Translations under genes and position numbers: made by a program
In this document: positions 1-64,000 of the stretch, piece by piece
How the letters are laid out: every line of letters starts with the position of its first letter
How positions within the stretch are numbered: the first letter of the stretch is position 1
Notes under the pieces: model-generated
Seen by the model: only the letters and a program-made list of their open reading frames with translations
What the model was told of the DNA's origin: nothing
Database searches by the model: none
Assembly (NCBI GenBank): GCA_030603385.1
Contig: JAUVXW010000003.1
Span: 64,001-128,000 of the forward strand
Direction: 5' to 3'
Source: Promethearchaeota archaeon
GTDB lineage: Archaea; Asgardarchaeota; Lokiarchaeia; Sigyniarchaeales; SOKP01
DNA: 64,000 bases

Positions 1-39
1 TATATATTTTGGAAACAGATATTAAGGAGGTTGTAAACA

Positions 40-1185
40 ATGAGTAATGCAAACTTCCAAGAAAAAAGAATACTAACTACTGGAAATTCTGCATGTGCAG
101 AAGGTGCGATTACAGCAGGATGTTTATATTTTGCGGGTTATCCAATCACACCATCCTCAGAAATTGCTGCTTACATGTCAAGACGTCTTCCTCAAGTTAA
201 TGGAACATTTGTTCAAATGGAAGATGAGCTGGCTTCAATCACAAGTTGTTTTGGAGCTTCTTATGCTGGAAAGAAAGCTATGACTGCAACTTCAGGACCA
301 GGTCTTTCACTTATGGCTGAAAGTATAGGTTTGGGAATGATGTTAGAAGCACCAGCAGTTATCGTCACAATAATGAGAGGAGGTCCTAGTACAGGACAAC
401 CTACAAATGCATCTCAATCTGATGTATATCAAACGAGATATGCATCTCATGGAGATTATGAAATAATTGTATTAGCCCCATCTACAGTTCAAGAAATGTA
501 CGATTTAACCATACAAGCATTTAATTTGTCTGAGAAATATCGTATACCTGTAATTGTCGCTTCAGACGGAATTTTAGGACAAATGATGGAAGTTGTTAAT
601 ATACATTCAAATATTGAATTGGTAGAGCGTAAAAAACCTCAAGTTCCACCTGAGAAATATAAACCTTTTGAAGCTTTTGATGATGATCTTGTGCCTGGAA
701 TGGCAATAGCAGGAACGGACTACTCTTTTTATGTTTCAGGTTTAACTCATGATATAGAGGGTAATCCAGAAATGACACCAGAAGCGGCAGAAGTTCTCAT
801 TACACGGCTTTGTGAAAAAATTAGGAGAGCAAGACCTCAAATTAATGATTGGGAAGAAAAACATTTAGACAATGCTGATATCGTTATCTTAGCCTATGGA
901 ATTAATGCAAGAGGGGTGCCAGAAGTCGTTGAGCAAGCACGCCAAAAAGGATATAAGGTGGGACTTATCCGATTAAAAAGTCTATGGCCCTTCCCTGATG
1001 AATTAATGGAAAGAATTGGACAAATGGGGGCTTCAAAGGTTATCGTTTGTGAAATGAACAATGGAATGATGATTAGAGAAGTCCAGAGGTTTCGACATTT
1101 GTTTACTGTTTCTGGTATTACAATTCCTACTACTATTCCTTTTAGTCCTAAATTTATTTATGAGAAGTTGATGAAGGAGGTTTAA
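40..1185 (+). CDS. korA: 2-oxoacid:ferredoxin oxidoreductase alpha subunit (KorA-type)
   Basis: GYPITPSSE, QMEDE, TATSGPG and RGGPSTG motifs; AGGAGG RBS upstream. Confidence 0.9.
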   Translation: MSNANFQEKRILTTGNSACAEGAITAGCLYFAGYPITPSSEIAAYMSRRLPQVNGTFVQMEDELASITSCFGASYAGKKAMTATSGPGLSLMAESIGLGMMLEAPAVIVTIMRGGPSTGQPTNASQSDVYQTRYASHGDYEIIVLAPSTVQEMYDLTIQAFNLSEKYRIPVIVASDGILGQMMEVVNIHSNIELVERKKPQVPPEKYKPFEAFDDDLVPGMAIAGTDYSFYVSGLTHDIEGNPEMTPEAAEVLITRLCEKIRRARPQINDWEEKHLDNADIVILAYGINARGVPEVVEQARQKGYKVGLIRLKSLWPFPDELMERIGQMGASKVIVCEMNNGMMIREVQRFRHLFTVSGITIPTTIPFSPKFIYEKLMKEV

Positions 1186-1188
1186 AAT

Positions 1189-2055
1189 ATGAGTCCATCA
1201 GATCAAATATCAATCCCCCCTGAAGCACTTGGTCATCCCTTAAGTGATATGTTAAATTTACACCGATTCATTTTTTGTCCGGGTTGTTTAATTGGAACAG
1301 TAATTACATCAATTACAAGCTGTTTAAAAGAAAGAGGACTCACATCTAAAGATTATGCCATTGTATCTGGCATAGGATGTACTGGTCGATCTAGTGGCTG
1401 TTTTAAAGCACCTGCCTTCCATACTACACATGGGAGAGCTATACCTTTTGCGACGGGTATAAAATTAGCAAATCCTAAATTAAAGGTTATTGTTTTATCG
1501 GGAGATGGAGATCTTTTTGCTATAGGTGGGAATCATTTTATCCATGCTGCTAGAAGAAATATAGAATTAACTGTTCTCTGTGTAAATAACAATATATATG
1601 GCATGACTGGAGGACAAGTAGCCCCTACAAGTCAGATTGGCGACATCACTCAAACAACACCATATGGAAATGTGGAACCTCCCTTCAATTTAGTAAGTCT
1701 AGCAGCTGCGGCAGGAGCGACATATGTCGCTAGATGGCCTGCATATGACACACTTAGATTACAAAAAAGTATTTTTAAATGCATAGACAATCAAGGATTC
1801 AGTTTTATAGAAGTGCTTGTTCCTTGTTTTGTCCAATATGGTTCTAAAAATAAATTAGGTGATGCTGTAGAGATGATAGAATGGTTAAAAAAGCAAATTA
1901 GGATTAAGGTTGATTGTCCCCCTCATCAAGCAACTTTTGATTTCAAGAAAGGGATTGTTATATGCGGGGAATTTGTTGAAGAGGAGCGGGAAGGATTTAG
2001 CAAACAAATAGAGCAAGTTCGAATTAAAGCACAAAATAAGAAAATTATAAGATAA
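1189..2055 (+). CDS. korB: 2-oxoacid:ferredoxin oxidoreductase beta subunit (TPP-binding)
   Basis: FCPGC, SGIGC, HTTHGRA and GDGD...NNNIYGMTGGQ motifs; directly follows the alpha gene. Confidence 0.9.
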   Translation: MSPSDQISIPPEALGHPLSDMLNLHRFIFCPGCLIGTVITSITSCLKERGLTSKDYAIVSGIGCTGRSSGCFKAPAFHTTHGRAIPFATGIKLANPKLKVIVLSGDGDLFAIGGNHFIHAARRNIELTVLCVNNNIYGMTGGQVAPTSQIGDITQTTPYGNVEPPFNLVSLAAAAGATYVARWPAYDTLRLQKSIFKCIDNQGFSFIEVLVPCFVQYGSKNKLGDAVEMIEWLKKQIRIKVDCPPHQATFDFKKGIVICGEFVEEEREGFSKQIEQVRIKAQNKKIIR

Positions 2056-2065
2056 ATTTAAGATA

Positions 2066-4429
2066 GTGAGTGAAAATATGACTGAAAGTGCTGATAAACC
2101 TGGAATCGAACCTAACATTGGGGTTTTCCTATGTAAATGTGGAAAAAATATTGGTGGAACCATTGATATTGATCAATTAGCTAAAGAAATTGAAGGAGAT
2201 GCAAGAGTCAGACTAGTTCAAGTTAATACATATACTTGTTCTGATCCTGGGCAAGTAGAAATCGAAACAGCAATTAAAGAGCAAGGTATAGAGAAGATAG
2301 TTATAGCTGCATGCTCCCCGAGATTGCATGGTCCAACATGGAAAAAGCTTTTAAGACGAGTTGGAATAAATCCTTCGCTAGTAGAAGTAGCTAATATCCG
2401 AGAACAATGTAGTTGGGTACATCTTTCAGAGAAAGAAGAAGCGACTAAAAAAGCTAAAGAAATCCTTGAAATGGCAATCGCTAAAGCTGAGTTATTAGAA
2501 GCAATTGATGACATTATTGTTCCCATTACACGAAGAGTCTTAATCATTGGTGGAGGTGTAGCAGGAATTCAAGCTGCGTTAGATTTAGCTGATGATTATG
2601 AAGTTATTCTTGTTGAAAAAGCACCTACTATTGGAGGAAAGATGGCTCTCATCGATAAAACTTTTCCAACAATGGATTGTTCGATCTGTATTTTAGGTCC
2701 CAAAATGGCTGATGTAGGTAATCATGAAAATATTAATTTAATTTCATGTGCTGAAGTTACAGGTATATCTGGATACATTGGTAATTTTGAGGTTACAATT
2801 AAAAAATACCCCCGTTATGTAGATGAAAACCTCTGTACTGCATGCGGAGATTGCGTCTCAATCTGCCCTGAAAACGTTATTGATGAGTATTCTGGCAACT
2901 TAGGTTGGAGGAAAGCAATATATATCCCATATCCACAAGCAGTACCAGCTAGTTATATAATTGATGAAAAGAGCTGTTTAGGTCTCTCTCCTCTGGCCTG
3001 TGGAAAATGTGTTCCTGAATGCGAAAAAGAAGCTATAAATTATGAGGATTCCGAAAAAATCTTTAATTATAAAGTCGGAACCATTATTATCGCAGTAGGC
3101 TTTGAACTTTTTGATGCCTCTAAACTCCCAGAATATGGATGGGGTAATTATTCTAACGTTATAACAACCTTTGAATTCGAAAGGTTAATAAATGCTGCAG
3201 GACCAACAAATGGAGAACTTATACGTCCAAGTGATCTTAAGAAGCCAAAAAAAGTTGCTTTTATTAATTGTGTAGGATCGCGTGATAAGAGATTTAATCC
3301 ATACTGTTCTAACTTCTGTTGTATGGAAAGTATAAAGAATAGCCTTTTAATTAAAGAACATTGGCCTGATGTTGAGGTTACAATATTCTTTATTGATATT
3401 AGGGCTTTTGGTAAAGGATTTGAAGAACTTTATTCACGGTCAAGAGAAGAGGGTGTTCTATTTATACGTGGGCGTCCTGGTCAGATCAAAGAAAAAACCA
3501 TCACTAATAATCTTATTGTCAATGTTGAAAATATAAACACTGGAACAATCCTCTCTGAAGAATTTGAGTTAGTAGTCCTTTCTATAGGAGTTGAAGGGTC
3601 ATCAGAATCTATCCCCTTTCCTATTGCTAAGGATTCAAATGGATTTTACATTGAAGCACATCCAAAGCTTCGACCAGTAGATACTCCAACTGATGGTATT
3701 TTCATTGCTGGTGGGGCAGAATCACCAAAAGATATTAGAGAAACTGTTACACAAGCTAGTGCTGCAGCAGGACGCTGTAGAAATTTGCTTTCAAAAGAAG
3801 AGTTCCATGTAGAACCTTTATATGCATTTGTGGATACAGATAAGTGTACTAGTTGTGGGACTTGTGAATCTCGTTGTCCTTACGGTGCTATTAGTGTTGA
3901 TCAAGAAAAAAAAACACCTGCACGAATTATTCCCGTGTTATGTAAAGGTTGTGGAACATGTGCAGCAGATTGCCCTACAAATGCTATTACCATGACAAAT
4001 TTTACAGATACCATGATCCTCAGACAAATTGATATAGCTCTTCGTGAAAATGCCTCAGAAAAAGTATTGATTTTTGCTTGTAATTGGTGTTCATATGCTG
4101 GAGCGGATTTAGCTGGAACAAGTCGAATCCAGTATCCAACTAATACGAGAATTGTTAGAACTATGTGTTCAGGACGAGTAAATGTTTCTTTTATTAAACA
4201 CTGTTTTAACCGCGGAGCTGGAGCTGTTATGTTGACTGGATGCCATCCACAAGATTGTCATTATATTTCTGGAAATGATTTTGCCATAAAGCGAGAAAAA
4301 AGAATTAGAAGCTGGATGAAGAAAAATAATATTTCTGATGAGAAATTTGTCATTGAATGGATCTCTGCAGCAGAAGGAAAAAAATTTGCCGATGTAATCT
4401 CGCAAGTAAGTAAAATAGCTTTAAAATAA
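2066..4429 (+). CDS. hdrA: Heterodisulfide reductase subunit A-like flavoprotein fused to a C-terminal MvhD ([2Fe-2S]) domain
   Basis: CxCG N-terminus, ANIREQCSWVH, GGGVAG, DKTFPTMDCSIC, CVGSRD/YCSNFCC and two ferredoxin modules; C-terminal FACNWCSYAGAD...MCSGRV...GCHPQDCHY is MvhD. Confidence 0.92.
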   Translation: MSENMTESADKPGIEPNIGVFLCKCGKNIGGTIDIDQLAKEIEGDARVRLVQVNTYTCSDPGQVEIETAIKEQGIEKIVIAACSPRLHGPTWKKLLRRVGINPSLVEVANIREQCSWVHLSEKEEATKKAKEILEMAIAKAELLEAIDDIIVPITRRVLIIGGGVAGIQAALDLADDYEVILVEKAPTIGGKMALIDKTFPTMDCSICILGPKMADVGNHENINLISCAEVTGISGYIGNFEVTIKKYPRYVDENLCTACGDCVSICPENVIDEYSGNLGWRKAIYIPYPQAVPASYIIDEKSCLGLSPLACGKCVPECEKEAINYEDSEKIFNYKVGTIIIAVGFELFDASKLPEYGWGNYSNVITTFEFERLINAAGPTNGELIRPSDLKKPKKVAFINCVGSRDKRFNPYCSNFCCMESIKNSLLIKEHWPDVEVTIFFIDIRAFGKGFEELYSRSREEGVLFIRGRPGQIKEKTITNNLIVNVENINTGTILSEEFELVVLSIGVEGSSESIPFPIAKDSNGFYIEAHPKLRPVDTPTDGIFIAGGAESPKDIRETVTQASAAAGRCRNLLSKEEFHVEPLYAFVDTDKCTSCGTCESRCPYGAISVDQEKKTPARIIPVLCKGCGTCAADCPTNAITMTNFTDTMILRQIDIALRENASEKVLIFACNWCSYAGADLAGTSRIQYPTNTRIVRTMCSGRVNVSFIKHCFNRGAGAVMLTGCHPQDCHYISGNDFAIKREKRIRSWMKKNNISDEKFVIEWISAAEGKKFADVISQVSKIALK

Positions 4430-4796
4430 ATATTTATTTCTTGAAAAATCTTTGATATTTAATTGAGAACAGCCTTGTTCAGTCATTAAATCGAAAAATG
4501 AACTAGATAATTAATTTTTTAAGATTTTATTCTTTCTGAAATTGTCCATAATAAAATTTAAATGTAATGGGATAACACACCCACCATTTTTTCACTTAAG
4601 TTAAGATTTAAAATGAAAAATTTTAAATAACAAGTCTTCAAATATTTCAATCACCGTAAGCCTTGAAATTTTTTTAAAGTTTCAAGAATTTCTTACCAAT
4701 GTTCTAAATATATCATTCTTTCCACGCGGAAAATAATGAATTTTTAAGAACTAAAAACCAAATATTTACAAAAAAAAAAAATGAGTTGATAAAAAA

Positions 4797-6908
4797 ATGA
4801 ATAAAAAACAATTAACCGCATTACTAGTAGTCTTAGTGTTTATAAATGTTGCTAGTGTTGGAACATTTTTAGTATCTGCCACAGCGAGAACAACCGAACT
4901 TCCCGAATACATAGCCGTTGACATTAATAGTGGTTTAGCGGGGAATGTAGCTAAGCCAAAAATAGCATTCAATTCTGGAGAATATAACTCAATAGCACAA
5001 CTCGAATCTACACCTCCAGTAGGAACGTCTGTTTATGACTGGTACTGTGATGCTCTAACAGATTATTCAGGTAATCCTAATATGACTCTTAGAAAAGTTA
5101 TGGGGAATGTTGAAATTTGGACACAAGATGATATGTCTTATCCAGAAGGTGATCCAAGAAATGATGATCCATACAACACTATGATTTCAGATGATATGAT
5201 AAATTATTTAGCCCTCGAATTTAATGAGGTAATTTACCCCACCGATACGGAATTCTTTGGAATACCACTTGATAGATGGGGTAACAATACTATTTTTGAG
5301 GCGTTGGGATGGAATCCTTCAGAATGGGAGTAGATTGAAACTGATAATCCTCAAAGAGTCATATTAAAGATTCTCAACGAGCGCGATGATAATTATTACG
5401 ACTATACTTATCCATATTATGTAGCTGGGTTCTTTGCTGATCTCTATGATGATGTTTATTATGATAGAAATATGATCCATCTTGATTCATGGAGATGGTG
5501 GCAAAGGTTGGGGGATGAAGGGACTCAATGGTTCCCAGAACGACAAGATCTAGTTGTCAATCGTCCGAATTTGTATGATGGAACTACAGCACATGAATAT
5601 CAGCATCTCATTCATCATGACCATAACCCTGATGATGAGCTCTGGATGAACGAAGGTTGTTCTACATTTGCCGAAATACTTTGTGGCTATCCCGTTGATT
5701 GGAGTAGCATTAACAGCTTTTTGGCTACACCTGATAATTCCCTCACTGACTGGGGAGATCAAGGAAATATTAACATCTTAGCTGATTATGGTCAAGTACA
5801 ATTGTTTGCTACTTATTTGAATGACCATTATTCTACCGATATACAATTCCTTTCGGAGTTTATTGGAACAGGCCTTCCTGGAATTGAAGGAATAAATGAA
5901 GCTTTAACTAATCTTGGACACTCAGTACAATTTGAAGATATATTTAAAGATTGGCAACTTGCTAATTTAATCCATTCTGGAGATGGATTATACAATTATA
6001 AAACAATTGATTTCAATGACCCCGAAGCTGGAGAATTGAGAGTTTATGAGCTAAAGGAAAAATGGCTTACAGATTTTCATGGAACCGATTTTGGAAATAC
6101 ATTTTCGATCCTCGGTTATGATACAGGCGTATCTAGAGTTGGCTCATATGGAACGGATTATGTCTTATTAAGCAAATTAAAATGGCAATATGACTCTGAA
6201 TTATTATTTAATGGAGACACTCATGCCTGGACACCACACTGGGATAAGGACGGTACAGCATGGTATTCAAGCAGTTCTGGACCTTTAACAGCATTAGATC
6301 TTTTTTTGGATGTAGACATAACTGGTGATTCAGTTTTAACAATTGATACTATGTATATTATAGAAGAAGGTTGGGATTTTGGTATTATTCAAATATATAA
6401 TGAAAGTTCAGGAGAATGGGTTTCGCTTGAAAATGCTTATACAACTTATGATAACTGGGGTACTACTGACGAAATTCTCGCAAGCCTACCAGGATTAACG
6501 GGTGATAGTGGTGGTTGGATGACAATGAATTTCGCTCTTGCAGGATTTTCGGGACCATCGACTATTCGTTTCCGTTATATGACAGATTGGGCTTATATGG
6601 ATCCTGGATGGTGGATTGATAATGTAAAAATCGATGAAACACCAGTGAATGAAGGTGATTATTGGGACCTATATGATCCACCGGCAACCTCTTTCATAGT
6701 AACAGTGATAAGACTGGATTTCTGGGAAGGAGAATATTATTTCAGCTTAGTTACTGAGATGGTATTGGATGCAAGCAATGACGGCACTATAGATTTAGCA
6801 CCCTTCCTTTCGTCACCTGGACCAAAACTTCGATATCCTGACATCATATTAGCGATTACTCCTCGTGTTGGTATTGCAGACTACTCATTCTCTGTAGCCA
6901 AAACTTAA
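4797..6908 (+). pseudogene. Secreted zinc metalloprotease (HExxH, immune inhibitor A/M6-M30-like) interrupted by one in-frame TAG at 5331-5333
   Basis: Signal peptide at 4797. ORFs 4797..5333 and 5472..6908 are in the same frame, joined by 46 open codons (IETDNPQRV...YVAGFF). AHEYQHLIH...WMNEG active site; InhA-like C-terminal RFRYMTD...GWWIDNV domain. Confidence 0.75.
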
Positions 6909-7035
6909 TGAAATTAATGAAATTTGTAAAACAATTTTAAATATTTTTTTTTATTATTTCTTGTTATTTTAAACAGAATAGGATAATTAGTATCTTAAAA
7001 AGCAAAAATCAAGAGTAATCACAGTTTATTAATAA

Positions 7036-7536
7036 AAATCTAAATATTTAGAATCTAGACCTCTTCTAGAGGGACGCAGAGCTGCTGAAATTCTATCAAA
7101 ATATTTCAAAGTGAACCTAATAATTGATGCTGCTATTGGAAAATTCGCAAGTCAAATAGATTTTGTGTTAATAGGAGTCGATAGTGTGTTGAGAGATGGG
7201 TCAATAATAAATAAAATTGGGACTTATCCCTTAGCGGTTATAGCGAAATCAAATAAAATTGATGTTTTCGCAGCAGGTGATTCTCATAAATATAATCTAA
7301 GAAGTCATTATGGTCAAGAAGTCATAATTGAAAAAAAGCCAAGTAATGAGATTTATGATAAAGGAGGAATTAGAAATTTAGAAATTCATAATTACTATTT
7401 TGATATTACTCCACCAGACTATATTACTGGTATAATCTCTGATTTAGGAGTACTGAACACACAAAAATTTGTAGAAAAAGTGAAAGAAAGCATACCAATC
7501 GAGTGGTTTAAATATTTTTTAAAAGATAATGGTTAA
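7036..7536 (+). pseudogene. 5'-truncated eIF2B-family / ribose-1,5-bisphosphate isomerase-like gene (C-terminal domain only)
   Basis: LESRPLLEG at 7048-7074 lies upstream of the ORF-track GTG. GVDSV...INKIGT and YFDITPPDYITGIIS motifs present. In-frame TAA at 7033 and no room for the N-terminal helical domain. Confidence 0.7.
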
Positions 7537-8783
7537 TGACTCCTAAATCGAAAACAAAAGAAAATCAATTAAAATATAACTCTATTGATGAAAAAGGTTC
7601 TGGTAAGTTGATTGAAGTAGATAACGCATATAGAATAACAGAAAGGCTGGCACTCCCTCGATTAATAGGTTCTGAAGGAGAGAAGAAAGCAATTGAAACT
7701 GTAGTTGAAGAATTTAAAAATGCAGGATACGAGTCAATAAATCGACATGAGTTTATGACTTCATTTAATAATTTAATTTACTCAAGATATATCTTTCTAA
7801 TACTAGGAACGGGATTGATATTATTAAGCCTCTCACTCTATATAAATCCTTTATTAACTTTAGGTCTAATTGCTCTAGCATTATTCCTTTCATTTAAAGC
7901 ACTTCAAACTGCTACTTCTACCAAAATAAAATTATGTAAAAATATGAAAAATAATTATAAGACTGAAAACATTTGGGTTGATTTGAAAAGTAAGAACTCT
8001 AGAGGTAAAGTAATTTTTATGGGGCATTGGGATTCTAAATCTCAAGTATTTCCAACGTCAACACGTATTATGATATTTTTAATATTCATATTTAGTTCTC
8101 TTATTCTTTATATGCTATACTGTATTTTGAGCCTTCTTAAAATTTTAATTAATTTTGAACTACCAATTTTGAACAATATTTTATTAGATGTGTGTATAAT
8201 TACTGCATTAATTGGAGCACTTAATTATTTTAACAAAACAGGAAATAATTCTCCAGGTGCATTCGATAATGCCGCCGCCGTAGGATCAATAATAGAGCTC
8301 GCAAGATACTATAAAACAGATCCAACTAACAATATTGATTTAACATTTCTAAGTCCCGGTTCAGAAGAGTTAAATTTAGGTGGCGTAATTAATTTTATCC
8401 ACAATTTTAAAGACAAGTTAAACAGCGAATCAACTTATTTCATAAACCTAGATCTTATTGGAGGCTCAGAAATAATTAGATTAACAAGTTCTTATGGAAT
8501 TCCACGAAAAAATTCTTCTAAAAAATTGAACGCACTGTTTTTAGTAAGTGCTAAAGAGAAACAAATTAAAATAAAAGATATATATTCTCCCACTGGTGTG
8601 TGGTCGGATTTTATGCCTGTTGTACAAGAAGGCTTTGAAGCATGCTGGCTCGGTTCTGAACCTGGTTTGAAATTTGTCCATACAAAGAGAGATGATATGA
8701 AATTAGTATCTAAAGAAGGTATTAAGAACATACTTACTTTATGTGTTGATGTCATTAAGAAATTAGATAATGAGTTTAAGTAA
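7536..8783 (+). CDS. Membrane-integral M28 family metallopeptidase
   Basis: GHWDS, GAFDNAAA, SEE, NLD, SDF and H metal-ligand motifs interrupted by two pairs of hydrophobic helices. Confidence 0.85.
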   Translation: MTPKSKTKENQLKYNSIDEKGSGKLIEVDNAYRITERLALPRLIGSEGEKKAIETVVEEFKNAGYESINRHEFMTSFNNLIYSRYIFLILGTGLILLSLSLYINPLLTLGLIALALFLSFKALQTATSTKIKLCKNMKNNYKTENIWVDLKSKNSRGKVIFMGHWDSKSQVFPTSTRIMIFLIFIFSSLILYMLYCILSLLKILINFELPILNNILLDVCIITALIGALNYFNKTGNNSPGAFDNAAAVGSIIELARYYKTDPTNNIDLTFLSPGSEELNLGGVINFIHNFKDKLNSESTYFINLDLIGGSEIIRLTSSYGIPRKNSSKKLNALFLVSAKEKQIKIKDIYSPTGVWSDFMPVVQEGFEACWLGSEPGLKFVHTKRDDMKLVSKEGIKNILTLCVDVIKKLDNEFK

Positions 8784-8924
8784 ATATCTGCTTCTTTCTT
8801 TGTTCAATTTATAATAAAAAAGCAAAATCTTGTAAAATTTTAATAATTAATGTATAAAACTTAAATTATTTTCCTAGATTTAATTTATAGATCTTAATTA
8901 TATATAAAAAAGAAGTTTTCTAAA

Positions 8925-9908
8925 ATGTTGACTCCAGAACAATTTAAAGAATTATTAAAGGATAATGTTATAAATCTTCGAATTCACGCTAGAGGTGGAC
9001 AAGGAGGTGTGACTGCTTCAAACTTATGCGTAGAAGCCTTTTATGGATATGGTGTTTGCCAACCTCTTTTTGGTGCAGAAAGAATGGGGTCTCCTACTGA
9101 AAGTTATGTCAGACTTAGCGCAAATGATGATCTTGTAAGGTCCAATGAACAAGTATATTCACCTCATTTTGTTTGTGTATTAGATCCTTCTCTTCTAGGT
9201 GAGATTAACGTAACCGCTGGTTTAGCTAAGGGAGGATGGTTAATTGTTAATACAACATTAAATCAGGAAGATATTCAAAATATTGTAGGCAGAACTGATA
9301 TAAATGTTGCTACTATTGATGCTACAAGAATCGCTTTAGAAGTTTTAGGCAGAAATATAACAAACACTATTATACTTGGCGCTCTTCTTAGGGTTGGACC
9401 AATATTTACGGTAGAAGCTTTAGCTGATGCGATTATGAGGCGTTTTAAAGGAGAGATTGCTGGAAAAAATGTAGCTGCAATTAAACAAGCAATCGAAGAA
9501 ACATGTGTTTATGATATTGGTCTTGATCCAGATCTTACTATGGATACAAAAATTCCATGGCAACAAGTATTTCCTGGGTTACCGGGCTTTAAAGAATTAG
9601 ATAAAGCAGGTGTTTGGTATTGCGATGAAACAGTTATAGAGATAGGAAGCAATCAAGTGAATACAGGTTCTTGGGGTGAATGGGACATGATTTGGGATGA
9701 AGAAAAATGTACAGATTGCGCTCAGTGCTGGTATATTTGCCCAGACTTTTCTATAATTAGAGAAAAGGGAGAGGATGGATTATGGCACATGAAGGGTATT
9801 GATATACTTCATTGTAAATCATGTCAAAATTGCCTTGAAATTTGTCCAGTTGAAGCTATTAGTAAAAGATTAAAACAAGGTCCGGCGTCATGTGCCGCAC
9901 CAGAATAA
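8925..9908 (+). CDS. Pyruvate/2-ketoisovalerate:ferredoxin oxidoreductase gamma-delta fusion subunit
   Basis: IHARGGQG and FGAERMG (gamma), followed by NTGSW, CTDCAQCWYICP and CKSCQNCLEICP (delta 2x[4Fe-4S]). Confidence 0.88.
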   Translation: MLTPEQFKELLKDNVINLRIHARGGQGGVTASNLCVEAFYGYGVCQPLFGAERMGSPTESYVRLSANDDLVRSNEQVYSPHFVCVLDPSLLGEINVTAGLAKGGWLIVNTTLNQEDIQNIVGRTDINVATIDATRIALEVLGRNITNTIILGALLRVGPIFTVEALADAIMRRFKGEIAGKNVAAIKQAIEETCVYDIGLDPDLTMDTKIPWQQVFPGLPGFKELDKAGVWYCDETVIEIGSNQVNTGSWGEWDMIWDEEKCTDCAQCWYICPDFSIIREKGEDGLWHMKGIDILHCKSCQNCLEICPVEAISKRLKQGPASCAAPE

Positions 9909-9922
9909 AGAGGTAGATAAAA

Positions 9923-11152
9923 TTGAGTATTGAACCAATGAAAATATTTTTTAAAGAAATTAAAGAGCCAATCACCACCACGATGATAGGAAATTATGCC
10001 GTTGCTGGTGGTGTTACTCAAACTGACCCAGATGTTATCTGTGCTTTTCCCATTACTCCACAAACTCAATCAGTAGAAGGATTATCTGATGTAGTCCATC
10101 AAGGTAGATTAAAGGCTGCTTTTGTAAATGTTGAATCTGAATTGGCTGCGATAAGTTTCTCAACTGCAGCGTGTGCCGCAGGAGCAAGATCTTTTACTGC
10201 TACAGCAAGTCAAGGGTACTTATTGATGACAGAGGGTCTACCAATGGCAGTTGGATGGAGATTACCCTTAACGATGATGATTTCCGCTCGTGCTTTTAAC
10301 TCCCCAAATTTATCTATTTGGAATTCTTGGGAATATACACAAGTTAATTCGGAACTTGGGTGGAATATAATCGTTTCTGAAAATGTTCAAGAGACCTATG
10401 ATGCAGCGATACTTTCAGTTATGATATCCGAAGATTCTTTGTTCCCAACAATTTTCGTTCATGATGGATTTATAATATCACATTCTGTACAAAAATTAAC
10501 TTTAATTCCTGATGAAAATGTAAAAAGAATGACTCCAAAAAAGCCAAGAGAGACAATTGACCCTTCAAAACCGGGAACTTGGGGTGGAATAGTTACTCCT
10601 GCTTATTTTATGGAAGGCAGAGCTAATTTAGATAAAGCTAAAGAACCAGTTTTGGGCCAAATGACTGATGTGTTCAAAAAATTTAAAACAGAAACTGGGA
10701 GAGAATATAATTTAATTGAAACTTATAATTTGGATAATTCATCAAAAACAGCAATATGTACTATGGGATCATTGTCTGGGAATATAATAAGCTGGATGAC
10801 TAAAAATAAGGATATTGGGTTAATCAAAATCCGAGTCTTTAGACCATTTCCTTATGAAGAACTAAGAAAAATCATTGAAGAATATGGAATAGAAAAGCTT
10901 ATACTGTTAGAAAAAAGTGATTCTTTAAATGGCATGTTACCTCCCTTTTCAATGTCCATAGCTACTGCGCTTTATCCACTTGGAACAATATTTAGAAGTT
11001 TTATTGTGGGTTTAGGTGGTCGAGATGTTACCAGAGATGAATTTGATATTGCGAAAAAGAAAATGGCTTCGATAACTGATATGAAAGGTCCACTTTATAT
11101 GTATCTCGGGGTAAGAGAAACTAAGGAAAAAATTCTTGGGGTGAGTGAATAG
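9923..11152 (+). CDS. porA: Pyruvate-type 2-oxoacid:ferredoxin oxidoreductase alpha subunit
   Basis: AFPITPQT, NVESE, TATASQG, HDGFIISH, RVFRPFP and GLGGRD motifs; TTG start after GAGGT. Confidence 0.88.
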   Translation: MSIEPMKIFFKEIKEPITTTMIGNYAVAGGVTQTDPDVICAFPITPQTQSVEGLSDVVHQGRLKAAFVNVESELAAISFSTAACAAGARSFTATASQGYLLMTEGLPMAVGWRLPLTMMISARAFNSPNLSIWNSWEYTQVNSELGWNIIVSENVQETYDAAILSVMISEDSLFPTIFVHDGFIISHSVQKLTLIPDENVKRMTPKKPRETIDPSKPGTWGGIVTPAYFMEGRANLDKAKEPVLGQMTDVFKKFKTETGREYNLIETYNLDNSSKTAICTMGSLSGNIISWMTKNKDIGLIKIRVFRPFPYEELRKIIEEYGIEKLILLEKSDSLNGMLPPFSMSIATALYPLGTIFRSFIVGLGGRDVTRDEFDIAKKKMASITDMKGPLYMYLGVRETKEKILGVSE

Positions 11153-11153
11153 A

Positions 11154-12242
11154 ATGTCAAAACCAGAAAGAAATATAATTAATTTTGAAGATATTTTAGC
11201 AAGAGATGGAAAATGCAATGTGTTATTCTTTAATTATGATAATGAAGCGTTTATGAACACGGGAATTCAAGAAAGTGGAGCAACTCCTCCTTACGCATCT
11301 ACAACAACGGGTCCTGCAGGAGAGAAAATACCTGGAAAGGTTGGAGTAAAACAAGATTTGGTTACACCCTTCGCTTTCTATGGGACTAAAAAACTTTTCT
11401 TAGCTACAGTTAACCCAGCATATCCTAATGATTTTATGGGAAAGATGATGGATGCTCTCAAATCAAATGGTTCCGCATTCATTCAAGCATATTCAGATTG
11501 TATGAGAGGATGGAGACATGAAGCTGCTGACGCATTTAAAATATCAAAATTAGCGACAGATTGTGGATATTGGCCGTTATATACTATTAGAGTGGAAGAT
11601 GGAATGCCAGTTTTTACATATTACCGGGGATTAGATCTTGATAAAGATAAATTTGTAGAATACCTAAAATCCATGGGGAGATTTAGACATTTATTTAAAC
11701 CAAAATTCATGGAAAAAGAAATTAATGAAATCATTTATTTAACAGAAAAAAGAAATGAAAAATTAAAAGGATTAATAGAACAATTCGGAGCTGAAAAGCC
11801 AATTGATTTATATAGGGTAAATAGAAAAAAATTAGCTCCTCAAACTCATTTACAACGAGGTCATGGGCTTTGTCCTGGATGTGGGGCAGGAATGGTCTTA
11901 AATCAAATGGCTACTGCTGCTACAGCTGTAGCAGGCAATAATATTATTTATGTGAATAATACAAGCTGCTCTGAAGTATCCACTTCGAAAGATAACGTAA
12001 CTTCTTGGAATGTTCCCTGGGTGCATCACTTATTTGAATCAGGTGCCACAGTTGCAGATGGCATAATAACAGCTAAAAAAATCATGAAAGCTAAGGGATT
12101 ATATGATAGAGATATCCCATGGGTTATTCATATTGCAGGAGATGGTTCTACATATGATATTGGGTTCCAATTTCTTAAAGCAGCACTTATTAGAACAAGT
12201 AGTTTTATGGAAATGAATCAGTATCTAATAAATCAAAAATAA
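11154..12242 (+). CDS. porB: 2-oxoacid:ferredoxin oxidoreductase beta subunit, circularly permuted
   Basis: All PorB motifs are present but the halves are swapped: YDNEAFMNTGIQ...CMRGW...WPLY comes first, GHGLCPGCG...CSEV...GDGSTYDIG last. Confidence 0.85.
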   Translation: MSKPERNIINFEDILARDGKCNVLFFNYDNEAFMNTGIQESGATPPYASTTTGPAGEKIPGKVGVKQDLVTPFAFYGTKKLFLATVNPAYPNDFMGKMMDALKSNGSAFIQAYSDCMRGWRHEAADAFKISKLATDCGYWPLYTIRVEDGMPVFTYYRGLDLDKDKFVEYLKSMGRFRHLFKPKFMEKEINEIIYLTEKRNEKLKGLIEQFGAEKPIDLYRVNRKKLAPQTHLQRGHGLCPGCGAGMVLNQMATAATAVAGNNIIYVNNTSCSEVSTSKDNVTSWNVPWVHHLFESGATVADGIITAKKIMKAKGLYDRDIPWVIHIAGDGSTYDIGFQFLKAALIRTSSFMEMNQYLINQK

Positions 12243-12359
12243 TTTATTTTTATAATTTCATTTTTTTTATTTCATTATCAACTATATTTTTTAAATTAAT
12301 TCTACAAATCTGGTTTTTCCTAAAGGAATATTTTTTTTAATTCAACTACTATTTCTTTT

Positions 12360-13127
12360 ATGGTAATTAAAGTCGAAAAGAATTATCCAATTTATACAGT
12401 AATAATTGATAATCCCGATGTGAAAAATGCTGTAGATAAAGATGCTGCTAATCAACTTGCTAATGCATTTAGAGAATTTGAATTAGATGAAAAAGCTTTA
12501 GTTGGTGTCTTATGGGGTGCAAATGGAACTTTTTGCTCAGGAGCAAATTTAAAAAATATTGCTGAGGGAGGGGGAAACCGAAAAGAAAAAGATGGGGATG
12601 GACCAATGGGTCCGTCTAGATTACAATTATCTAAACCTGTGATCGCAGCAGTAGCAGGATATGCAGTTGCAGGGGGTCTTGAACTTGCTTTATGGTGTGA
12701 TATGCGAGTAGTTGAGAGAAATGCTATATTTGGGGTTTTTTGCCGTAGATTCGGGGTACCTTTGATTGATGGTGGTACTGTCCGGCTTCCAAGGCTTATT
12801 GGATTAAGCCGAGCTTTAGATATGATTCTTACAGGGCGTCCTGTTAATGCAGAGGAAGCATATAATTGGGGATTAGCAAATCGGATTGTTGATATTGGGC
12901 AATCAAGACAGGAAGCTGAGAAATTAGCAAGGCAGATTGCTGAATTTCCACAAATATGTATGAGAAATGATAGGTTATCCTCTTATAGTCAGTTTGGATT
13001 GAATATAAAAGATGCAATGCTTCAAGAGTTTGAATATGGTTTAAAAACTTTAGAAACAGGAGAACATCTAAAAGGGAGTAAAACATTTATTCAAGGAAAA
13101 GGAAAGCATGGCTCTTTTGATAAATAG
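12360..13127 (+). CDS. Enoyl-CoA hydratase/crotonase family protein
   Basis: FCSGANL, KPVIAAVAGYAVAGGLELALWCD and GVPLIDGG motifs. Confidence 0.9.
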   Translation: MVIKVEKNYPIYTVIIDNPDVKNAVDKDAANQLANAFREFELDEKALVGVLWGANGTFCSGANLKNIAEGGGNRKEKDGDGPMGPSRLQLSKPVIAAVAGYAVAGGLELALWCDMRVVERNAIFGVFCRRFGVPLIDGGTVRLPRLIGLSRALDMILTGRPVNAEEAYNWGLANRIVDIGQSRQEAEKLARQIAEFPQICMRNDRLSSYSQFGLNIKDAMLQEFEYGLKTLETGEHLKGSKTFIQGKGKHGSFDK

Positions 13128-13172
13128 AAACTAATTTATGTATCTGCAAATTAAATAATAATTGGTGATGAT

Positions 13173-13589
13173 ATGATTAAATTTGAAGAATTTAGACTCA
13201 AAACCCCAGAGAGAGAAATACTTTTAGATGTAACAAATGAAGTGCATAAAATTGTAAGGAATTCTAATATACAAGAGGGTATATGTCGAGTATTTGTACC
13301 CCATACTACAGCAGGAATAACAATTAATGAAAATGCAGATCCTTCAGTAATAAAAGACATAAGTAACTATTTAGGAAAACTAATTCCACATGAAGGAGGA
13401 TTAGGATACACCTTTAAGCACAGAGAAGGAAATTCAGATGCCCATATCAAATGTACGCTAACTGGACATTCAGTTGAAATAATAATTCATGAAAACAGAT
13501 TAATGCTTGGAACATGGCAAGGTATAATGTTTGCTGAATTTGATGGTCCTCGTAACAGAAGGATTTATGTACAGATTCAGGGGCAATGA
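13173..13589 (+). CDS. yjbQ: YjbQ/UPF0047 family protein
   Basis: HTTAGITINENADP, EGNSDAHIK and LGTWQGI.FAEFDGPR motifs. Confidence 0.92.
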   Translation: MIKFEEFRLKTPEREILLDVTNEVHKIVRNSNIQEGICRVFVPHTTAGITINENADPSVIKDISNYLGKLIPHEGGLGYTFKHREGNSDAHIKCTLTGHSVEIIIHENRLMLGTWQGIMFAEFDGPRNRRIYVQIQGQ

Positions 13590-13679
13590 TAAGAATCGGG
13601 CTCAAATTGATATAATCTATAATAAACCTTAATTCATTTCAAAAATTTAATCTTATAATTATTTATATAGGGGATTTAA

Positions 13680-14750
13680 ATGGAATTTGGTTTTAATTCG
13701 CTCTCGAATTTAGCAAAAATTAAAAAAAATGTCAAAAGAAAGAGAATTTCCAGCTACGATAAAAGTGGGGCAAATGCAGATTTTATTTTTATAGAAAACA
13801 AGGAAAAATACAATATATGTGATATTCATGGATCGGGTATAATAAAACACATTTGGATGACATTGGCATCCCAAGATAATAATTATTTAAGGAAAGTCAT
13901 TATTCGAATGTGGTGGGATGATGAAGAAAATCCCTCTGTTGAATGTCCAATTGGTGATTTTTTTGGTATTGGACATGGGAAAACTGTAAATTTTTGGAGT
14001 TTACCACTATCAATGGGTCCTAATGATGGCAAGGGCTTTAATTGCTTTTTCCCCATGCCGTTTTCTAGAAGAGCAAGAATCGAAGTCGAAAATGAAAGCG
14101 ATGAAAGCAAATTAATATGTTATTTTTATATTGATTATGAAGAATATTCTGAAATTGAACCATCTTATGGAAGATTTCATGTTTTATGGAGAAGAGAAAA
14201 CCCTTGCAAGGGTCAAGACTATGAATATCTAAAGAAAAGAAGTTATAAAGCATCAAAGTTTAGTAAAAAAAATCCATCTCATGAAGATGATTATTTAGTT
14301 ATGGAAGCTGAGGGAGAGGGTCATTATGTGGGGTGTCATTTAGATATCCATAACTTATTTGAAACTGAAAGACATAATTGGCCTGGTGAAGGCGATGATT
14401 ACATTGAGATTGATGATGGTGAAATCGTTCTTTATGGAACAGGAACAGAAGACTATTTCTGTGGCTCGTGGTGCCCTATTCAATATTATTGTTCACCTTA
14501 TTTTGGAGTAACTTTAACTGGTGGGAAGAATTGGAGTGGAAAGATCTCATATTATCGGTATCATATTGAGGATCCAATTTACTTTCATAAAAATATTAAA
14601 ATAAAAATAGAACATGGACACGCTAATCAACGTTCGGATGATTGGTCATCAACAGCATATTGGTATCAAACAGAACCTCATAAAAAGTTTAACCCATTAC
14701 TGCCTGTAGATGAAAGATTGCCAAGAGAAAAGCCTAAAGAAATAAAATAA
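13680..14750 (+). CDS. DUF2961 / glycoside hydrolase family 172-like protein
   Basis: HIWMT, PIGDFFG, FPMPF, GEGD, GTGTEDYF, YRYHIEDP and SSTAYWYQ motifs. Confidence 0.88.
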   Translation: MEFGFNSLSNLAKIKKNVKRKRISSYDKSGANADFIFIENKEKYNICDIHGSGIIKHIWMTLASQDNNYLRKVIIRMWWDDEENPSVECPIGDFFGIGHGKTVNFWSLPLSMGPNDGKGFNCFFPMPFSRRARIEVENESDESKLICYFYIDYEEYSEIEPSYGRFHVLWRRENPCKGQDYEYLKKRSYKASKFSKKNPSHEDDYLVMEAEGEGHYVGCHLDIHNLFETERHNWPGEGDDYIEIDDGEIVLYGTGTEDYFCGSWCPIQYYCSPYFGVTLTGGKNWSGKISYYRYHIEDPIYFHKNIKIKIEHGHANQRSDDWSSTAYWYQTEPHKKFNPLLPVDERLPREKPKEIK

Positions 14751-14778
14751 AAATTGAAGAAATTGAAAAATTATACTT

Positions 14779-15477
14779 TTATTCAAGAGCTTTTTTAATA
14801 GCAGCTCTTGCGAGCAATCGTGTAGAATCGAGGAGAGGTAACGGTGAATTATCTGGATCAACTAATAGAGGTATTTCCGTACATCCTAGTACAACCGCAT
14901 CACAACCGTTAGCTTTAAGTTTTTGTAGTATCTTATTAAAAAATATACTAGATTTCTCAGTAAAAATACCATTTACTAATTCTTCAAAAATAATCTGATC
15001 TATTTTTTCTTGATCTCTTTCTTGTAGAATTTCACAGTTAATCCGAAATTTTTTAAGAGCATCGGGATAAACTGGTGATGTGACAAGATATTTTGTTCCT
15101 AATATGCCTAAATGTTTAAATTTCTTATTTTTAGCTTCTTCTCCTACAACTTCTGCAATATTCAACCAAGGGATTGGTGATCTGGATATCATTAGGTTAT
15201 ATGCTTGGTGTATTGTATTATCAGGGCAAATTGCAAAATCAGCTCCTGCTTTTGCTACAATTTCCGTGGAAGTAAGCATTAGCTCTGCTACTTTTTCCCA
15301 ATCCCCATTCCAGATGTATTGCATATAATCAGAAAGAGGTGGTGTATGCATAGTGATCTCAGGATGTCTATATTTAAACAATTTTTCCTGTGCTTCTATA
15401 CATATTGTAGTATAACATAAGGCAGCTCCTTCTGCACTACAAGCAACAATTCCAATATGTTTGACCAAATTTAACAC
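14779..15477 (-). CDS. Aspartate/glutamate racemase family protein
   Basis: CPDNTIH and LGCTEIP motifs; LDSTRLLA C-terminus. Confidence 0.88.
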   Translation of the reverse strand: MLNLVKHIGIVACSAEGAALCYTTICIEAQEKLFKYRHPEITMHTPPLSDYMQYIWNGDWEKVAELMLTSTEIVAKAGADFAICPDNTIHQAYNLMISRSPIPWLNIAEVVGEEAKNKKFKHLGILGTKYLVTSPVYPDALKKFRINCEILQERDQEKIDQIIFEELVNGIFTEKSSIFFNKILQKLKANGCDAVVLGCTEIPLLVDPDNSPLPLLDSTRLLARAAIKKALE

Positions 15478-15587
15478 CTATTTACTTTAAGTATTATATT
15501 TTTGCTAATTTAAATTCTCTTAATTTTTTTAATTAACGCTAATTAGCAGTACTAGAATGTACATAAACTTCATTTCCTTCACCATTG

Positions 15588-16394
15588 TTATTTCAATCCT
15601 AATATAACTCTTGCTTCTGATGGATCTGCTATTTCACGACGAACATGTTTACAAATATCGACATAATTTTTTATAATTTCTGCATTATTTTTTGCTGGTT
15701 TTTCTTTTTTAATGAACGGGTAATCCTCCGTACCAACCCTTATATTTCCATCATGGGTAAGAACAAATACTAAAAGCTTCATTTGATCTTCTCCCATTAC
15801 ACTCACACCATGAATAGATTTCTGTGGCATGAATTTTTTTCTATACATATATTCTTGATAATTTGCTGGACTCCACATACCTCCTGGCCAATTGAAGAAT
15901 AAAGTTAAAATATGCGGATTTGACCATTCTATTAAACTTTTATCGATTAAATAATTTAAATTCCAGGAAGATCCCGTATGCCACAATTCCCAATCAGGCT
16001 TAATATTATATTTTTTTAATTTCATACAGTATTCTTCCAATTCTTTTATTGGATGTAGAATATCCACTTTAACTTGATCAAAATACTCAGCATCATGATT
16101 CAACATTACTGACATCATTTCTGGTTTAGCATCAAAATCTCCTTTTCTTTGTTGGATCGACTCACTAGACAGCCCCGCCTGAATAATTATATCACATCTT
16201 TCTCGTATTCTCTTGACTGTTTCAATTTCCTTTCCTCGAGGCAAGTGAACATGAGCAACTGCAGCACCCGCATCACAACATTCGACTACATCCTCAATTA
16301 GTTGCTCAGTTGTTTCTGCCCAATTTTTTACTTCAGGATATACCAAAGAATTTGCAGTGGTAGCGGTTATTATTATTTTTTGGTTTTCTTTCAT
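15588..16394 (-). CDS. Beta-keto acid cleavage enzyme (BKACE/DUF849, Kce-like)
   Basis: KIIITAT, AGAAVAHVH, RVGTED and REIADPSEAR motifs; likely start is MKENQK at 16394, not 16571. Confidence 0.85.
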   Translation of the reverse strand: MKENQKIIITATTANSLVYPEVKNWAETTEQLIEDVVECCDAGAAVAHVHLPRGKEIETVKRIRERCDIIIQAGLSSESIQQRKGDFDAKPEMMSVMLNHDAEYFDQVKVDILHPIKELEEYCMKLKKYNIKPDWELWHTGSSWNLNYLIDKSLIEWSNPHILTLFFNWPGGMWSPANYQEYMYRKKFMPQKSIHGVSVMGEDQMKLLVFVLTHDGNIRVGTEDYPFIKKEKPAKNNAEIIKNYVDICKHVRREIADPSEARVILGLK

Positions 16395-16523
16395 AATTAT
16401 ATTCAATAAGTTCTTATGATACCTTGTAGTATATAAGCCTTTATATACCAAAAAAGCTAATTTTTTTTTTACTTGACTTCCTAAAAAATTTAATAAATAA
16501 AAATATTTGGAGATAGTCCATTT

Positions 16524-17321
16524 TTGCCAAAAGTAAAAGTTAATGATATTAATATATATTACGAGATTCATGGAGAGGGATTTCCGCTTTTAATGATAAG
16601 AGGATTATCCTCTGATGTATATCGTTGGCCTTTGAGTTTAGTGAAAGAAATTTCAAAACATTTTAAAGTGGTTCTGTTCGATAATAGAGGAGCAGGTCGT
16701 ACAGATAAACCTAATATCGAATATTCAATTAAGATAATGGCTGATGATACAACTGGTCTAATGAAAGTTTTAAATATAGAAAAAGCACATATACTTGGAT
16801 ATTCAATGGGGGGATTTATTGGTCAAGAGATCGCTTTAAATTATCCTGAAAAAGTAAAAAAACTTATATTATGTTCAGCAGGGTGTGGCGGTCCAAAAAG
16901 CGTTCCTGCATCGGAAGAAGTAAGAGAAGGACTAGATAGTAATCGGGAAGGCTTATCAGATGAAGAATTACTCAGAAATTGGCTTCCCATTTATTTCACT
17001 GAAAGCTTTATACAGATTAACCCTGATGAGGTAGAAGAATATGTACGTAGATCCCTCTTAGCGCCAATACCTCCCTATGCCTACAGACGTCAATTGATGG
17101 CGGCATTTAGTTTTAATTCATATGAAAGGCTAAAAGACATAAAAACTCCAACTTTAGTTTTAAGTGGGAAGGAAGATATACTAGTTCCTCATGAAAACTC
17201 AATTCTATTAGCAGAAAACATACCTGGAGCAAGATTATCTTTACTTGAGAACCTTGGTCATGGTCTTTTCACACCAGACCCATTGCTAATCGCAAAAATA
17301 ATCATTGAATTTCTTACTTAG
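16524..17321 (+). CDS. Alpha/beta hydrolase (PcaD/MhpC-like)
   Basis: DNRGAGR, nucleophile motif GYSMGG, GKEDILVP and GH. Confidence 0.9.
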   Translation: MPKVKVNDINIYYEIHGEGFPLLMIRGLSSDVYRWPLSLVKEISKHFKVVLFDNRGAGRTDKPNIEYSIKIMADDTTGLMKVLNIEKAHILGYSMGGFIGQEIALNYPEKVKKLILCSAGCGGPKSVPASEEVREGLDSNREGLSDEELLRNWLPIYFTESFIQINPDEVEEYVRRSLLAPIPPYAYRRQLMAAFSFNSYERLKDIKTPTLVLSGKEDILVPHENSILLAENIPGARLSLLENLGHGLFTPDPLLIAKIIIEFLT

Positions 17322-17414
17322 TTTCAAGATAAAATAAACTCATAGTAATGTTTAATAAAATATAAAATGAGAGTTATATGTTAGATGAATCAAGACATTT
17401 CCATGTAATAATAT

Positions 17415-18602
17415 TTATACATATTCTATAGTTGCTGGTGGTTTTGGAGTTACATCGAAGTATACAATTTTAGTTTTAGGAATTTTAAGAAGTTCTTGTT
17501 TTAACTGATTTAACAGCTCAAATGGCAAATTTGTAACTGTTGCGGTTCTGGCATCTCTACTATTGATAGATCTAATTATTACATCGTATTGACCTGTAGG
17601 ATTATTACCTAGTTCGAATAAAATCCGAGAAAAACCTTTGAGTTCGGAAGCCTTTTTAATAAGCTTATCAAAATCCCATTCTCCTTTTTCAATTTTAGGT
17701 GTCTGATAAGTTCTGCCTCCATTAACTAATCCTGTAACTTTCTGACTAATAACACCTTCGCTAATTGCAGCAAAAACTTGGAACGGTTCCTGTTCTCCAT
17801 AGCTATTAATAATCATTGTCTTTCCATATTGATTTTTATAGAAATCTTCTAAACGAGCTTCAACGAGGTCATGAACCTTTTTCTCAAATTTCAAATTTTC
17901 AAAGGTGACAGGACCAATGATTCGAGCTGATAAGGCAGGCCCTGGAAACGCTTTCCTATAGATTAGCTCATCTGGCATTCCTAGATATTCAAGCACTTTA
18001 CGTATTTCATGTTTAGTCAAACTTGCTACTGGTTGAATTGTTGCCTCAACATCATATTCAATTTCTACATTATGCTGGCTTTTTACAAATCTTTTTATAT
18101 GAGTATTTTTCAAGGCAAGTTCTTCCTCTAATGTCATAGTTTCTTTTAAATCAGTGATTTTCACCCCAAAACTTTCTTCTATATCGGGGAGTATCGTTCC
18201 ATCTGCCAGAAGATCGCATTTTTCTTCTTTTATAACTTCACTAATAGTACCAGAATAGGCATCCTTGAATAAATGTCTTTTCTTTTCAGCATCTCCTTCA
18301 CCTATAATTTTGGGAAGAAATTGGTCTCGAATATCTAAAATAATTATATCAGGAAACAATTTTTTAATATATTCTCTCTCTTCGACACCTCTAATAACTC
18401 TCATTAACCCATGATCAATAAAAACAGGGATTGTATCAATTTTTGCCTTTTTAAGTAAAAGGTATGCAGTTGAGCTATCAATTCCCCCTGATAAAGCACA
18501 AAATACTTTTTTACCTTTAGCATGCTTATTCAGAAATTTAATTGCTTCCTTAACAAACTTCTTGGGTTCTCGAGGGGGATTAATTAATCTGTGATTTAAC
18601 AT
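17415..18602 (-). CDS. guaAB: GMP synthase ATP-pyrophosphatase subunit (archaeal subunit B)
   Basis: SGGIDS PP-loop, DHGLMR, GTILPDIEES, KSQHNV, FPGPAL and DVTPKPPATIEY; no glutaminase domain. Confidence 0.85.
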   Translation of the reverse strand: MLNHRLINPPREPKKFVKEAIKFLNKHAKGKKVFCALSGGIDSSTAYLLLKKAKIDTIPVFIDHGLMRVIRGVEEREYIKKLFPDIIILDIRDQFLPKIIGEGDAEKKRHLFKDAYSGTISEVIKEEKCDLLADGTILPDIEESFGVKITDLKETMTLEEELALKNTHIKRFVKSQHNVEIEYDVEATIQPVASLTKHEIRKVLEYLGMPDELIYRKAFPGPALSARIIGPVTFENLKFEKKVHDLVEARLEDFYKNQYGKTMIINSYGEQEPFQVFAAISEGVISQKVTGLVNGGRTYQTPKIEKGEWDFDKLIKKASELKGFSRILFELGNNPTGQYDVIIRSINSRDARTATVTNLPFELLNQLKQELLKIPKTKIVYFDVTPKPPATIEYV

Positions 18603-18869
18603 AGAGTTGATTAATATTTATGTTAAAATAAGTGTAGTTATTAAGTGGTTATGATTTATGATTTATTCGCATGATTCGAACTGATCAAGGGCAAATTTGA
18701 ATGGTCCTGGGGGAGTATCTCCTCTAACTATTGCTCCAGATGACCTTAAGGATCTATTGATTCCTGTGGAAAGAAATCCGTTAGAGTATAACATAAAGGG
18801 GTATTCAGGATATAAATATATACCAGATTGGAAAATAAACACTGAGTCCTTCACCTGCTTTCCGGTTAT

Positions 18870-19391
18870 TCAGTCTTGATTCTGGAGAAATTCTTCGAGT
18901 TGGACGAAAATCCCATCTGGATCCCTAGCCGTAACGATTTTTATTAGATCCTTTCCTGGTGTTTCAGGAGTTAGGTCTGCAACTTGAGGAGGGCTAATAA
19001 ACTCAACACCCTTTGACTTTAGATAGTTGTATACTTTGTCAACATCATCCACCTCAAGGGAGATCCGAGTGATTCCGACATTGTTTATTTTATCATAAGG
19101 TTTTCCCGTAGAAGGTGGTTTAGTCCATTGAAGAAGATCAAGCACTGTTGCATTTTTATCATAGCCAAAGCGGATAACCCAGCCTTTATATTCCGCTGTA
19201 TTACCCAACCCAAGAGCAATTCCGACGCCTTCGCTCTCGGTCTTTCTTTTAATAATCTCTGCCTTCTCTCTATTCCCGAGTAAATGTCCTCCTAGCAAGT
19301 CAACATAGAATTCCAGTGATTTTTCAATGTCTGAACAAACTACATTAAAATGAATAATCCTTTTTATCATTAGAGTGCTTTTTTTTTTCAT
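18870..19391 (-). CDS. VOC/glyoxalase family protein
   Basis: IIHFNVVCSDIEKSLEFY, ISLEVDDVD and RDPDGIFVQL motifs. Confidence 0.85.
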   Translation of the reverse strand: MKKKSTLMIKRIIHFNVVCSDIEKSLEFYVDLLGGHLLGNREKAEIIKRKTESEGVGIALGLGNTAEYKGWVIRFGYDKNATVLDLLQWTKPPSTGKPYDKINNVGITRISLEVDDVDKVYNYLKSKGVEFISPPQVADLTPETPGKDLIKIVTARDPDGIFVQLEEFLQNQD

Positions 19392-19613
19392 TTTTTTTAC
19401 TATTCCTATTTGTTAATTTTTAAATATAATCAGCTTAATTTATTTAAAAGAATTTTCCTTCGAAAGTTAACCTTTTTCAAATCAGAAAATTGTATAAATG
19501 ATTATTAAATCAATATAAAATACCCCTTTTTTTCGGAAAAATTCTTTTTTGATCTTATTTTAATTTGCTAAAATTCAAGTAATAAACAAAATTTTCAAAT
19601 TTACAGGTGAAAA

Positions 19614-20480
19614 ATAATATCAAGAAATGACTTTAAGATTTTTGACGCGCATCTTCACACTTATGGTGTGTTCCTTAATCCTCATAAAGATATAATAAGT
19701 TATATGGATCAATACAATGTAGAAAAGGCGATTATTACAACAATTAATAGAACCAAATATCACGAAAGACAGAAAGAAGTTGCTTCTACAATAAGTGAAG
19801 GGGATAAGATTACTAAATTTATGGCTGATTTTAAGAAATTAATGACTAAAGGTCAACTTGATCATACCGATGTTAAAGAAATTGCGAAAAAAGCTCCTGA
19901 TCGTTTTTACAAATTTTTTTGGTTTAATCCAAAAATGGATTCAGAAGAACAAGAAGAAGATTATAGGATTTTAGAAGATCATTTTAAGGAAGGATTTTGT
20001 GGTGTTAAGATACATTCAGGTTTTCACGCTATCAAGGTACCAAATGATATCCAAAAGCTAATTTCATTTATGCAAGATTATGATAAAAATTTAATATTTT
20101 ACATACACTCACTTCCTAAAACGTCCTTTTTTGGGGGTGTATCAACAAGAGACATTGCGAATTTGGCGTCAAAAAATCCTAATCTAAGGATTATAGTAGG
20201 CCATGCGGCCAATACAATGTCATATGCACTCGATGTCGGAATGACATTGAGGAGGTATGAAAATATCTATTTTGAAACATCTTGTTCTGTTTCTTTTGGT
20301 ATTTATAATCTAATCAAGACAATTGGTCATGAAAAAATCTTGTTTGGTTCAGATTCACCTACAGCATCTACATTACCAATAGAAATTGAGAAAATTCTAT
20401 CCTTACCTAGAATCTCTCATGAAGAAAAACAAGATATATTATATAATAATGTGAATACTTTACTGGAAATGAAATCTTAG
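19614..20480 (+). CDS. Amidohydrolase_2 family metal-dependent hydrolase (probable ATA start)
   Basis: DAHLH motif encoded at 19644-19658, upstream of the first GTG (19668); GVKIH, IVGHA, YFETS and LFGSDSP motifs. Confidence 0.85.
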   Translation: MISRNDFKIFDAHLHTYGVFLNPHKDIISYMDQYNVEKAIITTINRTKYHERQKEVASTISEGDKITKFMADFKKLMTKGQLDHTDVKEIAKKAPDRFYKFFWFNPKMDSEEQEEDYRILEDHFKEGFCGVKIHSGFHAIKVPNDIQKLISFMQDYDKNLIFYIHSLPKTSFFGGVSTRDIANLASKNPNLRIIVGHAANTMSYALDVGMTLRRYENIYFETSCSVSFGIYNLIKTIGHEKILFGSDSPTASTLPIEIEKILSLPRISHEEKQDILYNNVNTLLEMKS

Positions 20481-20751
20481 AATTCCCTTGCACTTTTTAT
20501 GTTAGAATAATCTTAATTTTTTAAAATTTTTTGATTATTTGCAGACAGTTAATCATTTAATTAAATCCAATTCAAAGCCCTTTTCTCAAGTGTTAAAATT
20601 ATTAACCATTTAATTTTTTATCAACTTACTATTAAAATTTGAGATAATTAAACCATATTCAATCTTTTATTTCTATTTTAATAATAAATCAATTAAAAGA
20701 GAAATCCTATTTTATTTTAATTATTAAGAAAAAAATTCATAGGATGATTAA

Positions 20752-21321
20752 GTGAGTTATTTAAGGGATAATAAAATCTGGGAAGAAGAAGAAGATCTAA
20801 ATTGGGATGTTATAGAAATTTCGAAAGTTGACGACAAAATTATTAGATATTTACTTGATAACTTAAAATTGGATAAATCCGATTTATCAGATAATTTTTT
20901 CATTGCCTTTGAAAGTCTATTGAAGATTGGTAAGAAAACAGAAAATGTTTTAGATTCTTATATTAGAGAAACGAATGAAATTCATAATTTTAAAATAGAT
21001 GTTTTCAATTTTATGCTAGATTTCATTAAAAGCAATAAGATTGAATATCTCTTAGTTCCACACTTATATGACCCCGATTTTATTACTAGAGCCAGAACAA
21101 TATTTAAGATTGAACAAGCTGGAGATAAAAAATATTTAAAATTTATATTACCGTTATTGAATGATCCTGACGATTCTGTTCGTTGGGCAGTATTACGATT
21201 TTTGGATACCTTTGATATGATGAAAAATCCTTTAGTTTGTAAAGAACTAAAATGCTTTATAGAAAAAGAATCAAATCCTATAATTAAAGAAAAGGGTAAA
21301 GAAATCTTTAAAAAAACATGA
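20752..21321 (+). CDS. HEAT-repeat-containing protein
   Basis: LYDPDFITRARTI, LLNDPDDSVRWAV and EKESNPIIKE are HEAT/PBS-lyase-like repeats. Confidence 0.7.
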   Translation: MSYLRDNKIWEEEEDLNWDVIEISKVDDKIIRYLLDNLKLDKSDLSDNFFIAFESLLKIGKKTENVLDSYIRETNEIHNFKIDVFNFMLDFIKSNKIEYLLVPHLYDPDFITRARTIFKIEQAGDKKYLKFILPLLNDPDDSVRWAVLRFLDTFDMMKNPLVCKELKCFIEKESNPIIKEKGKEIFKKT

Positions 21322-21366
21322 TAATTTGTGTTTATTCAAGCTTTTATTAAACCAAATTACTTCTTA

Positions 21367-22413
21367 TTAGTATAGTGTACTAATAAATTTCGTCATGTAA
21401 TTTTTGAGAATTGGTATCAAATCATTTTTCCATGCAAGTCCATCTAATTTTCGCACTTTATTAATCCTATTAAAACTGTTCATAGTATTCGATACTGAGC
21501 GTTTAATGTTGTCTAAAGTATTATTTTTTCTAAATTTTTCTGATAAAGCTGAAGTTATATCTTCTGCTAAATTTTGGGTCAATAAATCTTTAAAATCATC
21601 AAAATTATAGATTGTTCCGAATTTGAAATATGATGATAAAAATTGAGAAACAGCACTTTCAATTTCTTTTTGAGAAATTTCAATTTTTCTTATGCAAAAT
21701 GTTCTAATTACTCTTTCTAATAAATATCCATTAAACCTTTTTTCCAATTCTGATTGAACAACTTTGTTTTTTTTAAATTTAAGCTCTTTTCTCATCTTTT
21801 CTTCTTTTCTGGCAAATAAGACGTTTTCATAATCTTTTACAATTATAACTGATAAACCAGACCTTAAAACTATGATATTGGTGTCTAACTTTTCCAATCC
21901 TTGAAAGTGGGTTGGTACTTTATCAATATGCCTTTCTAAAATGTCTTTTATATTGAGGTTTTTTGAATCATATGGGCTGAAAAAGATTTCATACAACGCA
22001 CTAAAATTATATTCGCGAATATCTGATTTAAGTAATTTTCTTATATACTTATCGTACTTTAAGAAGAATCTAAAAATACTGTCATCAACAGCTAAACTTA
22101 AATTATTAAACGGATATTGAGCTCTAACTAGATATTTCTTATATTCTAATCTGATTTTTTGAGCCCTTATCCATTCGAATGCCAAATCTAAGATTTCTTT
22201 ACCTTCCACAATTTTATCTCTGAAATATATTAATGTGTTATAAACCTCTTTGTAATCAGACCCTATTGACTGGTTAACTAAAAACCTTGACGTAAGTTGA
22301 ATTGGACTTAAATTTTTGAATTGATTCTTAAGCCTTTCATAATATCTTAAAATTTTATCTTTTTCAATGTTATATACTTGTTCAAAATCCAATTCTTCCA
22401 TTTTAATCATCAA
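21367..22413 (-). CDS. Hypothetical alpha-helical protein
   Basis: 348-aa ORF overlapping the upstream gene by 4 nt (ATGA coupling). Confidence 0.7.
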   Translation of the reverse strand: MMIKMEELDFEQVYNIEKDKILRYYERLKNQFKNLSPIQLTSRFLVNQSIGSDYKEVYNTLIYFRDKIVEGKEILDLAFEWIRAQKIRLEYKKYLVRAQYPFNNLSLAVDDSIFRFFLKYDKYIRKLLKSDIREYNFSALYEIFFSPYDSKNLNIKDILERHIDKVPTHFQGLEKLDTNIIVLRSGLSVIIVKDYENVLFARKEEKMRKELKFKKNKVVQSELEKRFNGYLLERVIRTFCIRKIEISQKEIESAVSQFLSSYFKFGTIYNFDDFKDLLTQNLAEDITSALSEKFRKNNTLDNIKRSVSNTMNSFNRINKVRKLDGLAWKNDLIPILKNYMTKFISTLY

Positions 22414-23462
22414 ACCTCAAATTCAAAATCAGCATCACCATCAAGAACTTCTCCGATTCTATTAAGTTCCTCATCTAAAATTGTTCCCCATCTTTCCTCT
22501 TTAAAATGAGGGTTTATTAATCTAAGAATTTCTTTTAGATCTTTTTTACTATCTAATATAAGCCTTAATTTTTTTCTAAAATATGATATATTCTTATTCA
22601 TTTCTGTAACTTCGTTTTGTTGAACTAAAATTACACCGTAACTATTAAGTATACCATTATCCAAAGTAAATTCTTCTAAATAAACAACTTTTTTATTCTC
22701 ATAACATAGATTGATTGATCTAATACTAGGGTGCACTCCTTTTTTATTATATAGCTCTAGGGTTTCATTTATCAAGTGTTCATAATAATCTGGTAGAATT
22801 GACACAACGTAATAGGAGGGAATAAAATCTAAATATCTTTTTCTGAGAGGATCATTTTTATCAAAAGTATAAAGGTTGGAAACTCTTATATCTTCAGAGT
22901 TTTTCCTTTCAATTAATCCCACACAATAATATCTTTGCCCTTCTTCCCAATACATCTTTCTAGAAGACCCAAGAGAGTACTCTATTAGATTAATCCCTCT
23001 ATATAATTCAGCTTCTATGAATCGGGAAAAGTTAAAACGACTTCCCAACAAATTTTCGTTTACTACTTTACCTTGCATAATGCTGGGATGAATGTATTCT
23101 GAAATTTTATCATAAATCAGTTTTGTATCTTCTGTAAAAGGAGTACTTATTAAAGCAAAAAGATTTGTTGATCCTTCTAAAGTGTCTATTGAGGAATTGA
23201 GAGTAAAAAAAGATTGAATTACATCTGCTTCAATGGCTTTTGAATAGCGCAAAGATAAAGAAGCTTCGATAGATTCAATTTTCCAATTATTTCCGATTCC
23301 ACTCGCCGCGGTTAAAAAAACAGGACCTAAGAATTTAAAGGAAAGCATTTTCAGCTCATTCCTTTTCTCCTCACTAAAATCATCTGAACATTTAATATTA
23401 TCAAATACCAAATTATCCTCGTCAGCATAGAATAGTCCTAAAATTATTTCCTTGTCATTCAT
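22410..23462 (-). CDS. Hypothetical protein, possibly two tandem longin/uDENN-like alpha-beta domains
   Basis: 350-aa ORF; two segments with a beta-beta-alpha-beta-beta-alpha hydrophobicity pattern (fold is inference). Confidence 0.6.
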   Translation of the reverse strand: MNDKEIILGLFYADEDNLVFDNIKCSDDFSEEKRNELKMLSFKFLGPVFLTAASGIGNNWKIESIEASLSLRYSKAIEADVIQSFFTLNSSIDTLEGSTNLFALISTPFTEDTKLIYDKISEYIHPSIMQGKVVNENLLGSRFNFSRFIEAELYRGINLIEYSLGSSRKMYWEEGQRYYCVGLIERKNSEDIRVSNLYTFDKNDPLRKRYLDFIPSYYVVSILPDYYEHLINETLELYNKKGVHPSIRSINLCYENKKVVYLEEFTLDNGILNSYGVILVQQNEVTEMNKNISYFRKKLRLILDSKKDLKEILRLINPHFKEERWGTILDEELNRIGEVLDGDADFEFEV

Positions 23463-23606
23463 TTACATTATTCTCATAGATATGGTTTTTTGCTGCTCCC
23501 ATTAAAAAATAAACCACATTGTTTTAAGTTTAAGCTTTTCAGAAAATCTACTTCTAAATGATACGTACAAAAGTATAGGTTTTAATATTAAAAGTTGTTA
23601 AGAATA

Positions 23607-23620
23607 CCCTTAGGTAAGGG
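23607..23620. promoter_or_regulatory. Perfect inverted repeat CCCTTA-GG-TAAGGG in a divergent intergenic region
   Basis: Read directly from the sequence; GC-rich dyad in an AT-rich spacer between divergent genes. Confidence 0.35.
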
Positions 23621-23852
23621 AAGTTATCTATTTACTGATTTATCAATTTTTGTGGTAAAACTCGAATTCCCTATGTTTTCTAAAGAGTTAATGAAGTATG
23701 TTTGTACTGATGATTTATACAAAAAAATTTCAGACTACATTTATAAGAATTCATTTCCATTAGAAATATAATTATCGAGTGGTATAATAATATAAAAATT
23801 TATTAAATTAAATAATAATTAATATATCTAATTATAATTAGGATTTATAAAA

Positions 23853-24383
23853 ATGTCTCATTACGATTACACATTTAAGATTCTTCTTCTTGGAGATGCA
23901 TCCGTTGGTAAAACATCGTTCACAAAACGCTATTGTTATAATATTTTCAACCCAAGTGAAAGATTAACGATTGGTGTTGACTTCCATGTTAAAACAATTG
24001 AATTGAATGAAACTAAAATAAAACTTCAAATATGGGATGTCGGTGGAGAAGAACGGTTTAGATTCCTTTTACCGACATATTGTTTAGGTGCCAATGCTGC
24101 ATTTCTACTTTATGACATAACAAGACCTTCTACTCTGGATAATATTTCAGAATGGATGACAATTGTCAGACAAAAGGGCGGACCTATACCAATAATGCTC
24201 GTTGGTTCTAAAATTGATCTTTCGAAAAGTTCTCGAAAAGTTCCAAGAGAATATGGTATTCAAATCGCTGAAAAAAATAACATGGCGAGTTTTGTTGAAA
24301 TTTCAGCCAAAGAAAATGTTAATGTTGATGAAGGTTTTAAAGTTCTCACCGAACTGACATTGGATAAGACTAATAATAGGTGA
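23853..24383 (+). CDS. Rab-like small GTPase (Ras superfamily)
   Basis: G1 GDASVGKT, G2 TIGVDF, G3 WDVGG, RabF-like KLQIWD and RFRFL, G4 GSKID, G5 SAK; no C-terminal Cys prenylation motif. Confidence 0.93.
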   Translation: MSHYDYTFKILLLGDASVGKTSFTKRYCYNIFNPSERLTIGVDFHVKTIELNETKIKLQIWDVGGEERFRFLLPTYCLGANAAFLLYDITRPSTLDNISEWMTIVRQKGGPIPIMLVGSKIDLSKSSRKVPREYGIQIAEKNNMASFVEISAKENVNVDEGFKVLTELTLDKTNNR

Positions 24384-24387
24384 TGTA

Positions 24388-25353
24388 ATGGAAGATACCA
24401 AATATTTATCTCTCAGCCAATTATTTGATTCCATTGGTGTTATTGAAAAAGGTATAGAAAGAATTTACCATTACATACTAGTTAATAAAAGAATTGATAA
24501 TTTAAAGGATGTGTGTGATCAATTTAGTCTCTCTTTAAAACGGGGATATAAAATCTGTTCAGTGCTCAGCGATTTAGAACTTGTTCAGATTTATGATAGA
24601 CCAATGAAAATTCACCTGGCAAACCCTATTTTAGGTTTATGGCAAAATCTTGTTAATAAAAGAATAGAGAATCTCCAAAATGAATTTGATGAGAAGAGAG
24701 ACAAATGTGAAATCTCGCTAGATGTTTTTATAAAGAACTTCAAATTGGAAGAACAAGTGGCTCAAGTACCTGTTGAATTTGTCAACTATGATGTGAAAAA
24801 TTTTGATGAAAGCTATTATTCGTTTTTAGCTGAAAAAGAATGTAAAATAGCGATAGGCATCAGATATCACAGTCCTTTAATCGATTTGATCCAAGAGTAT
24901 GGTTTTACCCGTATTCCAGAAGAAATTGGTGAATCTATGAAGGCAGGAATGATCAGAATTAAAGAAAACCTTAAAAATATTAAGGTACAAGTTATTTTTC
25001 ATTCTGATGTAGTTAAGGACCTTATAAGCAGTGAAGAATTTGGACTTCTTACAAAACATATTAATCCTATGAATATGGAATTTAAAAATCTTAAAATTCA
25101 TGTAACAGACGAAAATTTTAGTAATTTTAGCCTTTCTGATAGTGAATTTATTATTCAACCAAGTTTTGACCCGACAAATATCTTAATTGGGGCATATATC
25201 TCTCGAAATAGAAATATTTATCAGATCTTCGATACAAAATTTAATGAGATATTTAAAACTGGAATTACTATCGAAGAATTTTTACAAAAGGATAAAAGTT
25301 TAAATATGGATTCTATTACAATAGCCCAATCCTTTGCTTTATGTGTATTGTAA
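24388..25353 (+). CDS. TrmB-like transcriptional regulator (N-terminal winged HTH, coiled coil, effector domain)
   Basis: IERIYHYIL...LKDVCDQFSLSLKRGYKICSVLSDLELVQ...RPMKIHLANP matches the TrmB wHTH pattern, followed by a coiled coil. Confidence 0.6.
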   Translation: MEDTKYLSLSQLFDSIGVIEKGIERIYHYILVNKRIDNLKDVCDQFSLSLKRGYKICSVLSDLELVQIYDRPMKIHLANPILGLWQNLVNKRIENLQNEFDEKRDKCEISLDVFIKNFKLEEQVAQVPVEFVNYDVKNFDESYYSFLAEKECKIAIGIRYHSPLIDLIQEYGFTRIPEEIGESMKAGMIRIKENLKNIKVQVIFHSDVVKDLISSEEFGLLTKHINPMNMEFKNLKIHVTDENFSNFSLSDSEFIIQPSFDPTNILIGAYISRNRNIYQIFDTKFNEIFKTGITIEEFLQKDKSLNMDSITIAQSFALCVL

Positions 25354-25405
25354 GGTTACTTGATTTGAATAAAAAAATTAAAAATTATTAAAAAAACTAG
25401 TAGAA

Positions 25406-26980
25406 CTATTTATCTTCTTGTTCTCTCTTTTGTTTTGCTATTAAAGCTTTTCTAAACTTTTCAAGCATTGCTCTTGGTGTTACTGTGTAATCTTCTTGTC
25501 GTTCAAATCTTTTTAAGTTTTTCTTAATTCCAAATAAATATTTAGCAATATCTTTAAGCTTCTCTAATGGATATCGTCCCATCATTGCAATAGTTTCCAT
25601 TTGGGGTGATCCACCACCATGAAGTCCAGCAACTTGCAATAGACCTGCAATATCAGAACATCCAATACATTCAATTCCTTTAAAACATTTTAGGACATTC
25701 TCTGGGGACACTCTTGGATTTCTTTGCATATACTTCATTGCTAAAGGCCCTACTTCTTTATCATAGAATGTATCGAGAAATGGCAGTGTTGCCATTAATC
25801 CACCTGCCAAATCAGCCAAAATCTTATATTCTTCATATATTTGCTCCCCCGCAAGTTTACGCCCCGCATTCGTAAGAATCTCATCTGGAACTTGAGTACC
25901 AGATGGAGCTTTTTCAGAATGGAGAGCACTTGATTCACCTGCAGCAAAAACTAATTCTGCTGTTCCTAAAATATGTGAAAGCTTATCTCTTACATGGGAT
26001 GTGCTTTGAATTCCATTATACTCTGCAACTAGAGCAGCAGCACTGGCTAGCACTTCTGACATTGCTGCTTTACAACCTGTGTAAGAATGACGATGATAAT
26101 GTGCAAACATTAAAGCTAAAAATCCTGCAAAAGGTGTTTGTTTATGATCTGCATGACCATTTAAAAAAACTCGTTCTTTGGGGATGAAGACGTCATCAAA
26201 TATTATAAATGTTTCACTGTCACCGAGAGCTAAGGCTGCAGATTTCATACTCTCTGGAACATTTTTAGGTTGATGAAAATATGCAGGTCTTACAAGTAAT
26301 TTTACACCCTCCCAATCAGCTGGGATTGCAAAAGCAACTGCATAATCGTGATCATCTGGCATCATCATTCGACAGGGAACCGCGATTATCTCATGTATAT
26401 AAGGTGTATTGGTGATACTACATTTTGCACCGCGGACTATAATGCCATCATCTCTCGTTTCGACAATCCGTAAATATGCATCTGGATTTTCTTGTTGCGA
26501 AGGGCGTTTTAAGCGATCACCCTTAACATCAGTCGACGCACAAGAGCCCGCTAAATCATTTTCTTGAAAATATTTTAAGAACTTTTCGAAATTTTCATAA
26601 TAATTTGTTCCTAATGCTTGATCACATTCATAAGTAATAACAGAAAGAGCATTTAGGGCGTCTATTCCCATACATCTTTGAATACAGCCTGAAACTCTAT
26701 GGCATAAAACTCTAGTCATTCTTTGCTTTTTAAATAAATCCTCTTTACTCTGATGGATGTGGCAAAATCTATTTATCTTTTCTCCAGTTAAGTGAGAGGT
26801 TGCCGTACATAGATCTTCAAATTTCTTATCGTGAGCAAGGTCATATGTCTCGCGCATGATATTAATTCCGCCTCTTATTCGAGGATCATCTCGACCAACC
26901 ACTTCGTCACCTATCCATATGTTCTTTTTCATCAAGTAGAGTGACTCAAGATATTCTTCAAAAGTTTTCATAATTAGCAA
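25406..26980 (-). CDS. abfD: 4-hydroxybutyryl-CoA dehydratase / vinylacetyl-CoA isomerase family
   Basis: [4Fe-4S] ligand motifs CIQRCMG and HRHSYTGCK, plus TDVKGDR and HGGGSP. Confidence 0.85.
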   Translation of the reverse strand: MLIMKTFEEYLESLYLMKKNIWIGDEVVGRDDPRIRGGINIMRETYDLAHDKKFEDLCTATSHLTGEKINRFCHIHQSKEDLFKKQRMTRVLCHRVSGCIQRCMGIDALNALSVITYECDQALGTNYYENFEKFLKYFQENDLAGSCASTDVKGDRLKRPSQQENPDAYLRIVETRDDGIIVRGAKCSITNTPYIHEIIAVPCRMMMPDDHDYAVAFAIPADWEGVKLLVRPAYFHQPKNVPESMKSAALALGDSETFIIFDDVFIPKERVFLNGHADHKQTPFAGFLALMFAHYHRHSYTGCKAAMSEVLASAAALVAEYNGIQSTSHVRDKLSHILGTAELVFAAGESSALHSEKAPSGTQVPDEILTNAGRKLAGEQIYEEYKILADLAGGLMATLPFLDTFYDKEVGPLAMKYMQRNPRVSPENVLKCFKGIECIGCSDIAGLLQVAGLHGGGSPQMETIAMMGRYPLEKLKDIAKYLFGIKKNLKRFERQEDYTVTPRAMLEKFRKALIAKQKREQEDK

Positions 26981-27148
26981 TAATATCTTATTTTAAAAAA
27001 ATTTTCAGAAATTAAACTTAAAACACATATCAAGAATTAACTATTTTTACTTATTTTCATTAAAAAATATAATTATTAGGAAATAAGTTGATTAACAAAA
27101 TCATTTAATTGATTTTGTTTTATCTGTTCAATAAAAAATCGTCGATAT

Positions 27149-28135
27149 ATGAATGAAGAATTAACTCCAGAAAAAATTCAAAAAAGTTTTCTAAATGGAG
27201 ATATAACTAAAGAAGATACTGCTGATCGTTTAATCTCATTAATTGATAGAAGCGAGGATGCGAAAGTTCGGACAGCAAGTATTGAAGCATTGGAAAAAAT
27301 AGATTTTAAGGATGAAATTATTTTTAAAATTCTTGAAAATCATTTAGTATCTGATGAGAATGCTAGTGTTAGAGCTTCAGCAGCAAAAGTTATTATTCTA
27401 AACTTTCTAGATGAAGGATTAGAACCTTTAGAATGGACTACTAAGCATGATAAATCACCTTTAGTTATGAAAGCGATTTTTGATACATTTGCGAGTAAGA
27501 AAATCTCAAACCACGAAGCAATCGAGAAAAACTTAAGTAGTTTTCTGGAGACATTCGCTTTAAATTTGGGGGTTGCGTTTGAAGAAGCTAGGTTTTTTTT
27601 GGATTTAGAAGCTATATTTTCGAAAGGTAAGAGAAGTTATGAAGTTAATCCTCTTGATTATAAAAATTTTGAAGTACTGTATGATTATAAAGATTCTGAA
27701 CCATGGTTAGTGATAAAAAATAAGCACGTTGTGGTCCTTAACCTAAATTTTTTCAATTGGAGATTTGTTAAGGAAAATGGGGAGCTTCTTAATTCCTTTT
27801 CAAAATTAAAATACTTGGACATCTATCTCAATATGATTAAAAAATACAATAATTTTAATCTTGAATATACCAAAGTTCCTGAATCAATTGGTAGACTTAC
27901 ATCCCTCAAAAAGTTAGCATTAGCAAGAAATAATCTTCAGAGTATTCCTGAATCAATAAAAAATTTAAATTTGCTTTCAGAGTTAGATTTAAGCCATAAT
28001 CAATTTCAAGAAATCCCTCTAAGTTTAAAATCACTTAATTCACTTGAGCTATTAAATATGAAAAGCAATAATCTTCAGAGCGTTCCTCAATCAATGAAGA
28101 ATTTTGTGAATTCTCTTGCAGATTTTAAATTATAA
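27149..28135 (+). CDS. HEAT-repeat plus leucine-rich-repeat protein
   Basis: N-terminal HEAT-like repeats (EDAKVRTASIEAL, DENASVRASAA); C-terminal LxxLxLxxNxLxxIP repeats. Confidence 0.85.
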   Translation: MNEELTPEKIQKSFLNGDITKEDTADRLISLIDRSEDAKVRTASIEALEKIDFKDEIIFKILENHLVSDENASVRASAAKVIILNFLDEGLEPLEWTTKHDKSPLVMKAIFDTFASKKISNHEAIEKNLSSFLETFALNLGVAFEEARFFLDLEAIFSKGKRSYEVNPLDYKNFEVLYDYKDSEPWLVIKNKHVVVLNLNFFNWRFVKENGELLNSFSKLKYLDIYLNMIKKYNNFNLEYTKVPESIGRLTSLKKLALARNNLQSIPESIKNLNLLSELDLSHNQFQEIPLSLKSLNSLELLNMKSNNLQSVPQSMKNFVNSLADFKL

Positions 28136-28206
28136 ATACGAGTCTTAGATAATTAGTTAAATTTTAAAATTGAGAATAATATCATTAATTAATTTTTATT
28201 AATATA

Positions 28207-29874
28207 GTGATGATAATGACAAATGGTAAAAAAATTAAGGGTGGCGATGTTTTAGTTAAATGTCTTTTAGAAGAAGATGTTAAGTATATATTTGGGATAG
28301 TAGGTGGTCAACTTTTAACGATATATGATGCTGTTTACAGATGGGGCCGTGAAAAAGGAATTGATACCGTTATGTTTCGGCATGAACAAGCTGCAGCGCA
28401 CGCAGCCGATGCGTGGGCTAGAGTTACTAATACACCAGGAGTGTGCATGGGAACAGTTGGTCCTGGTACAACACACTTGCTTCCAGGTGTAGCGGCTGCG
28501 TGGAGTGATAATATTCCTGTAATTACAATAGTGGCGCAAATGCATAGTAGAGATATTGATAGATTCATGTATCAGTCAGGATTAGATCAAATAACAATGT
28601 ACAAACCCATAACCAAATACCAAAAAGCTGTCCACAAGATAGAAGAAATTCCTGATGCTGTCCGCAAATCTTTTCGAGAAGCTATGGGGGGACGTCCTAG
28701 ACCTGTTTTATTAGAATTGCAAGAAGATGCATTAATTGCAGAGATTGATGAAGATAAGGTCTCAATTCTTACCAAAAATCAATATCGGGCAATTGGAAAG
28801 CCTGCAGTTGATAATCAATTAATTAAAGATTCACTCAACCTGCTGTTAAACGCAAAGAATCCTCTAATTATCTCAGGTGGAGGAGTTGCTCGGGCTGAAG
28901 CATGGAATGAGTTACAAGAATTTGCAGAATACTTGCAAATCCCCGTTATAACTACTATAAGTGGTATTGGTACTCTCTCAAATCAATCAAAATGCCATTT
29001 AGGTTTATCGTTTATATCGCATATGTCAATGGGACGTGAAGCTGATGTAGTTTTAAGTCTTGGTTGTAAATTTTCTTTTATATTAGGACACGGTGCAGAG
29101 CCGGCATGGAAGGATTCCCAAACATTAATACAGGTTGATATTGATCCTAGCATGATTGGACGAAATAAACCAGTCACCTTAGGAATTGTGGCTGATTGCA
29201 AATCATTTTTAACTCAAATTCTTGAGGAAGTAAAGCATTCGAAGAGAATTGAGAAAAGAGAATGGTTAGAAAAACTCATTAAGTCCAAAAACCAATATGA
29301 TACAACAATGAAGAAAAGTGCTTCCAATGACAGTATACCAATCACCCCAGAAAGGATGGTAAAAGAAGTTTTGGAGTTTATTGATGAAGATGCAATATTA
29401 ATAATAGATGGTGGAAACATTGCAAGTAGTGCATTTAGACAAATTAATTCATACAAGGACAGGAAGCCATTATCGACACTTCAATCAACAGGTATGGGGC
29501 ACTTAGGAACTTCAGTACCATGGGGTATAGGCGCTAAGCTGGCAAAACCAGAAAAACAAGTAATATCGATTTCAGGGGATGGTAGTTTCATGATAAATAT
29601 ACAAGATTTACAAACGGCAGTAAGTTTAGGCTTTAATAACTTGATCTTTGTAGTAGCTAATAATAGTGCGTGGGGTATGATTAAGACAGGGCAACAACAT
29701 GCGTTTGGCAAGCGATATATTGACGTAGACCTCCCTGAGTTTGATTATGCTAAATGTGCTGAGGCATTTGGATGTTATGGTGAATCTGTATCTGATCCCA
29801 ATGAAATTAAAAATGCTCTTGAACGCGCTAAAAACTCAAACAAACCAGCAGTCATTGATGTAAAAACTAAATAA
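28207..29874 (+). CDS. TPP-dependent enzyme (acetolactate synthase / 2-hydroxyacyl-CoA lyase-like), paralog 1; C-terminal tail missing
   Basis: RHEQAAAHAADAWAR, TVGPG and GDGSF...NNSAWG motifs; ends at VKTK, about 15-17 aa shorter than its paralogs. Confidence 0.88.
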   Translation: MMIMTNGKKIKGGDVLVKCLLEEDVKYIFGIVGGQLLTIYDAVYRWGREKGIDTVMFRHEQAAAHAADAWARVTNTPGVCMGTVGPGTTHLLPGVAAAWSDNIPVITIVAQMHSRDIDRFMYQSGLDQITMYKPITKYQKAVHKIEEIPDAVRKSFREAMGGRPRPVLLELQEDALIAEIDEDKVSILTKNQYRAIGKPAVDNQLIKDSLNLLLNAKNPLIISGGGVARAEAWNELQEFAEYLQIPVITTISGIGTLSNQSKCHLGLSFISHMSMGREADVVLSLGCKFSFILGHGAEPAWKDSQTLIQVDIDPSMIGRNKPVTLGIVADCKSFLTQILEEVKHSKRIEKREWLEKLIKSKNQYDTTMKKSASNDSIPITPERMVKEVLEFIDEDAILIIDGGNIASSAFRQINSYKDRKPLSTLQSTGMGHLGTSVPWGIGAKLAKPEKQVISISGDGSFMINIQDLQTAVSLGFNNLIFVVANNSAWGMIKTGQQHAFGKRYIDVDLPEFDYAKCAEAFGCYGESVSDPNEIKNALERAKNSNKPAVIDVKTK

Positions 29875-30136
29875 TAAACTTTTAGTCTAATGGCAAAGAT
29901 CTGGTCGCACTTACGATAATTTTGAAAAATGTCAGTTAGAATAAATAATGATTCTGAAGATCTTTTTTTTACTTCTATTTCTAATGAAATCTGTTAATAA
30001 ATAATTGGTATGATTCTACGATTTCATTCGATTCTGTAAAATCATAATTTTTTAATTATTTGTTGATTAGTTAATTATATAAATATTCAAGTCAAGATTA
30101 ATATCAAACTTATTATCCTTTTAAGATGTCAAAAGA

Positions 30137-31852
30137 ATGTCGAGTGGTAAAAAAATTAATGGTGGCGATGTTTTAATTAAATGCCTTTTAGAAGAAAATG
30201 TTAAATATATGTTTGGTATCCCTGGTGGGCAATTATTAAGTATGTATGATGCTGTTTATCGATGGGGTAGAGAAAAAGGTATCGATACTGTAATGTTTCG
30301 TCATGAACAGGCAGCTGCGCATGCAGCAGATGCTTGGGCAAGAATTACCAATACCCCAGGTGTTTGTTTTGGGACTGTTGGTCCTGGTGCGATGCATCTA
30401 GTTCCTGGTGTTGGGGCAGCATGGGCGGATAATATACCTGTTATAGCCATTGTACCTCAAGTTGATATTGCTTTACAGGATACTTTTACATTACAAGGGA
30501 ATCTTGATCAGGTAGCGTTATTTAAACCAATTACAAAATACCAAAAAAGTATAAGAGAATTAAAAAAAATTCCGGATGCAGTTCATAAAATATTTCGGGA
30601 GGCAACAGGAGGGCGACCTCAGCCTGTATTATTAGAAATTTTTCCAGATGCTTTGATTGAGCGTGTTAAGGAAGAAGATCTTCAAATTCTGTCAGCTAAA
30701 CAATATAGGGCGATTAATAAGCCAGCAATTTCTAAAGATATAATTAGCAAATCATTAGATTTATTATTAAGTGCGGAGAAACCTTTGATTGTATCTGGGG
30801 GAGGTGTCACACGATCAGGAGGATGGGATGAAGTACAGGAATTAGCAGAATATTTACAGATCCCTGTGATTACCACAGTTATGGGTACAGGGACGATGTC
30901 ATCGAGATCAAAATGTAATCTTGGAGTAGCAATGAATAATGCTATTTTTCAGGCAACTAGTCAGTCAGATATGGTTTTAGCTCTTGGTTGCAAATTTGGG
31001 TTTTCTATGGGGCATGGTAAATCACCTACTTGGAGTAAATCCCAAAAGATGATACAAGTTGATATTGACCCAACAATAATTGGTCGTGCTAAGCCAATTA
31101 CACTAGGTATTGAGGGGGATTGTAAAATATTTCTAAAACAAATTCTTGAGGAAGTTAAGAAAACTAAAGAAGTTGAAAAAAGAGAGTGGATGGAGACTTT
31201 AGCTGAAAGTAGGAAGAGTGTTATTGAATCAAAGATTAATGTAGCTTCAAATGATGAGATCCCAATAGATCCTCAAAGAATGATTAAAGATGTATTTCAA
31301 TTTATGGATGATGATGCTATATTAATTATCGATGGCGGAAATATTGCATTTTATGCTTTAGAGCAAATTGATTACTATAAACCCAGGAAACCTCTCTCAA
31401 CTCTTCAGGCAATCGGAATGGGACATCTTGGGGTATCTGTACCATATGGAATTGCCGCAAAATTAGCAAAACCAGACAAACAGGTAATTTCAATTTCTGG
31501 TGATGGGGCTTTTATGATAAATATCAATGATCTAGAAACTGCTGTAAGGCTTGGTTTGAAAAATTTAATTTATGTTATTGGGAATAACAGTGCATGGGGG
31601 ATGATTAAAGTTGGGCAAGAATTTGGGTATCAAAAGCGTTATATAGATGTAGATTTTCCAGATTTTGATTTTGCCAGATGTGCTGAGGGATTTGGATGTT
31701 ATGGGGAAGTAATAACTGATCCAAATGAAATCACCCCTGCTCTTAATAGAGCTAAAAACTCAGGTAAACCAGCAGTATTAGATGTTAAAATCAAATACGC
31801 CACCCCTGATGTTCTTATGTTATTGTTTTCATTGGGAGTATATTTTAGGTAA
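30137..31852 (+). CDS. TPP-dependent enzyme (ALS/HACL-like), paralog 2
   Basis: Same motifs as paralog 1 (RHEQ, GDGAF...NNSAWG). Confidence 0.9.
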   Translation: MSSGKKINGGDVLIKCLLEENVKYMFGIPGGQLLSMYDAVYRWGREKGIDTVMFRHEQAAAHAADAWARITNTPGVCFGTVGPGAMHLVPGVGAAWADNIPVIAIVPQVDIALQDTFTLQGNLDQVALFKPITKYQKSIRELKKIPDAVHKIFREATGGRPQPVLLEIFPDALIERVKEEDLQILSAKQYRAINKPAISKDIISKSLDLLLSAEKPLIVSGGGVTRSGGWDEVQELAEYLQIPVITTVMGTGTMSSRSKCNLGVAMNNAIFQATSQSDMVLALGCKFGFSMGHGKSPTWSKSQKMIQVDIDPTIIGRAKPITLGIEGDCKIFLKQILEEVKKTKEVEKREWMETLAESRKSVIESKINVASNDEIPIDPQRMIKDVFQFMDDDAILIIDGGNIAFYALEQIDYYKPRKPLSTLQAIGMGHLGVSVPYGIAAKLAKPDKQVISISGDGAFMININDLETAVRLGLKNLIYVIGNNSAWGMIKVGQEFGYQKRYIDVDFPDFDFARCAEGFGCYGEVITDPNEITPALNRAKNSGKPAVLDVKIKYATPDVLMLLFSLGVYFR

Positions 31853-31910
31853 ATATTTAAAAAACAAAAAATAAAAGAAATACCAATTTTTATATAAATT
31901 TTTACATTAG

Positions 31911-33632
31911 GTGAAAAATTTGGCAGAAGAAAAGAAAATGATGAATGGTGGAGATGTTTTAGTGAAATGTCTCCTCCAAGAAAATGTGAAATATATGTTT
32001 GGAATCCCTGGTGGACAACTCCTTACTATGTATGATGCTATTTATCGATGGGGAAAAGAACAAGGTATAAGCACTATTTTATTCAGACATGAACAAGCAG
32101 CTGCTCATGCTGCTGATGCTTGGGCAAGACTAACTAATACTCCTGGAGTTTGCTTTGGAACAGTTGGTCCAGGAGCAACTCATCTTATTCCGGGAGTTGG
32201 GGCGGCGTGGGGTGATAGTATACCTGTTATTGCAATAGTACCACAGGTGAATAGTAGATTTGAAGATCACCAAACTCTACAAGGAAATCTTGATCAAATA
32301 ACGCTGTTCAAACCTATTACAAAATATCAAAAAAGCATTCGTAAAATTGAAGAGATACCTGATGCAGTTCGGAAAGTGTTTCGGGAAGCAACAAGTGGGC
32401 GTCCTAGACCCGTATTTTTAGAAATTTTTGAAGATGCATTTCTCGAAGAAATCGAAGAAAATAAGCTGTCAATATTATCTTCTGATAGATATAGGGCTAT
32501 TGGAAAACCCGCTGTTAACGATGAATTAATAAAAGAATCCCTAGATCTTTTACTAAATGCTGAAAAACCAATAATAATATCTGGTGGAGGAGTCTCAAGA
32601 GCAGGAGCTTGGAAGGAACTAGAAGAGTTTGCTGAGTATTTACAAATCCCGGTTATTACTTCCATCATGGGGATTGGTACGATTTCAAATAAATCTAAGT
32701 GTTTAGTTGGGGCTTCATTGGGAGGTCCTGCTGTTTCAGTAACGATAGAAGCAGACGTGATTTTAGCACTAGGCGTAAGATTTTCACATATATTAGGACA
32801 TGGTGAAGAACCATTTTGGAAAGACTCACAAAAGTTGATACAAGTCGATATTGACCCTACTAACATTGGAAGGGCGAAACCGATAACATTAGGTATTGTT
32901 GCTGATTGCAACATGTTTTTGAAGCAAATCCTTGAAGATGTAAAGAAGACCAAGAAGATTGAAAAAAGAGAGTGGTTGGAAAATGTTTTTGATGGTAGAC
33001 AAAAGGCGATTGAGGCTAATAACAAAAAAGCTTCAAGAGATAAAATTCCAATCATCCCCCAAAGATTAATCAAAGATGTCCTTGAATATATAGATGAGGA
33101 TGGAATATTAATAATTGATGCGGGAGATCTTACATGTTATGCTATGGAACAGATCGATTTTCATAAACCATTAGGACCTCTTTCAGTTCTTAATTCTGTA
33201 GGTATGGGGCATCTTGGAACATCTGTTCCCTATGGAATTGGAGCTAAATTAGCTAAACCCGATAAACAAGTTATTTCTTTATCTGGTGATGGCAGCTTTA
33301 TGATCAATATCCAAGATCTTGAGACTGCTGTGAGGTTAAATCTTAAAAATCTAATATATGTGATTGCTAACAATAGTGCGTGGGGGATGATTAAGTCAGG
33401 TCAAAAATTAGCGATGGGTAAACGTTATATAGATACAGATTTGCCAGAGTTTAATTATGCTGCTTGTGCTGAAGGATTTGGTTGTTATGGTGAAGTTGTC
33501 ACTGATCCTAATGAAATTAAACCTGCACTCGAACGAGCTAAAAATTCAAACAAACCCGCAGTAATAGATGTGAAAATAAAATATGATACTCCTGATGGCA
33601 CAAAATTACTGCTATCTATGGGTGTTCTATAA
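31911..33632 (+). CDS. TPP-dependent enzyme (ALS/HACL-like), paralog 3
   Basis: Same motifs as paralog 1 (RHEQ, GDGSF...NNSAWG). Confidence 0.9.
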   Translation: MKNLAEEKKMMNGGDVLVKCLLQENVKYMFGIPGGQLLTMYDAIYRWGKEQGISTILFRHEQAAAHAADAWARLTNTPGVCFGTVGPGATHLIPGVGAAWGDSIPVIAIVPQVNSRFEDHQTLQGNLDQITLFKPITKYQKSIRKIEEIPDAVRKVFREATSGRPRPVFLEIFEDAFLEEIEENKLSILSSDRYRAIGKPAVNDELIKESLDLLLNAEKPIIISGGGVSRAGAWKELEEFAEYLQIPVITSIMGIGTISNKSKCLVGASLGGPAVSVTIEADVILALGVRFSHILGHGEEPFWKDSQKLIQVDIDPTNIGRAKPITLGIVADCNMFLKQILEDVKKTKKIEKREWLENVFDGRQKAIEANNKKASRDKIPIIPQRLIKDVLEYIDEDGILIIDAGDLTCYAMEQIDFHKPLGPLSVLNSVGMGHLGTSVPYGIGAKLAKPDKQVISLSGDGSFMINIQDLETAVRLNLKNLIYVIANNSAWGMIKSGQKLAMGKRYIDTDLPEFNYAACAEGFGCYGEVVTDPNEIKPALERAKNSNKPAVIDVKIKYDTPDGTKLLLSMGVL

Positions 33633-33677
33633 TTTTTCTTATTTTTTTTATTTCTTTTTAACTAAAATTATAAATGT

Positions 33678-34709
33678 ATGTGTTATACTATGAAAGGAGT
33701 AATTTTTGAAGGGAAACATAAGATTTCAATTAAAGATGATTTAATAAAACCAGAAATAAATCCGGATGAAGTCTTAATTAAGGTGAAGAAAGTAGGTATT
33801 TGCGGGACAGGAGTTGGCTCTTATGAGAGTGGAGGGCCATATATCCCTGGTAACATTGTTGGTCATGAATTTTCTGGAGAAATCATCGAGATTGGGGAGA
33901 AAGTTAAGAAATTAAAGATTGGGAATAGAATAACTGTAAATCCTCAAATTCCTTGCCATGAATGTTATTATTGTATTCATGATCAAGAAAACAAGTGTAA
34001 GCTACAAAATTATGCACTTGGTACAACAGAACATGGTGCTATGAGAGACTATATTAACGTTAAAGCAGAAAGAGTTCATATTTTGCCCGATAATGTTTCT
34101 TATGAAAATGGAGCCATTGTAGAACCATTATCGATCGCAATAAACGCAGTTCAAGAATCTGATTTTAAAATTGGTGATAAAGCAGCAATTATTGGCGCAG
34201 GTCCAATCGGATTAATGGTGATTCAAGTATTACGAGTTTCTGGAGCTCAAAAAATATTTGTACTGGAACCTGTGGAATCAAAGCAAAAAAAAGCACTTGA
34301 TCTAGGCGCCGATAGAGTTTTTAATCCTAATGCTTGGAATAAAATTGTAAGATTAGCTGACAAAATAGGACCTGATCATGTATATGATTGTGTGGGATTA
34401 TCATCTACTGTAAGTACTTCTCTATCTCTCATTAAGAAAGGAGGCTGTATTACTGTAATAGGAATGCATGATAGTACATATGAATTAAAAAACGCTGGGT
34501 TACTAACAATAAATAGCATTACAATGAAAGGAGTTTATGGCTACAAACAAGAGACTTTTAGAACAGCTATAAGCTTGTTAGAACAAGGAAAAGTAAGTGG
34601 TGAGTTAATTATTACAAACCGAATAAAAATAGAAGAAGTCCCCCAAATGTTTGAAAAATTAGCAAATCCTCCTCATGATGAATTAAAAGTTATGGTTGAT
34701 TTTGAATAA
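33678..34709 (+). CDS. Zn-dependent medium-chain alcohol dehydrogenase (threonine/sorbitol DH-like)
   Basis: GICGT, GHEFSG, structural Zn motif CHECYYC...C and GAGPIG; ATG at 33690 is a likely start. Confidence 0.9.
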   Translation: MCYTMKGVIFEGKHKISIKDDLIKPEINPDEVLIKVKKVGICGTGVGSYESGGPYIPGNIVGHEFSGEIIEIGEKVKKLKIGNRITVNPQIPCHECYYCIHDQENKCKLQNYALGTTEHGAMRDYINVKAERVHILPDNVSYENGAIVEPLSIAINAVQESDFKIGDKAAIIGAGPIGLMVIQVLRVSGAQKIFVLEPVESKQKKALDLGADRVFNPNAWNKIVRLADKIGPDHVYDCVGLSSTVSTSLSLIKKGGCITVIGMHDSTYELKNAGLLTINSITMKGVYGYKQETFRTAISLLEQGKVSGELIITNRIKIEEVPQMFEKLANPPHDELKVMVDFE

Positions 34710-34826
34710 AATAAAAATAGCATTTTTCCACTTTTTCTTCCATATTTTTTCATAAAAATATTTTAAGAATTTCGACTAATACTAATTATAATTTAAATTT
34801 TATAACTACTATAGGAAGTTGGATCA

Positions 34827-36107
34827 ATGTTAAATAAGAAAGGAGAAGTCCAATGTATTAATGATGAAATACTTGAAAAGATGAGTTTGAAACATCGCTA
34901 TAATTTCTTAAATAACAATTTAATGAGCATTTTAAAACCCGATGACTTTAATTTCTTAAAACAAGCTCAAAAGTTTTTTCTTAGATTTGAAAAAAAAAAT
35001 AATATCACCCATAATGAAGATTTCTATGATTGGATTCCTGAAATTGGAAAGGAAGGTTTAGTCACCAGAATAAATAGTTTTAAAGAATTAGGGTTAAATT
35101 ATGAACCATATGGAATGACAGCCGAATTCATGAGGTGTTTAGCTATTGATTTTTTTGATCCTCAATTAGCTATGGGAGTCGGGGCGAATGTTTTATGTGT
35201 AAATCCTCTAATGTCTCATCATGAAGATGTGGATGAACGTTTGAAAGCACTTAAAGAATTGGTTACAGGAGAAAAGATTGGATGTATATGTATTACTGAA
35301 CCAGAAAGAGGTTCTGATGCGTTACATATGTTAACAACTTGTGAAGAAAATAAGGATGGCAGCTATACTATAAATGGTGAAAAAATTTATCAAACTAATG
35401 GAGCTAAAGCAGATTTAGCCGTAGTATATGCTGTTGCAGAGGAAAATAACGGAAATACAATGGCCCAATTTTTAGTAGATACATCATGGGAAGGATGGAA
35501 TGTTGAAAGGTTGAATATCCCTTGGACGCCAAGAGTATCTATCGGGAAGGAAACTTTTACAAATTTAAGAGTTCCTGCAGAATATGTTTTAGCCAAGCCA
35601 GGTATGGGTAGGGAACACCTTTTTGAAGGATTAAATTTGGAGCGGTTAGGTATCGTACTACTTAACGTATCAGAAGCGTGGAATGCAATTTCTCATGCCA
35701 CAATATATGCGAATATGAGAAAACAGTTTGATCAAGAGATATTAAAATATCAGGGAGTTGGGTTTCCCTTAGCAGATATGTGGGCAAAAACTATGAGTCT
35801 TACTTTAGCAGCATTACATATCTGTCAAATCATTGATGAAAAAATAGAGCAATTTGGCACTCTTCCGCAGAATTTTAATTTAACTCTTGTTGTAACTGCT
35901 TCGCAATTAAAATCTCAAAGTGCTAAATTAACTGAAAGAGTTTGTTTTGGGTGCGCTGATCTAATGGGAGGTGCTGGTTTGTGTGACAATACTTTAATGA
36001 GTGATTTATTAGGAATATCAAGAATTCATCAAGTTGGAGGAGGAACATCTCAAATTCAGAAGTATATTATGTCTTTGGCTCTAAGACAGCTTTTTAAGCT
36101 TCTATAA
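34827..36107 (+). CDS. Acyl-CoA dehydrogenase
   Basis: CITEPERGSD, INGEKIYQTNG, LNLERL, RKQFDQ and GGGTSQIQK motifs. Confidence 0.9.
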   Translation: MLNKKGEVQCINDEILEKMSLKHRYNFLNNNLMSILKPDDFNFLKQAQKFFLRFEKKNNITHNEDFYDWIPEIGKEGLVTRINSFKELGLNYEPYGMTAEFMRCLAIDFFDPQLAMGVGANVLCVNPLMSHHEDVDERLKALKELVTGEKIGCICITEPERGSDALHMLTTCEENKDGSYTINGEKIYQTNGAKADLAVVYAVAEENNGNTMAQFLVDTSWEGWNVERLNIPWTPRVSIGKETFTNLRVPAEYVLAKPGMGREHLFEGLNLERLGIVLLNVSEAWNAISHATIYANMRKQFDQEILKYQGVGFPLADMWAKTMSLTLAALHICQIIDEKIEQFGTLPQNFNLTLVVTASQLKSQSAKLTERVCFGCADLMGGAGLCDNTLMSDLLGISRIHQVGGGTSQIQKYIMSLALRQLFKLL

Positions 36108-36141
36108 TAAACTTCAATAAAGTTATTAAGAGTAGAATAAA

Positions 36142-36963
36142 ATGAAAATAGAAGATTTAAGTGAAGTAATTTATGAAAAAGAAGAAAATGGAATTTGTAC
36201 GCTTACATTCAATATCCCAAAGAGGAGAAATGCTTTATCCTATGTCACATTCTTAGAGATTTGGACTGTTCTTGATGATATGGAAAAAGATAAGAATGCT
36301 AAAATACTCGTAATTACTGGTTGTAAGGAAGCTAATGCTTTTTCTTCGGGAGGTTATTTTAATATGAAATATGTTACATCTATTTCTCCAGAAATTATGA
36401 AGGAAATCGATCTAATGGATATAGCTCAGAAGAGATTATGTATGAAATTTTGGAGTTTTAATAAACCAGTTATTGCTGCTATTAATGGATTAGCTGTAGG
36501 TATAGGAATTACATTGCCTCTAGTTGGGGCTGATTTGATTTACATGTCAGAAGATGCATGGTTAGGGTTTTATTTTGTAAAACGAGCAGTAATTCCAGAA
36601 TTTAGCTCATCTTTTATCCTTCCTTTTTTAGTTGGTTTTCAAAAAGCAAAAGAAATTATATTTTTTGGTGATAAAATTACTGCTCGTGAAGCAGAAAACC
36701 TTGGATTAGTTAATAAAATATTAGCTCCTAATGATTTAATGCCTTATGCAAGAGAACAAGCCTTACGTTTAATTCCTCCCAAAGCTCCTTCACTTGCTCT
36801 CAATCGAATGAAAAGGGTAATGCATGATTATTTTAAAGATATTTTGTCAAAAACATTGGATTTAGAAAATGAAGCACTTAGGGAATCAATGAAAACTAGT
36901 GATTTTAGAGCAGCGACAAAATCATTAACTACAAAAGAAGATCCTGAATTTAAAGGAAAGTGA
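36142..36963 (+). CDS. Enoyl-CoA hydratase/isomerase family protein
   Basis: AFSSGG, KPVIAAINGLAVGIG, IPEFSSS and AENLGLVNK motifs. Confidence 0.88.
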   Translation: MKIEDLSEVIYEKEENGICTLTFNIPKRRNALSYVTFLEIWTVLDDMEKDKNAKILVITGCKEANAFSSGGYFNMKYVTSISPEIMKEIDLMDIAQKRLCMKFWSFNKPVIAAINGLAVGIGITLPLVGADLIYMSEDAWLGFYFVKRAVIPEFSSSFILPFLVGFQKAKEIIFFGDKITAREAENLGLVNKILAPNDLMPYAREQALRLIPPKAPSLALNRMKRVMHDYFKDILSKTLDLENEALRESMKTSDFRAATKSLTTKEDPEFKGK

Positions 36964-37097
36964 ATAAAGTTATTATTTTAAAATTAATAGTATAGTTTTT
37001 TTTTTCATCGAAACTCTTATTAAATGTGCGGGATATTTAATATTTTTATTTTGAAGGATTTATAAAAAAAGTTTTTTACAAAGAGAAAGTCGATATT

Positions 37098-38780
37098 ATG
37101 AATACGAAGTGTAAATTTGTATTTGTTACGGGAGGTGTTATGTCTGGAATTGGAAAAGGCGTCGCTACTGCCAGTATTGGGAAAGTTCTTCAATTTCGGG
37201 GTTTTAAAATATCCGTGGTTAAAATCGATCCTTATCTAAATGTGGATCCCGGAACATTAAATCCCATAGAGCATGGAGAATGCTTTATTACAGAAGATGT
37301 ATGGGAATTTGAGCCCGTTTACGAATCTGATGAAAGATCATACCGAATCTCAGAAATCGATCAAGATTTCGGTACGTATTCCAGAATACTGGGTATTGAG
37401 ATGCACCCTTCTCATAACATAACATCAGGGCAAATATATCTTTCTACAATCCTTAGTGAAAGAAAGGGAAGATTTTTAGGAAAAACAGTTCAGATAATTC
37501 CACATGTTACTGACATAATTAAAGAAAGGTTAATGGAAATTGCTGAAAAGGAAGTCTTAGATGTGTTATTAATTGAATGTGGTGGAACTGTAGGGGATTT
37601 AGAGTCAAGTATCTTTTTAGAGGCATTCAGGCAAATAAAATTAGAATCACCTAAACGAACTGCTTTTATTCATGTGACCTTAGTACCATATTCTCGGGCA
37701 GTAGGGCAACAGAAGTCCAAACCAACTCAACATTCTGTTAAGATGCTTCAAAGTATTGGATTACAACCTGATATAATAATAGGGAGAAGTGAAAAACCCT
37801 TAGATATGGCGGTAAAACGAAAAATCTCACTCTATACTAATGTACCTGAAAATGCCGTAATTTCAAATCCAGACTTAGAGGTTATATATGAATTACCTTT
37901 ACTTTTTGAGGAGCAGGGGTTAGGAGACCTAATATGTGAGCTTATAGACCTCAAGGCAAAATTAGTATCTTATAATGAAGTTACCAATTACTCTGAATGG
38001 TTAAAAATGGTTGAATTATTCAAGAAACCTAAAGACACTATAAAAATAGCTATGCCTGGCAAATATTTTAATATTTCAGATTCCTATATCTCTATTAATG
38101 TTGCTTTAGAAGATGCTGCCGCCCATCATGGATACAAAACAGAATTAAAAATGATAGATATTGATGAAAATACGAATATTCAGGAAGAACTAAATGATTG
38201 TGATGGTGTCTTACTAACACCTGGATTTGGTGAAAGAGCTGTAGAAGGAATGATTACATCTGCAGAATATGTAATGGAAAACAAACTGCCCTTTCTTGGT
38301 GTATGTTTCGGGGCTCAACTGTTTTTTATAGCATTTTGTAGGAAATATTTAGGTTTAAAAGGAGCCAATTCGACAGAAATTGATCCAAACACTCAATATC
38401 CCGTGATAGATCTCTTAGAGAGTCAAAAAAGCGTTACTGAGAAAGGAGGAACTATGAGATTAGGTGCTCAAAAAATTTTAGTTGAAAAAGGAACAAAATT
38501 ATTTGAAGCATACAAACAAAATGAGATTTTTGAAAGATTTAGGCACAGATTTCATATTCAAGAACAATTTATCACTGATGAAGCTAAAAATAAAGGTATG
38601 GTTATTTCTAGTCGAGATGAAACAGGTAAGATTATAAACAGTATTGAACTAAAAAGAAAGGATCATTGGATGGTTGGTGTTCAATTTCATCCTGAATTCA
38701 AATCAAGACCATATAAACCATCTCCAATGTATTTCGATTTCTTAAAAGAGTGTATAAAGTATAAAAAGTCGAAAAAATGA
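37098..38780 (+). CDS. pyrG: CTP synthase
   Basis: GGVMSGIGKG, KIDPYLNVDPGT, GGTVGD, KSKPTQHS, GVCFG and QFHPEF motifs. Confidence 0.97.
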   Translation: MNTKCKFVFVTGGVMSGIGKGVATASIGKVLQFRGFKISVVKIDPYLNVDPGTLNPIEHGECFITEDVWEFEPVYESDERSYRISEIDQDFGTYSRILGIEMHPSHNITSGQIYLSTILSERKGRFLGKTVQIIPHVTDIIKERLMEIAEKEVLDVLLIECGGTVGDLESSIFLEAFRQIKLESPKRTAFIHVTLVPYSRAVGQQKSKPTQHSVKMLQSIGLQPDIIIGRSEKPLDMAVKRKISLYTNVPENAVISNPDLEVIYELPLLFEEQGLGDLICELIDLKAKLVSYNEVTNYSEWLKMVELFKKPKDTIKIAMPGKYFNISDSYISINVALEDAAAHHGYKTELKMIDIDENTNIQEELNDCDGVLLTPGFGERAVEGMITSAEYVMENKLPFLGVCFGAQLFFIAFCRKYLGLKGANSTEIDPNTQYPVIDLLESQKSVTEKGGTMRLGAQKILVEKGTKLFEAYKQNEIFERFRHRFHIQEQFITDEAKNKGMVISSRDETGKIINSIELKRKDHWMVGVQFHPEFKSRPYKPSPMYFDFLKECIKYKKSKK

Positions 38781-38795
38781 TGAATCGTTTCTTTT

Positions 38796-41648
38796 TTAAA
38801 TTATTGTAACTTCTGACATTTCTCTTAGAACCTTGATATGATTGGTGAACTCATCATTCGAACATAGATTTAGTAATTCTTTCTTCGAAATTTCAGCAGC
38901 ATCATTTTTTTCTCTAAATTCAAAAGGCGAGAGAATACCAGAAGAACTCTTCTCCTTCAATTTATTAACTATTTTCTCAATTTCTTGGTTAAATTCATCC
39001 AAATTTTCTAAGTTTTCAGATAATGCTGCTGGAAGACTTGAATGTACTTTTTTCAAAGAATTTGAATACTTTAGAAGTGTCTTAGAAAATTCAAGTCTTG
39101 ATTCTATGATTTCATGCATTTTTTCTGATTCATCTAAGAGCTTAAACATAATTTCGTAATACTTAATTTCATTTTTATCTCTATTAAGAAATTTTGTTAA
39201 GTTGATAATTTTTTGAGATGCATCAAAATCCTTAAAATTTTCATAATCTCTAATTCTATTTTCAGTATCTTTGATATCGAGTTGAAGTTGTTCTAGTTTC
39301 TGGTTGCTTAGATATTTGTCTAATTTCATTATTTTTTTTTGGTATTCTTGTTCATCAAGAACTGTTCTTGTAGTTTCAAACACTTCTGGTAGCGGAGTAT
39401 ATAAATATTTTAGTAGCAATATATATATCGAATGTTCTGGATTAGCGACTTTGTAATCAAAGAATTCGATAGTATCAATATTTTCTCTTAAATCTACTAA
39501 TAGTTTAAAGAATTTTCTAATAGCTAACATATTTTGTTGGGCATCAAAAGCAATTTGATACATCTCTTTAAAATATTTATTATAAAATCTGTTTGCTAAA
39601 TCAAGTTTTTGAAGAAATGAATTTACAATTGGGATTAGTTCTCCTGTAAAACCTGATTTTTTATATTCAGTACCAATATCTTTTAAACGCTCTTCTTCAC
39701 GATATGTAATTATTTTAATTATTAACTCAGGAAAATCTTTTGTAACAATATCATATGTTTTTATGAAGTATCCTTTTTTACTTAGAACTGGAACGATTGT
39801 ATTAATTGTCATTGTCCGTTGTTGAATTGCTTTAAGATCTTCTGAAAGTATTCGGTTAATATGTTCATCGATATTTTGCTTTTTCTCAAAATTTGCAACT
39901 TTACGATCTTTTAATAATTGATTGAGTCTAATTCCTCTGATTTGCGCATTCCTACCACCAAACATCTCAATAAAAATTGTTCCAAGAATCCTAAAAGCCA
40001 AAGCTGCTGTTAATTTTTTATCTTTTTCCGCATTTATTAAAATCTGATTAGTCAACATTGTTAGTAAACGAAATATAAATGTTCTTTCTTTTTCTCTTGG
40101 AATTTCTTTTATTTTTTCATGATACTGCTCTTGTATTTGATCCACTGGAAACTTATTTTCCCATAGAAAATCTAAGATTCGATCTCCCTCTGGGTCTGAA
40201 AGGATATCAAGAAAACGAGGAATAATTTCTGCTATTGCATTAGCCCAACTAAAATGCTCTTTTGCCAAGGGAATTTCATCATGGAATTCCGCCAACAAAT
40301 CATGAATTAAACCTCCTTTCTCAATCATCTTAGGTCCATTATATCTACCGAGAGTGTGGATAAGTATTTCATCAAAATTTGGCTCTGAAGACAAAGGCAT
40401 ACGTACTTCTATCTTCTCTAAAAATGCCTTAAATAAGTTGAATAGGCTTCTAACTTTATGATTTGATCTATTTATAATAAATTGATTGATTTCTGCATTA
40501 TTTAAATTACTTAATTCATTTAAGGAATTTGCAAACATGATTGCTCCATTAAATAATAACTCTACTTTTTCGGGTTCATGATAAGAAGCTGTTTCTGAGA
40601 ATTTAAATAAAAATTTTGCTAGATCAGAGCCAAGATATTCTCTGTGTTGTTCTGGAATTTGATCAATTGCATTTAATAATTCTTCCATTAACATTTGAAT
40701 CATGTCCTGACCCACTATAAGAGAATATTTCTTTTCTGCTCGTTTCAAAAAAGCTTCAACATCTGTAAATTGAATTCGTTTTTCTTCTTTCCCTAACAAA
40801 TGAATTAGAATATCTTCTAAGCTTTCACATTTTTCAATTGAACCTCCATTCTTAATTTCATTCAAAAATGCTATAAATAAATCTAATATTGTAAAAAATT
40901 TGTTCTTACTTCTTTTTATTATTTCTTGATTGATTTGCTCCTTAGATATTCCATTTAGATTAGAAAGTGCCCTATTGAAAAATAATACATGATTTAATAT
41001 TCCCTCTAAGGTTTCAGCAGGTAGATTCTCAACATTTTGAGAGAACTTAAACAGATATTTAGGAATCTCAGAGCTAATATAATCTTGAATATTTTCATCT
41101 ACTTTAGAAAAGGTTGTTATTATTTTTTTTGAGTAATTTTGTGATTTTTCCTCTCCAATTTTGGTTTTAAAATTCTTCTCAGCACGTTTGATAAATAATT
41201 CTAAATCATTTAATTGAGCAATTTCAGCTTTATCTCCAAAAATATAAGTGAGAACATCTTCGAAATTTCTACCTTTTTCAAAAATTCCCCCATTTTTAGC
41301 TTTCTCAACTAGAATATTTAGTAAATCAGAGAGGTTTCGCACTTTATTATTGCTTCTCTTAATTAAAAGTTGATTCATTTGATTACTATCTTTATTTATT
41401 AAATCTCTTAGTGACTCTGCAAATATTGAAACGTGCTTTAGAACGTTTTCAACTATTCCTGGGGATACATCCTCAATTTCTTGAGAATAATTAAATATGA
41501 ATCTTGGGATCTCTGAACCAATAACACGTCTAAATGTAGCAGGAATTTCATTCGTAGTTTTTCTTATGGTTTCCAACGTGGATGTCGCTTGTGCTTCTCC
41601 CAATTTTTCTTTAAATTGTCTTTCAGCTCTTTTTAAAAAAACTTCCAT
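38796..41648 (-). CDS. Large hypothetical helical protein with three N-terminal 148-aa repeats
   Basis: 950-aa ORF; repeats begin at FLKRAERQF, FIKRAEKNF and FLKRAEKKY. Confidence 0.8.
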   Translation of the reverse strand: MEVFLKRAERQFKEKLGEAQATSTLETIRKTTNEIPATFRRVIGSEIPRFIFNYSQEIEDVSPGIVENVLKHVSIFAESLRDLINKDSNQMNQLLIKRSNNKVRNLSDLLNILVEKAKNGGIFEKGRNFEDVLTYIFGDKAEIAQLNDLELFIKRAEKNFKTKIGEEKSQNYSKKIITTFSKVDENIQDYISSEIPKYLFKFSQNVENLPAETLEGILNHVLFFNRALSNLNGISKEQINQEIIKRSKNKFFTILDLFIAFLNEIKNGGSIEKCESLEDILIHLLGKEEKRIQFTDVEAFLKRAEKKYSLIVGQDMIQMLMEELLNAIDQIPEQHREYLGSDLAKFLFKFSETASYHEPEKVELLFNGAIMFANSLNELSNLNNAEINQFIINRSNHKVRSLFNLFKAFLEKIEVRMPLSSEPNFDEILIHTLGRYNGPKMIEKGGLIHDLLAEFHDEIPLAKEHFSWANAIAEIIPRFLDILSDPEGDRILDFLWENKFPVDQIQEQYHEKIKEIPREKERTFIFRLLTMLTNQILINAEKDKKLTAALAFRILGTIFIEMFGGRNAQIRGIRLNQLLKDRKVANFEKKQNIDEHINRILSEDLKAIQQRTMTINTIVPVLSKKGYFIKTYDIVTKDFPELIIKIITYREEERLKDIGTEYKKSGFTGELIPIVNSFLQKLDLANRFYNKYFKEMYQIAFDAQQNMLAIRKFFKLLVDLRENIDTIEFFDYKVANPEHSIYILLLKYLYTPLPEVFETTRTVLDEQEYQKKIMKLDKYLSNQKLEQLQLDIKDTENRIRDYENFKDFDASQKIINLTKFLNRDKNEIKYYEIMFKLLDESEKMHEIIESRLEFSKTLLKYSNSLKKVHSSLPAALSENLENLDEFNQEIEKIVNKLKEKSSSGILSPFEFREKNDAAEISKKELLNLCSNDEFTNHIKVLREMSEVTII
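40317..41648 (-). repeat. Three tandem 148-codon intragenic repeats
   Basis: Gap-free manual alignment: KRAE, SEIP/SDLA-x-F/Y-x-F-x-F/Y-S, I-K/N-RS-x-x-K and EDIL-x-x-x-x-G recur with period 148 aa. Confidence 0.85.
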
Positions 41649-41958
41649 TATTTTAACACATTCAAATCAAATAAGAAATATTGAACACTCACTTTTAAAA
41701 TGAATTCGTTCAAATTTATAATCAGATAAATAAATAACCTAGAAAATAAATTTAAATTTATGTTTCTTTAACTTTTTCCTCTTCATATAGAGCAACTTTC
41801 ATATCTTATATTAGAAATAAACTAAAAGAGTTGACATTTTGATTTATATGATTTAATAATATATGAGAAAGAGTAAAAAGATAAAAAAGTATAAAAAAAG
41901 AAACTTGAATAAGAAACAACAATCGAAATGATATATCCTAAAATTGCATTCTATTCAA

Positions 41959-43722
41959 TTAATTATCATAAACTAAGGTCTCTGATTCTTTTTGTTCTAA
42001 TGCCTTCTTTTGCATCCAAACAGGGGGATTCACACACCAAATGTAATGTCCCTCTTCGATTGTTATTTTATGAGGCGTTTTACGCATACATTCTTTCGTT
42101 CTTGCATCTGAAATACACCGGGGATTAAAAGTACATCCTGAAGGAGGTGCAATTGGACTCGGAACCTCACCCTTAATAACAAACTTAATTTCTTTATCGC
42201 TAGGATCAAGCTCAGTTCTTGAAGCTAATAATGCTTGAGAATAAGGATGAGTAGTATTGGAAAATATTTGATCAGTCTCCCCAACCTCAACGAATTTGCC
42301 AAGATACATAACCGCAACTCTATCGGCAATGTGATTAACAACAGCTAAGTTGTGTGTTATAAATAAAAATCCGTAACCATAAGTTTTCTGCAACGCTTTT
42401 AACAAATTAAGAATTTGAGCTTGAACTGAAACATCTAGAGCGGATGTAGGCTCATCTAAAATTATTAATTCCGGATTACTTGCGAGGGCTCTCGCAATGA
42501 TAATTCTTTGTTTTTGACCACCTGAAAACTCATGAGGGAAGCGATCCATATGTTCTCGCTTTAAGGAAACTTCATCTAACAGTTTTAACACTCGTCTTCT
42601 AATTTCTTCTTTCTTGGTAATCCCTAATAAATTCCGCAGCGGTTCTGCTATGATATTAACAACTTTCATTCGAGGATTTAATGATGCATCAGGATCTTGA
42701 AAAACGATTTGAATTTTTTGTCTTAGAAATTTTGCATAATCATTAGGAATAGGTTCACCATTAAATATAATTTCACCTGCTTCTTTTGGAACTAATCCTA
42801 AAATAGCTTTCGCAATGGTAGTTTTTCCACAGCCACTTTCTCCTACTAAACCTACAGTTTCGCCAGTATTTATATTGAAAGTGACACCATCAACAGCTTT
42901 AACGGATCCAAACTGTCTTTTTAACATTCCTCCAATCAAAGGATAATAGACTTTTAAATTTCTTACTTCTAATAATTTTTGATTTTTTTCAAGAATATTG
43001 ATGTCTCTGTATTGATCGAAAGCTAAGTTGGATTGAGCTAAAATTTTTACGATAATGCTTACTATTATTGTGATTACTACCCCCCACACAAGATGAGTAA
43101 AAAAACCTTGGATGAAAGCTGCCTCTTTTAATTCAAATATGTGCGCCAAGTAATAGAATCCGGGTATTATCGTTATCATGATAATGGTATTTTTATTTGT
43201 TAGAAACTGGGCTTTATTTCCCCAATTTATGAAAAAACCATTAATACCAACTATAATCAACATTATTAAAAAAAGCGCCAAACCAGCTGAATATACATCG
43301 TCTTTTTCACTGGTGACCATAAGTCTTACTACATCATTAGTAATTCTCAATAAAAAACCCAAAGCATATAACATAGCCTGAAAACTAATGATAAGAATAG
43401 AAGATTCTATAAATTCTTTATTAGCTGATTTCGATACTATAATTGAGGATATCCCTATCGTTATCAAAATAACTATAAGATCAGAAATTATGGATAATGT
43501 AAATCCTGCTCCAAGAAAATAGAGAAATATGAATTTAAAAGAAATGTTAAGGAAAAACCAAATCAAATTCACAATGATTACAAAAGAATCATTCCAATCT
43601 TTTCTTTTCGCATATGCCTTTAAAAAAGACACCCCATAAAAAAGTACTAAAATAGAGATGAGAAATCCAATAACTAACTCAGATAAAAATAATCCCGTGG
43701 ATATATTTGATGGTATTTGCAT
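41959..43722 (-). CDS. oppF: OppF/DppF-type ABC ATPase fused to an N-terminal multi-pass membrane domain
   Basis: GESGCGKT, FSGGQKQR, ILDEPTSALD, ITHN and C-terminal PSGCTFNPRC; first ~240 aa carry about 7 hydrophobic helices. Confidence 0.88.
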   Translation of the reverse strand: MQIPSNISTGLFLSELVIGFLISILVLFYGVSFLKAYAKRKDWNDSFVIIVNLIWFFLNISFKFIFLYFLGAGFTLSIISDLIVILITIGISSIIVSKSANKEFIESSILIISFQAMLYALGFLLRITNDVVRLMVTSEKDDVYSAGLALFLIMLIIVGINGFFINWGNKAQFLTNKNTIIMITIIPGFYYLAHIFELKEAAFIQGFFTHLVWGVVITIIVSIIVKILAQSNLAFDQYRDINILEKNQKLLEVRNLKVYYPLIGGMLKRQFGSVKAVDGVTFNINTGETVGLVGESGCGKTTIAKAILGLVPKEAGEIIFNGEPIPNDYAKFLRQKIQIVFQDPDASLNPRMKVVNIIAEPLRNLLGITKKEEIRRRVLKLLDEVSLKREHMDRFPHEFSGGQKQRIIIARALASNPELIILDEPTSALDVSVQAQILNLLKALQKTYGYGFLFITHNLAVVNHIADRVAVMYLGKFVEVGETDQIFSNTTHPYSQALLASRTELDPSDKEIKFVIKGEVPSPIAPPSGCTFNPRCISDARTKECMRKTPHKITIEEGHYIWCVNPPVWMQKKALEQKESETLVYDN

Positions 43723-43799
43723 ATTAAATCCTTTTTTTCATAATTTTTCAATGTTTATATATTAATATTTTATTTTTCATTTACTCATTTATCTAAGAA

Positions 43800-46700
43800 T
43801 TAATTTTCTGCTTCTTTTATTGAGATCTCAGCGATATCCTTGTATTCAGGGTCATAAAGATGGCACGCTACAAAATAATCTGGTTCGATTTCTATGCTTT
43901 TAGGGGCCTTTGAATCACATGGTTCAAAACAATATTGACATCGAGGATGAAACCTGCAACCTGAAGGGGGATAAATCAAATTCGGTACCATTCCTGGTAT
44001 TACATCAAGCAATTCCCTTTTCTTCCCTATAACTGGTACAGATGATATAAGTCCCCGTGTATATGGATGATAGGGTGTGATAAATAATTTTTCTATGTCA
44101 CCATATTCAACGATGAATCCACTATACATTACAGCTACGCGATCACACATTTTAGAAATAATTCCTAAATCATGAGTGATAAAAAGTATCGAGGTGTTAT
44201 ATTTTTTCTTGAGGTTTTTCATTAATTGTAATATCTGGTTTTGAATTGTGACATCTAGGGCCGTAGTAGGCTCATCAGCAATTAATAGTTTAGGACTACA
44301 AGCAAGACCCATTGCGATTTGAACACGTTGTCGCATTCCACCACTTAATTCATGTGGATATCTATCAAATATTATTCGTGGAACGGGTATATTTAAATCT
44401 TTTAATATTTTTCTACTCCATTTTCTCGCAATATCATAGATACTTGTATTTTTTTTAACTGCTTCAATTAACAACTCATCCTCCATATGAAGACGATAAA
44501 CTTCGGCGATTTGATCCCCAATTTTATATACAGGATTTAACGAGTTAAGGGGATCTTGAAAAATCATAGTGATTTTATTTCCTCGATATTTTAGAAACTC
44601 TTCTTCAGTTTTATGATGCAGATCTTCTCCCTTAAAATATACTCTCCCACTCTTAATTTCACCTGGAGGACGAACCAATCGAAGGATAGATAACGCAGTC
44701 ACAGATTTACCACATCCTGTTTCTCCAACAAGACCGAGAGTCTCACCTTCATATATCTTAAACGAAACACCTTCTACTGCTTTAACTACGCCTTCCACTG
44801 TATAAAAATAGGTTGTGAGATCTTGAACATCTAAGATAGCCTCTTTTCTCTCTACCATAGTGTCTTGAAGCTGACTTTCTTCATAAGGTTTAAAAGCAGC
44901 ACTGAATCTATCGCTCATTTTCTCAGTAGAATCTGGCATAATCTGGATCCTTAAGGAACCAAGAATTGAAATAATATATATACCTGAAGCGACTAATAAT
45001 GGAATCCGGAGATCTGTAAAGCTATAATGATAAGAAATAATAAGGGATTGGAATAAACCTAGTATAAGACTCACACCTACGGTAGCTAAGTATACAACAA
45101 TTAGAGCGATTATCACAAATTTAAAAGATTCGGAAAATTTTCGTTTATACACCTTTCGAACTATTAATGTACCAATAATAATATTACTAACTGATATGAG
45201 AAATTCAATATATAAAATTGGGATTAACATATCATATTCTGTTGGCCAAACATGATCTGCCCAAAAAACGGAAAAGATTCTAGAATATGAAAACCCAAAT
45301 TCTGAGAAGGCTATAAATATAGAAACTCTACTGGCTACACTAAAAAAGAATAAAACTAAAGCAACCCTAGCGGCTTTCTTTTTAACAAATGATGCATTTT
45401 TCATTGACGCATCCCACATTTTTATTGATGTAGCATACCACCATATAATCCTAATACCTAACGTAAACATCACAATCGAGAGAATGGTAATGAATGTTAT
45501 GTTTAAGATAAATATCTCATTAATCAAGATAAATATATATAAATAGATTACAAGAAATGGTACAACCCAAATCCAATACGTTATAAATCCTCCAAAAAAA
45601 GCAGCGTGTTGAAGTAGTATTTTTGATGCCCGTTTGTTGACAGGATTCATCTTATTAAATAGATATGTAATAGATAGATCTGCAACAACCGTAAAAAGAG
45701 CACTCATACCACTTAGAAAAAGTACTCCTACCAAAGTATTTGAACTTAGAAGTATTTTAAATATCGAAATTATTATTATCGGTAAGCCCCATATTAATCC
45801 TATGATAATCTTATTTGAAGTAGTATTGAATTTACTCTCTAATAATGAAACATCATCTATTGATTGAGATTTATCAAATTTCCTTAAAAAATATATATAA
45901 ATTTTAAGGGAAATCCCTTGCGGAAAACGACGATCTTTATCCCCACTAATATCCTCTTGATCTTCTGATAGAAGTTCTTTTTCATTTGTATCCTGTTTTC
46001 TATTAAACTTCTTTAATTCAGATTCTAACAATTCTTTAACTCTTTTTTCACTTTTTTCACTAGCGTCAGGCAACAGTTTGCTTTTCAGTAAATTAAAAAA
46101 GACAGTAATATATAATCCTGTTACTACAATAGTTAATACTCGAATATCTTGCATAATAATTTGATATCCAAGCCATTTATGTATATATACTTCAAATATA
46201 ACAAGCTGAATAAACCAAATACCAAATGCAATAAACGCTCCTCCGTACATAGAATTTTTAAGTACCATTTTTTCTATTCGTTTCTCATCCACCAAGGTTC
46301 TATTAATTATTGATGTAATAATGATGCAAATGAAAACTACTCCAAAACTCCATAATACACCTAAGCTGAATTTATCAGGATAATTAGGAAACGAAGGATC
46401 CCTCAGTGAAATTTGAAGTAGTGTAATTGAAAGAAAAATTGCTGAAAAAGCCCATGCTATTATCATTAAAAAAAAAATATATTTCTTGAAACTGTAATTT
46501 TGGGGTCTTTCTTCATTTAAAACCTGTGAATAACCAAATTTTCCCAAAAATGGTTTATGGAGAAAGAAAAAGATCGTTACCATTATAGCAAAGTATAATA
46601 CATCATTATTTAGAATCCTAAATATATACCCATACATCCCTAAGGTTTCAAATATCATTCTGATACCCAATATGATACCGAAAATAATTAAGCTGGTTAC

Positions 46701-46853
46701 CAATGAACTTAATTGATATATTCTCACTAATGATTCCCCTTTAAAAGAAAACTTTACAAGAAAAATTAAAATCAGTAATAATAGCAGTAGTGAAAATAGA
46801 GATTCAATTATAGCATATCCGTAATTACCAACTTGAAATGTTATTCCAATAAT
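43800..46853 (-). CDS. oppD: OppD/DppD-type ABC ATPase fused to a very large N-terminal membrane domain (probable ATT start at 46853)
   Basis: GETGCGKS, LSGGMRQR, IADEPTTALD, ITHD and PSGCRFHPRC; more than 600 aa of hydrophobic N-terminus. The frame stays open 42 codons upstream of the GTG at 46727 and encodes another TM helix. Confidence 0.85.
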   Translation of the reverse strand: MIGITFQVGNYGYAIIESLFSLLLLLLILIFLVKFSFKGESLVRIYQLSSLVTSLIIFGIILGIRMIFETLGMYGYIFRILNNDVLYFAIMVTIFFFLHKPFLGKFGYSQVLNEERPQNYSFKKYIFFLMIIAWAFSAIFLSITLLQISLRDPSFPNYPDKFSLGVLWSFGVVFICIIITSIINRTLVDEKRIEKMVLKNSMYGGAFIAFGIWFIQLVIFEVYIHKWLGYQIIMQDIRVLTIVVTGLYITVFFNLLKSKLLPDASEKSEKRVKELLESELKKFNRKQDTNEKELLSEDQEDISGDKDRRFPQGISLKIYIYFLRKFDKSQSIDDVSLLESKFNTTSNKIIIGLIWGLPIIIISIFKILLSSNTLVGVLFLSGMSALFTVVADLSITYLFNKMNPVNKRASKILLQHAAFFGGFITYWIWVVPFLVIYLYIFILINEIFILNITFITILSIVMFTLGIRIIWWYATSIKMWDASMKNASFVKKKAARVALVLFFFSVASRVSIFIAFSEFGFSYSRIFSVFWADHVWPTEYDMLIPILYIEFLISVSNIIIGTLIVRKVYKRKFSESFKFVIIALIVVYLATVGVSLILGLFQSLIISYHYSFTDLRIPLLVASGIYIISILGSLRIQIMPDSTEKMSDRFSAAFKPYEESQLQDTMVERKEAILDVQDLTTYFYTVEGVVKAVEGVSFKIYEGETLGLVGETGCGKSVTALSILRLVRPPGEIKSGRVYFKGEDLHHKTEEEFLKYRGNKITMIFQDPLNSLNPVYKIGDQIAEVYRLHMEDELLIEAVKKNTSIYDIARKWSRKILKDLNIPVPRIIFDRYPHELSGGMRQRVQIAMGLACSPKLLIADEPTTALDVTIQNQILQLMKNLKKKYNTSILFITHDLGIISKMCDRVAVMYSGFIVEYGDIEKLFITPYHPYTRGLISSVPVIGKKRELLDVIPGMVPNLIYPPSGCRFHPRCQYCFEPCDSKAPKSIEIEPDYFVACHLYDPEYKDIAEISIKEAEN

Positions 46854-46869
46854 TTTTAATCCCTCTTAT

Positions 46870-47865
46870 TTATATATGTAATCGAGGATCTAAAGCATCC
46901 CTCAATCCATCACCTATTAACATAAACCCAATAGCTGTAATTGCAATAAAAAGCCCGGGCCAAAAAACTGCATAATATGCACCCCAATGACCCCTCCCAT
47001 AATTGATATCAGTGCCCCAATCTGCAAAAGATTCATCTCCTAATCCCAAGAAAGCAATGCCTACAAAACCTAAAATTGCACCTCCCATTGCTCCGAAGAA
47101 ACCAATGATGATAGGAGACATTGCATTTGGCAAAACATGTCTAAACATTACTTTAAATTTTTCCGCCCCACTAGTTATTGCAGCCTCGACATAGACATTC
47201 TGTTTTACTTGCAGCACTAGGGCTCTTACCCATCGAGTAGATCCTGGTATACTAAAAAGGCCGAAAAGTATCAGTATGTTATATAAACTATTACCAATGA
47301 GGGGTGCTACAATAATTACAAGAATTAATACAGGAAAAGAAAACCAAAAATCACAAAAACGCATTATTATTGAATCTATTTTTCCACCAAAATATGCAGA
47401 TATCGTCCCTACAGAAAGCCCTCCAAGGGTACCAATTATAACGGGTAAAGCCGCCGCTGTTAGTGCTGTTCTTGCGCCCCAAATTATTCTTCCAAGAATA
47501 TCAAATCCATATTCTGTTGTGCCTAATGGGTGTTCTGGCGAGGGGGGAAGGAATGGTGTCTCAGGGAGAAAATCGGGTGGTGTTAAATGATCTATTGTAA
47601 ATGTAGTTAACCAAGGAGCATACATACCCATAAAAGCAATGAATAAGATCATTACCATTCCAGCTATTGTCAAAGGCGTAAGTAGGCGTCTAAATAATTT
47701 CCTTTTAGATTTTATTTTCCCTATTTCAAATTCAGTAGCTTCAAATTCTGGATCCCGCCATCCAGGTACTAAGTAGAATTTTAACAATCTGGAGAACTTA
47801 TTCTTTTTGTCTGCTTGAGATTCATATCTTTTGGTTTCTTCTACAGAAATTTGCTTCAGTTTTAT
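46870..47865 (-). CDS. oppC: Oligopeptide ABC transporter permease OppC/DppC
   Basis: HPLGTTEYGFDILGR, YVEAAITSGA EAA loop, RHVLPN and GDGLRDALDPR; frame open upstream of TTG 47787 to ATA 47865 / CTG 47859. Confidence 0.92.
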   Translation of the reverse strand: MKLKQISVEETKRYESQADKKNKFSRLLKFYLVPGWRDPEFEATEFEIGKIKSKRKLFRRLLTPLTIAGMVMILFIAFMGMYAPWLTTFTIDHLTPPDFLPETPFLPPSPEHPLGTTEYGFDILGRIIWGARTALTAAALPVIIGTLGGLSVGTISAYFGGKIDSIIMRFCDFWFSFPVLILVIIVAPLIGNSLYNILILFGLFSIPGSTRWVRALVLQVKQNVYVEAAITSGAEKFKVMFRHVLPNAMSPIIIGFFGAMGGAILGFVGIAFLGLGDESFADWGTDINYGRGHWGAYYAVFWPGLFIAITAIGFMLIGDGLRDALDPRLHI

Positions 47866-47883
47866 TCACTTCCTTTATTTTTT

Positions 47884-48951
47884 TTAATACAAAATTCTTG
47901 GATCTATAATTGTATAGGCAACATCTGCAATGAGAGTTCCTGATATTATAATAATCGTTGAAAAAACAAGAAGTCCATTTATTACTAAATAGTCACCGCT
48001 TGTTATAGCTATCAGCATGGTGTATCCAAATCCAGTATAGTTAAATGTAACTTCTACATATAATGACCCTAATAGAGCTCCTGCGGTCCCTGCTATAACG
48101 AGATGACTGGTAGGGAGTATCGCATTTCGAAGAGCGTGTTTATTAATGACGTCTTTTTCCAAAACACCTTTAGCACGCGCAGTTCTAATATAATCCTGAT
48201 CCAGCACACCTAGCATACTAGATCGAGTCTGCCTCGTAATCCCAGATAAAGATACAAAAATCATACAAATTACTGGAAGAATTAAATGAACAAGTGTATC
48301 CCATAAATAAATCTGATCATTATACAAAATACTATCAATTAGTCTAAATCCTGTACCACTCCCTCCTGATGGAACCGGAGTATTCAATATCGGATTATTA
48401 GGTAATAACACCTCAATAAAAAATTTCTCATGGGTAAATGTCCTTAATTCAGAGCCAATAAATAATTGTAGCAGGGTGGCAATATAAAAGATTGGAAATC
48501 CTGCTCCAACGATTGCTATTCCTCTAATTAATGAATCTTTTGGCGTATCTTTATGTTTTGCAGAGGTAACCCCAAGTTTAATACCGATAATTGGTACTAT
48601 TATAATCGAAAATAGCATCAACTCTATCGTCTTTGGAAAAATCTGAGCAATTAATTCAATTACAGGTGTGTTTTCGGCTATAACAAACGATTCACCCCAA
48701 TCTCCAGCGAAAAACCTTCTAAGATATATACCGAGTTGTACATACCATGGATCGTAGAAACCAGATCTTCGCAATTCTGCTTCATATCTAGCACGGTCTA
48801 CCACAGTCCCAGGAATCTTATTCAATGCAGGATTAATAGACATCTGGTGAGATAAAATCCATGTAAATATCAATACTGCTATAAGAATAGGAAACATTAG
48901 TAAAATTCGTTTAATAACATATTTTATCATATTTCGGGCTTGACGAGTCAT
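47884..48951 (-). CDS. oppB: Oligopeptide ABC transporter permease OppB/DppB
   Basis: YVIKRIL, GDWGES, DYIRTARAKG, HALRNA and DVAYTIIDPRI motifs; GGAGG RBS. Confidence 0.93.
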   Translation of the reverse strand: MTRQARNMIKYVIKRILLMFPILIAVLIFTWILSHQMSINPALNKIPGTVVDRARYEAELRRSGFYDPWYVQLGIYLRRFFAGDWGESFVIAENTPVIELIAQIFPKTIELMLFSIIIVPIIGIKLGVTSAKHKDTPKDSLIRGIAIVGAGFPIFYIATLLQLFIGSELRTFTHEKFFIEVLLPNNPILNTPVPSGGSGTGFRLIDSILYNDQIYLWDTLVHLILPVICMIFVSLSGITRQTRSSMLGVLDQDYIRTARAKGVLEKDVINKHALRNAILPTSHLVIAGTAGALLGSLYVEVTFNYTGFGYTMLIAITSGDYLVINGLLVFSTIIIISGTLIADVAYTIIDPRILY

Positions 48952-49127
48952 TTTTTTCCTCCTTTTTCATAAGTCATAATTTAAAAAGAAGTTAAGCTTT
49001 GAGCTTCTTTATTATATGTACTTCTTATTTTTAAAAAATATAAAATTAACATTTTTTTTTCTTATTTCTAAAGATTGAATTTAAAAAAAATTCACAATAT
49101 TTAATAATTACGATTTAATTTATGATA

Positions 49128-49141
49128 ATTACGTTCGTAAT
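49128..49141. promoter_or_regulatory. Palindromic operator candidate ATTACG-TT-CGTAAT between divergent oppB and oppA
   Basis: The core TTACGTTCGTAA recurs identically at 53249-53260; a variant TTACGAAGTAA is at 49194-49204. Confidence 0.6.
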
Positions 49142-49266
49142 CCGTGTATTTTGAAAACTTTAAATAGTTAAATGTCGTAACCTTATATTATCTTTACGAA
49201 GTAAAGTAAATTTAGAAAAAATATCTACTTAAAACAAAAAAGGTAATACGATAAGGAGAAAAAAAA

Positions 49267-51747
49267 ATGAATAAATCTACAAAAAGTATAGCTTTTTTCT
49301 TATTATTATCGTCAATAATCCTTCCAATTCTTCCAACAATTACAGTAGCTCAAGAAGAGAACATCGTTTTTAAAGTGTCTGCTTCGGCATTGCCAGATGA
49401 ATGGGACCCCGTAGTTACAGATTGGTACAATGTAATATATGGATCATACGCGGTATTTGCGGTCCAGTATCCCATTGGAACACCTGCGTATTACACCGCT
49501 GGAACACTAGGTCCAATAGAGGATGAGTGGGTCGGAATACTCGCTACTGATTGGGAACTTGAACGTTGGCCATCCGAGGAAAATAGCGCAGATCCACCAT
49601 TTAATAACTCAGGTGGAATAAGAACAGCTACATTTACACTTCGAGAGAATGTGACATTCCACGATGGATCCGATTGGAACGCTACAGTATGGAAATGGAA
49701 TATCGATAGAATGAATATTATTTCCGGAAATTATACCGGTAAATGTCGAAACACAGATGATAATGAAGCTGAAGGAAATCTTATGAACACCATTATCGTA
49801 GAAGATTATAAAACCTATTTTACAGAAACATGGAATATGACAAAATTTGACTCTCCATATCTTGGACTTATTCCGCCTGATCTGGGAAAAGAACCTAAGG
49901 TTACCGATTATGCCTATTATAATCTTGGACCTAATGCGTCCCTTGTCGAATATCCCGGCGTCGATGATATTTTACCAAATAATACTATACGCAATCCTGC
50001 CCCTTATGGAGGCTGGGATTATGTATCGGCTGCTGCCATACATTATGCGCCTTATGATAGATATCCTATTGTAGACTACGTGGAGATCCTTGAAAACCCA
50101 AAATCAGGAGGAAAGATTAAGGTTTACTTTAACCACTGGACCACTTCTGGACTAGCTGGGTGGGTGAATATGCCTATGCTTTCATACCATTCATATAGAA
50201 ATAGTTACACCACTAGAGGTATTTACGGGTATGAAAACGGCGTTGATGATGACCGAAATGCTGGACCAGTCACTCACATGATTGGCACAGGTCCCTACAT
50301 TTATATAGAGCACGATGAAACAGGTACACCCGCAGGGGGTTATATGTTAAAAAATGAGAATTACTGGAATAAAACCCTTCTTGAAGCCGATGGTTGGTTT
50401 GATGTTGATAGATACGAAGTTATTAATTTCCCTACAGGTCAATTAGGAGAAGATTCTAAAAATACAGCCATGCTTACACATGCTATAGATTTTGCATACG
50501 ATTCCATGTATATGCCTTTAGATTATGATGCTGTGTTAAGAAACAAAAATATTAGGTATGAGTCTACTGGGGCTACAACATATAAAACGAATATCGTACT
50601 GAATAGCATCAATGAAACATGGTGGGCATGGCCTGGGTATGATGCTTGGAGGAAAGTTCAATATCCTCGTGCTGGTGATAAACCTGCTGGTGGTGTTCCT
50701 CGAGCAATGCGAAAAGCGATGGGTTATGCGTTTAATTATGATCTTATGATACATACTGCTTTAAATGATCGCGCAGTTCGAGGTGGTGGGGTGCTAGGTA
50801 GCCCCAATATATATTATAATGACAGTATTCCCTTGGCAGATTATAATGTAACGAAAGCACGAGAAATTCTGCTTACCACTGAGAGTGACATATCAGGAGA
50901 AGTTTATACTACCATAGATGTTAATAGTTCATATTGGCCCAATCCCGATCTTTATAATTTCAGTAAAATGTGTGCCGATAGAAGTTTGACCGCAAGTAGC
51001 TCGGATGCTGATTGGCGATATATTGCTGACAACAATCCAATATACACACTTAACTTTTATTGGGATTCTGCTCATGAAGATGTAAAGAGTGTACTTCTAA
51101 CTTCTCTTCGAAATATTGGGTGTACTTTAAAAGACAAAACTGGAGCTACAAATAGGGTTACCACTATAATTTGGGATACAGTCCGTATTGGTCATTTGAC
51201 CACATTTGATGGAATCTATAGTCTCTTTTCTTGTGGTGCGTGGGTAATGGACGAGGACTTATCTCATACATCCCCTGAGTTAAATCTCTTTTGGGCTCAT
51301 GTTGATCCCGATAAAGGGAGATGGCGAACTTTGGGCGGTGGAGGGATCACGAGTTGGCACTATTGGGGTAACTTCGGATTTAATTTTAATGAACGAGCTG
51401 ATTATTATAATGATCGTATGTGGACTTCCGATCCAATGGAAAGAAAAATCTGGATTAATAAATTAGCACACGTCGAGCAAACCGTTGTTTTCCCAAAAAT
51501 CTGGTGTTATGAAGCATTGGGCGGATGGGCTCTATGGAAAGACTGGGAATTTTTTACAGTAAAGAACACAGGAGGACATAATACGGGTCTCTTTGGAGGC
51601 ATTTCAATCAGTTTCTTGAGATATGTAGGTCTTCCAGAAGATTTCGCATTAATTCCCGGAGCTCCATTACTCGTTACATTGACCATTTCAGCAGTTTCGA
51701 CACTCGGTATAATATATGCGATAATGAGAAAGAAAAAACTCAAGTAG
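49267..51747 (+). CDS. oppA: Family-5 (OppA/DppA) solute-binding protein with signal peptide and C-terminal IPG-TM-basic anchor (Loki-CTERM-like)
   Basis: FTLRENVTFHDG, IGTGPY, NENYW and RKAMGYAFNYD motifs; ends IPGAPLLVTLTISAVSTLGIIYAIMRKKKLK. Confidence 0.88.
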   Translation: MNKSTKSIAFFLLLSSIILPILPTITVAQEENIVFKVSASALPDEWDPVVTDWYNVIYGSYAVFAVQYPIGTPAYYTAGTLGPIEDEWVGILATDWELERWPSEENSADPPFNNSGGIRTATFTLRENVTFHDGSDWNATVWKWNIDRMNIISGNYTGKCRNTDDNEAEGNLMNTIIVEDYKTYFTETWNMTKFDSPYLGLIPPDLGKEPKVTDYAYYNLGPNASLVEYPGVDDILPNNTIRNPAPYGGWDYVSAAAIHYAPYDRYPIVDYVEILENPKSGGKIKVYFNHWTTSGLAGWVNMPMLSYHSYRNSYTTRGIYGYENGVDDDRNAGPVTHMIGTGPYIYIEHDETGTPAGGYMLKNENYWNKTLLEADGWFDVDRYEVINFPTGQLGEDSKNTAMLTHAIDFAYDSMYMPLDYDAVLRNKNIRYESTGATTYKTNIVLNSINETWWAWPGYDAWRKVQYPRAGDKPAGGVPRAMRKAMGYAFNYDLMIHTALNDRAVRGGGVLGSPNIYYNDSIPLADYNVTKAREILLTTESDISGEVYTTIDVNSSYWPNPDLYNFSKMCADRSLTASSSDADWRYIADNNPIYTLNFYWDSAHEDVKSVLLTSLRNIGCTLKDKTGATNRVTTIIWDTVRIGHLTTFDGIYSLFSCGAWVMDEDLSHTSPELNLFWAHVDPDKGRWRTLGGGGITSWHYWGNFGFNFNERADYYNDRMWTSDPMERKIWINKLAHVEQTVVFPKIWCYEALGGWALWKDWEFFTVKNTGGHNTGLFGGISISFLRYVGLPEDFALIPGAPLLVTLTISAVSTLGIIYAIMRKKKLK

Positions 51748-51775
51748 AATAGTAAATTTAAAGACTAAATAAATC

Positions 51776-51794
51776 TTTTTTCTTTTTTTTTTTT
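51776..51794 (+). terminator. Poly-T archaeal-type terminator after oppA
   Basis: TTTTTTCTTTTTTTTTTTT about 30 nt after the stop codon. Confidence 0.5.
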
Positions 51795-51829
51795 AATGTC
51801 AAACAACACTCAACAGACAAAAATAAATA

Positions 51830-52530
51830 GGCTCTTTGAGCTTAATAGAAAGATTTATCCTCGTTAAATCCTTATTTTATTTAATGCCAACAAAGCCTTC
51901 TGAAATTAAAAAGGCTACAATCCATACTTATTGGAATTCTAAAGAAAGATTGATCTGCCCCTTATGTTCTTCTCAACTACAACATGAATTTAATAATGGA
52001 GGCAGGAAAATTATTACTTGAAAGGGACCTGTATGGGTATTGACTAATTATTATAGCTATATTAATCCTAAGTGTGAAATGCACGAGGCATTTCCAGTAG
52101 CATATCATTCAGTCATTCAACGGAAGCGATTTTCCTTGGAAGTATGGGCAAAAGTGATACAACATCATTTCAAGCATCAACTTAATTATTCCACCATCGT
52201 CAAACTCATGTGGGACGATTGGGACGTGTCAATTTCGAGGAACACGGTGAGAAACATCTGCGAATTTTTTGAAATGGCAGGAAAGCAATACACGGATAAA
52301 AATTCCTAAAAGGGGTAGAATCAAGCGGGAGAATCATTTTATCGCTTGATGGTGCCCAACCAGTTAAGAACGAGCCTTCTCTTTGGGTCTTTTCTGAGAA
52401 ATTGAAATGCTCTATGGCGTTCCCATCGTAGGCATCATTTCCGACAAGCAAAAAAGCATTGTGAATGGTGTCAAGCAATTCAAACCAGATATCCCACATG
52501 CATATTGCCAATACCACTTCCTTAACCACG
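51830..52530 (+). mobile_element. Degraded IS transposase remnant (Zn-finger, HTH, DDE with CxxH; IS256/MULE-like motif)
   Basis: CPLC N-terminus; in-frame TGA at 52019-52021; ISRNTVRN HTH; frameshift near 52300 into ILSLDGAQP; then IISDKQK...HAYCQYHFL, truncated at about 52530. Confidence 0.8.
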
Positions 52531-52631
52531 TTTTTTTTTGTTTTTGAAACTATCTTATGATTTTAAAAACAATAGTAAAAATATAGGGGATTATTAATCC
52601 TTAAATAATATCTAACTGAAGAATTAATTAG

Positions 52632-53147
52632 CTATATTTTTTTTCTGCCTACACTATATCGTTTAAGAAGCATACCACATATAGCCCCTGAGATGGCTAT
52701 TTCAAACAAAATAATTATGTCAAGCCATCCTCTAATATTACCAAATTTTAGGATAATCGGTTCTGTTGAAAAGCCAAACATAATAGCATAAAATATGAAA
52801 CCTTCTGCAATAAGAAGAGGTACCAGCCAGATGGATGCTTTAATTCCATAATGAGCTATTTCTTGTTTATATGTTAACACAAAACATACCAAAAACAACA
52901 CTAAAGCGGGTAAGAAGAAAGTTTTCAAATATGTTGTCCAAGTCCAAAAAAGTATGGTTCTATCCATATCAGTATAAGAGATCCATTCTTCATAATAATA
53001 ATCATACATCATAATGTTGGCGATAATTCCGTAATAACATAAAAAAGCAAAAATATACAAAAAAATAACACCCCCTTGTCGTCCCCAGTCAATTTTTATA
53101 TGACCTTTTGCTTTATAATCACTTTTTTCAATCTTCTCTGTTTCCAT
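52632..53147 (-). CDS. Hypothetical 4-TM membrane protein
   Basis: 171 aa, four hydrophobic segments, basic C-terminal tail. Confidence 0.75.
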   Translation of the reverse strand: METEKIEKSDYKAKGHIKIDWGRQGGVIFLYIFAFLCYYGIIANIMMYDYYYEEWISYTDMDRTILFWTWTTYLKTFFLPALVLFLVCFVLTYKQEIAHYGIKASIWLVPLLIAEGFIFYAIMFGFSTEPIILKFGNIRGWLDIIILFEIAISGAICGMLLKRYSVGRKKI

Positions 53148-53247
53148 ATGTTAAAACCTAGAAATTTCAAAATTAAATAAAACTTAACCTAAAAAATTAT
53201 TTTACAAATTTAAATTCTTTTCATTTTAGAATGCTATTTTTCAAAAT

Positions 53248-53261
53248 TTTACGTTCGTAAA
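53248..53261. promoter_or_regulatory. Palindromic operator candidate TTTACG-TT-CGTAAA upstream of the 4-TM gene
   Basis: 12-bp core identical to 49129-49140. Confidence 0.6.
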
Positions 53262-53264
53262 GTT

Positions 53265-55076
53265 TTACCTTACTAAGAAATCTTTAATTCGACTATCCCA
53301 AGTATTATATTTAGATGTTCCGTCCTTCCACTTTTGTTTTGATGCTTCTTTTAAGAATTCAATTCCCGAATTTTTAGGCAATTCTTCGATAATTTCAATA
53401 TACCGTGGTACATGAAAGTAGGCGAGATTATGAAACAAATAGTCGCTAAGTTCTTCATGGGTGATAGTGCGATTTTTCGCTTTCACAGCAATGATTTTAA
53501 AATTAATATCAGGATCATTTCCATTCCGAACAGGTATGACAGAAGATTCAATGATATTTGGGTGTGAATTTGCTACTCGTTCAATATCCTTTGTAAAGAT
53601 TACTTCATTGTTTTTGGATATGATCTCGTTTCTTTTCCCCTTATAATAAACATATCCCTCATAGTCAATATAACCAAAATCACCCGTGTAAACCCAATTA
53701 TCCCTTCCTATTTTTACATCAATTTTTCCAGGTTGTCTATAATATTCAAAAATTGCTCCGGATGCTCTTCGTACTGCTATTTCTCCAACGTTATTTGGTC
53801 CTGGAGGCATTTCTGTTCCATTAGGGCCGATAATTTTTAATTCTATGAAATCTAATGGTGTTCCAATTGACCCCATTTTTCCACCTTCAGAACCTAGTTT
53901 ATTGATAGTTACACCAATTCCTTCTGCATGTGACCAGCACTCATGTAAGTGGATTCCAAACCTTTCTTCAAAAGCATTCCATAAATCCATTCCTGCGCCA
54001 AAACCGTAAGCAAACTTGATAGAATGAACTCGATCATTGACTTTGGGCTTTTGATACAATAGATTTGTCAGATGGCTACTGAAATAACAAAAACAAGTGG
54101 GTTCAAACTTATGGATTTCCTCCCAGAATGTTGATGCATTAAAATCTTCAGTAATTATAAGCGATTTATCATAGACAATTGAAGGTAATACCACAAAAAA
54201 ATGGGCAGTGCTACTAGATAAAGACATAGGGCAATAGATTTTGGATGCTTTGTCTAATCCTATCTTCATCAATTCAAATCCTAAAGCAATACCTGCTAAT
54301 ACAGTATTTCTATACACAACTCCTTTGGGTTGTCCAGTCACACCACTAGAATATTGAATTTCTGTAGGATCATCACTATACATATTAATCTCGGGATTTT
54401 GAGAATTTGATGTAATAATTGACTTAAAATTGGCATAGTGATTCTCAAAATTAAAATCAACAGGAGCATTGTGTATAAGTACTTTCTTGATCTTCGGTAG
54501 ATTTTTACTAACTTCTATGTATTTGCTAAGAAATTTATAATCAATAATCAAAACTTCTGTATCACTGTCTCTTAATATATATTCTAAATGATTGTCACTC
54601 AAAAATGTATCAATAGGTACAAATACACATCCGGCTTTAGCTATTCCAAACCATGTAAAAAGGAATTCTGGGCAAGTTTCCATAAGTAACGAAATTTTGG
54701 GTGCTTTTAAATCCAATTTATTAGTCAATTCAAGAAGTCCATGAGCAAGTTTGTTGGAATTATTATTAATTTCTTCATAAGAATAGCTTTTGTCTTTAAA
54801 GTAAAGATATGGTTGATCTTTATTTGCCTTTGCTTTAATTTCTAATAATCTCGGAAGTGTAGCGTTCTCTATTCCAAAATTTCTTATTATTCTCGAACGC
54901 TCATCATTTCTGCTTATCTTTAAAGACCCTTCCTCTATTTCAATAATTACTTCTTCATTATCTTGGAATGGAAATAATTCATCTTTATAAACCTTGCTTG
55001 GAATATATATCCAAACACTTTTATAACCACCATTTCCAGATTTTTTTGTAGTTATTTTTCCTTTAGCTACTTTCAA
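53265..55076 (-). CDS. AbrB/MazE-like DNA-binding domain fused to a degenerate CaiC-like AMP-forming acyl-CoA ligase
   Basis: N-terminal KITTKKSGNGGYKSVWIYIPSKV...FQDNEEVIIEIEEGSLKI swapped-hairpin pattern; ligase core YSSGVTGQPKGV and YTGDFG; A5, A8 and A10 motifs altered. Confidence 0.8.
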   Translation of the reverse strand: MKVAKGKITTKKSGNGGYKSVWIYIPSKVYKDELFPFQDNEEVIIEIEEGSLKISRNDERSRIIRNFGIENATLPRLLEIKAKANKDQPYLYFKDKSYSYEEINNNSNKLAHGLLELTNKLDLKAPKISLLMETCPEFLFTWFGIAKAGCVFVPIDTFLSDNHLEYILRDSDTEVLIIDYKFLSKYIEVSKNLPKIKKVLIHNAPVDFNFENHYANFKSIITSNSQNPEINMYSDDPTEIQYSSGVTGQPKGVVYRNTVLAGIALGFELMKIGLDKASKIYCPMSLSSSTAHFFVVLPSIVYDKSLIITEDFNASTFWEEIHKFEPTCFCYFSSHLTNLLYQKPKVNDRVHSIKFAYGFGAGMDLWNAFEERFGIHLHECWSHAEGIGVTINKLGSEGGKMGSIGTPLDFIELKIIGPNGTEMPPGPNNVGEIAVRRASGAIFEYYRQPGKIDVKIGRDNWVYTGDFGYIDYEGYVYYKGKRNEIISKNNEVIFTKDIERVANSHPNIIESSVIPVRNGNDPDINFKIIAVKAKNRTITHEELSDYLFHNLAYFHVPRYIEIIEELPKNSGIEFLKEASKQKWKDGTSKYNTWDSRIKDFLVR

Positions 55077-55112
55077 AAAATTATCACTTTACTTTTTATT
55101 AGATAGAATGCT

Positions 55113-55124
55113 TTACTACCGTAA
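55113..55124. promoter_or_regulatory. Operator variant TTACTACCGTAA 37 nt upstream of the AbrB-ligase start
   Basis: Fits TTAC-N4-GTAA; a second fit, TTACAGCAGTAA, is at 55213-55224. Confidence 0.45.
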
Positions 55125-55302
55125 TTTAAGAGAGTAATCACTCTTTCTTTAAAATGTTTTCCATAACTCAGTGTGATCTATCAGCAAATTTTGACATCAA
55201 TTTTGATTTATGTTACAGCAGTAAGAACGAACTTAAAATATATATGGTATATAAAAAAAATAAAATGAAAATAAGGAGCTATATAATTATATATAATATA
55301 AA

Positions 55303-57234
55303 CTAAAGCTTTTGACCTATTGCATATCCCTCGTGAATTGCTTCTAACATTCTTCTAGCTTGTGAACAATCTCCTATCGCGTGTACAGTGGGTAATTTCT
55401 CCCTCAACATATTGAATAATTTATTTTGAGCTTCCATACCAGCAGCAATCACAACTGTATCAGCTTCAATTATTTCAGAGTTTCCTTCTCTTTCGATTTC
55501 TACTCCATCATCCGTTATTCTAATGACTTTAGAAGAAGTGTATTGTTTGATGCCCCATCTGGCTATTCTCATGGTGACTGACCATTTTGTTGCTGGGCCA
55601 ACATCTCGTGCAATCTTTGGCAACATTTCAACAATGGAAACATCCTTTCCTTGAGATCTTAGAAGCTCCGCCGTTTCACAGCCAATCATCCCCCCCCCTA
55701 TTATTACAACATTATCACCTGTGCTTGACATTCCCTTTAACACATCAACTGCCATAACAACATTTTCAGTGTTAATTCCTGGTATATCTGGAGTTATTGC
55801 TGTCGCACCAGTAGCTACGATAACCTCATCAGCGTTTTCCTTCAAAATAGAATCTACCGTTGCTTCTTTATTAAGCTGAACATTAATTTTTAATTTCTTC
55901 ATCTGATATATTAAGTAATGTGTTAAACAATTGGTCTCCTCCTTATGAGGGGCTAAGGACGCCGTTATTAAATTTCCTCCTAGCTGATCATTTTTCTCCC
56001 ATAGAGTCACTTTGTGACCTCTTAATGTTGCTACCCTTGCGGCTTCCATCCCAGCTGGACCACCACCAATAATGAGGATCTTTTTCAATTTTTCCGCTTT
56101 CTCTAATTTTTTACCTTCCTTACCCAATCCAGCGTTTACAGAACACACAATAGTTCCTGGACTAGCCATAGCATCAAAACAACGGCAACAAGCTATACAC
56201 ATATTAATATCGTCAAATTCACCTTTCATAGCTTTTTTTGGGAAATATGGATCAGTCAAAAATGGCCTGCCAAAATGTACCAAATCTGCTCTTCCGTCTC
56301 TTATAATCTCATTAGCAAATCGAGGATCATTGATTCTCCCTCCTGTCATAATAGGAACATTTATTATCTTTTTCATCGCTTCTGCTAAATATACAAATGC
56401 TCCCCTAGGAACTGACATAGGTAACATAGGTTTTGGTGATTCATGCCATCCTGCCCATGTGTGTATCACAGAAACTCCTGCTTGCTCTGCTAATTTTGCC
56501 ATAATTTGAGAATCCTCCAGAACTGTACCCCCATCTATGTATTCTTCAGCACTAATTTTATAGATTACAGGGAACTGGTTTTCAAGTTTTTTTCTAATAT
56601 TTTTAATAATTTCAACAATAAAAGTTGCCCGTTCTGCAGGAGATTTTCCTCCAAATCTATCAGTTCGTTTGTTGGTAAGAGGTGATCCGAATTGACTTAT
56701 TAAGTATCCTGTTGATCCCATTAATAATACACCTTTAAATCCTGCTTCAGCACTTCTTCTCGCAGAATCACCAAATCTTTCAACTAATTCTTCAACCTCT
56801 TCAGTAGATAATTCTCTTGGCATTTCACCTCTTCCTCTATAACCCGCAATGGGAGATGGTGCCACAGGTTGCATACCAGTAAGACCAGAATGGCAATATC
56901 TACCGCCATGTGATAATTCAATCATCGGAACAGATCCATTTTTATCAATGGCGTTCGCTAATTTTTTCAAACCTGGGGAATACTTATCATCATCAGTTGC
57001 TATCATACCTTTACCTGCTGTACTTCCTATCGGGTAGTCTATGATACCCATCTCTACACAAATAAAACCAGCACCTCCTTTAGCCCTTTCTACATAGTAA
57101 TCAACTAATTGGTCGGTTACATATCCATCGTAACCAAATCGGGTGTTCATAGGGGCCATCATTATTCTATTACTTATTTCAACATCTCCAATTGTTATTG
57201 GCTGAAATAAATATTTTACTTCTTCTACAACCAT
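55303..57234 (-). CDS. NADH:flavin oxidoreductase (old yellow enzyme TIM barrel, [4Fe-4S], FAD domain; 2,4-dienoyl-CoA reductase FadH-like)
   Basis: MAPM, HGGRY, MGSTGYLISQF, NKRTDRFGG, CIACCRC...C, GGGPAG and GGGMIG motifs. Confidence 0.9.
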   Translation of the reverse strand: MVVEEVKYLFQPITIGDVEISNRIMMAPMNTRFGYDGYVTDQLVDYYVERAKGGAGFICVEMGIIDYPIGSTAGKGMIATDDDKYSPGLKKLANAIDKNGSVPMIELSHGGRYCHSGLTGMQPVAPSPIAGYRGRGEMPRELSTEEVEELVERFGDSARRSAEAGFKGVLLMGSTGYLISQFGSPLTNKRTDRFGGKSPAERATFIVEIIKNIRKKLENQFPVIYKISAEEYIDGGTVLEDSQIMAKLAEQAGVSVIHTWAGWHESPKPMLPMSVPRGAFVYLAEAMKKIINVPIMTGGRINDPRFANEIIRDGRADLVHFGRPFLTDPYFPKKAMKGEFDDINMCIACCRCFDAMASPGTIVCSVNAGLGKEGKKLEKAEKLKKILIIGGGPAGMEAARVATLRGHKVTLWEKNDQLGGNLITASLAPHKEETNCLTHYLIYQMKKLKINVQLNKEATVDSILKENADEVIVATGATAITPDIPGINTENVVMAVDVLKGMSSTGDNVVIIGGGMIGCETAELLRSQGKDVSIVEMLPKIARDVGPATKWSVTMRIARWGIKQYTSSKVIRITDDGVEIEREGNSEIIEADTVVIAAGMEAQNKLFNMLREKLPTVHAIGDCSQARRMLEAIHEGYAIGQKL

Positions 57235-57381
57235 GATTGCTTCTACCTTTTTATTATATAGTTTATATATTTCAACATGAATTTTATTAAAGTTTTCTAA
57301 TAATAATTAATACAATTTTTTCATTATCTTACCTAATATTTAAAACCAACTATTGTAAATTTACGGAAATATTGATAAATT

Positions 57382-59631
57382 ATGACTGAAAATGAACAGG
57401 TTAAGTTAATAAGAACTGCTTGTCCAGCACATTGCGGTATAGATTGTTGTGGAATTTTAGCTCATGTAAAAGGAAATCGTATTGTAAAATTGGAACCTGC
57501 GGACTTTCCTGATGAAAGAGATCGGAGGATTTGTTTACGTGGATTAGTTAGTTTAGATATTACTTATCACCCAGATCGTATTAAATATCCAATGAAACGA
57601 ATTGGAGAAAGAGGTGAAGGGAAATTTGAACGAATATCCTGGGAAGAAGCTTATATGATAATTGTTGCGAAATTTAAAGAAATTTCTGAAAAATATGGAT
57701 GGAAATCGATTGGATGGGTTTTAGGAGGACCTGGTGCAGGTACAACAAAATTTGGTGCATATCTTAGATTGGCAAGTTTAACGCAGAGTACTCGTGTGAG
57801 TGCTTGGGGCTATGGAGATGCAGGGTTACCCTGTGGAAGTAGAGTGATTTTTGGACACCAATTTCCTTATCTGTATTTGTTTGGGGAATTCTGGCAGAGG
57901 AAATATCCTGAGTTGTTAATGATATGGGGTACAAATCCAGCTGAATCCATGCCTTTACAAAATATGAGAAAAGTTTTAGATGCAAAAGAATATGGAACTC
58001 AGGTAATTGTTGTAGATCCACGTTTCACAGTTACAGCATCAAAAGCAGATGAGTATATTGGATTAAAACCGGGTACCGATAGTGCTTTAGCTTTAGGGAT
58101 CATGAATGTGATATTCCAAAATAACTTACATGATAAAGAGTTCATATTAGAACATACGAATGGAGCCTATTTAGTGAGAACCGATTCAGGAATAATGCTA
58201 CGAGGGAAAGATGTAGACGCAAAAAAGCCAGAAGCTTATATTGTATGGCATGAATCGTCTAATTTTCATAAAACACTATCTCGCACAAGTGTAAAAGAGG
58301 CAAGTCTTACTGGAACTTATATGATAAATGGAATTGAATGTAAACCAGTAATTCAGGTATTGATGGATCTAGCCTCTGAATATACCCCAGAAAAAACCGC
58401 AGAAATTACAGGGGTTAATAAGGATCTTATTGTTAAGTTAAGTAAGAGGATAGCTACAGCTGAAACAGTTAGATTTTTAACTCATATGGGTTTTACGAGA
58501 ACTTATCATGGAGATATTTCCTTAAGGGGTCTAATATCTGTAGCCGCGATTACCGGAAATGTCACTACATCAGTAAATTCTGGACATGTGCCAGGAATTC
58601 TAAATTGGAATCCTTTCCTTAAAGCAATTCCAGATAAACCCAGTTTTCATAGAATCGGTATCCTCAATCTCTATGAGGCTGTGATATCTAGTAATCCCTA
58701 CCCAATAAAGGCTCTCTGGTTTGCTTTCATTAACTTTTTGAACCAATGTGCAAATGCTAATAAAATAATTGAAGAGTTTTACCCCAAATTGGAGTTTATT
58801 GTACAAACAGAACTATTTTTAACACCCTCCGCTCGATATGCCGATTTAATCCTCCCGGTTTGTAGTTTTTTAGAATTTTCAGATTTTTTAGCTCAACCTT
58901 ATCCTTATGCACAACTTCAACAGAAAGTAATTGAACCATTATTTGAATCCAAATCAGATGCGACTATTGTTGCTGAACTTGCTGAATGTCTTGGGTTTGG
59001 TGACTACTTTAAGGGAGGAGAAGAGAGCTTGATAGATCTTATCATGGCGACCCGTTCCTTCGAAGGAATGACTCGAGAAACTTTAAAAACCCAAGCTATG
59101 AAATTACCATCACTACCAGAGGGAGCAAAATTTCCACTAAATTTTGGAACACCCTCTGGTAAAATTGAACTATATGCAGAACAGTTAGTAGAAGATGGGG
59201 AGGCTCTTCCAGTCTATTTGCCACCTATTGAAGCTCCAATTACTCCTGGTGAAAAGAAGTATCCTTTAACATTAGTGAATGGTCATAGTCGCTTCCGTAC
59301 GCATTCCATGTTTGCAAATGTCAAATCTTTGCTAGATTTGAACCCTGAACCCCTAGTTGACATCAATCCGATTGATGCTGAAACCAGAAATATATCAAAT
59401 AATGATATTGTGACTGTTTTTAATGATAGGGCTCGAACAACACTAAAAGCTAGAATCTCTGAAAGTGTTCAACCGGGCATACTTGATATTACTGAAGGCT
59501 GGTGGATAGAACAATTTAGAGAGGGAAGTTTAAACCATCTCACACACGATATTATTAATCCAGTACAAGATAAAGTTTACGAACCGAACATGCATATGAA
59601 CGATGTTGCCGTGGAGGTGGAGAAAAAATGA
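57382..59631 (+). CDS. Mo/W-bis-PGD oxidoreductase catalytic subunit (DMSO reductase family), cytoplasmic
   Basis: CPAHCGIDC...C Fe-S motif, RIKYPMKR, WGTNPAES, VDPRFT, PGTD, ADLILP, TPSGKIE and RTHS; no Tat signal. Confidence 0.9.
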   Translation: MTENEQVKLIRTACPAHCGIDCCGILAHVKGNRIVKLEPADFPDERDRRICLRGLVSLDITYHPDRIKYPMKRIGERGEGKFERISWEEAYMIIVAKFKEISEKYGWKSIGWVLGGPGAGTTKFGAYLRLASLTQSTRVSAWGYGDAGLPCGSRVIFGHQFPYLYLFGEFWQRKYPELLMIWGTNPAESMPLQNMRKVLDAKEYGTQVIVVDPRFTVTASKADEYIGLKPGTDSALALGIMNVIFQNNLHDKEFILEHTNGAYLVRTDSGIMLRGKDVDAKKPEAYIVWHESSNFHKTLSRTSVKEASLTGTYMINGIECKPVIQVLMDLASEYTPEKTAEITGVNKDLIVKLSKRIATAETVRFLTHMGFTRTYHGDISLRGLISVAAITGNVTTSVNSGHVPGILNWNPFLKAIPDKPSFHRIGILNLYEAVISSNPYPIKALWFAFINFLNQCANANKIIEEFYPKLEFIVQTELFLTPSARYADLILPVCSFLEFSDFLAQPYPYAQLQQKVIEPLFESKSDATIVAELAECLGFGDYFKGGEESLIDLIMATRSFEGMTRETLKTQAMKLPSLPEGAKFPLNFGTPSGKIELYAEQLVEDGEALPVYLPPIEAPITPGEKKYPLTLVNGHSRFRTHSMFANVKSLLDLNPEPLVDINPIDAETRNISNNDIVTVFNDRARTTLKARISESVQPGILDITEGWWIEQFREGSLNHLTHDIINPVQDKVYEPNMHMNDVAVEVEKK

Positions 59632-60212
59632 GCAAGAGTAAACGGTTAGGAATGGTTGTCGAGCAAGAAAGGTGTATAGGATGCGAAGCATGTAGCGTAG
59701 CATGCAGAATAGAAAACAATTCAACTGATTTCTGGATAAAAGTTGAGACTCAAGGAACAAGTGTTAAAGATACTCCAGTAGGGAGATTTCCCGACTTAAC
59801 CTTGAATTTTCTCCCTAGATTCTGCAACCATTGTGAAAATCCACCTTGCATCGAATCTTGTCCAGTTGACGCTTTACAAAAACGGGATGATGGAATTGTA
59901 ATTTTAGACCAAAATCTATGCACTGGATGTCAAGCGTGTTTAGATGCTTGTCCATATGATATAATTGTGTTCGATGAGAATCATAACGTTGCCGAAAAAT
60001 GTAATCTATGTGCTCATAGGGTGGATAAAGGACTTGAACCCTTCTGTGTTCTTTGTTGTGAAGGACAAGCATTACATTTTGGAGATTTAAATGATCCTGA
60101 GAGTAATATTGCAAAATTACTCTCTAAAGATGATGTTTTTCAACTAAAACCAGACGAAGGAACAAAACCTAAGGTCTATTATATTCCTCCTAGACCTAAA
60201 AAAAGATTATAA
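59628..60212 (+). CDS. 4x[4Fe-4S] electron-transfer subunit (DmsB/NrfC-like)
   Basis: CIGCEACSVAC, CNHCENPPC, CTGCQACLDACP and KCNLC motifs; ATGA overlap with the catalytic gene. Confidence 0.92.
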   Translation: MSKSKRLGMVVEQERCIGCEACSVACRIENNSTDFWIKVETQGTSVKDTPVGRFPDLTLNFLPRFCNHCENPPCIESCPVDALQKRDDGIVILDQNLCTGCQACLDACPYDIIVFDENHNVAEKCNLCAHRVDKGLEPFCVLCCEGQALHFGDLNDPESNIAKLLSKDDVFQLKPDEGTKPKVYYIPPRPKKRL

Positions 60213-60339
60213 ATCTCCTTTTTTCTAATAATTAGAAAAAATTATTATTTTATTTATGCCGTATTATTTGGTGAAAATTTAAGAATTGAAAAAAATCAAA
60301 AAAATAAGAATTGAAATTATTAGGCAAAAATTTGTGAGA

Positions 60340-60750
60340 TTATAATGCTCTTGGTATTTTATCTGCTTCAGATATACCAATAAATAGTAGACCGATTACA
60401 ATAATAGCAGATAAGATTAAAAAGTATAGATCTAATGATAAAACTGTTAGTAAAATAATTATTATCATACTAAATGAATAACTAATCCAAAGAAAAGATC
60501 GTGTCATTGATGTTCTTTGAAATCTATCTCCAGAAATTAAACCTACTATCCCTAATACTGCTGGTGGGATAAAGTATAGAATAACATAAATGTAAAATAT
60601 TAAAGTTTCCTTCTGAATAATTATATCTAGTGATTCATTTGATATACTTTGAAAAACTATAAAAATTAATGATGAAAATAAAAATCCAATGACGAAAAGT
60701 GATAGACTTATTATAGAATATGCATTATATTTTTCTATTTTTGTTAACAA
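60340..60750 (-). CDS. Hypothetical small membrane protein (~4 TM)
   Basis: Hydrophobic 136-aa ORF; GGAGG precedes the TTG start. Confidence 0.65.
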   Translation of the reverse strand: MLTKIEKYNAYSIISLSLFVIGFLFSSLIFIVFQSISNESLDIIIQKETLIFYIYVILYFIPPAVLGIVGLISGDRFQRTSMTRSFLWISYSFSMIIIILLTVLSLDLYFLILSAIIVIGLLFIGISEADKIPRAL

Positions 60751-60884
60751 TGTCGTTCCTCCATTTTTTTGTTATATATGTTTTTTCTTTTGATATATAA
60801 ATATTAAATAATGAATAATTAATAAAATGTTAGGATAACTAATTATTTTTCTAATTTTAATTAAAAAATTTTTTTTAAATATTA

Positions 60885-62189
60885 TTAAGCATCTGTATTT
60901 TCAATTATCATTGCAGTTCCTTGTCCACCGCCACAACACATTGTAGCGAGACCATATTTCGCGTTTTTCTCTTTTAAAATTCTTGCCAATGTACCAACTA
61001 TTCTGGGGCCTGTTGCTGCTATTGGGTGCCCTATTGAAATGGCACCACCTTTAATATTAATATCGTCAATTTTATCATCTAACCCAACTTCATGAACCCA
61101 ATTAAGTCCTACACTACCAAACGCCTCATTAATTTCCCAAAAGTCGATATCATCTATAGTTAAGCCCGCATGCTTTAACGCCATCCAAGTTGCAGGAACA
61201 GGACCTCTTCCCATAACTGTGGGATCCACCGCACCATATCCATTCGAAACAATACGAGCTAATGGATCAAGATCATGTTTTTTCATTGCATCTTCTGACA
61301 TTAATAACAAGGTAGCAGCTCCTGCATTAATTGGGCATGAATTTCCCGCAGTTACTAGGCCCAGTTCTGTCCCAAACTCTTTAACATATTCATCTTTACT
61401 CATGAGTGGTCTATAGTATCCACCATCCCAACCAGGTTTACTTAGAGCTCTTAAATCCTTTGTTCCTTCATAGGTGGCATTTTTCCTGACAGAAAGATCA
61501 TGCTCAATTAACATAGGAGTATCCTCATCACCTTCAGCATGAGCCATTACAGGGGCAATTTCTCCCTTGAAAAACCCTTCTTCTTGACCTTTAGCAGCTA
61601 ATTGATGACTGCGAACTGAAAATCTATCATAGTCTTCTTTAGTGAAAATACCAGCATTCATTTCTGAGAGTTTTTGAGCTGTTTGTAGCATTGAGTACGA
61701 GCAACGGAAATCAACGACATCATCAACAAAAAGCTCATGTCCTACCCTCATAGCAGGGGGTGTTTCTCTTACCGTTGGACGTTTTGATCGTGACATAGTA
61801 GCATTATTTTTCCCAGTCGCTATCACTACATCAGAATACCCCATTGCAATATTATTATATCCTATGGAAGCGCAGGTCATTCCTGAACCACATTGCCTAT
61901 CTAATGCGATAGACGATATTTTTGCTGGAAATTTCGCTAAAAACAGGGAATATCTTCCTCCAAAGGCTATATTTTCATAATTAAAATGAGTAGCTCCTAC
62001 ATAAAACTCATCTACATCTTCAGGTTTTACTTTATCTTTTAGACGGTTGTCAAACATATCTATTAATGTTAGAGCAGTCAATTCATCAGGACGTAAGGTT
62101 CCAAACGCATCTCTTGCTGGTTCTCTTGGTCGAGATCTTGAAAAAGGAGTTCTTACATAATCAGTAATATATACATCTCTTATTTTCAT
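60885..62189 (-). CDS. Acetyl-CoA C-acyltransferase (thiolase), catalytic residues intact
   Basis: DRQCGSG, EINEAF, GHPIAATG and MCCGGGQG motifs. Confidence 0.93.
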   Translation of the reverse strand: MKIRDVYITDYVRTPFSRSRPREPARDAFGTLRPDELTALTLIDMFDNRLKDKVKPEDVDEFYVGATHFNYENIAFGGRYSLFLAKFPAKISSIALDRQCGSGMTCASIGYNNIAMGYSDVVIATGKNNATMSRSKRPTVRETPPAMRVGHELFVDDVVDFRCSYSMLQTAQKLSEMNAGIFTKEDYDRFSVRSHQLAAKGQEEGFFKGEIAPVMAHAEGDEDTPMLIEHDLSVRKNATYEGTKDLRALSKPGWDGGYYRPLMSKDEYVKEFGTELGLVTAGNSCPINAGAATLLLMSEDAMKKHDLDPLARIVSNGYGAVDPTVMGRGPVPATWMALKHAGLTIDDIDFWEINEAFGSVGLNWVHEVGLDDKIDDINIKGGAISIGHPIAATGPRIVGTLARILKEKNAKYGLATMCCGGGQGTAMIIENTDA

Positions 62190-62229
62190 ATTTTTTAAAC
62201 CTCTTTTTATTTTTTACCTCATATTATAC

Positions 62230-63564
62230 TCACATATCTATATTCTCAATTACTACAGCTGTTCCCTGACCCCCCGCACATGACATAGCAGCAAGACCAT
62301 ATTTTGCACTCTTCTCTTTAAGAATTCTAGCTAATGTTGTCGTGATTCTCAGACCCGTAGCGGATGCTGGATTTCCTATCGCTATTGCTCCTCCATGAAT
62401 ATTCATTTTATTTTCCCAATCAATACCTAATTTATTAGCAGCATTAAGTGCTACAACACTAAAGGATTCATTAATTTCCCAAAAATCAATATCTCCCACT
62501 TTTAAACCTGCATGCTCTAAAGCCATTTTGGATGCCGGTACTACACCTCGTCCCCATACAGTTGGATCTACCCCCGCAAAACCAATTGATATAACCTTCG
62601 CCATGGGTTTCAAGTTGTATTCTTCAAGTGCATTTTTAGATGCTAATAAGCAAAGTGAAGCTCCATTACTTATTGGAGAACTATTTCCTGTTGTAATAAT
62701 ACCCTTCTCTGTTCCAAATTTTGCAATATATGCCTCTTTAGAAAGTACAGGATTATTATAGCCACCTGCCCATCCTGGAGTGCCTATGGAAGGCATATTT
62801 GCAATATTTTCCAAAGTAATCGCCTTTTTGATAGATTGATCTATTTCAACCTCAATTTGGGTATCAGGTTCACCTTCTTTATGCCCTTTAAGAGACATAA
62901 TTTCTTCTTTGAAATATCCATTTTCCAAAGCCTTCGCTGCTAAATTATGGCTACGTGTACTTAATTTATCCATTTCATCCTTTGTGAGAAGCTCTGCTTC
63001 TTCCTCAGCAAGTTTTTGAGCTGCTTGAAACAATAACCGACTCGTTTTCCAATCATATAAATCATCATTATACCATTTGCTATCTGGATCAAGCATAAGT
63101 TTATCTGGCGGCATCCCATATACTGTTACTTTTCCATCGTAACTATGCATTGGTACTCGAGTAAATTGATCAAAACCTAAGGATACCACCACATCGGAAT
63201 AACCCATTGAAATATTGCCAAAACCAACATGTAAAGTTGTCATGCCGGAACCGTCTTGTTTGTCAAATATCGTTGCAGGCACATGAAAGGGAAATTTTGC
63301 CATAAATATAGGAATCCTTCCCCCAAATGTCCCATGCTCATGTTGTAATAAAGTACTGCCAATCAAAACCTCAGAAACATTCTCACGTTTGAGTGTGCTT
63401 CCCTTGTTTGGTATACGTTTGTCAAACATATCTATCAAAACATGAGCTGCAAATTCTAATCCCTGCTTATTACTAAAAACATCATCAGCAGGATCCAGAG
63501 GATTTGCTTGAGAAAATGGTGTCCTTACATGGTCTACTAAATATACTTCTCTTGCTTCCTTCAT
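62230..63564 (-). CDS. Thiolase-fold protein lacking the catalytic residues (pseudo-thiolase)
   Basis: DKQDGSG (C to D), GNPASATG (H to N), MSCAGGQG (C to S); otherwise colinear with the neighbouring thiolase. Confidence 0.88.
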   Translation of the reverse strand: MKEAREVYLVDHVRTPFSQANPLDPADDVFSNKQGLEFAAHVLIDMFDKRIPNKGSTLKRENVSEVLIGSTLLQHEHGTFGGRIPIFMAKFPFHVPATIFDKQDGSGMTTLHVGFGNISMGYSDVVVSLGFDQFTRVPMHSYDGKVTVYGMPPDKLMLDPDSKWYNDDLYDWKTSRLLFQAAQKLAEEEAELLTKDEMDKLSTRSHNLAAKALENGYFKEEIMSLKGHKEGEPDTQIEVEIDQSIKKAITLENIANMPSIGTPGWAGGYNNPVLSKEAYIAKFGTEKGIITTGNSSPISNGASLCLLASKNALEEYNLKPMAKVISIGFAGVDPTVWGRGVVPASKMALEHAGLKVGDIDFWEINESFSVVALNAANKLGIDWENKMNIHGGAIAIGNPASATGLRITTTLARILKEKSAKYGLAAMSCAGGQGTAVVIENIDM

Positions 63565-63697
63565 ATTTTATGTTCTCTTTTTATTTAAAATATAAGATTA
63601 TAATGTTGAAATTTAACGATAAATAAATATTTTCATATCATTAAAAATAATTATACTAGTTAAAACTAAAAAAAATAAAAAAGAAGTATATTAATTT

Positions 63698-64000
63698 TTA
63701 CCTTCCCTTAAAGATGGGTTTACGTTTTTCTACAAAAGAGGTAGCAGCTTCCTTATGGTCTTCAGAAGCATAACATTTGGCATTAAATTCTCCTTCAATC
63801 TTTAGCATTTCATCAAAAACCTTATCATAACCTCTATGTATCGCTTCCTTCGAAAGGGCCAAAGCAAGTGGTGCTTGTTCTGCTAGATGATTAGCAAACT
63901 CCAACGTTTTAGGTAATAACTCTTCATGAGGAAATACTGCATTAACCAACCCAATCTTATAAGCTTCATCAGCAAATATACGTTTACCACTAAATATAAG
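63698..64000 (-). CDS. Enoyl-CoA hydratase/isomerase family protein, C-terminal part (runs off the window)
   Basis: EAYKIGLVN...APLALALSKEAI...SEDHKEAATSFVEKRKPIFKGR crotonase C-terminus. Confidence 0.85.
   Translation of the reverse strand, partial: LIFSGKRIFADEAYKIGLVNAVFPHEELLPKTLEFANHLAEQAPLALALSKEAIHRGYDKVFDEMLKIEGEFNAKCYASEDHKEAATSFVEKRKPIFKGR

What the first reader, a model, noticed from the sequence alone, without database searches (positions are those of the whole stretch)
11145..12242. Circularly permuted PorB with the TPP-binding motif split across the termini
Seen: canonical beta subunits run CxGC...C...GDG-x(~26)-DN...C-x-x-GW...WPLY. Here the DNEAFMNTGIQ-to-WPLY half is N-terminal, and the GHGLCPGCG...CSEV...GDGSTYDIGFQ half (from about 11860) is C-terminal. 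The cut falls inside the GDG...N Mg/TPP motif. All four [4Fe-4S] cysteines are retained, the ORF is uninterrupted, and it has novel short tails and a plausible linker (EQFGAEKPIDLYRVNRKKLAPQ). It also sits in its normal operon position. Inference: a natural, functional circular permutation of an ancient core enzyme, which I do not know to have been described.
Basis: partly seen in the sequence, partly recalled or inferred. Interest (0 to 1): 0.8.

Follow-up and report, generated by a model that had tools for sequence, protein, structure and literature searches.

The report
Circularly permuted oxoacid-oxidoreductase beta subunit
In this Loki-type Asgard archaeon the cofactor-binding subunit of a pyruvate-type 2-oxoacid:ferredoxin oxidoreductase is encoded back half first, and this swap is real, found across the whole class, under selection, transcribed in a cultured relative, and absent from every paper I searched.

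Summary
Residues 229-350 of the 365-aa ORF match the first half of PorB (CxxC...C...GDG). Residues 26-196 match the second half (DNE...C...WPLY). The order is therefore swapped.

It is not a misassembly. The same order occurs in 113 of 138 genomes of the window's class (Lokiarchaeia by the record names), in all six families. These include the closed genomes of Promethearchaeum syntrophicum MK-D1 (DSAG12_00808), Lokiarchaeum ossiferum and Harpocratesius repetitus. It was not found in about 225 genomes of other Asgard classes, apart from one fragment that is probably a binning contaminant.

- All four cluster cysteines, GDG and DN are invariant.
- dN/dS is 0.05, and the new tails and the linker are also constrained.
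- The MK-D1 gene is transcribed.
- Alpha and beta trees both place this operon with a canonical, Por-leaning operon of other Asgard classes that the five other Lokiarchaeia genomes examined, like this one, lack. This points to one permutation on the class stem.

New here:
- The cut is clean, and no duplication remnant is detectable.
- The start is probably ATG 11154.
- Canonical PorBs carry inteins at three sites in the same motif.

No paper I searched describes the permutation, and NCBI labels the protein 'hypothetical'. This scan had already reached the same verdict on at least six other genomes.

The parts
8925..9908 (+). Fused gamma-delta subunit (POR domain plus two-[4Fe-4S] ferredoxin domain), first gene of the operon
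   Evidence: Pfam POR 24-191 and Fer4 253-315. NCBIfam PorC and PorD both hit one chain. It lies upstream of alpha in 59 of 61 related loci.
9923..11152 (+). Alpha subunit (PorA type, PYR domain plus domain II)
   Evidence: Pfam POR_N and PFOR_II. PorA_Arch scores 292 bits. Equivalents of T31 and R114 of D. africanus PFOR are conserved in the alignment to 1b0p_A. It lies directly upstream of the permuted beta in 67 of 67 loci.
11138..11144 (+). Shine-Dalgarno-like GGGGTGA ahead of the probable start ATG 11154
   Evidence: Sequence read.
11154..12242 (+). Circularly permuted beta subunit, probable CDS of 362 aa (the listed ORF starts at GTG 11145)
11154..11210 (+). New N-terminal tail (residues 4-22), conserved within the family and with no detectable homology to canonical PorB
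   Evidence: Profile test not significant. dN/dS 0.107. AF2 pLDDT 91-92 for residues 11-30.
11211..11732 (+). Segment equal to the C-terminal half of canonical PorB (residues 23-196). It holds the strand plus DNE (D32, N33), N38, the cluster ligand C119 and WPLY.
   Evidence: Aligns to 9bt4_C 119-282. Invariant columns.
11733..11828 (+). Canonical C-terminal helix followed by a short linker (about residues 215-228) that joins the old C-terminus to the old N-terminus
   Evidence: Consensus comparison. AF2 helix 190-214 and strand 220-224. dN/dS 0.082.
11829..12194 (+). Segment equal to the N-terminal half of canonical PorB (residues 229-350). It holds C243-x-x-C246, C275, GDG 332-334 and the helix that ends at R350.
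   Evidence: Aligns to 9bt4_C 3-115. Invariant columns.
12195..12239 (+). New C-terminal tail (residues 351-365)
   Evidence: No significant match to the canonical strand it replaces. dN/dS 0.046.
12243..12300 (+). T-rich stretch after the stop codon, probably the operon's end
   Evidence: Sequence read. The next gene starts at 12360.

Best explanation
The gene encodes a working beta subunit of a three-gene (gamma/delta fusion, alpha, beta) 2-oxoacid:ferredoxin oxidoreductase of the Por/Vor type, most likely acting on pyruvate. Its chain is a circular permutation of PorB. The fold is kept, but the chain now starts at the strand that leads to the DN(E) half of the ThDP/Mg motif. It ends just after the helix that follows GDG.

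The Mg-diphosphate site would therefore be built from D333 near the C-terminus and from N33 and the carbonyl of A35 near the N-terminus. The proximal [4Fe-4S] cluster would be built from C243, C246, C275 and C119. The old termini are joined by the old C-terminal helix plus roughly 14 new residues.

The permutation arose once, on the stem of the class Lokiarchaeia. It arose in the counterpart of a canonical, Por-leaning operon that other Asgard classes still have. It came together with fusion of gamma and delta and with fast change in alpha and beta.

Shown here: the permuted order, its conservation and distribution, the selection on it, and transcription in MK-D1.

Inferred: enzymatic activity, the substrate, the geometry of the rebuilt site, and origin by tandem duplication, in-frame fusion and trimming of both ends.
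For: - Swapped HSP order against PorB, OOR beta and PFOR.
- More than 100 protein clusters at 55-98% identity and full length, from NCBI, JGI, ENA and Logan.
- 80 genomic loci from many independent studies.
- 113 of 138 genomes of the class, in all 6 families. Only canonical order in the other Asgard families sampled.
- Closed genomes of MK-D1, L. ossiferum B-35 and H. repetitus carry it.
- Among 1.84 billion representative proteins, only members of this family are colinear with the query. All other best hits have canonical order.
- The ligand residues are invariant.
- dN/dS is 0.048 overall, 0.107 in the N-tail, 0.082 in the linker and 0.046 in the C-tail.
- Operon order is conserved.
- The AF2 model has pTM 0.82, and its top structural matches are PorB, OOR beta and PFOR domain VI.
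- The alpha subunit keeps the equivalents of T31 and R114.
- MK-D1 orthologues are transcribed at RPKM 286 (beta), 372 (alpha) and 314 (gamma/delta), and are listed as PFOR EC 1.2.7.1 (PMC7015854 Supplementary Tables 3 and 4).
- The permuted sequences form a single clade with support 100.
- The alpha and beta trees both put the permuted operon with the 'a-type' canonical operon at 100/99 support. The a-type leans towards Por in NCBIfam.
Against: - No enzyme assay or structure exists.
- All three subunits score below NCBIfam equivalog cut-offs: beta 205 vs 405, alpha 292 vs 550, gamma 166 vs 225.
- The genome also has two canonical Por/Vor-type operons, so the substrate is not settled.
- Several near-complete genomes of the same family, three of them of the same genus (G207, G049, G008, G083), lack the gene, so it is dispensable there.
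- The AF2 model is of low confidence at 34-71 and 278-284, and I could not inspect its coordinates to check that the termini meet.
- No remnant of a duplication was detectable, so the route of origin is unproven.
Confidence: 0.85

Rival explanations
1. Assembly or binning artefact: the swapped order comes from a chimeric or mis-joined contig.
For: The window comes from a 58-contig genome with 7% estimated contamination.
Against: The same order is found in three closed genomes from cultures or circularised assemblies. It is also found in 80 loci from many independent studies and in 113 of 138 genomes of the class. The sequence diverges down to 50% identity while the frame stays open and the architecture stays the same.
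Confidence: 0.01
2. The enzyme works, but its substrate is not pyruvate. It would act on another 2-oxoacid such as 2-oxobutyrate or a branched-chain or aromatic 2-oxoacid. The two canonical paralogues would then cover pyruvate.
For: All subunits fall below the Por equivalog cut-offs. The stems are long: alpha 1.49 and beta 0.95 changes per site. Two further Por/Vor-type operons are in the genome. An enoyl-CoA hydratase lies downstream in this window.
Against: Por models outscore Vor models for beta (205 vs 174) and alpha (292 vs 203). The nearest canonical group leans towards Por. The hydratase neighbour is present in only 23 of 72 loci. Imachi et al. assign the enzyme to pyruvate/2-oxoacid degradation.
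Confidence: 0.3
3. Inactive relic or non-catalytic subunit: the break in the ThDP motif abolished cofactor binding and the protein serves another role.
For: The cut lies inside the motif that binds Mg-ThDP. NCBI's pipeline cannot name the protein.
Against: GDG, DNE, N38 and all four Cys are invariant across sequences down to 54% identity. dN/dS is 0.04 in both core halves. The alpha and gamma/delta genes are always co-located and conserved. The gene is transcribed.
Confidence: 0.05
4. The chain is re-joined after translation: the two tails act like a split intein and cyclise the backbone, which restores a continuous ThDP motif.
For: Canonical PorBs carry inteins at three sites in this same motif. 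An IntC-extein-IntN order is what yields cyclic proteins in engineered systems (my own knowledge).
Against: Pfam finds no intein or Hint domain in the protein. The tails are only about 19 and 15 residues long. The residues at the would-be junctions are not the conserved Cys/Ser and Asn-Cys/Ser/Thr, as seen in the alignment. The intein-bearing PorBs are scattered elsewhere in the tree, not next to the permuted clade.
Confidence: 0.01

Closest known systems
PorB, beta subunit of the four-subunit archaeal pyruvate:ferredoxin oxidoreductase (M. acetivorans, PDB 9bt4 chain C; NCBIfam NF008819)
   Same: Both halves are homologous (E 5.8e-46). The four cluster cysteines, GDG, DNE and N38 are shared. 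The gene follows porA in the operon, and Por is the best-scoring family.
   Different: The linear order of the two halves is swapped. The ThDP motif is split between the chain ends. There are new tails of about 19 and 15 residues and a linker of about 14. The score is half the equivalog cut-off. Gamma and delta are fused into one gene.
'a-type' canonical Por-leaning operon of other Asgard classes (e.g. G072:C5, G100:C3, G066:C1)
   Same: It is the nearest relative of both alpha and beta in the trees (split 100/99 in each). Its distribution is complementary to that of the permuted operon.
   Different: Its beta has canonical order, and its gamma and delta are separate genes. Identity is only 31-35% in alpha and 38-47% in the beta halves.
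Oxalate oxidoreductase of Moorella thermoacetica (PDB 5c4i)
   Same: It has a three-chain architecture in which one chain joins domain III with the ferredoxin domain. It is the second-best match for beta (E 6.5e-42).
   Different: Its beta has canonical order. OOR has Arg at the position of T31, whereas this alpha keeps Thr as PFOR does.
Domain-order rearrangements among ThDP enzymes (PYR and PP domains in different orders or on different chains)
   Same: They show that the ThDP fold tolerates changes of chain connectivity (my own knowledge; TEED papers seen).
   Different: Those are swaps of whole domains. Here the break is inside the PP domain, within the GDG...N motif itself. I found no report of that.

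Membership tests
OFOR beta subunit (PorB-type PP domain with proximal [4Fe-4S]) | Sequence homology over the whole PP domain | tested here: met
   Two stretches cover 9bt4_C 3-115 and 119-282. NF008819 E 1.1e-60.
OFOR beta subunit (PorB-type PP domain with proximal [4Fe-4S]) | Four Cys ligands of the proximal cluster | tested here: met
   C243, C246, C275 and C119 align to Cys of 9bt4_C and are invariant in 37 sequences.
OFOR beta subunit (PorB-type PP domain with proximal [4Fe-4S]) | ThDP/Mg residues of the GDG...N motif | tested here: met
   D333 (GDG) and N33/A35 (the equivalents of T991 and V993 of D. africanus PFOR in the alignment) are invariant. They lie 300 residues apart in the chain.
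OFOR beta subunit (PorB-type PP domain with proximal [4Fe-4S]) | Canonical linear order, as modelled by the family profiles | tested here: not met
   The stretches are in swapped order. The score of 205 bits is below the cut-off of 405. Pfam TPP_enzyme_C matches only the second half of its model, at 22.6 bits.
OFOR beta subunit (PorB-type PP domain with proximal [4Fe-4S]) | Encoded with alpha and gamma/delta partners | tested here: met
Pyruvate:ferredoxin oxidoreductase (EC 1.2.7.1) | Pyruvate-dependent, CoA-dependent ferredoxin reduction | not testable with these tools
   An enzyme assay is needed.
Pyruvate:ferredoxin oxidoreductase (EC 1.2.7.1) | Substrate-binding Thr and Arg of the alpha subunit (T31, R114 of D. 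africanus PFOR) | tested here: met
   The alignment to 1b0p_A shows ..PITP.. Thr and ..SAR(123)A.. Arg conserved. The roles of these residues come from my knowledge of the 1b0p literature.
Pyruvate:ferredoxin oxidoreductase (EC 1.2.7.1) | Equivalog-level score or clear phylogenetic placement with characterised PFORs | tested here: inconclusive
   The scores are below the cut-offs. The operon groups with a Por-leaning but uncharacterised Asgard operon.
Intein / split intein | Hint-fold splicing domain with conserved junction residues | tested here: not met
   No intein family hit in the protein. The tails are too short and lack conserved junction residues.

The most novel reading that the evidence does not exclude
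The permutation is adaptive rather than neutral. Placing both chain ends at the ThDP/Mg pocket, each capped by a conserved and selected tail, would change how the cofactor is loaded, held or gated. Together with the gamma/delta fusion and the burst of change in alpha and beta, it would define a new structural subclass of OFOR. That subclass would serve the central 2-oxoacid step of Lokiarchaeial syntrophic catabolism.
Probability: 0.2. Interest if true: 0.75.

Novelty: new variant of a known kind. Interest (0 to 1): 0.6.

Why it matters
- OFORs are ancient core enzymes of anaerobic metabolism, and the GDG...N motif is the hallmark of all ThDP enzymes. A natural, class-wide variant that builds this site from the two chain ends shows that the PP domain tolerates a break at its most conserved motif. 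It also offers a ready-made test case for folding, cofactor loading and enzyme engineering.
- In MK-D1 this operon is the enzyme listed for the 2-oxoacid oxidation step. That step underlies the published model of Asgard syntrophy, so its unusual build bears on the biochemistry of the cultured relatives of eukaryotes.
- There is a practical consequence for annotation. NCBI labels the protein 'hypothetical' in MK-D1, L. ossiferum and many MAGs. Metabolic reconstructions that rely on those labels can therefore miss it.
- The permuted order is also a clean marker for Lokiarchaeia.

Tried and rejected
- **Tails as leftovers of a tandem duplication.** By eye, the N-tail resembled the helix after GDG and the C-tail resembled the strand before DNE. 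A profile-profile test against all other offsets and against column shuffles gave nothing: N-tail score -18.2, rank 183 of 270, and C-tail not significant. Control segments, by contrast, scored at or within one place of the top of all offsets. The idea is rejected as evidence. The duplication route stays an inference.
- **Intein-mediated origin or cyclisation.** The inteins in canonical PorBs sit at GDGx|, at ..YV|CYDNE and at ..YMN|TG. The break lies between the first two sites, about 17 and 8 residues from them, and not at any of them. The intein carriers are not next to the permuted clade in the tree. The permuted protein has no intein signature.
- **Intermediates.** Among the 150 best representatives, none had the N-C-N-C order expected of a beta-beta fusion. 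Half-length proteins that start near the break (P0186, P0269 and others) look like truncated or mis-started gene calls.
- **Structure.** The sequential structure aligners matched only about 165-180 residues of the model to each solved chain, mostly model residues about 22-212. This is expected for a permutation and neither proves nor disproves that the termini meet.
- **Downstream enoyl-CoA hydratase as a functional partner.** It is present in only 23 of 72 loci.
- **Literature searches** for circular permutation with ThDP, PFOR or Asgard terms, for inteins in PorB, in the November 2026 PFOR diversity review and in the CIRPIN survey of permutations found no mention.
Full report
**Observation.** The window holds an operon on the + strand:
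- 8925-9908: a fused gamma-delta subunit (POR domain plus ferredoxin domain).
- 9923-11152: the alpha subunit (POR_N plus PFOR_II).
- 11145-12242: a 365-aa ORF.

Pfam matches that ORF only weakly, and only to the second half of TPP_enzyme_C. phmmer against all PDB chains gives two strong stretches in swapped order. ORF residues 229-350 align to residues 3-115 of M. acetivorans PorB (9bt4_C). ORF residues 26-196 align to residues 119-282. The same pattern appears with oxalate oxidoreductase beta and with NCBIfam PorB.

The four cysteines that align with the cluster ligands are C243, C246, C275 and C119. These, the GDG at 332-334, N30-A35 (NYDNEA) and N38 are invariant in 37 homologues down to 54% identity.

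The likely start is ATG 11154, not GTG 11145. It follows a GGGGTGA site, lies 1 nt after the porA stop, and matches the MSKPERN start of the 362-aa homologues.

**Not an artefact.**
- The word-indexed protein search returned more than 100 clusters of about 360 aa, at 55-98% identity and 96-100% coverage. They come from NCBI, JGI, ENA and Logan.
- Exact look-ups name three closed genomes: Promethearchaeum syntrophicum MK-D1 (DSAG12_00808, 4,324,194 bp), Lokiarchaeum ossiferum B-35 (NEF87_002873, 6,035,313 bp) and Harpocratesius repetitus. The same look-ups also returned Helarchaeota and Sigynarchaeota MAGs. NCBI calls the protein 'hypothetical' in all of these.

**Distribution.** I sampled 301 genomes of the phylum. 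Full-length colinear matches occur only in the window's family, order and class. The one exception is an 89%-identical fragment in a 5.9-Mb bin with 8% contamination, which I take for a contaminant. All other Asgard families show only half-matches, meaning canonical order.

Within the class, 113 of 138 genomes at 80% completeness or better carry the gene. All six families have it. Some near-complete genomes of the same family, three of them of the same genus, lack it, so it can be lost.

In a HMMER scan of 1.84 billion representative proteins, only one full-length cluster (Helarchaeota, 51% identity) and some fragments are colinear with the query. Every other one of the 150 best hits has the canonical order. 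The permutation is therefore confined to one narrow clade.

**Constraint and expression.**
- Nei-Gojobori dN/dS over 117 pairs is 0.048 overall. By region it is 0.038 and 0.042 in the two core halves, 0.107 in the N-tail, 0.082 in the linker and 0.046 in the C-tail.
- The alpha gene lies directly upstream in 67 of 67 loci with room. The gamma-delta fusion lies upstream of alpha in 59 of 61. Distant members keep the same order.
- In Imachi et al. 2020 (PMC7015854), Supplementary Table 3 gives RPKM 286, 372 and 314 for DSAG12_00808, 00809 and 00810. Table 4 lists them as pyruvate:ferredoxin oxidoreductase beta, alpha and delta/gamma, under 2-oxoacid/pyruvate degradation. The passages I retrieved from that paper and its tables describe the gene only as PFOR beta and say nothing about its order.

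**Anatomy of the cut.** I compared the family consensus with the consensus of 64 canonical sequences. Homology runs through GDG and the following helix to R350 (canonical ..ER). It resumes at residues 23-25 (canonical GHN) before the strand that leads to DNE.

I first thought the tails were decayed copies of the duplicated segment. A profile test does not support this. So the cut is clean, in the helix-to-strand loop inside the GDG...N motif, and both tails are new sequence under selection.

At the other junction, the canonical C-terminal helix is still recognisable up to about residue 214. Only about 14 residues bridge to the old N-terminus.

The AF2 model has pLDDT 76.6 and pTM 0.82. It predicts a strand at 24-33, a strand at 326-332 and a helix at 341-353, with a confident N-tail (pLDDT 91-92 for residues 11-30). 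Confidence is low at 34-71, the loop that in PFORs wraps the cofactor and meets the alpha subunit. Foldseek and VIA-align put PorB, OOR beta and PFOR domain VI on top (Z 9.5-11). They align only about half of the chain, as sequential aligners must.

By alignment to D. africanus PFOR:
- D333 corresponds to D963.
- N33 corresponds to T991.
- A35 corresponds to V993.
- N38 corresponds to N996.

The roles of those PFOR residues come from my own knowledge of the 1b0p work. The alpha subunit keeps the equivalents of T31 and R114, and does not have the Arg31 of oxalate oxidoreductase.

**Origin.** I put the permuted sequences back into canonical order and removed the tails. In a 108-sequence tree they then form one clade (support 100) on a long stem of 0.94 changes per site. 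Their neighbours, with weak support, are Bathyarchaeia and other Asgard PorBs.

I then collected every alpha and beta homologue from seven genomes of the class and five genomes of other Asgard classes.
- Lokiarchaeia have the permuted operon plus two canonical paralogues.
- The other Asgard genomes have an 'a-type' canonical operon plus one or two of the same paralogues.

In both the alpha tree and the beta tree, the permuted operon and the a-type operon lie together on one side of a branch with 100/99 support. The stems leading to the permuted group are 1.49 (alpha) and 0.95 (beta) changes per site.

The alpha tree does not depend on how I re-ordered beta. The two trees together with the complementary distribution therefore argue for one event: the Lokiarchaeial copy of the a-type enzyme was permuted in place on the class stem.

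The a-type has separate gamma and delta genes, so their fusion belongs to the same stem. The a-type leans towards Por in NCBIfam: beta scores 352-360 for Por against 293-305 for Vor, and alpha scores 452-470 for PorA_Arch. The permuted subunits lean the same way but stay below the cut-offs. The two canonical paralogues in this genome are Por/Vor-ambiguous. I therefore call the enzyme a Por-type OFOR, probably acting on pyruvate, with the substrate still open.

**Route of the permutation.** The classical route is tandem duplication, in-frame fusion and loss of both outer ends. It fits the near-direct join of the old termini, but no remnant survives and I saw no intermediate. A fission-and-refusion route cannot be excluded.

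**A side observation bears on that.** Many of the closest canonical PorBs carry inteins with LAGLIDADG endonuclease domains inside the same motif. One example is from Altiarchaeales. The inteins sit at three different sites:
- after GDGx;
- before CYDNE;
- between the N and the T of MNTG.

One protein has two inteins. The break of the permuted family lies between the first two sites but at neither of them. The intein carriers are scattered elsewhere in the tree. I therefore see no link beyond the motif being a place where the chain tolerates interruption.

**Literature.** The following searches found no description of a permuted PorB or of a permutation within a ThDP PP domain:
- circular permutation combined with ferredoxin oxidoreductase, ThDP, PP domain or Asgard terms;
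- inteins in PorB;
- term searches inside the November 2026 review of PFOR diversity (PMC13768988);
- term searches inside the CIRPIN survey of permutations (PMC13552848).

**Earlier notes of this scan.** After I had formed my reading, the scan's own index showed that the same family had been examined on at least six other genomes, with the same verdict. My tests agree. What I add:
- the clean-cut result and the negative duplication test;
- the congruent alpha and beta trees, which tie the operon to a canonical a-type operon of other Asgard classes;
- the corrected start;
- the intein sites.

**Limits.** There is no activity or structural data. Genome handles are anonymous, so class and family labels rest on the tool's grouping plus the names recovered by exact look-up.

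Noticed in passing
Proteins P0125, P0132, P0143, P0148, P0151, P0153, P0155, P0156, P0162, P0180, P0183, P0189, P0250, P0253 (not in the window): Canonical PorBs of other archaea (P0125 cluster: Altiarchaeales) carry inteins, many with LAGLIDADG endonuclease domains. They sit at three distinct sites inside the ThDP motif: after GDGx, before CYDNE, and between N and T of MNTG. P0143 has two inteins. My searches found no paper on inteins in PorB.
   Followed up: partly
window 8925-9908: Gamma and delta are fused into one 327-aa protein in every permuted operon examined. In the related canonical 'a-type' operons of other Asgard classes (L086-L088) they are separate genes in different frames. The fusion therefore seems to date to the same stem as the permutation.
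   Followed up: partly
L047 (DATKTW010000155.1), L025, L010, L014, L044 and others: Contigs that carry the Loki-type permuted gene at 80-90% identity sit in MAGs labelled Nanopelagicaceae bacterium, Odinarchaeota, Hodarchaeota, Hermodarchaeota or Thorarchaeota. The taxonomy-based genome sampling finds the gene only in one class. These labels therefore look like mis-binning or mis-naming.
   Followed up: no
G207, G049, G008, G083 (genomes of the window's genus or family, 99-100% complete): These near-complete relatives have no permuted beta gene at E 1e-60. At least G049 and G083 still match at about 1e-23, i.e. canonical paralogues only. The gene seems to have been lost repeatedly.
   Followed up: no
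P0281 and P0282 (Helarchaeota MAG, locus tags ACTSR3_09440 and 09445): In one MAG the permuted gene is called as two adjacent proteins of 223 and 104 aa. This could be a frameshift, a sequencing error or a real split.
   Followed up: no
L089:4807-5922 (Harpocratesius repetitus): This orthologue has an extra insertion of about 20 residues, rich in acidic residues, after the WPL motif region, where the other members have a short hairpin.
   Followed up: no
window 12360-13127: An enoyl-CoA hydratase gene follows the operon. It is found in that position in only 23 of 72 related loci, so it is probably not a fixed partner.
   Followed up: partly
G000:C46:24034-26109 and G000:C18:59769-61883 (same genome, other contigs): The genome has two further canonical Por/Vor-type OFOR operons. 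Their beta subunits score just below the NCBIfam cut-offs (372-398 vs 405) and slightly favour the Vor-like model.
   Followed up: partly

Follow-up and report, generated by a model that had tools for sequence, protein, structure and literature searches.

Polytopic membrane domains fused to both ATPases of a PepT/Opp-type ABC importer in Lokiarchaeia

Introduction

To our knowledge, the ATPases of type I ABC importers are soluble in textbook descriptions and in all solved structures. The conserved type I core can carry additions, such as the extra helices of MalF and the binding domains fused to the permease in GlnPQ and OpuA, and these leave the mechanism unchanged. All additions of this kind that we know of sit on the permease rather than on the ATPase, and none is a domain of 7–15 transmembrane (TM) helices. 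Cultured Loki-type Asgard archaea are reported to live on the uptake and fermentation of amino acids and peptides, and peptide importers are therefore likely central to the physiology of these organisms.

Here we describe an importer locus in a window of 64,000 nucleotides (positions 64,001–128,000 of contig JAUVXW010000003.1, assembly GCA_030603385.1). The window encodes a PepT/Opp-type ABC importer comprising OppB, OppC, OppD, OppF, and a family-5 binding protein. OppD and OppF are both predicted to be polytopic by virtue of domains lacking known relatives, which makes the architecture of interest to transporter specialists.

Results

The source genome is a Lokiarchaeial (Promethearchaeia) metagenome-assembled genome (MAG) with an estimated contamination of 7%. 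The OppD and OppF ORFs lie on the minus strand and are uninterrupted under translation table 11. Genetic code 4 (TGA read as tryptophan), tried given the low G+C content, adds only spurious ORFs and table 11 was therefore retained. No tRNA genes were found in the window. Features of the locus are listed below; residues of OppD are numbered from the GTG codon at 46727 unless stated otherwise.

41959-43722, minus strand: OppF, whole ORF, 587 aa
41959..42957, minus strand: OppF ATPase proper, residues 256-587; ABC_tran and oligo_HPY C-terminal domain with four cysteines
43018..43305, minus strand: OppF TM5-TM7, residues 140-235; from hydropathy and loop charges
43309..43680, minus strand: OppF mobile 4-TM module, residues 15-138; from hhalign against OppD 409-565
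43800..44810, minus strand: OppD ATPase proper, residues 640-975; ABC_tran and oligo_HPY, four-cysteine motif
44919..45014, minus strand: OppD TM15 (last TM helix) and PDSTEK motif; repeats the final helix of module 1
45033..45503, minus strand: F-type 4-TM module inserted in the second D module of OppD, residues 409-565; from hhalign and HMM
45534..45812, minus strand: partial second D module of OppD, residues 306-398; from hhalign and HMM
45828..46082, minus strand: charged cytoplasmic linker joining the two membrane halves of OppD; from loop analysis
46083..46844, minus strand: D module 1 of OppD, seven TM helices including one upstream of the GTG; from alignment
46870..47787, minus strand: OppC permease, BPD_transp_1
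47884..48951, minus strand: OppB permease, BPD_transp_1
49267..51747, plus strand: family-5 substrate-binding protein, 826 aa, divergently transcribed, SBP_bac_5
52632..53147, minus strand: 171-aa 4-TM protein with motifs KIDWGRQG and TYKEDIPHYGIKAS, a conserved neighbor of Opp genes

The translocation core is that of an ordinary PepT/Opp importer (TC 3.A.1.5), with coupling loops in OppB and OppC and intact catalytic motifs. OppB and OppC, described as canonical permeases in an earlier reading of the sequence alone (the sequence-only reading), both match Pfam BPD_transp_1 over the whole length of the profile (3e-32 and 3e-30, respectively) and are 76–88% and 73–90% identical to their same-genus orthologues. 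In both ATPases, Pfam matches to ABC_tran and oligo_HPY exceed the curated cut-offs (OppF: ABC_tran 278-427, 4e-36, and oligo_HPY 478-537, 3e-15; OppD, 975 aa from GTG 46727: ABC_tran 652-822 and oligo_HPY 873-937). The sequence-only reading had also called the ATPase motifs intact, and Walker A, Q-loop, signature, Walker B, and H-loop can indeed all be read in both translations; those of OppF include GESGCGKT, FSGGQKQR, LIILDEPTSALD, and ITHNL. Among PDB sequences, the best solved relatives of the OppD ATPase domain are OppD of Mycobacterium tuberculosis (8j5q_D, 3e-107) and OppD of Escherichia coli (8z21_C, 3e-81), with DppD (8z1v_C) also among them. The C-terminal cysteines of OppD are spaced 0, +6, +13, and +31, which is the spacing in E. 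coli DppD, where C284/290/297/315 hold a [4Fe-4S] cluster (PMC12136057). Those of OppF are spaced 0, +6, +15, and +33, and those of DppF 0, +6, +13, and +30 (PMC12136057). At the level of motifs, both ATPases have a putative Fe-S tail of four cysteines. The divergent binding protein belongs to family 5 (SBP_bac_5, 1e-20) and has hydrophobic peaks at residues 8 and 801, corresponding to a signal sequence at the N-terminus and a TM anchor at the C-terminus.

In front of the ATPase domains, hydropathy, the positive-inside rule, and AlphaFold models agree on 15 TM helices in OppD and seven in OppF, as anticipated by the sequence-only reading (15 or more and about seven). The predicted helices of OppD are arranged as seven TM helices, a charged cytoplasmic linker of ∼85 aa (20 K/R and 19 D/E per 93 residues), and eight TM helices, with a further cytoplasmic linker of ∼40 aa between TM15 and the ATPase. 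For both proteins, the prediction places the N-terminus on the outside and the ATPase in the cytoplasm. The models were built from shallow alignments (61 and 32 related sequences); that of OppD has 15 long helices (pLDDT 76.8, pTM 0.71) with the linker at model residues 284-302 below pLDDT 50, and the TM part of OppF has pLDDT values of 72–93 per 10-residue block, mostly 84–93 in TM5-TM7. The latter region has a conserved cytoplasmic NWGxKxQ loop and a PGxYY helix, and W167, G168, K170, Q172, P187, and G188 are near-invariant in the OppF alignment. Because accessory modules are fused ahead of their ATPases, OppD and OppF are predicted to be integral membrane proteins and as such depart from the soluble, peripheral ATPase subunits that characterize all PepT members described so far.

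The N-terminal boundary of OppD depends on the choice of start codon. The sequence-only reading had ended the gene at 46853, which is an ATT codon, and the first canonical start is GTG 46727. The 46 codons preceding this GTG are open and encode one more TM helix, NYGYAIIESLFSLLLLLLILIFLV. This helix is conserved in all 28 loci of relatives that have the region, without a single stop, and the second codon position is the least variable among relatives. For these reasons the longer reading is probably right, and the extension of OppD, counting this helix, is probably ∼680 aa in length.

The extensions are built from repeated and shared modules, and the three similarities noted by eye in the sequence-only reading all hold up in profile comparisons. 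First, OppD 85-182 aligns with OppD 306-398 (hhalign 98.6%, E 1e-15), and an HMM of module 1 matches OppD 275-420 at an i-E of 9e-12 in a search of the 6258 ORFs of the genome. Second, the last helix of module 1 and its PDxSEK motif are repeated; an HMM of this helix matches OppD 572-603 (i-E 9e-4), and the next, unrelated match genome-wide is at only 0.06. Third, OppD 409-565 aligns with OppF 15-138 (hhalign 98.0%, E 3e-13), and an HMM made from OppF sequences alone matches OppD 408-564 (i-E 2e-8). OppD thus reads, from its N-terminus, as a 7-TM D module, the cytoplasmic linker, and a partial second D module (two TM helices, the amphipathic NKRASK segment, and the beginning of the GGFITYWIW helix) that is interrupted by a 4-TM module homologous to the start of the OppF domain. 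In the long form of OppD, part of the D module has been duplicated, and the second copy has taken up an F-type 4-TM module. OppF consists of the 4-TM module and three further helices. Beyond the 4-TM unit, the D and F modules share no homology.

The 4-TM module, recognizable by WYAKxKxWD after TM1 and KxYxKEFxES after TM3, is mobile. It is free-standing in L067 and L068, an uncommon form (3 clusters), is joined to another ABC permease in L065, and is present in three copies in L063. Conservation in the F module is chiefly cytoplasmic. In the D module, six residues are invariant in an alignment of 27 sequences (N7, Q213, E218, Q232, D233, and R235, numbered from ATA 46844) and map to the outer face of the membrane, at outer helix ends. 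An amphipathic cytoplasmic element, NRxLxxEKRIxK, is conserved in both copies of the D module.

Among 400 Asgard genomes, 42 carry the D module and 35 the F module, the two lying next to each other in the same loci. The same fusions occur in ∼40 clusters (90% identity) from independent sources labeled Lokiarchaeota or Promethearchaeota, with assemblies drawn from ENA, JGI, NCBI, and Logan. Full-length fusions in relatives are 35–94% identical over the whole length. A metagenome scan returned relatives at 58–60% identity only, and a scan with a single protein found related loci in three MAGs. The sequence-only reading had allowed that the junctions might be artefacts of assembly or frameshift; their recurrence in independent assemblies and in 42 of 400 genomes argues that they are not, and the fused-ATPase architecture is almost certainly real and conserved. 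Within the same genome, both ATPases of two paralogous Opp loci carry shorter versions with 6–7 and 3 TM helices, and TM helices are absent from the remaining importer-type ATPases of the genome. Sequence identity is 29–69% in the modules, 74–91% in the ATPase domains, and 55–90% in OppB and OppC. The modules are restricted to a clade (a group of Loki-type Asgard archaea), fast-evolving, and variable in copy number. Divergence of the modules tracks that of the binding protein in three genome pairs only, an anecdotal observation.

Searches with the extensions alone identified no family. Pfam has no match, at E-values up to 5, to any module, to the free-standing 4-TM proteins, or to the 171-aa protein, and the N-terminal region of OppD matches no PDB sequence at E-values up to 1. 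The best Foldseek match in the PDB has an E-value of 0.5, with TM-scores near 0.1. The VIA structural search gave generic helical-bundle matches only, the best being that of the 4-TM insert in OppD to the N-domain of WbaP (8t53_A, Z 10.3, rmsd 3.6, 132 aligned), a generic four-helix membrane bundle. Claudin is absent among the 50 VIA matches listed, for which the 4-TM module was compared as part of the model. In the ESM Atlas, the OppF module matches unnamed clusters only, with scores within reach of those of shuffled proteins. The sequence-only reading had called the architecture undescribed; consistent with this, literature searches, with partial coverage of subscription journals, found no published description, and a targeted reading of an Asgard transporter survey (PMC7997004) turned up no such fusions.

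A sixth subunit of the importer, located in the membrane, is probably provided by the 171-aa 4-TM protein. Homologues of this protein are encoded immediately upstream of OppB at two further Opp loci of the genome and also in G233, and in at least 25 loci a strong match and a D-module match share a contig and lie 2.7–6 kb apart. The protein occurs in 93 of 400 Asgard genomes (88 of 134 within the family). By hhalign, it is unrelated to the D and F modules.

Discussion

We suggest, with a probability of roughly 60%, that the modules are peripheral accessory or scaffold elements and are not part of the transport path. Each ATPase would hang beneath its permease as usual, and the N-terminal modules would flank OppBC within the membrane, where they would tether the ATPases and enlarge the membrane sector without forming a second substrate pathway. 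An accessory role fits better than a new substrate path because the modules are confined to one clade, evolve quickly, and differ in copy number, and because they include a mobile 4-TM unit that changes partners. It is also favored by the location of D-module invariants on the outer face and by the extra 4-TM gene in the operon, and the match of OppB and OppC to the full permease profile is counted in its favor as well. Against it, a domain of 680 aa kept under selection is much for a mere anchor, and Q213 and E218, invariant polar residues predicted to lie inside a helix, could equally form a binding or ion site. The sequence-only reading was right about a real architecture and a module common to both extensions, but its further proposal, that the membrane domains sense or handle lipidated or hydrophobic substrates, found no evidence in support.

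The modules would present a patch of conserved polar residues on the outer side of the membrane, and this patch may touch the anchored binding protein or the external loops of OppB and OppC. Docking or tethering of the binding protein by this patch is a tentative proposal. In its widest form, which we offer as a speculation, the six-gene importer with ∼39 TM helices would use the modules of its ATPases and the 4-TM subunit to form an outer-face site that docks or tethers the binding protein or aids substrate handover.

Alternatively, the modules could respond to a signal from outside the cell or from the membrane, such as a peptide, the lipid state, or the membrane potential, and gate ATP hydrolysis via the short linker. 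The grouping of invariant polar residues (N7, Q213, E218, and QDxR) on the outer side of the membrane and inside a single helix, the retention of the amphipathic NRxLxxEKRIxK element in both D copies, and models in which the modules run straight into the first ATPase strand are compatible with signaling of this kind, which would recall the regulatory domains of other importers, here located in the membrane. However, the modules match no known sensor fold or family in the Pfam, Foldseek, and VIA searches, their copy number and make-up vary freely among paralogues and species, which is unusual for a tuned sensor, and conservation of the F module is chiefly cytoplasmic. A role in sensing or regulation is unlikely.

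Because a membrane domain followed by an ATPase is the order of ABC half-transporters, and because the modules always occur on both ATPases together, OppD and OppF could be imagined to pair as a heterodimeric half-transporter with a second pathway, for instance one that moves hydrophobic or lipidated peptides. The VIA search gave faint structural resemblances to exporter helices (TmrAB, Z 6.5; BmrA, Z 6.0), but among helical bundles such scores are no better than noise, and neither ABC_membrane nor any other transporter family is matched. The cytoplasmic loops are short and offer no candidate for a coupling helix that would replace those of the intact OppB and OppC. Moreover, the D and F modules share only the 4-TM unit, a paralogous locus has three-helix versions, and the modules diverge more quickly than a substrate path would allow, all of which make a second pathway improbable. 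Last, despite a MAG source with some estimated contamination, the idea that misassembly, a frameshift, or a wrongly joined membrane gene produced the long ORFs is refuted for practical purposes by conserved full-length fusions in dozens of independent assemblies and in same-genome paralogues.

The importer can be placed among known systems. DppBCDF and OppBCDF of E. coli and OppABCD of M. tuberculosis (8Z1V, 8Z21, and 8J5Q) have the same set of parts, namely two BPD_transp_1 permeases, two oligo_HPY ATPases, and a family-5 binding protein. Their ATPases are soluble and ∼330 aa in size (a fused pair in mycobacteria), whereas those of the Loki importer are preceded by ∼680 (OppD) and ∼250 (OppF) residues of predicted polytopic membrane domain, and the Loki operon has in addition a 4-TM gene and a TM-anchored binding protein. 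Membership in the PepT family holds for the core, and the additions are without counterpart. Type IV exporters of the ABC half-transporter kind, for example TmrAB and BmrA, likewise place a membrane domain before the ATPase and two such chains side by side. In contrast to these, the membrane domains of the Loki proteins have no sequence similarity or convincing fold similarity to exporters, the ATPases are of the importer type with an oligo_HPY tail, and the importer permeases are encoded as proteins of their own. If an outer-face docking site is borne out, the modules would be accessory domains of a class new to type I ABC importers. Through duplication, insertion, free-standing copies, and fusion to other ABC parts, they provide a clear example of new membrane domains joining an old machine, and the importer itself is a real, clade-restricted PepT/Opp-type variant of type I importers in Lokiarchaeia.

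Membrane Extensions of OppD and OppF

The membrane sequences at the N-termini of both ATPases of the peptide importer are genuine. Genes of the locus are as follows:

41959-48951, minus strand: four co-oriented genes, OppB, OppC, OppD and OppF (Pfam)
49267-51747, divergent from the Opp genes: family-5 binding protein, 826 aa (Pfam)
38796-41648, minus strand: 950-aa protein downstream of OppF, syntenic in genomes G187 and G227
52632-53147, minus strand: 171-aa 4-TM protein with KIDWGRQG and TYKEDIPHYGIKAS motifs

The ABC_tran match begins only at residue 652 of OppD (numbered from GTG 46727, the first canonical start, unless stated) and at residue 278 of OppF. The fusions proposed in the sequence-only reading recur in independent assemblies, with the D module (the 7-TM unit at the OppD N-terminus) in 42 of 400 Asgard genomes, including 39 of 134 within the family of the window, and the F module (the membrane domain of OppF) in 35 of the 400. 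Across these genomes, the D and F modules adjoin each other within the same loci. OppD residues 1-625 had only 44 matches among 1.84 billion representatives, and a word-indexed search with the N-terminal part returned 40 clusters (from ENA, JGI, NCBI and Logan assemblies), nearly all about 1000 aa long with the same ATPase tail. The first 250 residues of OppF retrieved 14 clusters of about 587 aa. Source labels on the protein relatives are Lokiarchaeota, Promethearchaeota or Promethearchaeia, with two records labeled Hodarchaeales or Hodarchaeota. The gene order of 950-aa repeat protein, OppF, OppD, OppC, OppB and divergent binding protein is kept in two genomes of the same genus, and in G227 the genes for the 171-aa membrane protein and an AbrB-ligase also continue the conserved order. 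The window derives from a MAG (3.9 Mb, 58 contigs), has a G+C content of about 33% and has reading frames that fit the standard code. Because fusions and gene order recur in independent clusters and genomes, an assembly or frameshift artefact at the fusions is excluded.

Hydropathy peaks, loop charges and AlphaFold models agree on topology. OppD has 15 predicted helices, arranged as seven, a 93-residue loop (20 K/R, 19 D/E) and then eight. Loops predicted inside are all K/R-rich (20 such residues in the long linker and 3 to 7 in each of the others) and those predicted outside are all K/R-poor (0 to 2), placing the N-terminus out and the ATPase in. OppF has seven predicted helices in the same orientation. 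The model of the OppD N-terminus (684 residues, 61-sequence alignment) has a pLDDT of 76.8 and a pTM of 0.71, and the membrane part of the OppF model has a pLDDT of 72-93 per 10-residue block.

Modular Composition of the Extensions

Three similarities first noticed by eye hold at the profile level. The internal repeat of OppD, residues 85-182 versus 306-398, is recovered by hhalign (98.6%, E = 1e-15), and an HMM of the first module matches residues 275-420 (i-E = 9e-12) in a search of the 6258 ORFs of the genome. The repeated last helix and PDxSEK motif has its second copy at 572-603 (i-E = 9e-4; next match 0.06). The part common to both ATPases, OppD 409-565 versus OppF 15-138, is likewise recovered by hhalign (98.0%, E = 3e-13), and an HMM built only from OppF sequences matches the same OppD region (i-E = 2e-8). 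These similarities show that OppD consists, in order, of a D module with seven TM helices, a linker and an incomplete second copy of the D module; an inserted F-type 4-TM module (the mobile part of the F module) parts the last helix of that copy from the rest. A short OppD of about 640 aa, with a single D module, is found more widely than the long version of about 1000 aa and also occurs as a paralogue in the genome of the window, which makes it probable that the short form came first.

That genome has four Opp loci. In one further locus, both ATPases are of the short form (6-7 and 7 helices), and in another each ATPase has three helices. In the fourth, OppF has an insertion placed between residues about 90 and 215, and its OppD partner has a charged insertion of ~50 residues with no TM helix. 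Every other importer-type ATPase of the genome lacks TM helices. The 4-TM module is mobile. In loci L067 and L068 it stands alone as a gene for 145-165 aa, away from any transporter, a form that is rare (3 clusters in a large protein collection). It is common to different ABC importer families, because a permease of another importer type has a copy. The proteins concerned are:

C51:35834-37318 of the same genome, minus strand: OppF of the fourth locus, insertion of about 130 residues, two TM helices included, inside the ATPase domain
L065:628-1971 (G180, contig C97), plus strand: 448-aa permease from another type of ABC importer, 4-TM module at the C-terminus
L063:565-2625 (G130, contig C106), minus strand: 687-aa OppF, three tandem 4-TM modules ahead of the ATPase (stretch partly masked as X)

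Separately, a 646-aa ORF of the same genome (C36:6231-8171, minus strand) is similar to OppB (4e-42) and OppC (4e-28) and may be a fused OppBC permease.

Start of OppD

46728-46868, minus strand: candidate near-cognate start region of OppD with a conserved TM helix (candidates ATA 46844, ATT 46850 and ATT 46853)

The frame above GTG 46727 is open for 46 codons, reaching a stop 4 nt past the OppC stop, and encodes a hydrophobic helix with an NYG motif ahead of it; this stretch holds no ATG, GTG or TTG. The helix is kept in all 28 relatives' loci having the region and in protein cluster P0049. In relatives, the region is free of stops and varies least at codon position 2 (0.20 versus 0.41 and 0.42). 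Given this conservation and the lack of a canonical start, translation through the helix very probably begins at a near-cognate codon, giving OppD about 1014 residues. The end coordinate first assigned to OppD (ATT 46853) is therefore reasonable. The aligned start column is ATG in eight loci and ATA in nine, counting ATA 46844; a ninth ATG locus, L012, has its ATG two codons upstream, aligned to ATT 46850. Locus L035 has a stop four codons ahead of the aligned ATA. With the frame opening 4 nt past the OppC stop, ribosomes could conceivably reinitiate here once OppC translation has terminated.

Neighboring Genes

The 171-aa protein is probably a sixth part of the system. Its homologues lie directly upstream of OppB in G233 and in two other Opp loci of the genome of the window:

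C6:172838-173452
C51:40804-41394

In many Lokiarchaeial Opp operons, a member of this family (171-204 aa, 4-TM, the same two motifs) directly precedes OppB; in the window, the two are separated by the binding-protein gene. The protein occurs in 93 of 400 Asgard genomes (88 of 134 in the family), and at least 25 loci have a strong match a few kb from a D-module match on the same contig. It has no Pfam family and no relationship to the D and F modules. Distant paralogues in G248:C7, G247:C42, G210:C51, G249:C11 and G182:C72 have one in-frame stop (several TGA, one TAG) within an otherwise full-length match, which may mean that the gene is broken, encodes selenocysteine or recodes the stop codon. 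The 950-aa protein has no match in Pfam; in tblastn, its N-terminal part is self-similar when shifted by about 148 residues.

Function of the Modules and the Importer Core

We read the modules, on indirect evidence, as peripheral accessories beside OppBC. They diverge much faster than the core, retaining 29-69% identity compared with 74-91% in the ATPase domains and 55-90% in OppB/C, a pace similar to that of the binding protein (27-70%; three genome pairs). Their number and make-up differ among paralogues and species. OppB and OppC are full-length, each covering the whole BPD_transp_1 profile. Six D-module residues are invariant (N7, Q213, E218, Q232, D233 and R235, numbered from ATA 46844) and sit without exception at outer helix ends, and conserved OppF residues are chiefly in cytoplasmic loops (W43, NWGxKxQ). 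The main rival explanation is that the modules act as a sensor; a second transport path through them is unlikely. As accessories, the modules would hold the ATPases at the membrane next to OppBC and make the membrane sector larger; from the outer face they might also touch the binding protein, which starts with a signal sequence and is anchored by a TM segment at its C-terminus.

The D and F modules have no known relative in Pfam, PDB sequences, Foldseek, VIA or the ESM Atlas, and such add-ons were not found described in the portions of the literature covered, which include part of an Asgard transporter survey (PMC7997004). The importer core, in turn, is an ordinary PepT family member. OppD and OppF each have ABC_tran with an oligo_HPY tail and all catalytic motifs intact, and the nearest solved relatives of the OppD ATPase part are Mycobacterium tuberculosis OppD (8j5q_D, 3e-107) and also Escherichia coli OppD and DppD. 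E. coli DppD holds a [4Fe-4S] cluster by C284/290/297/315 (PMC12136057), and the spacing of four cysteines in OppD is identical. The spacing in OppF (0, +6, +15, +33) is offset by two to three residues from that of DppF (0, +6, +13, +30).
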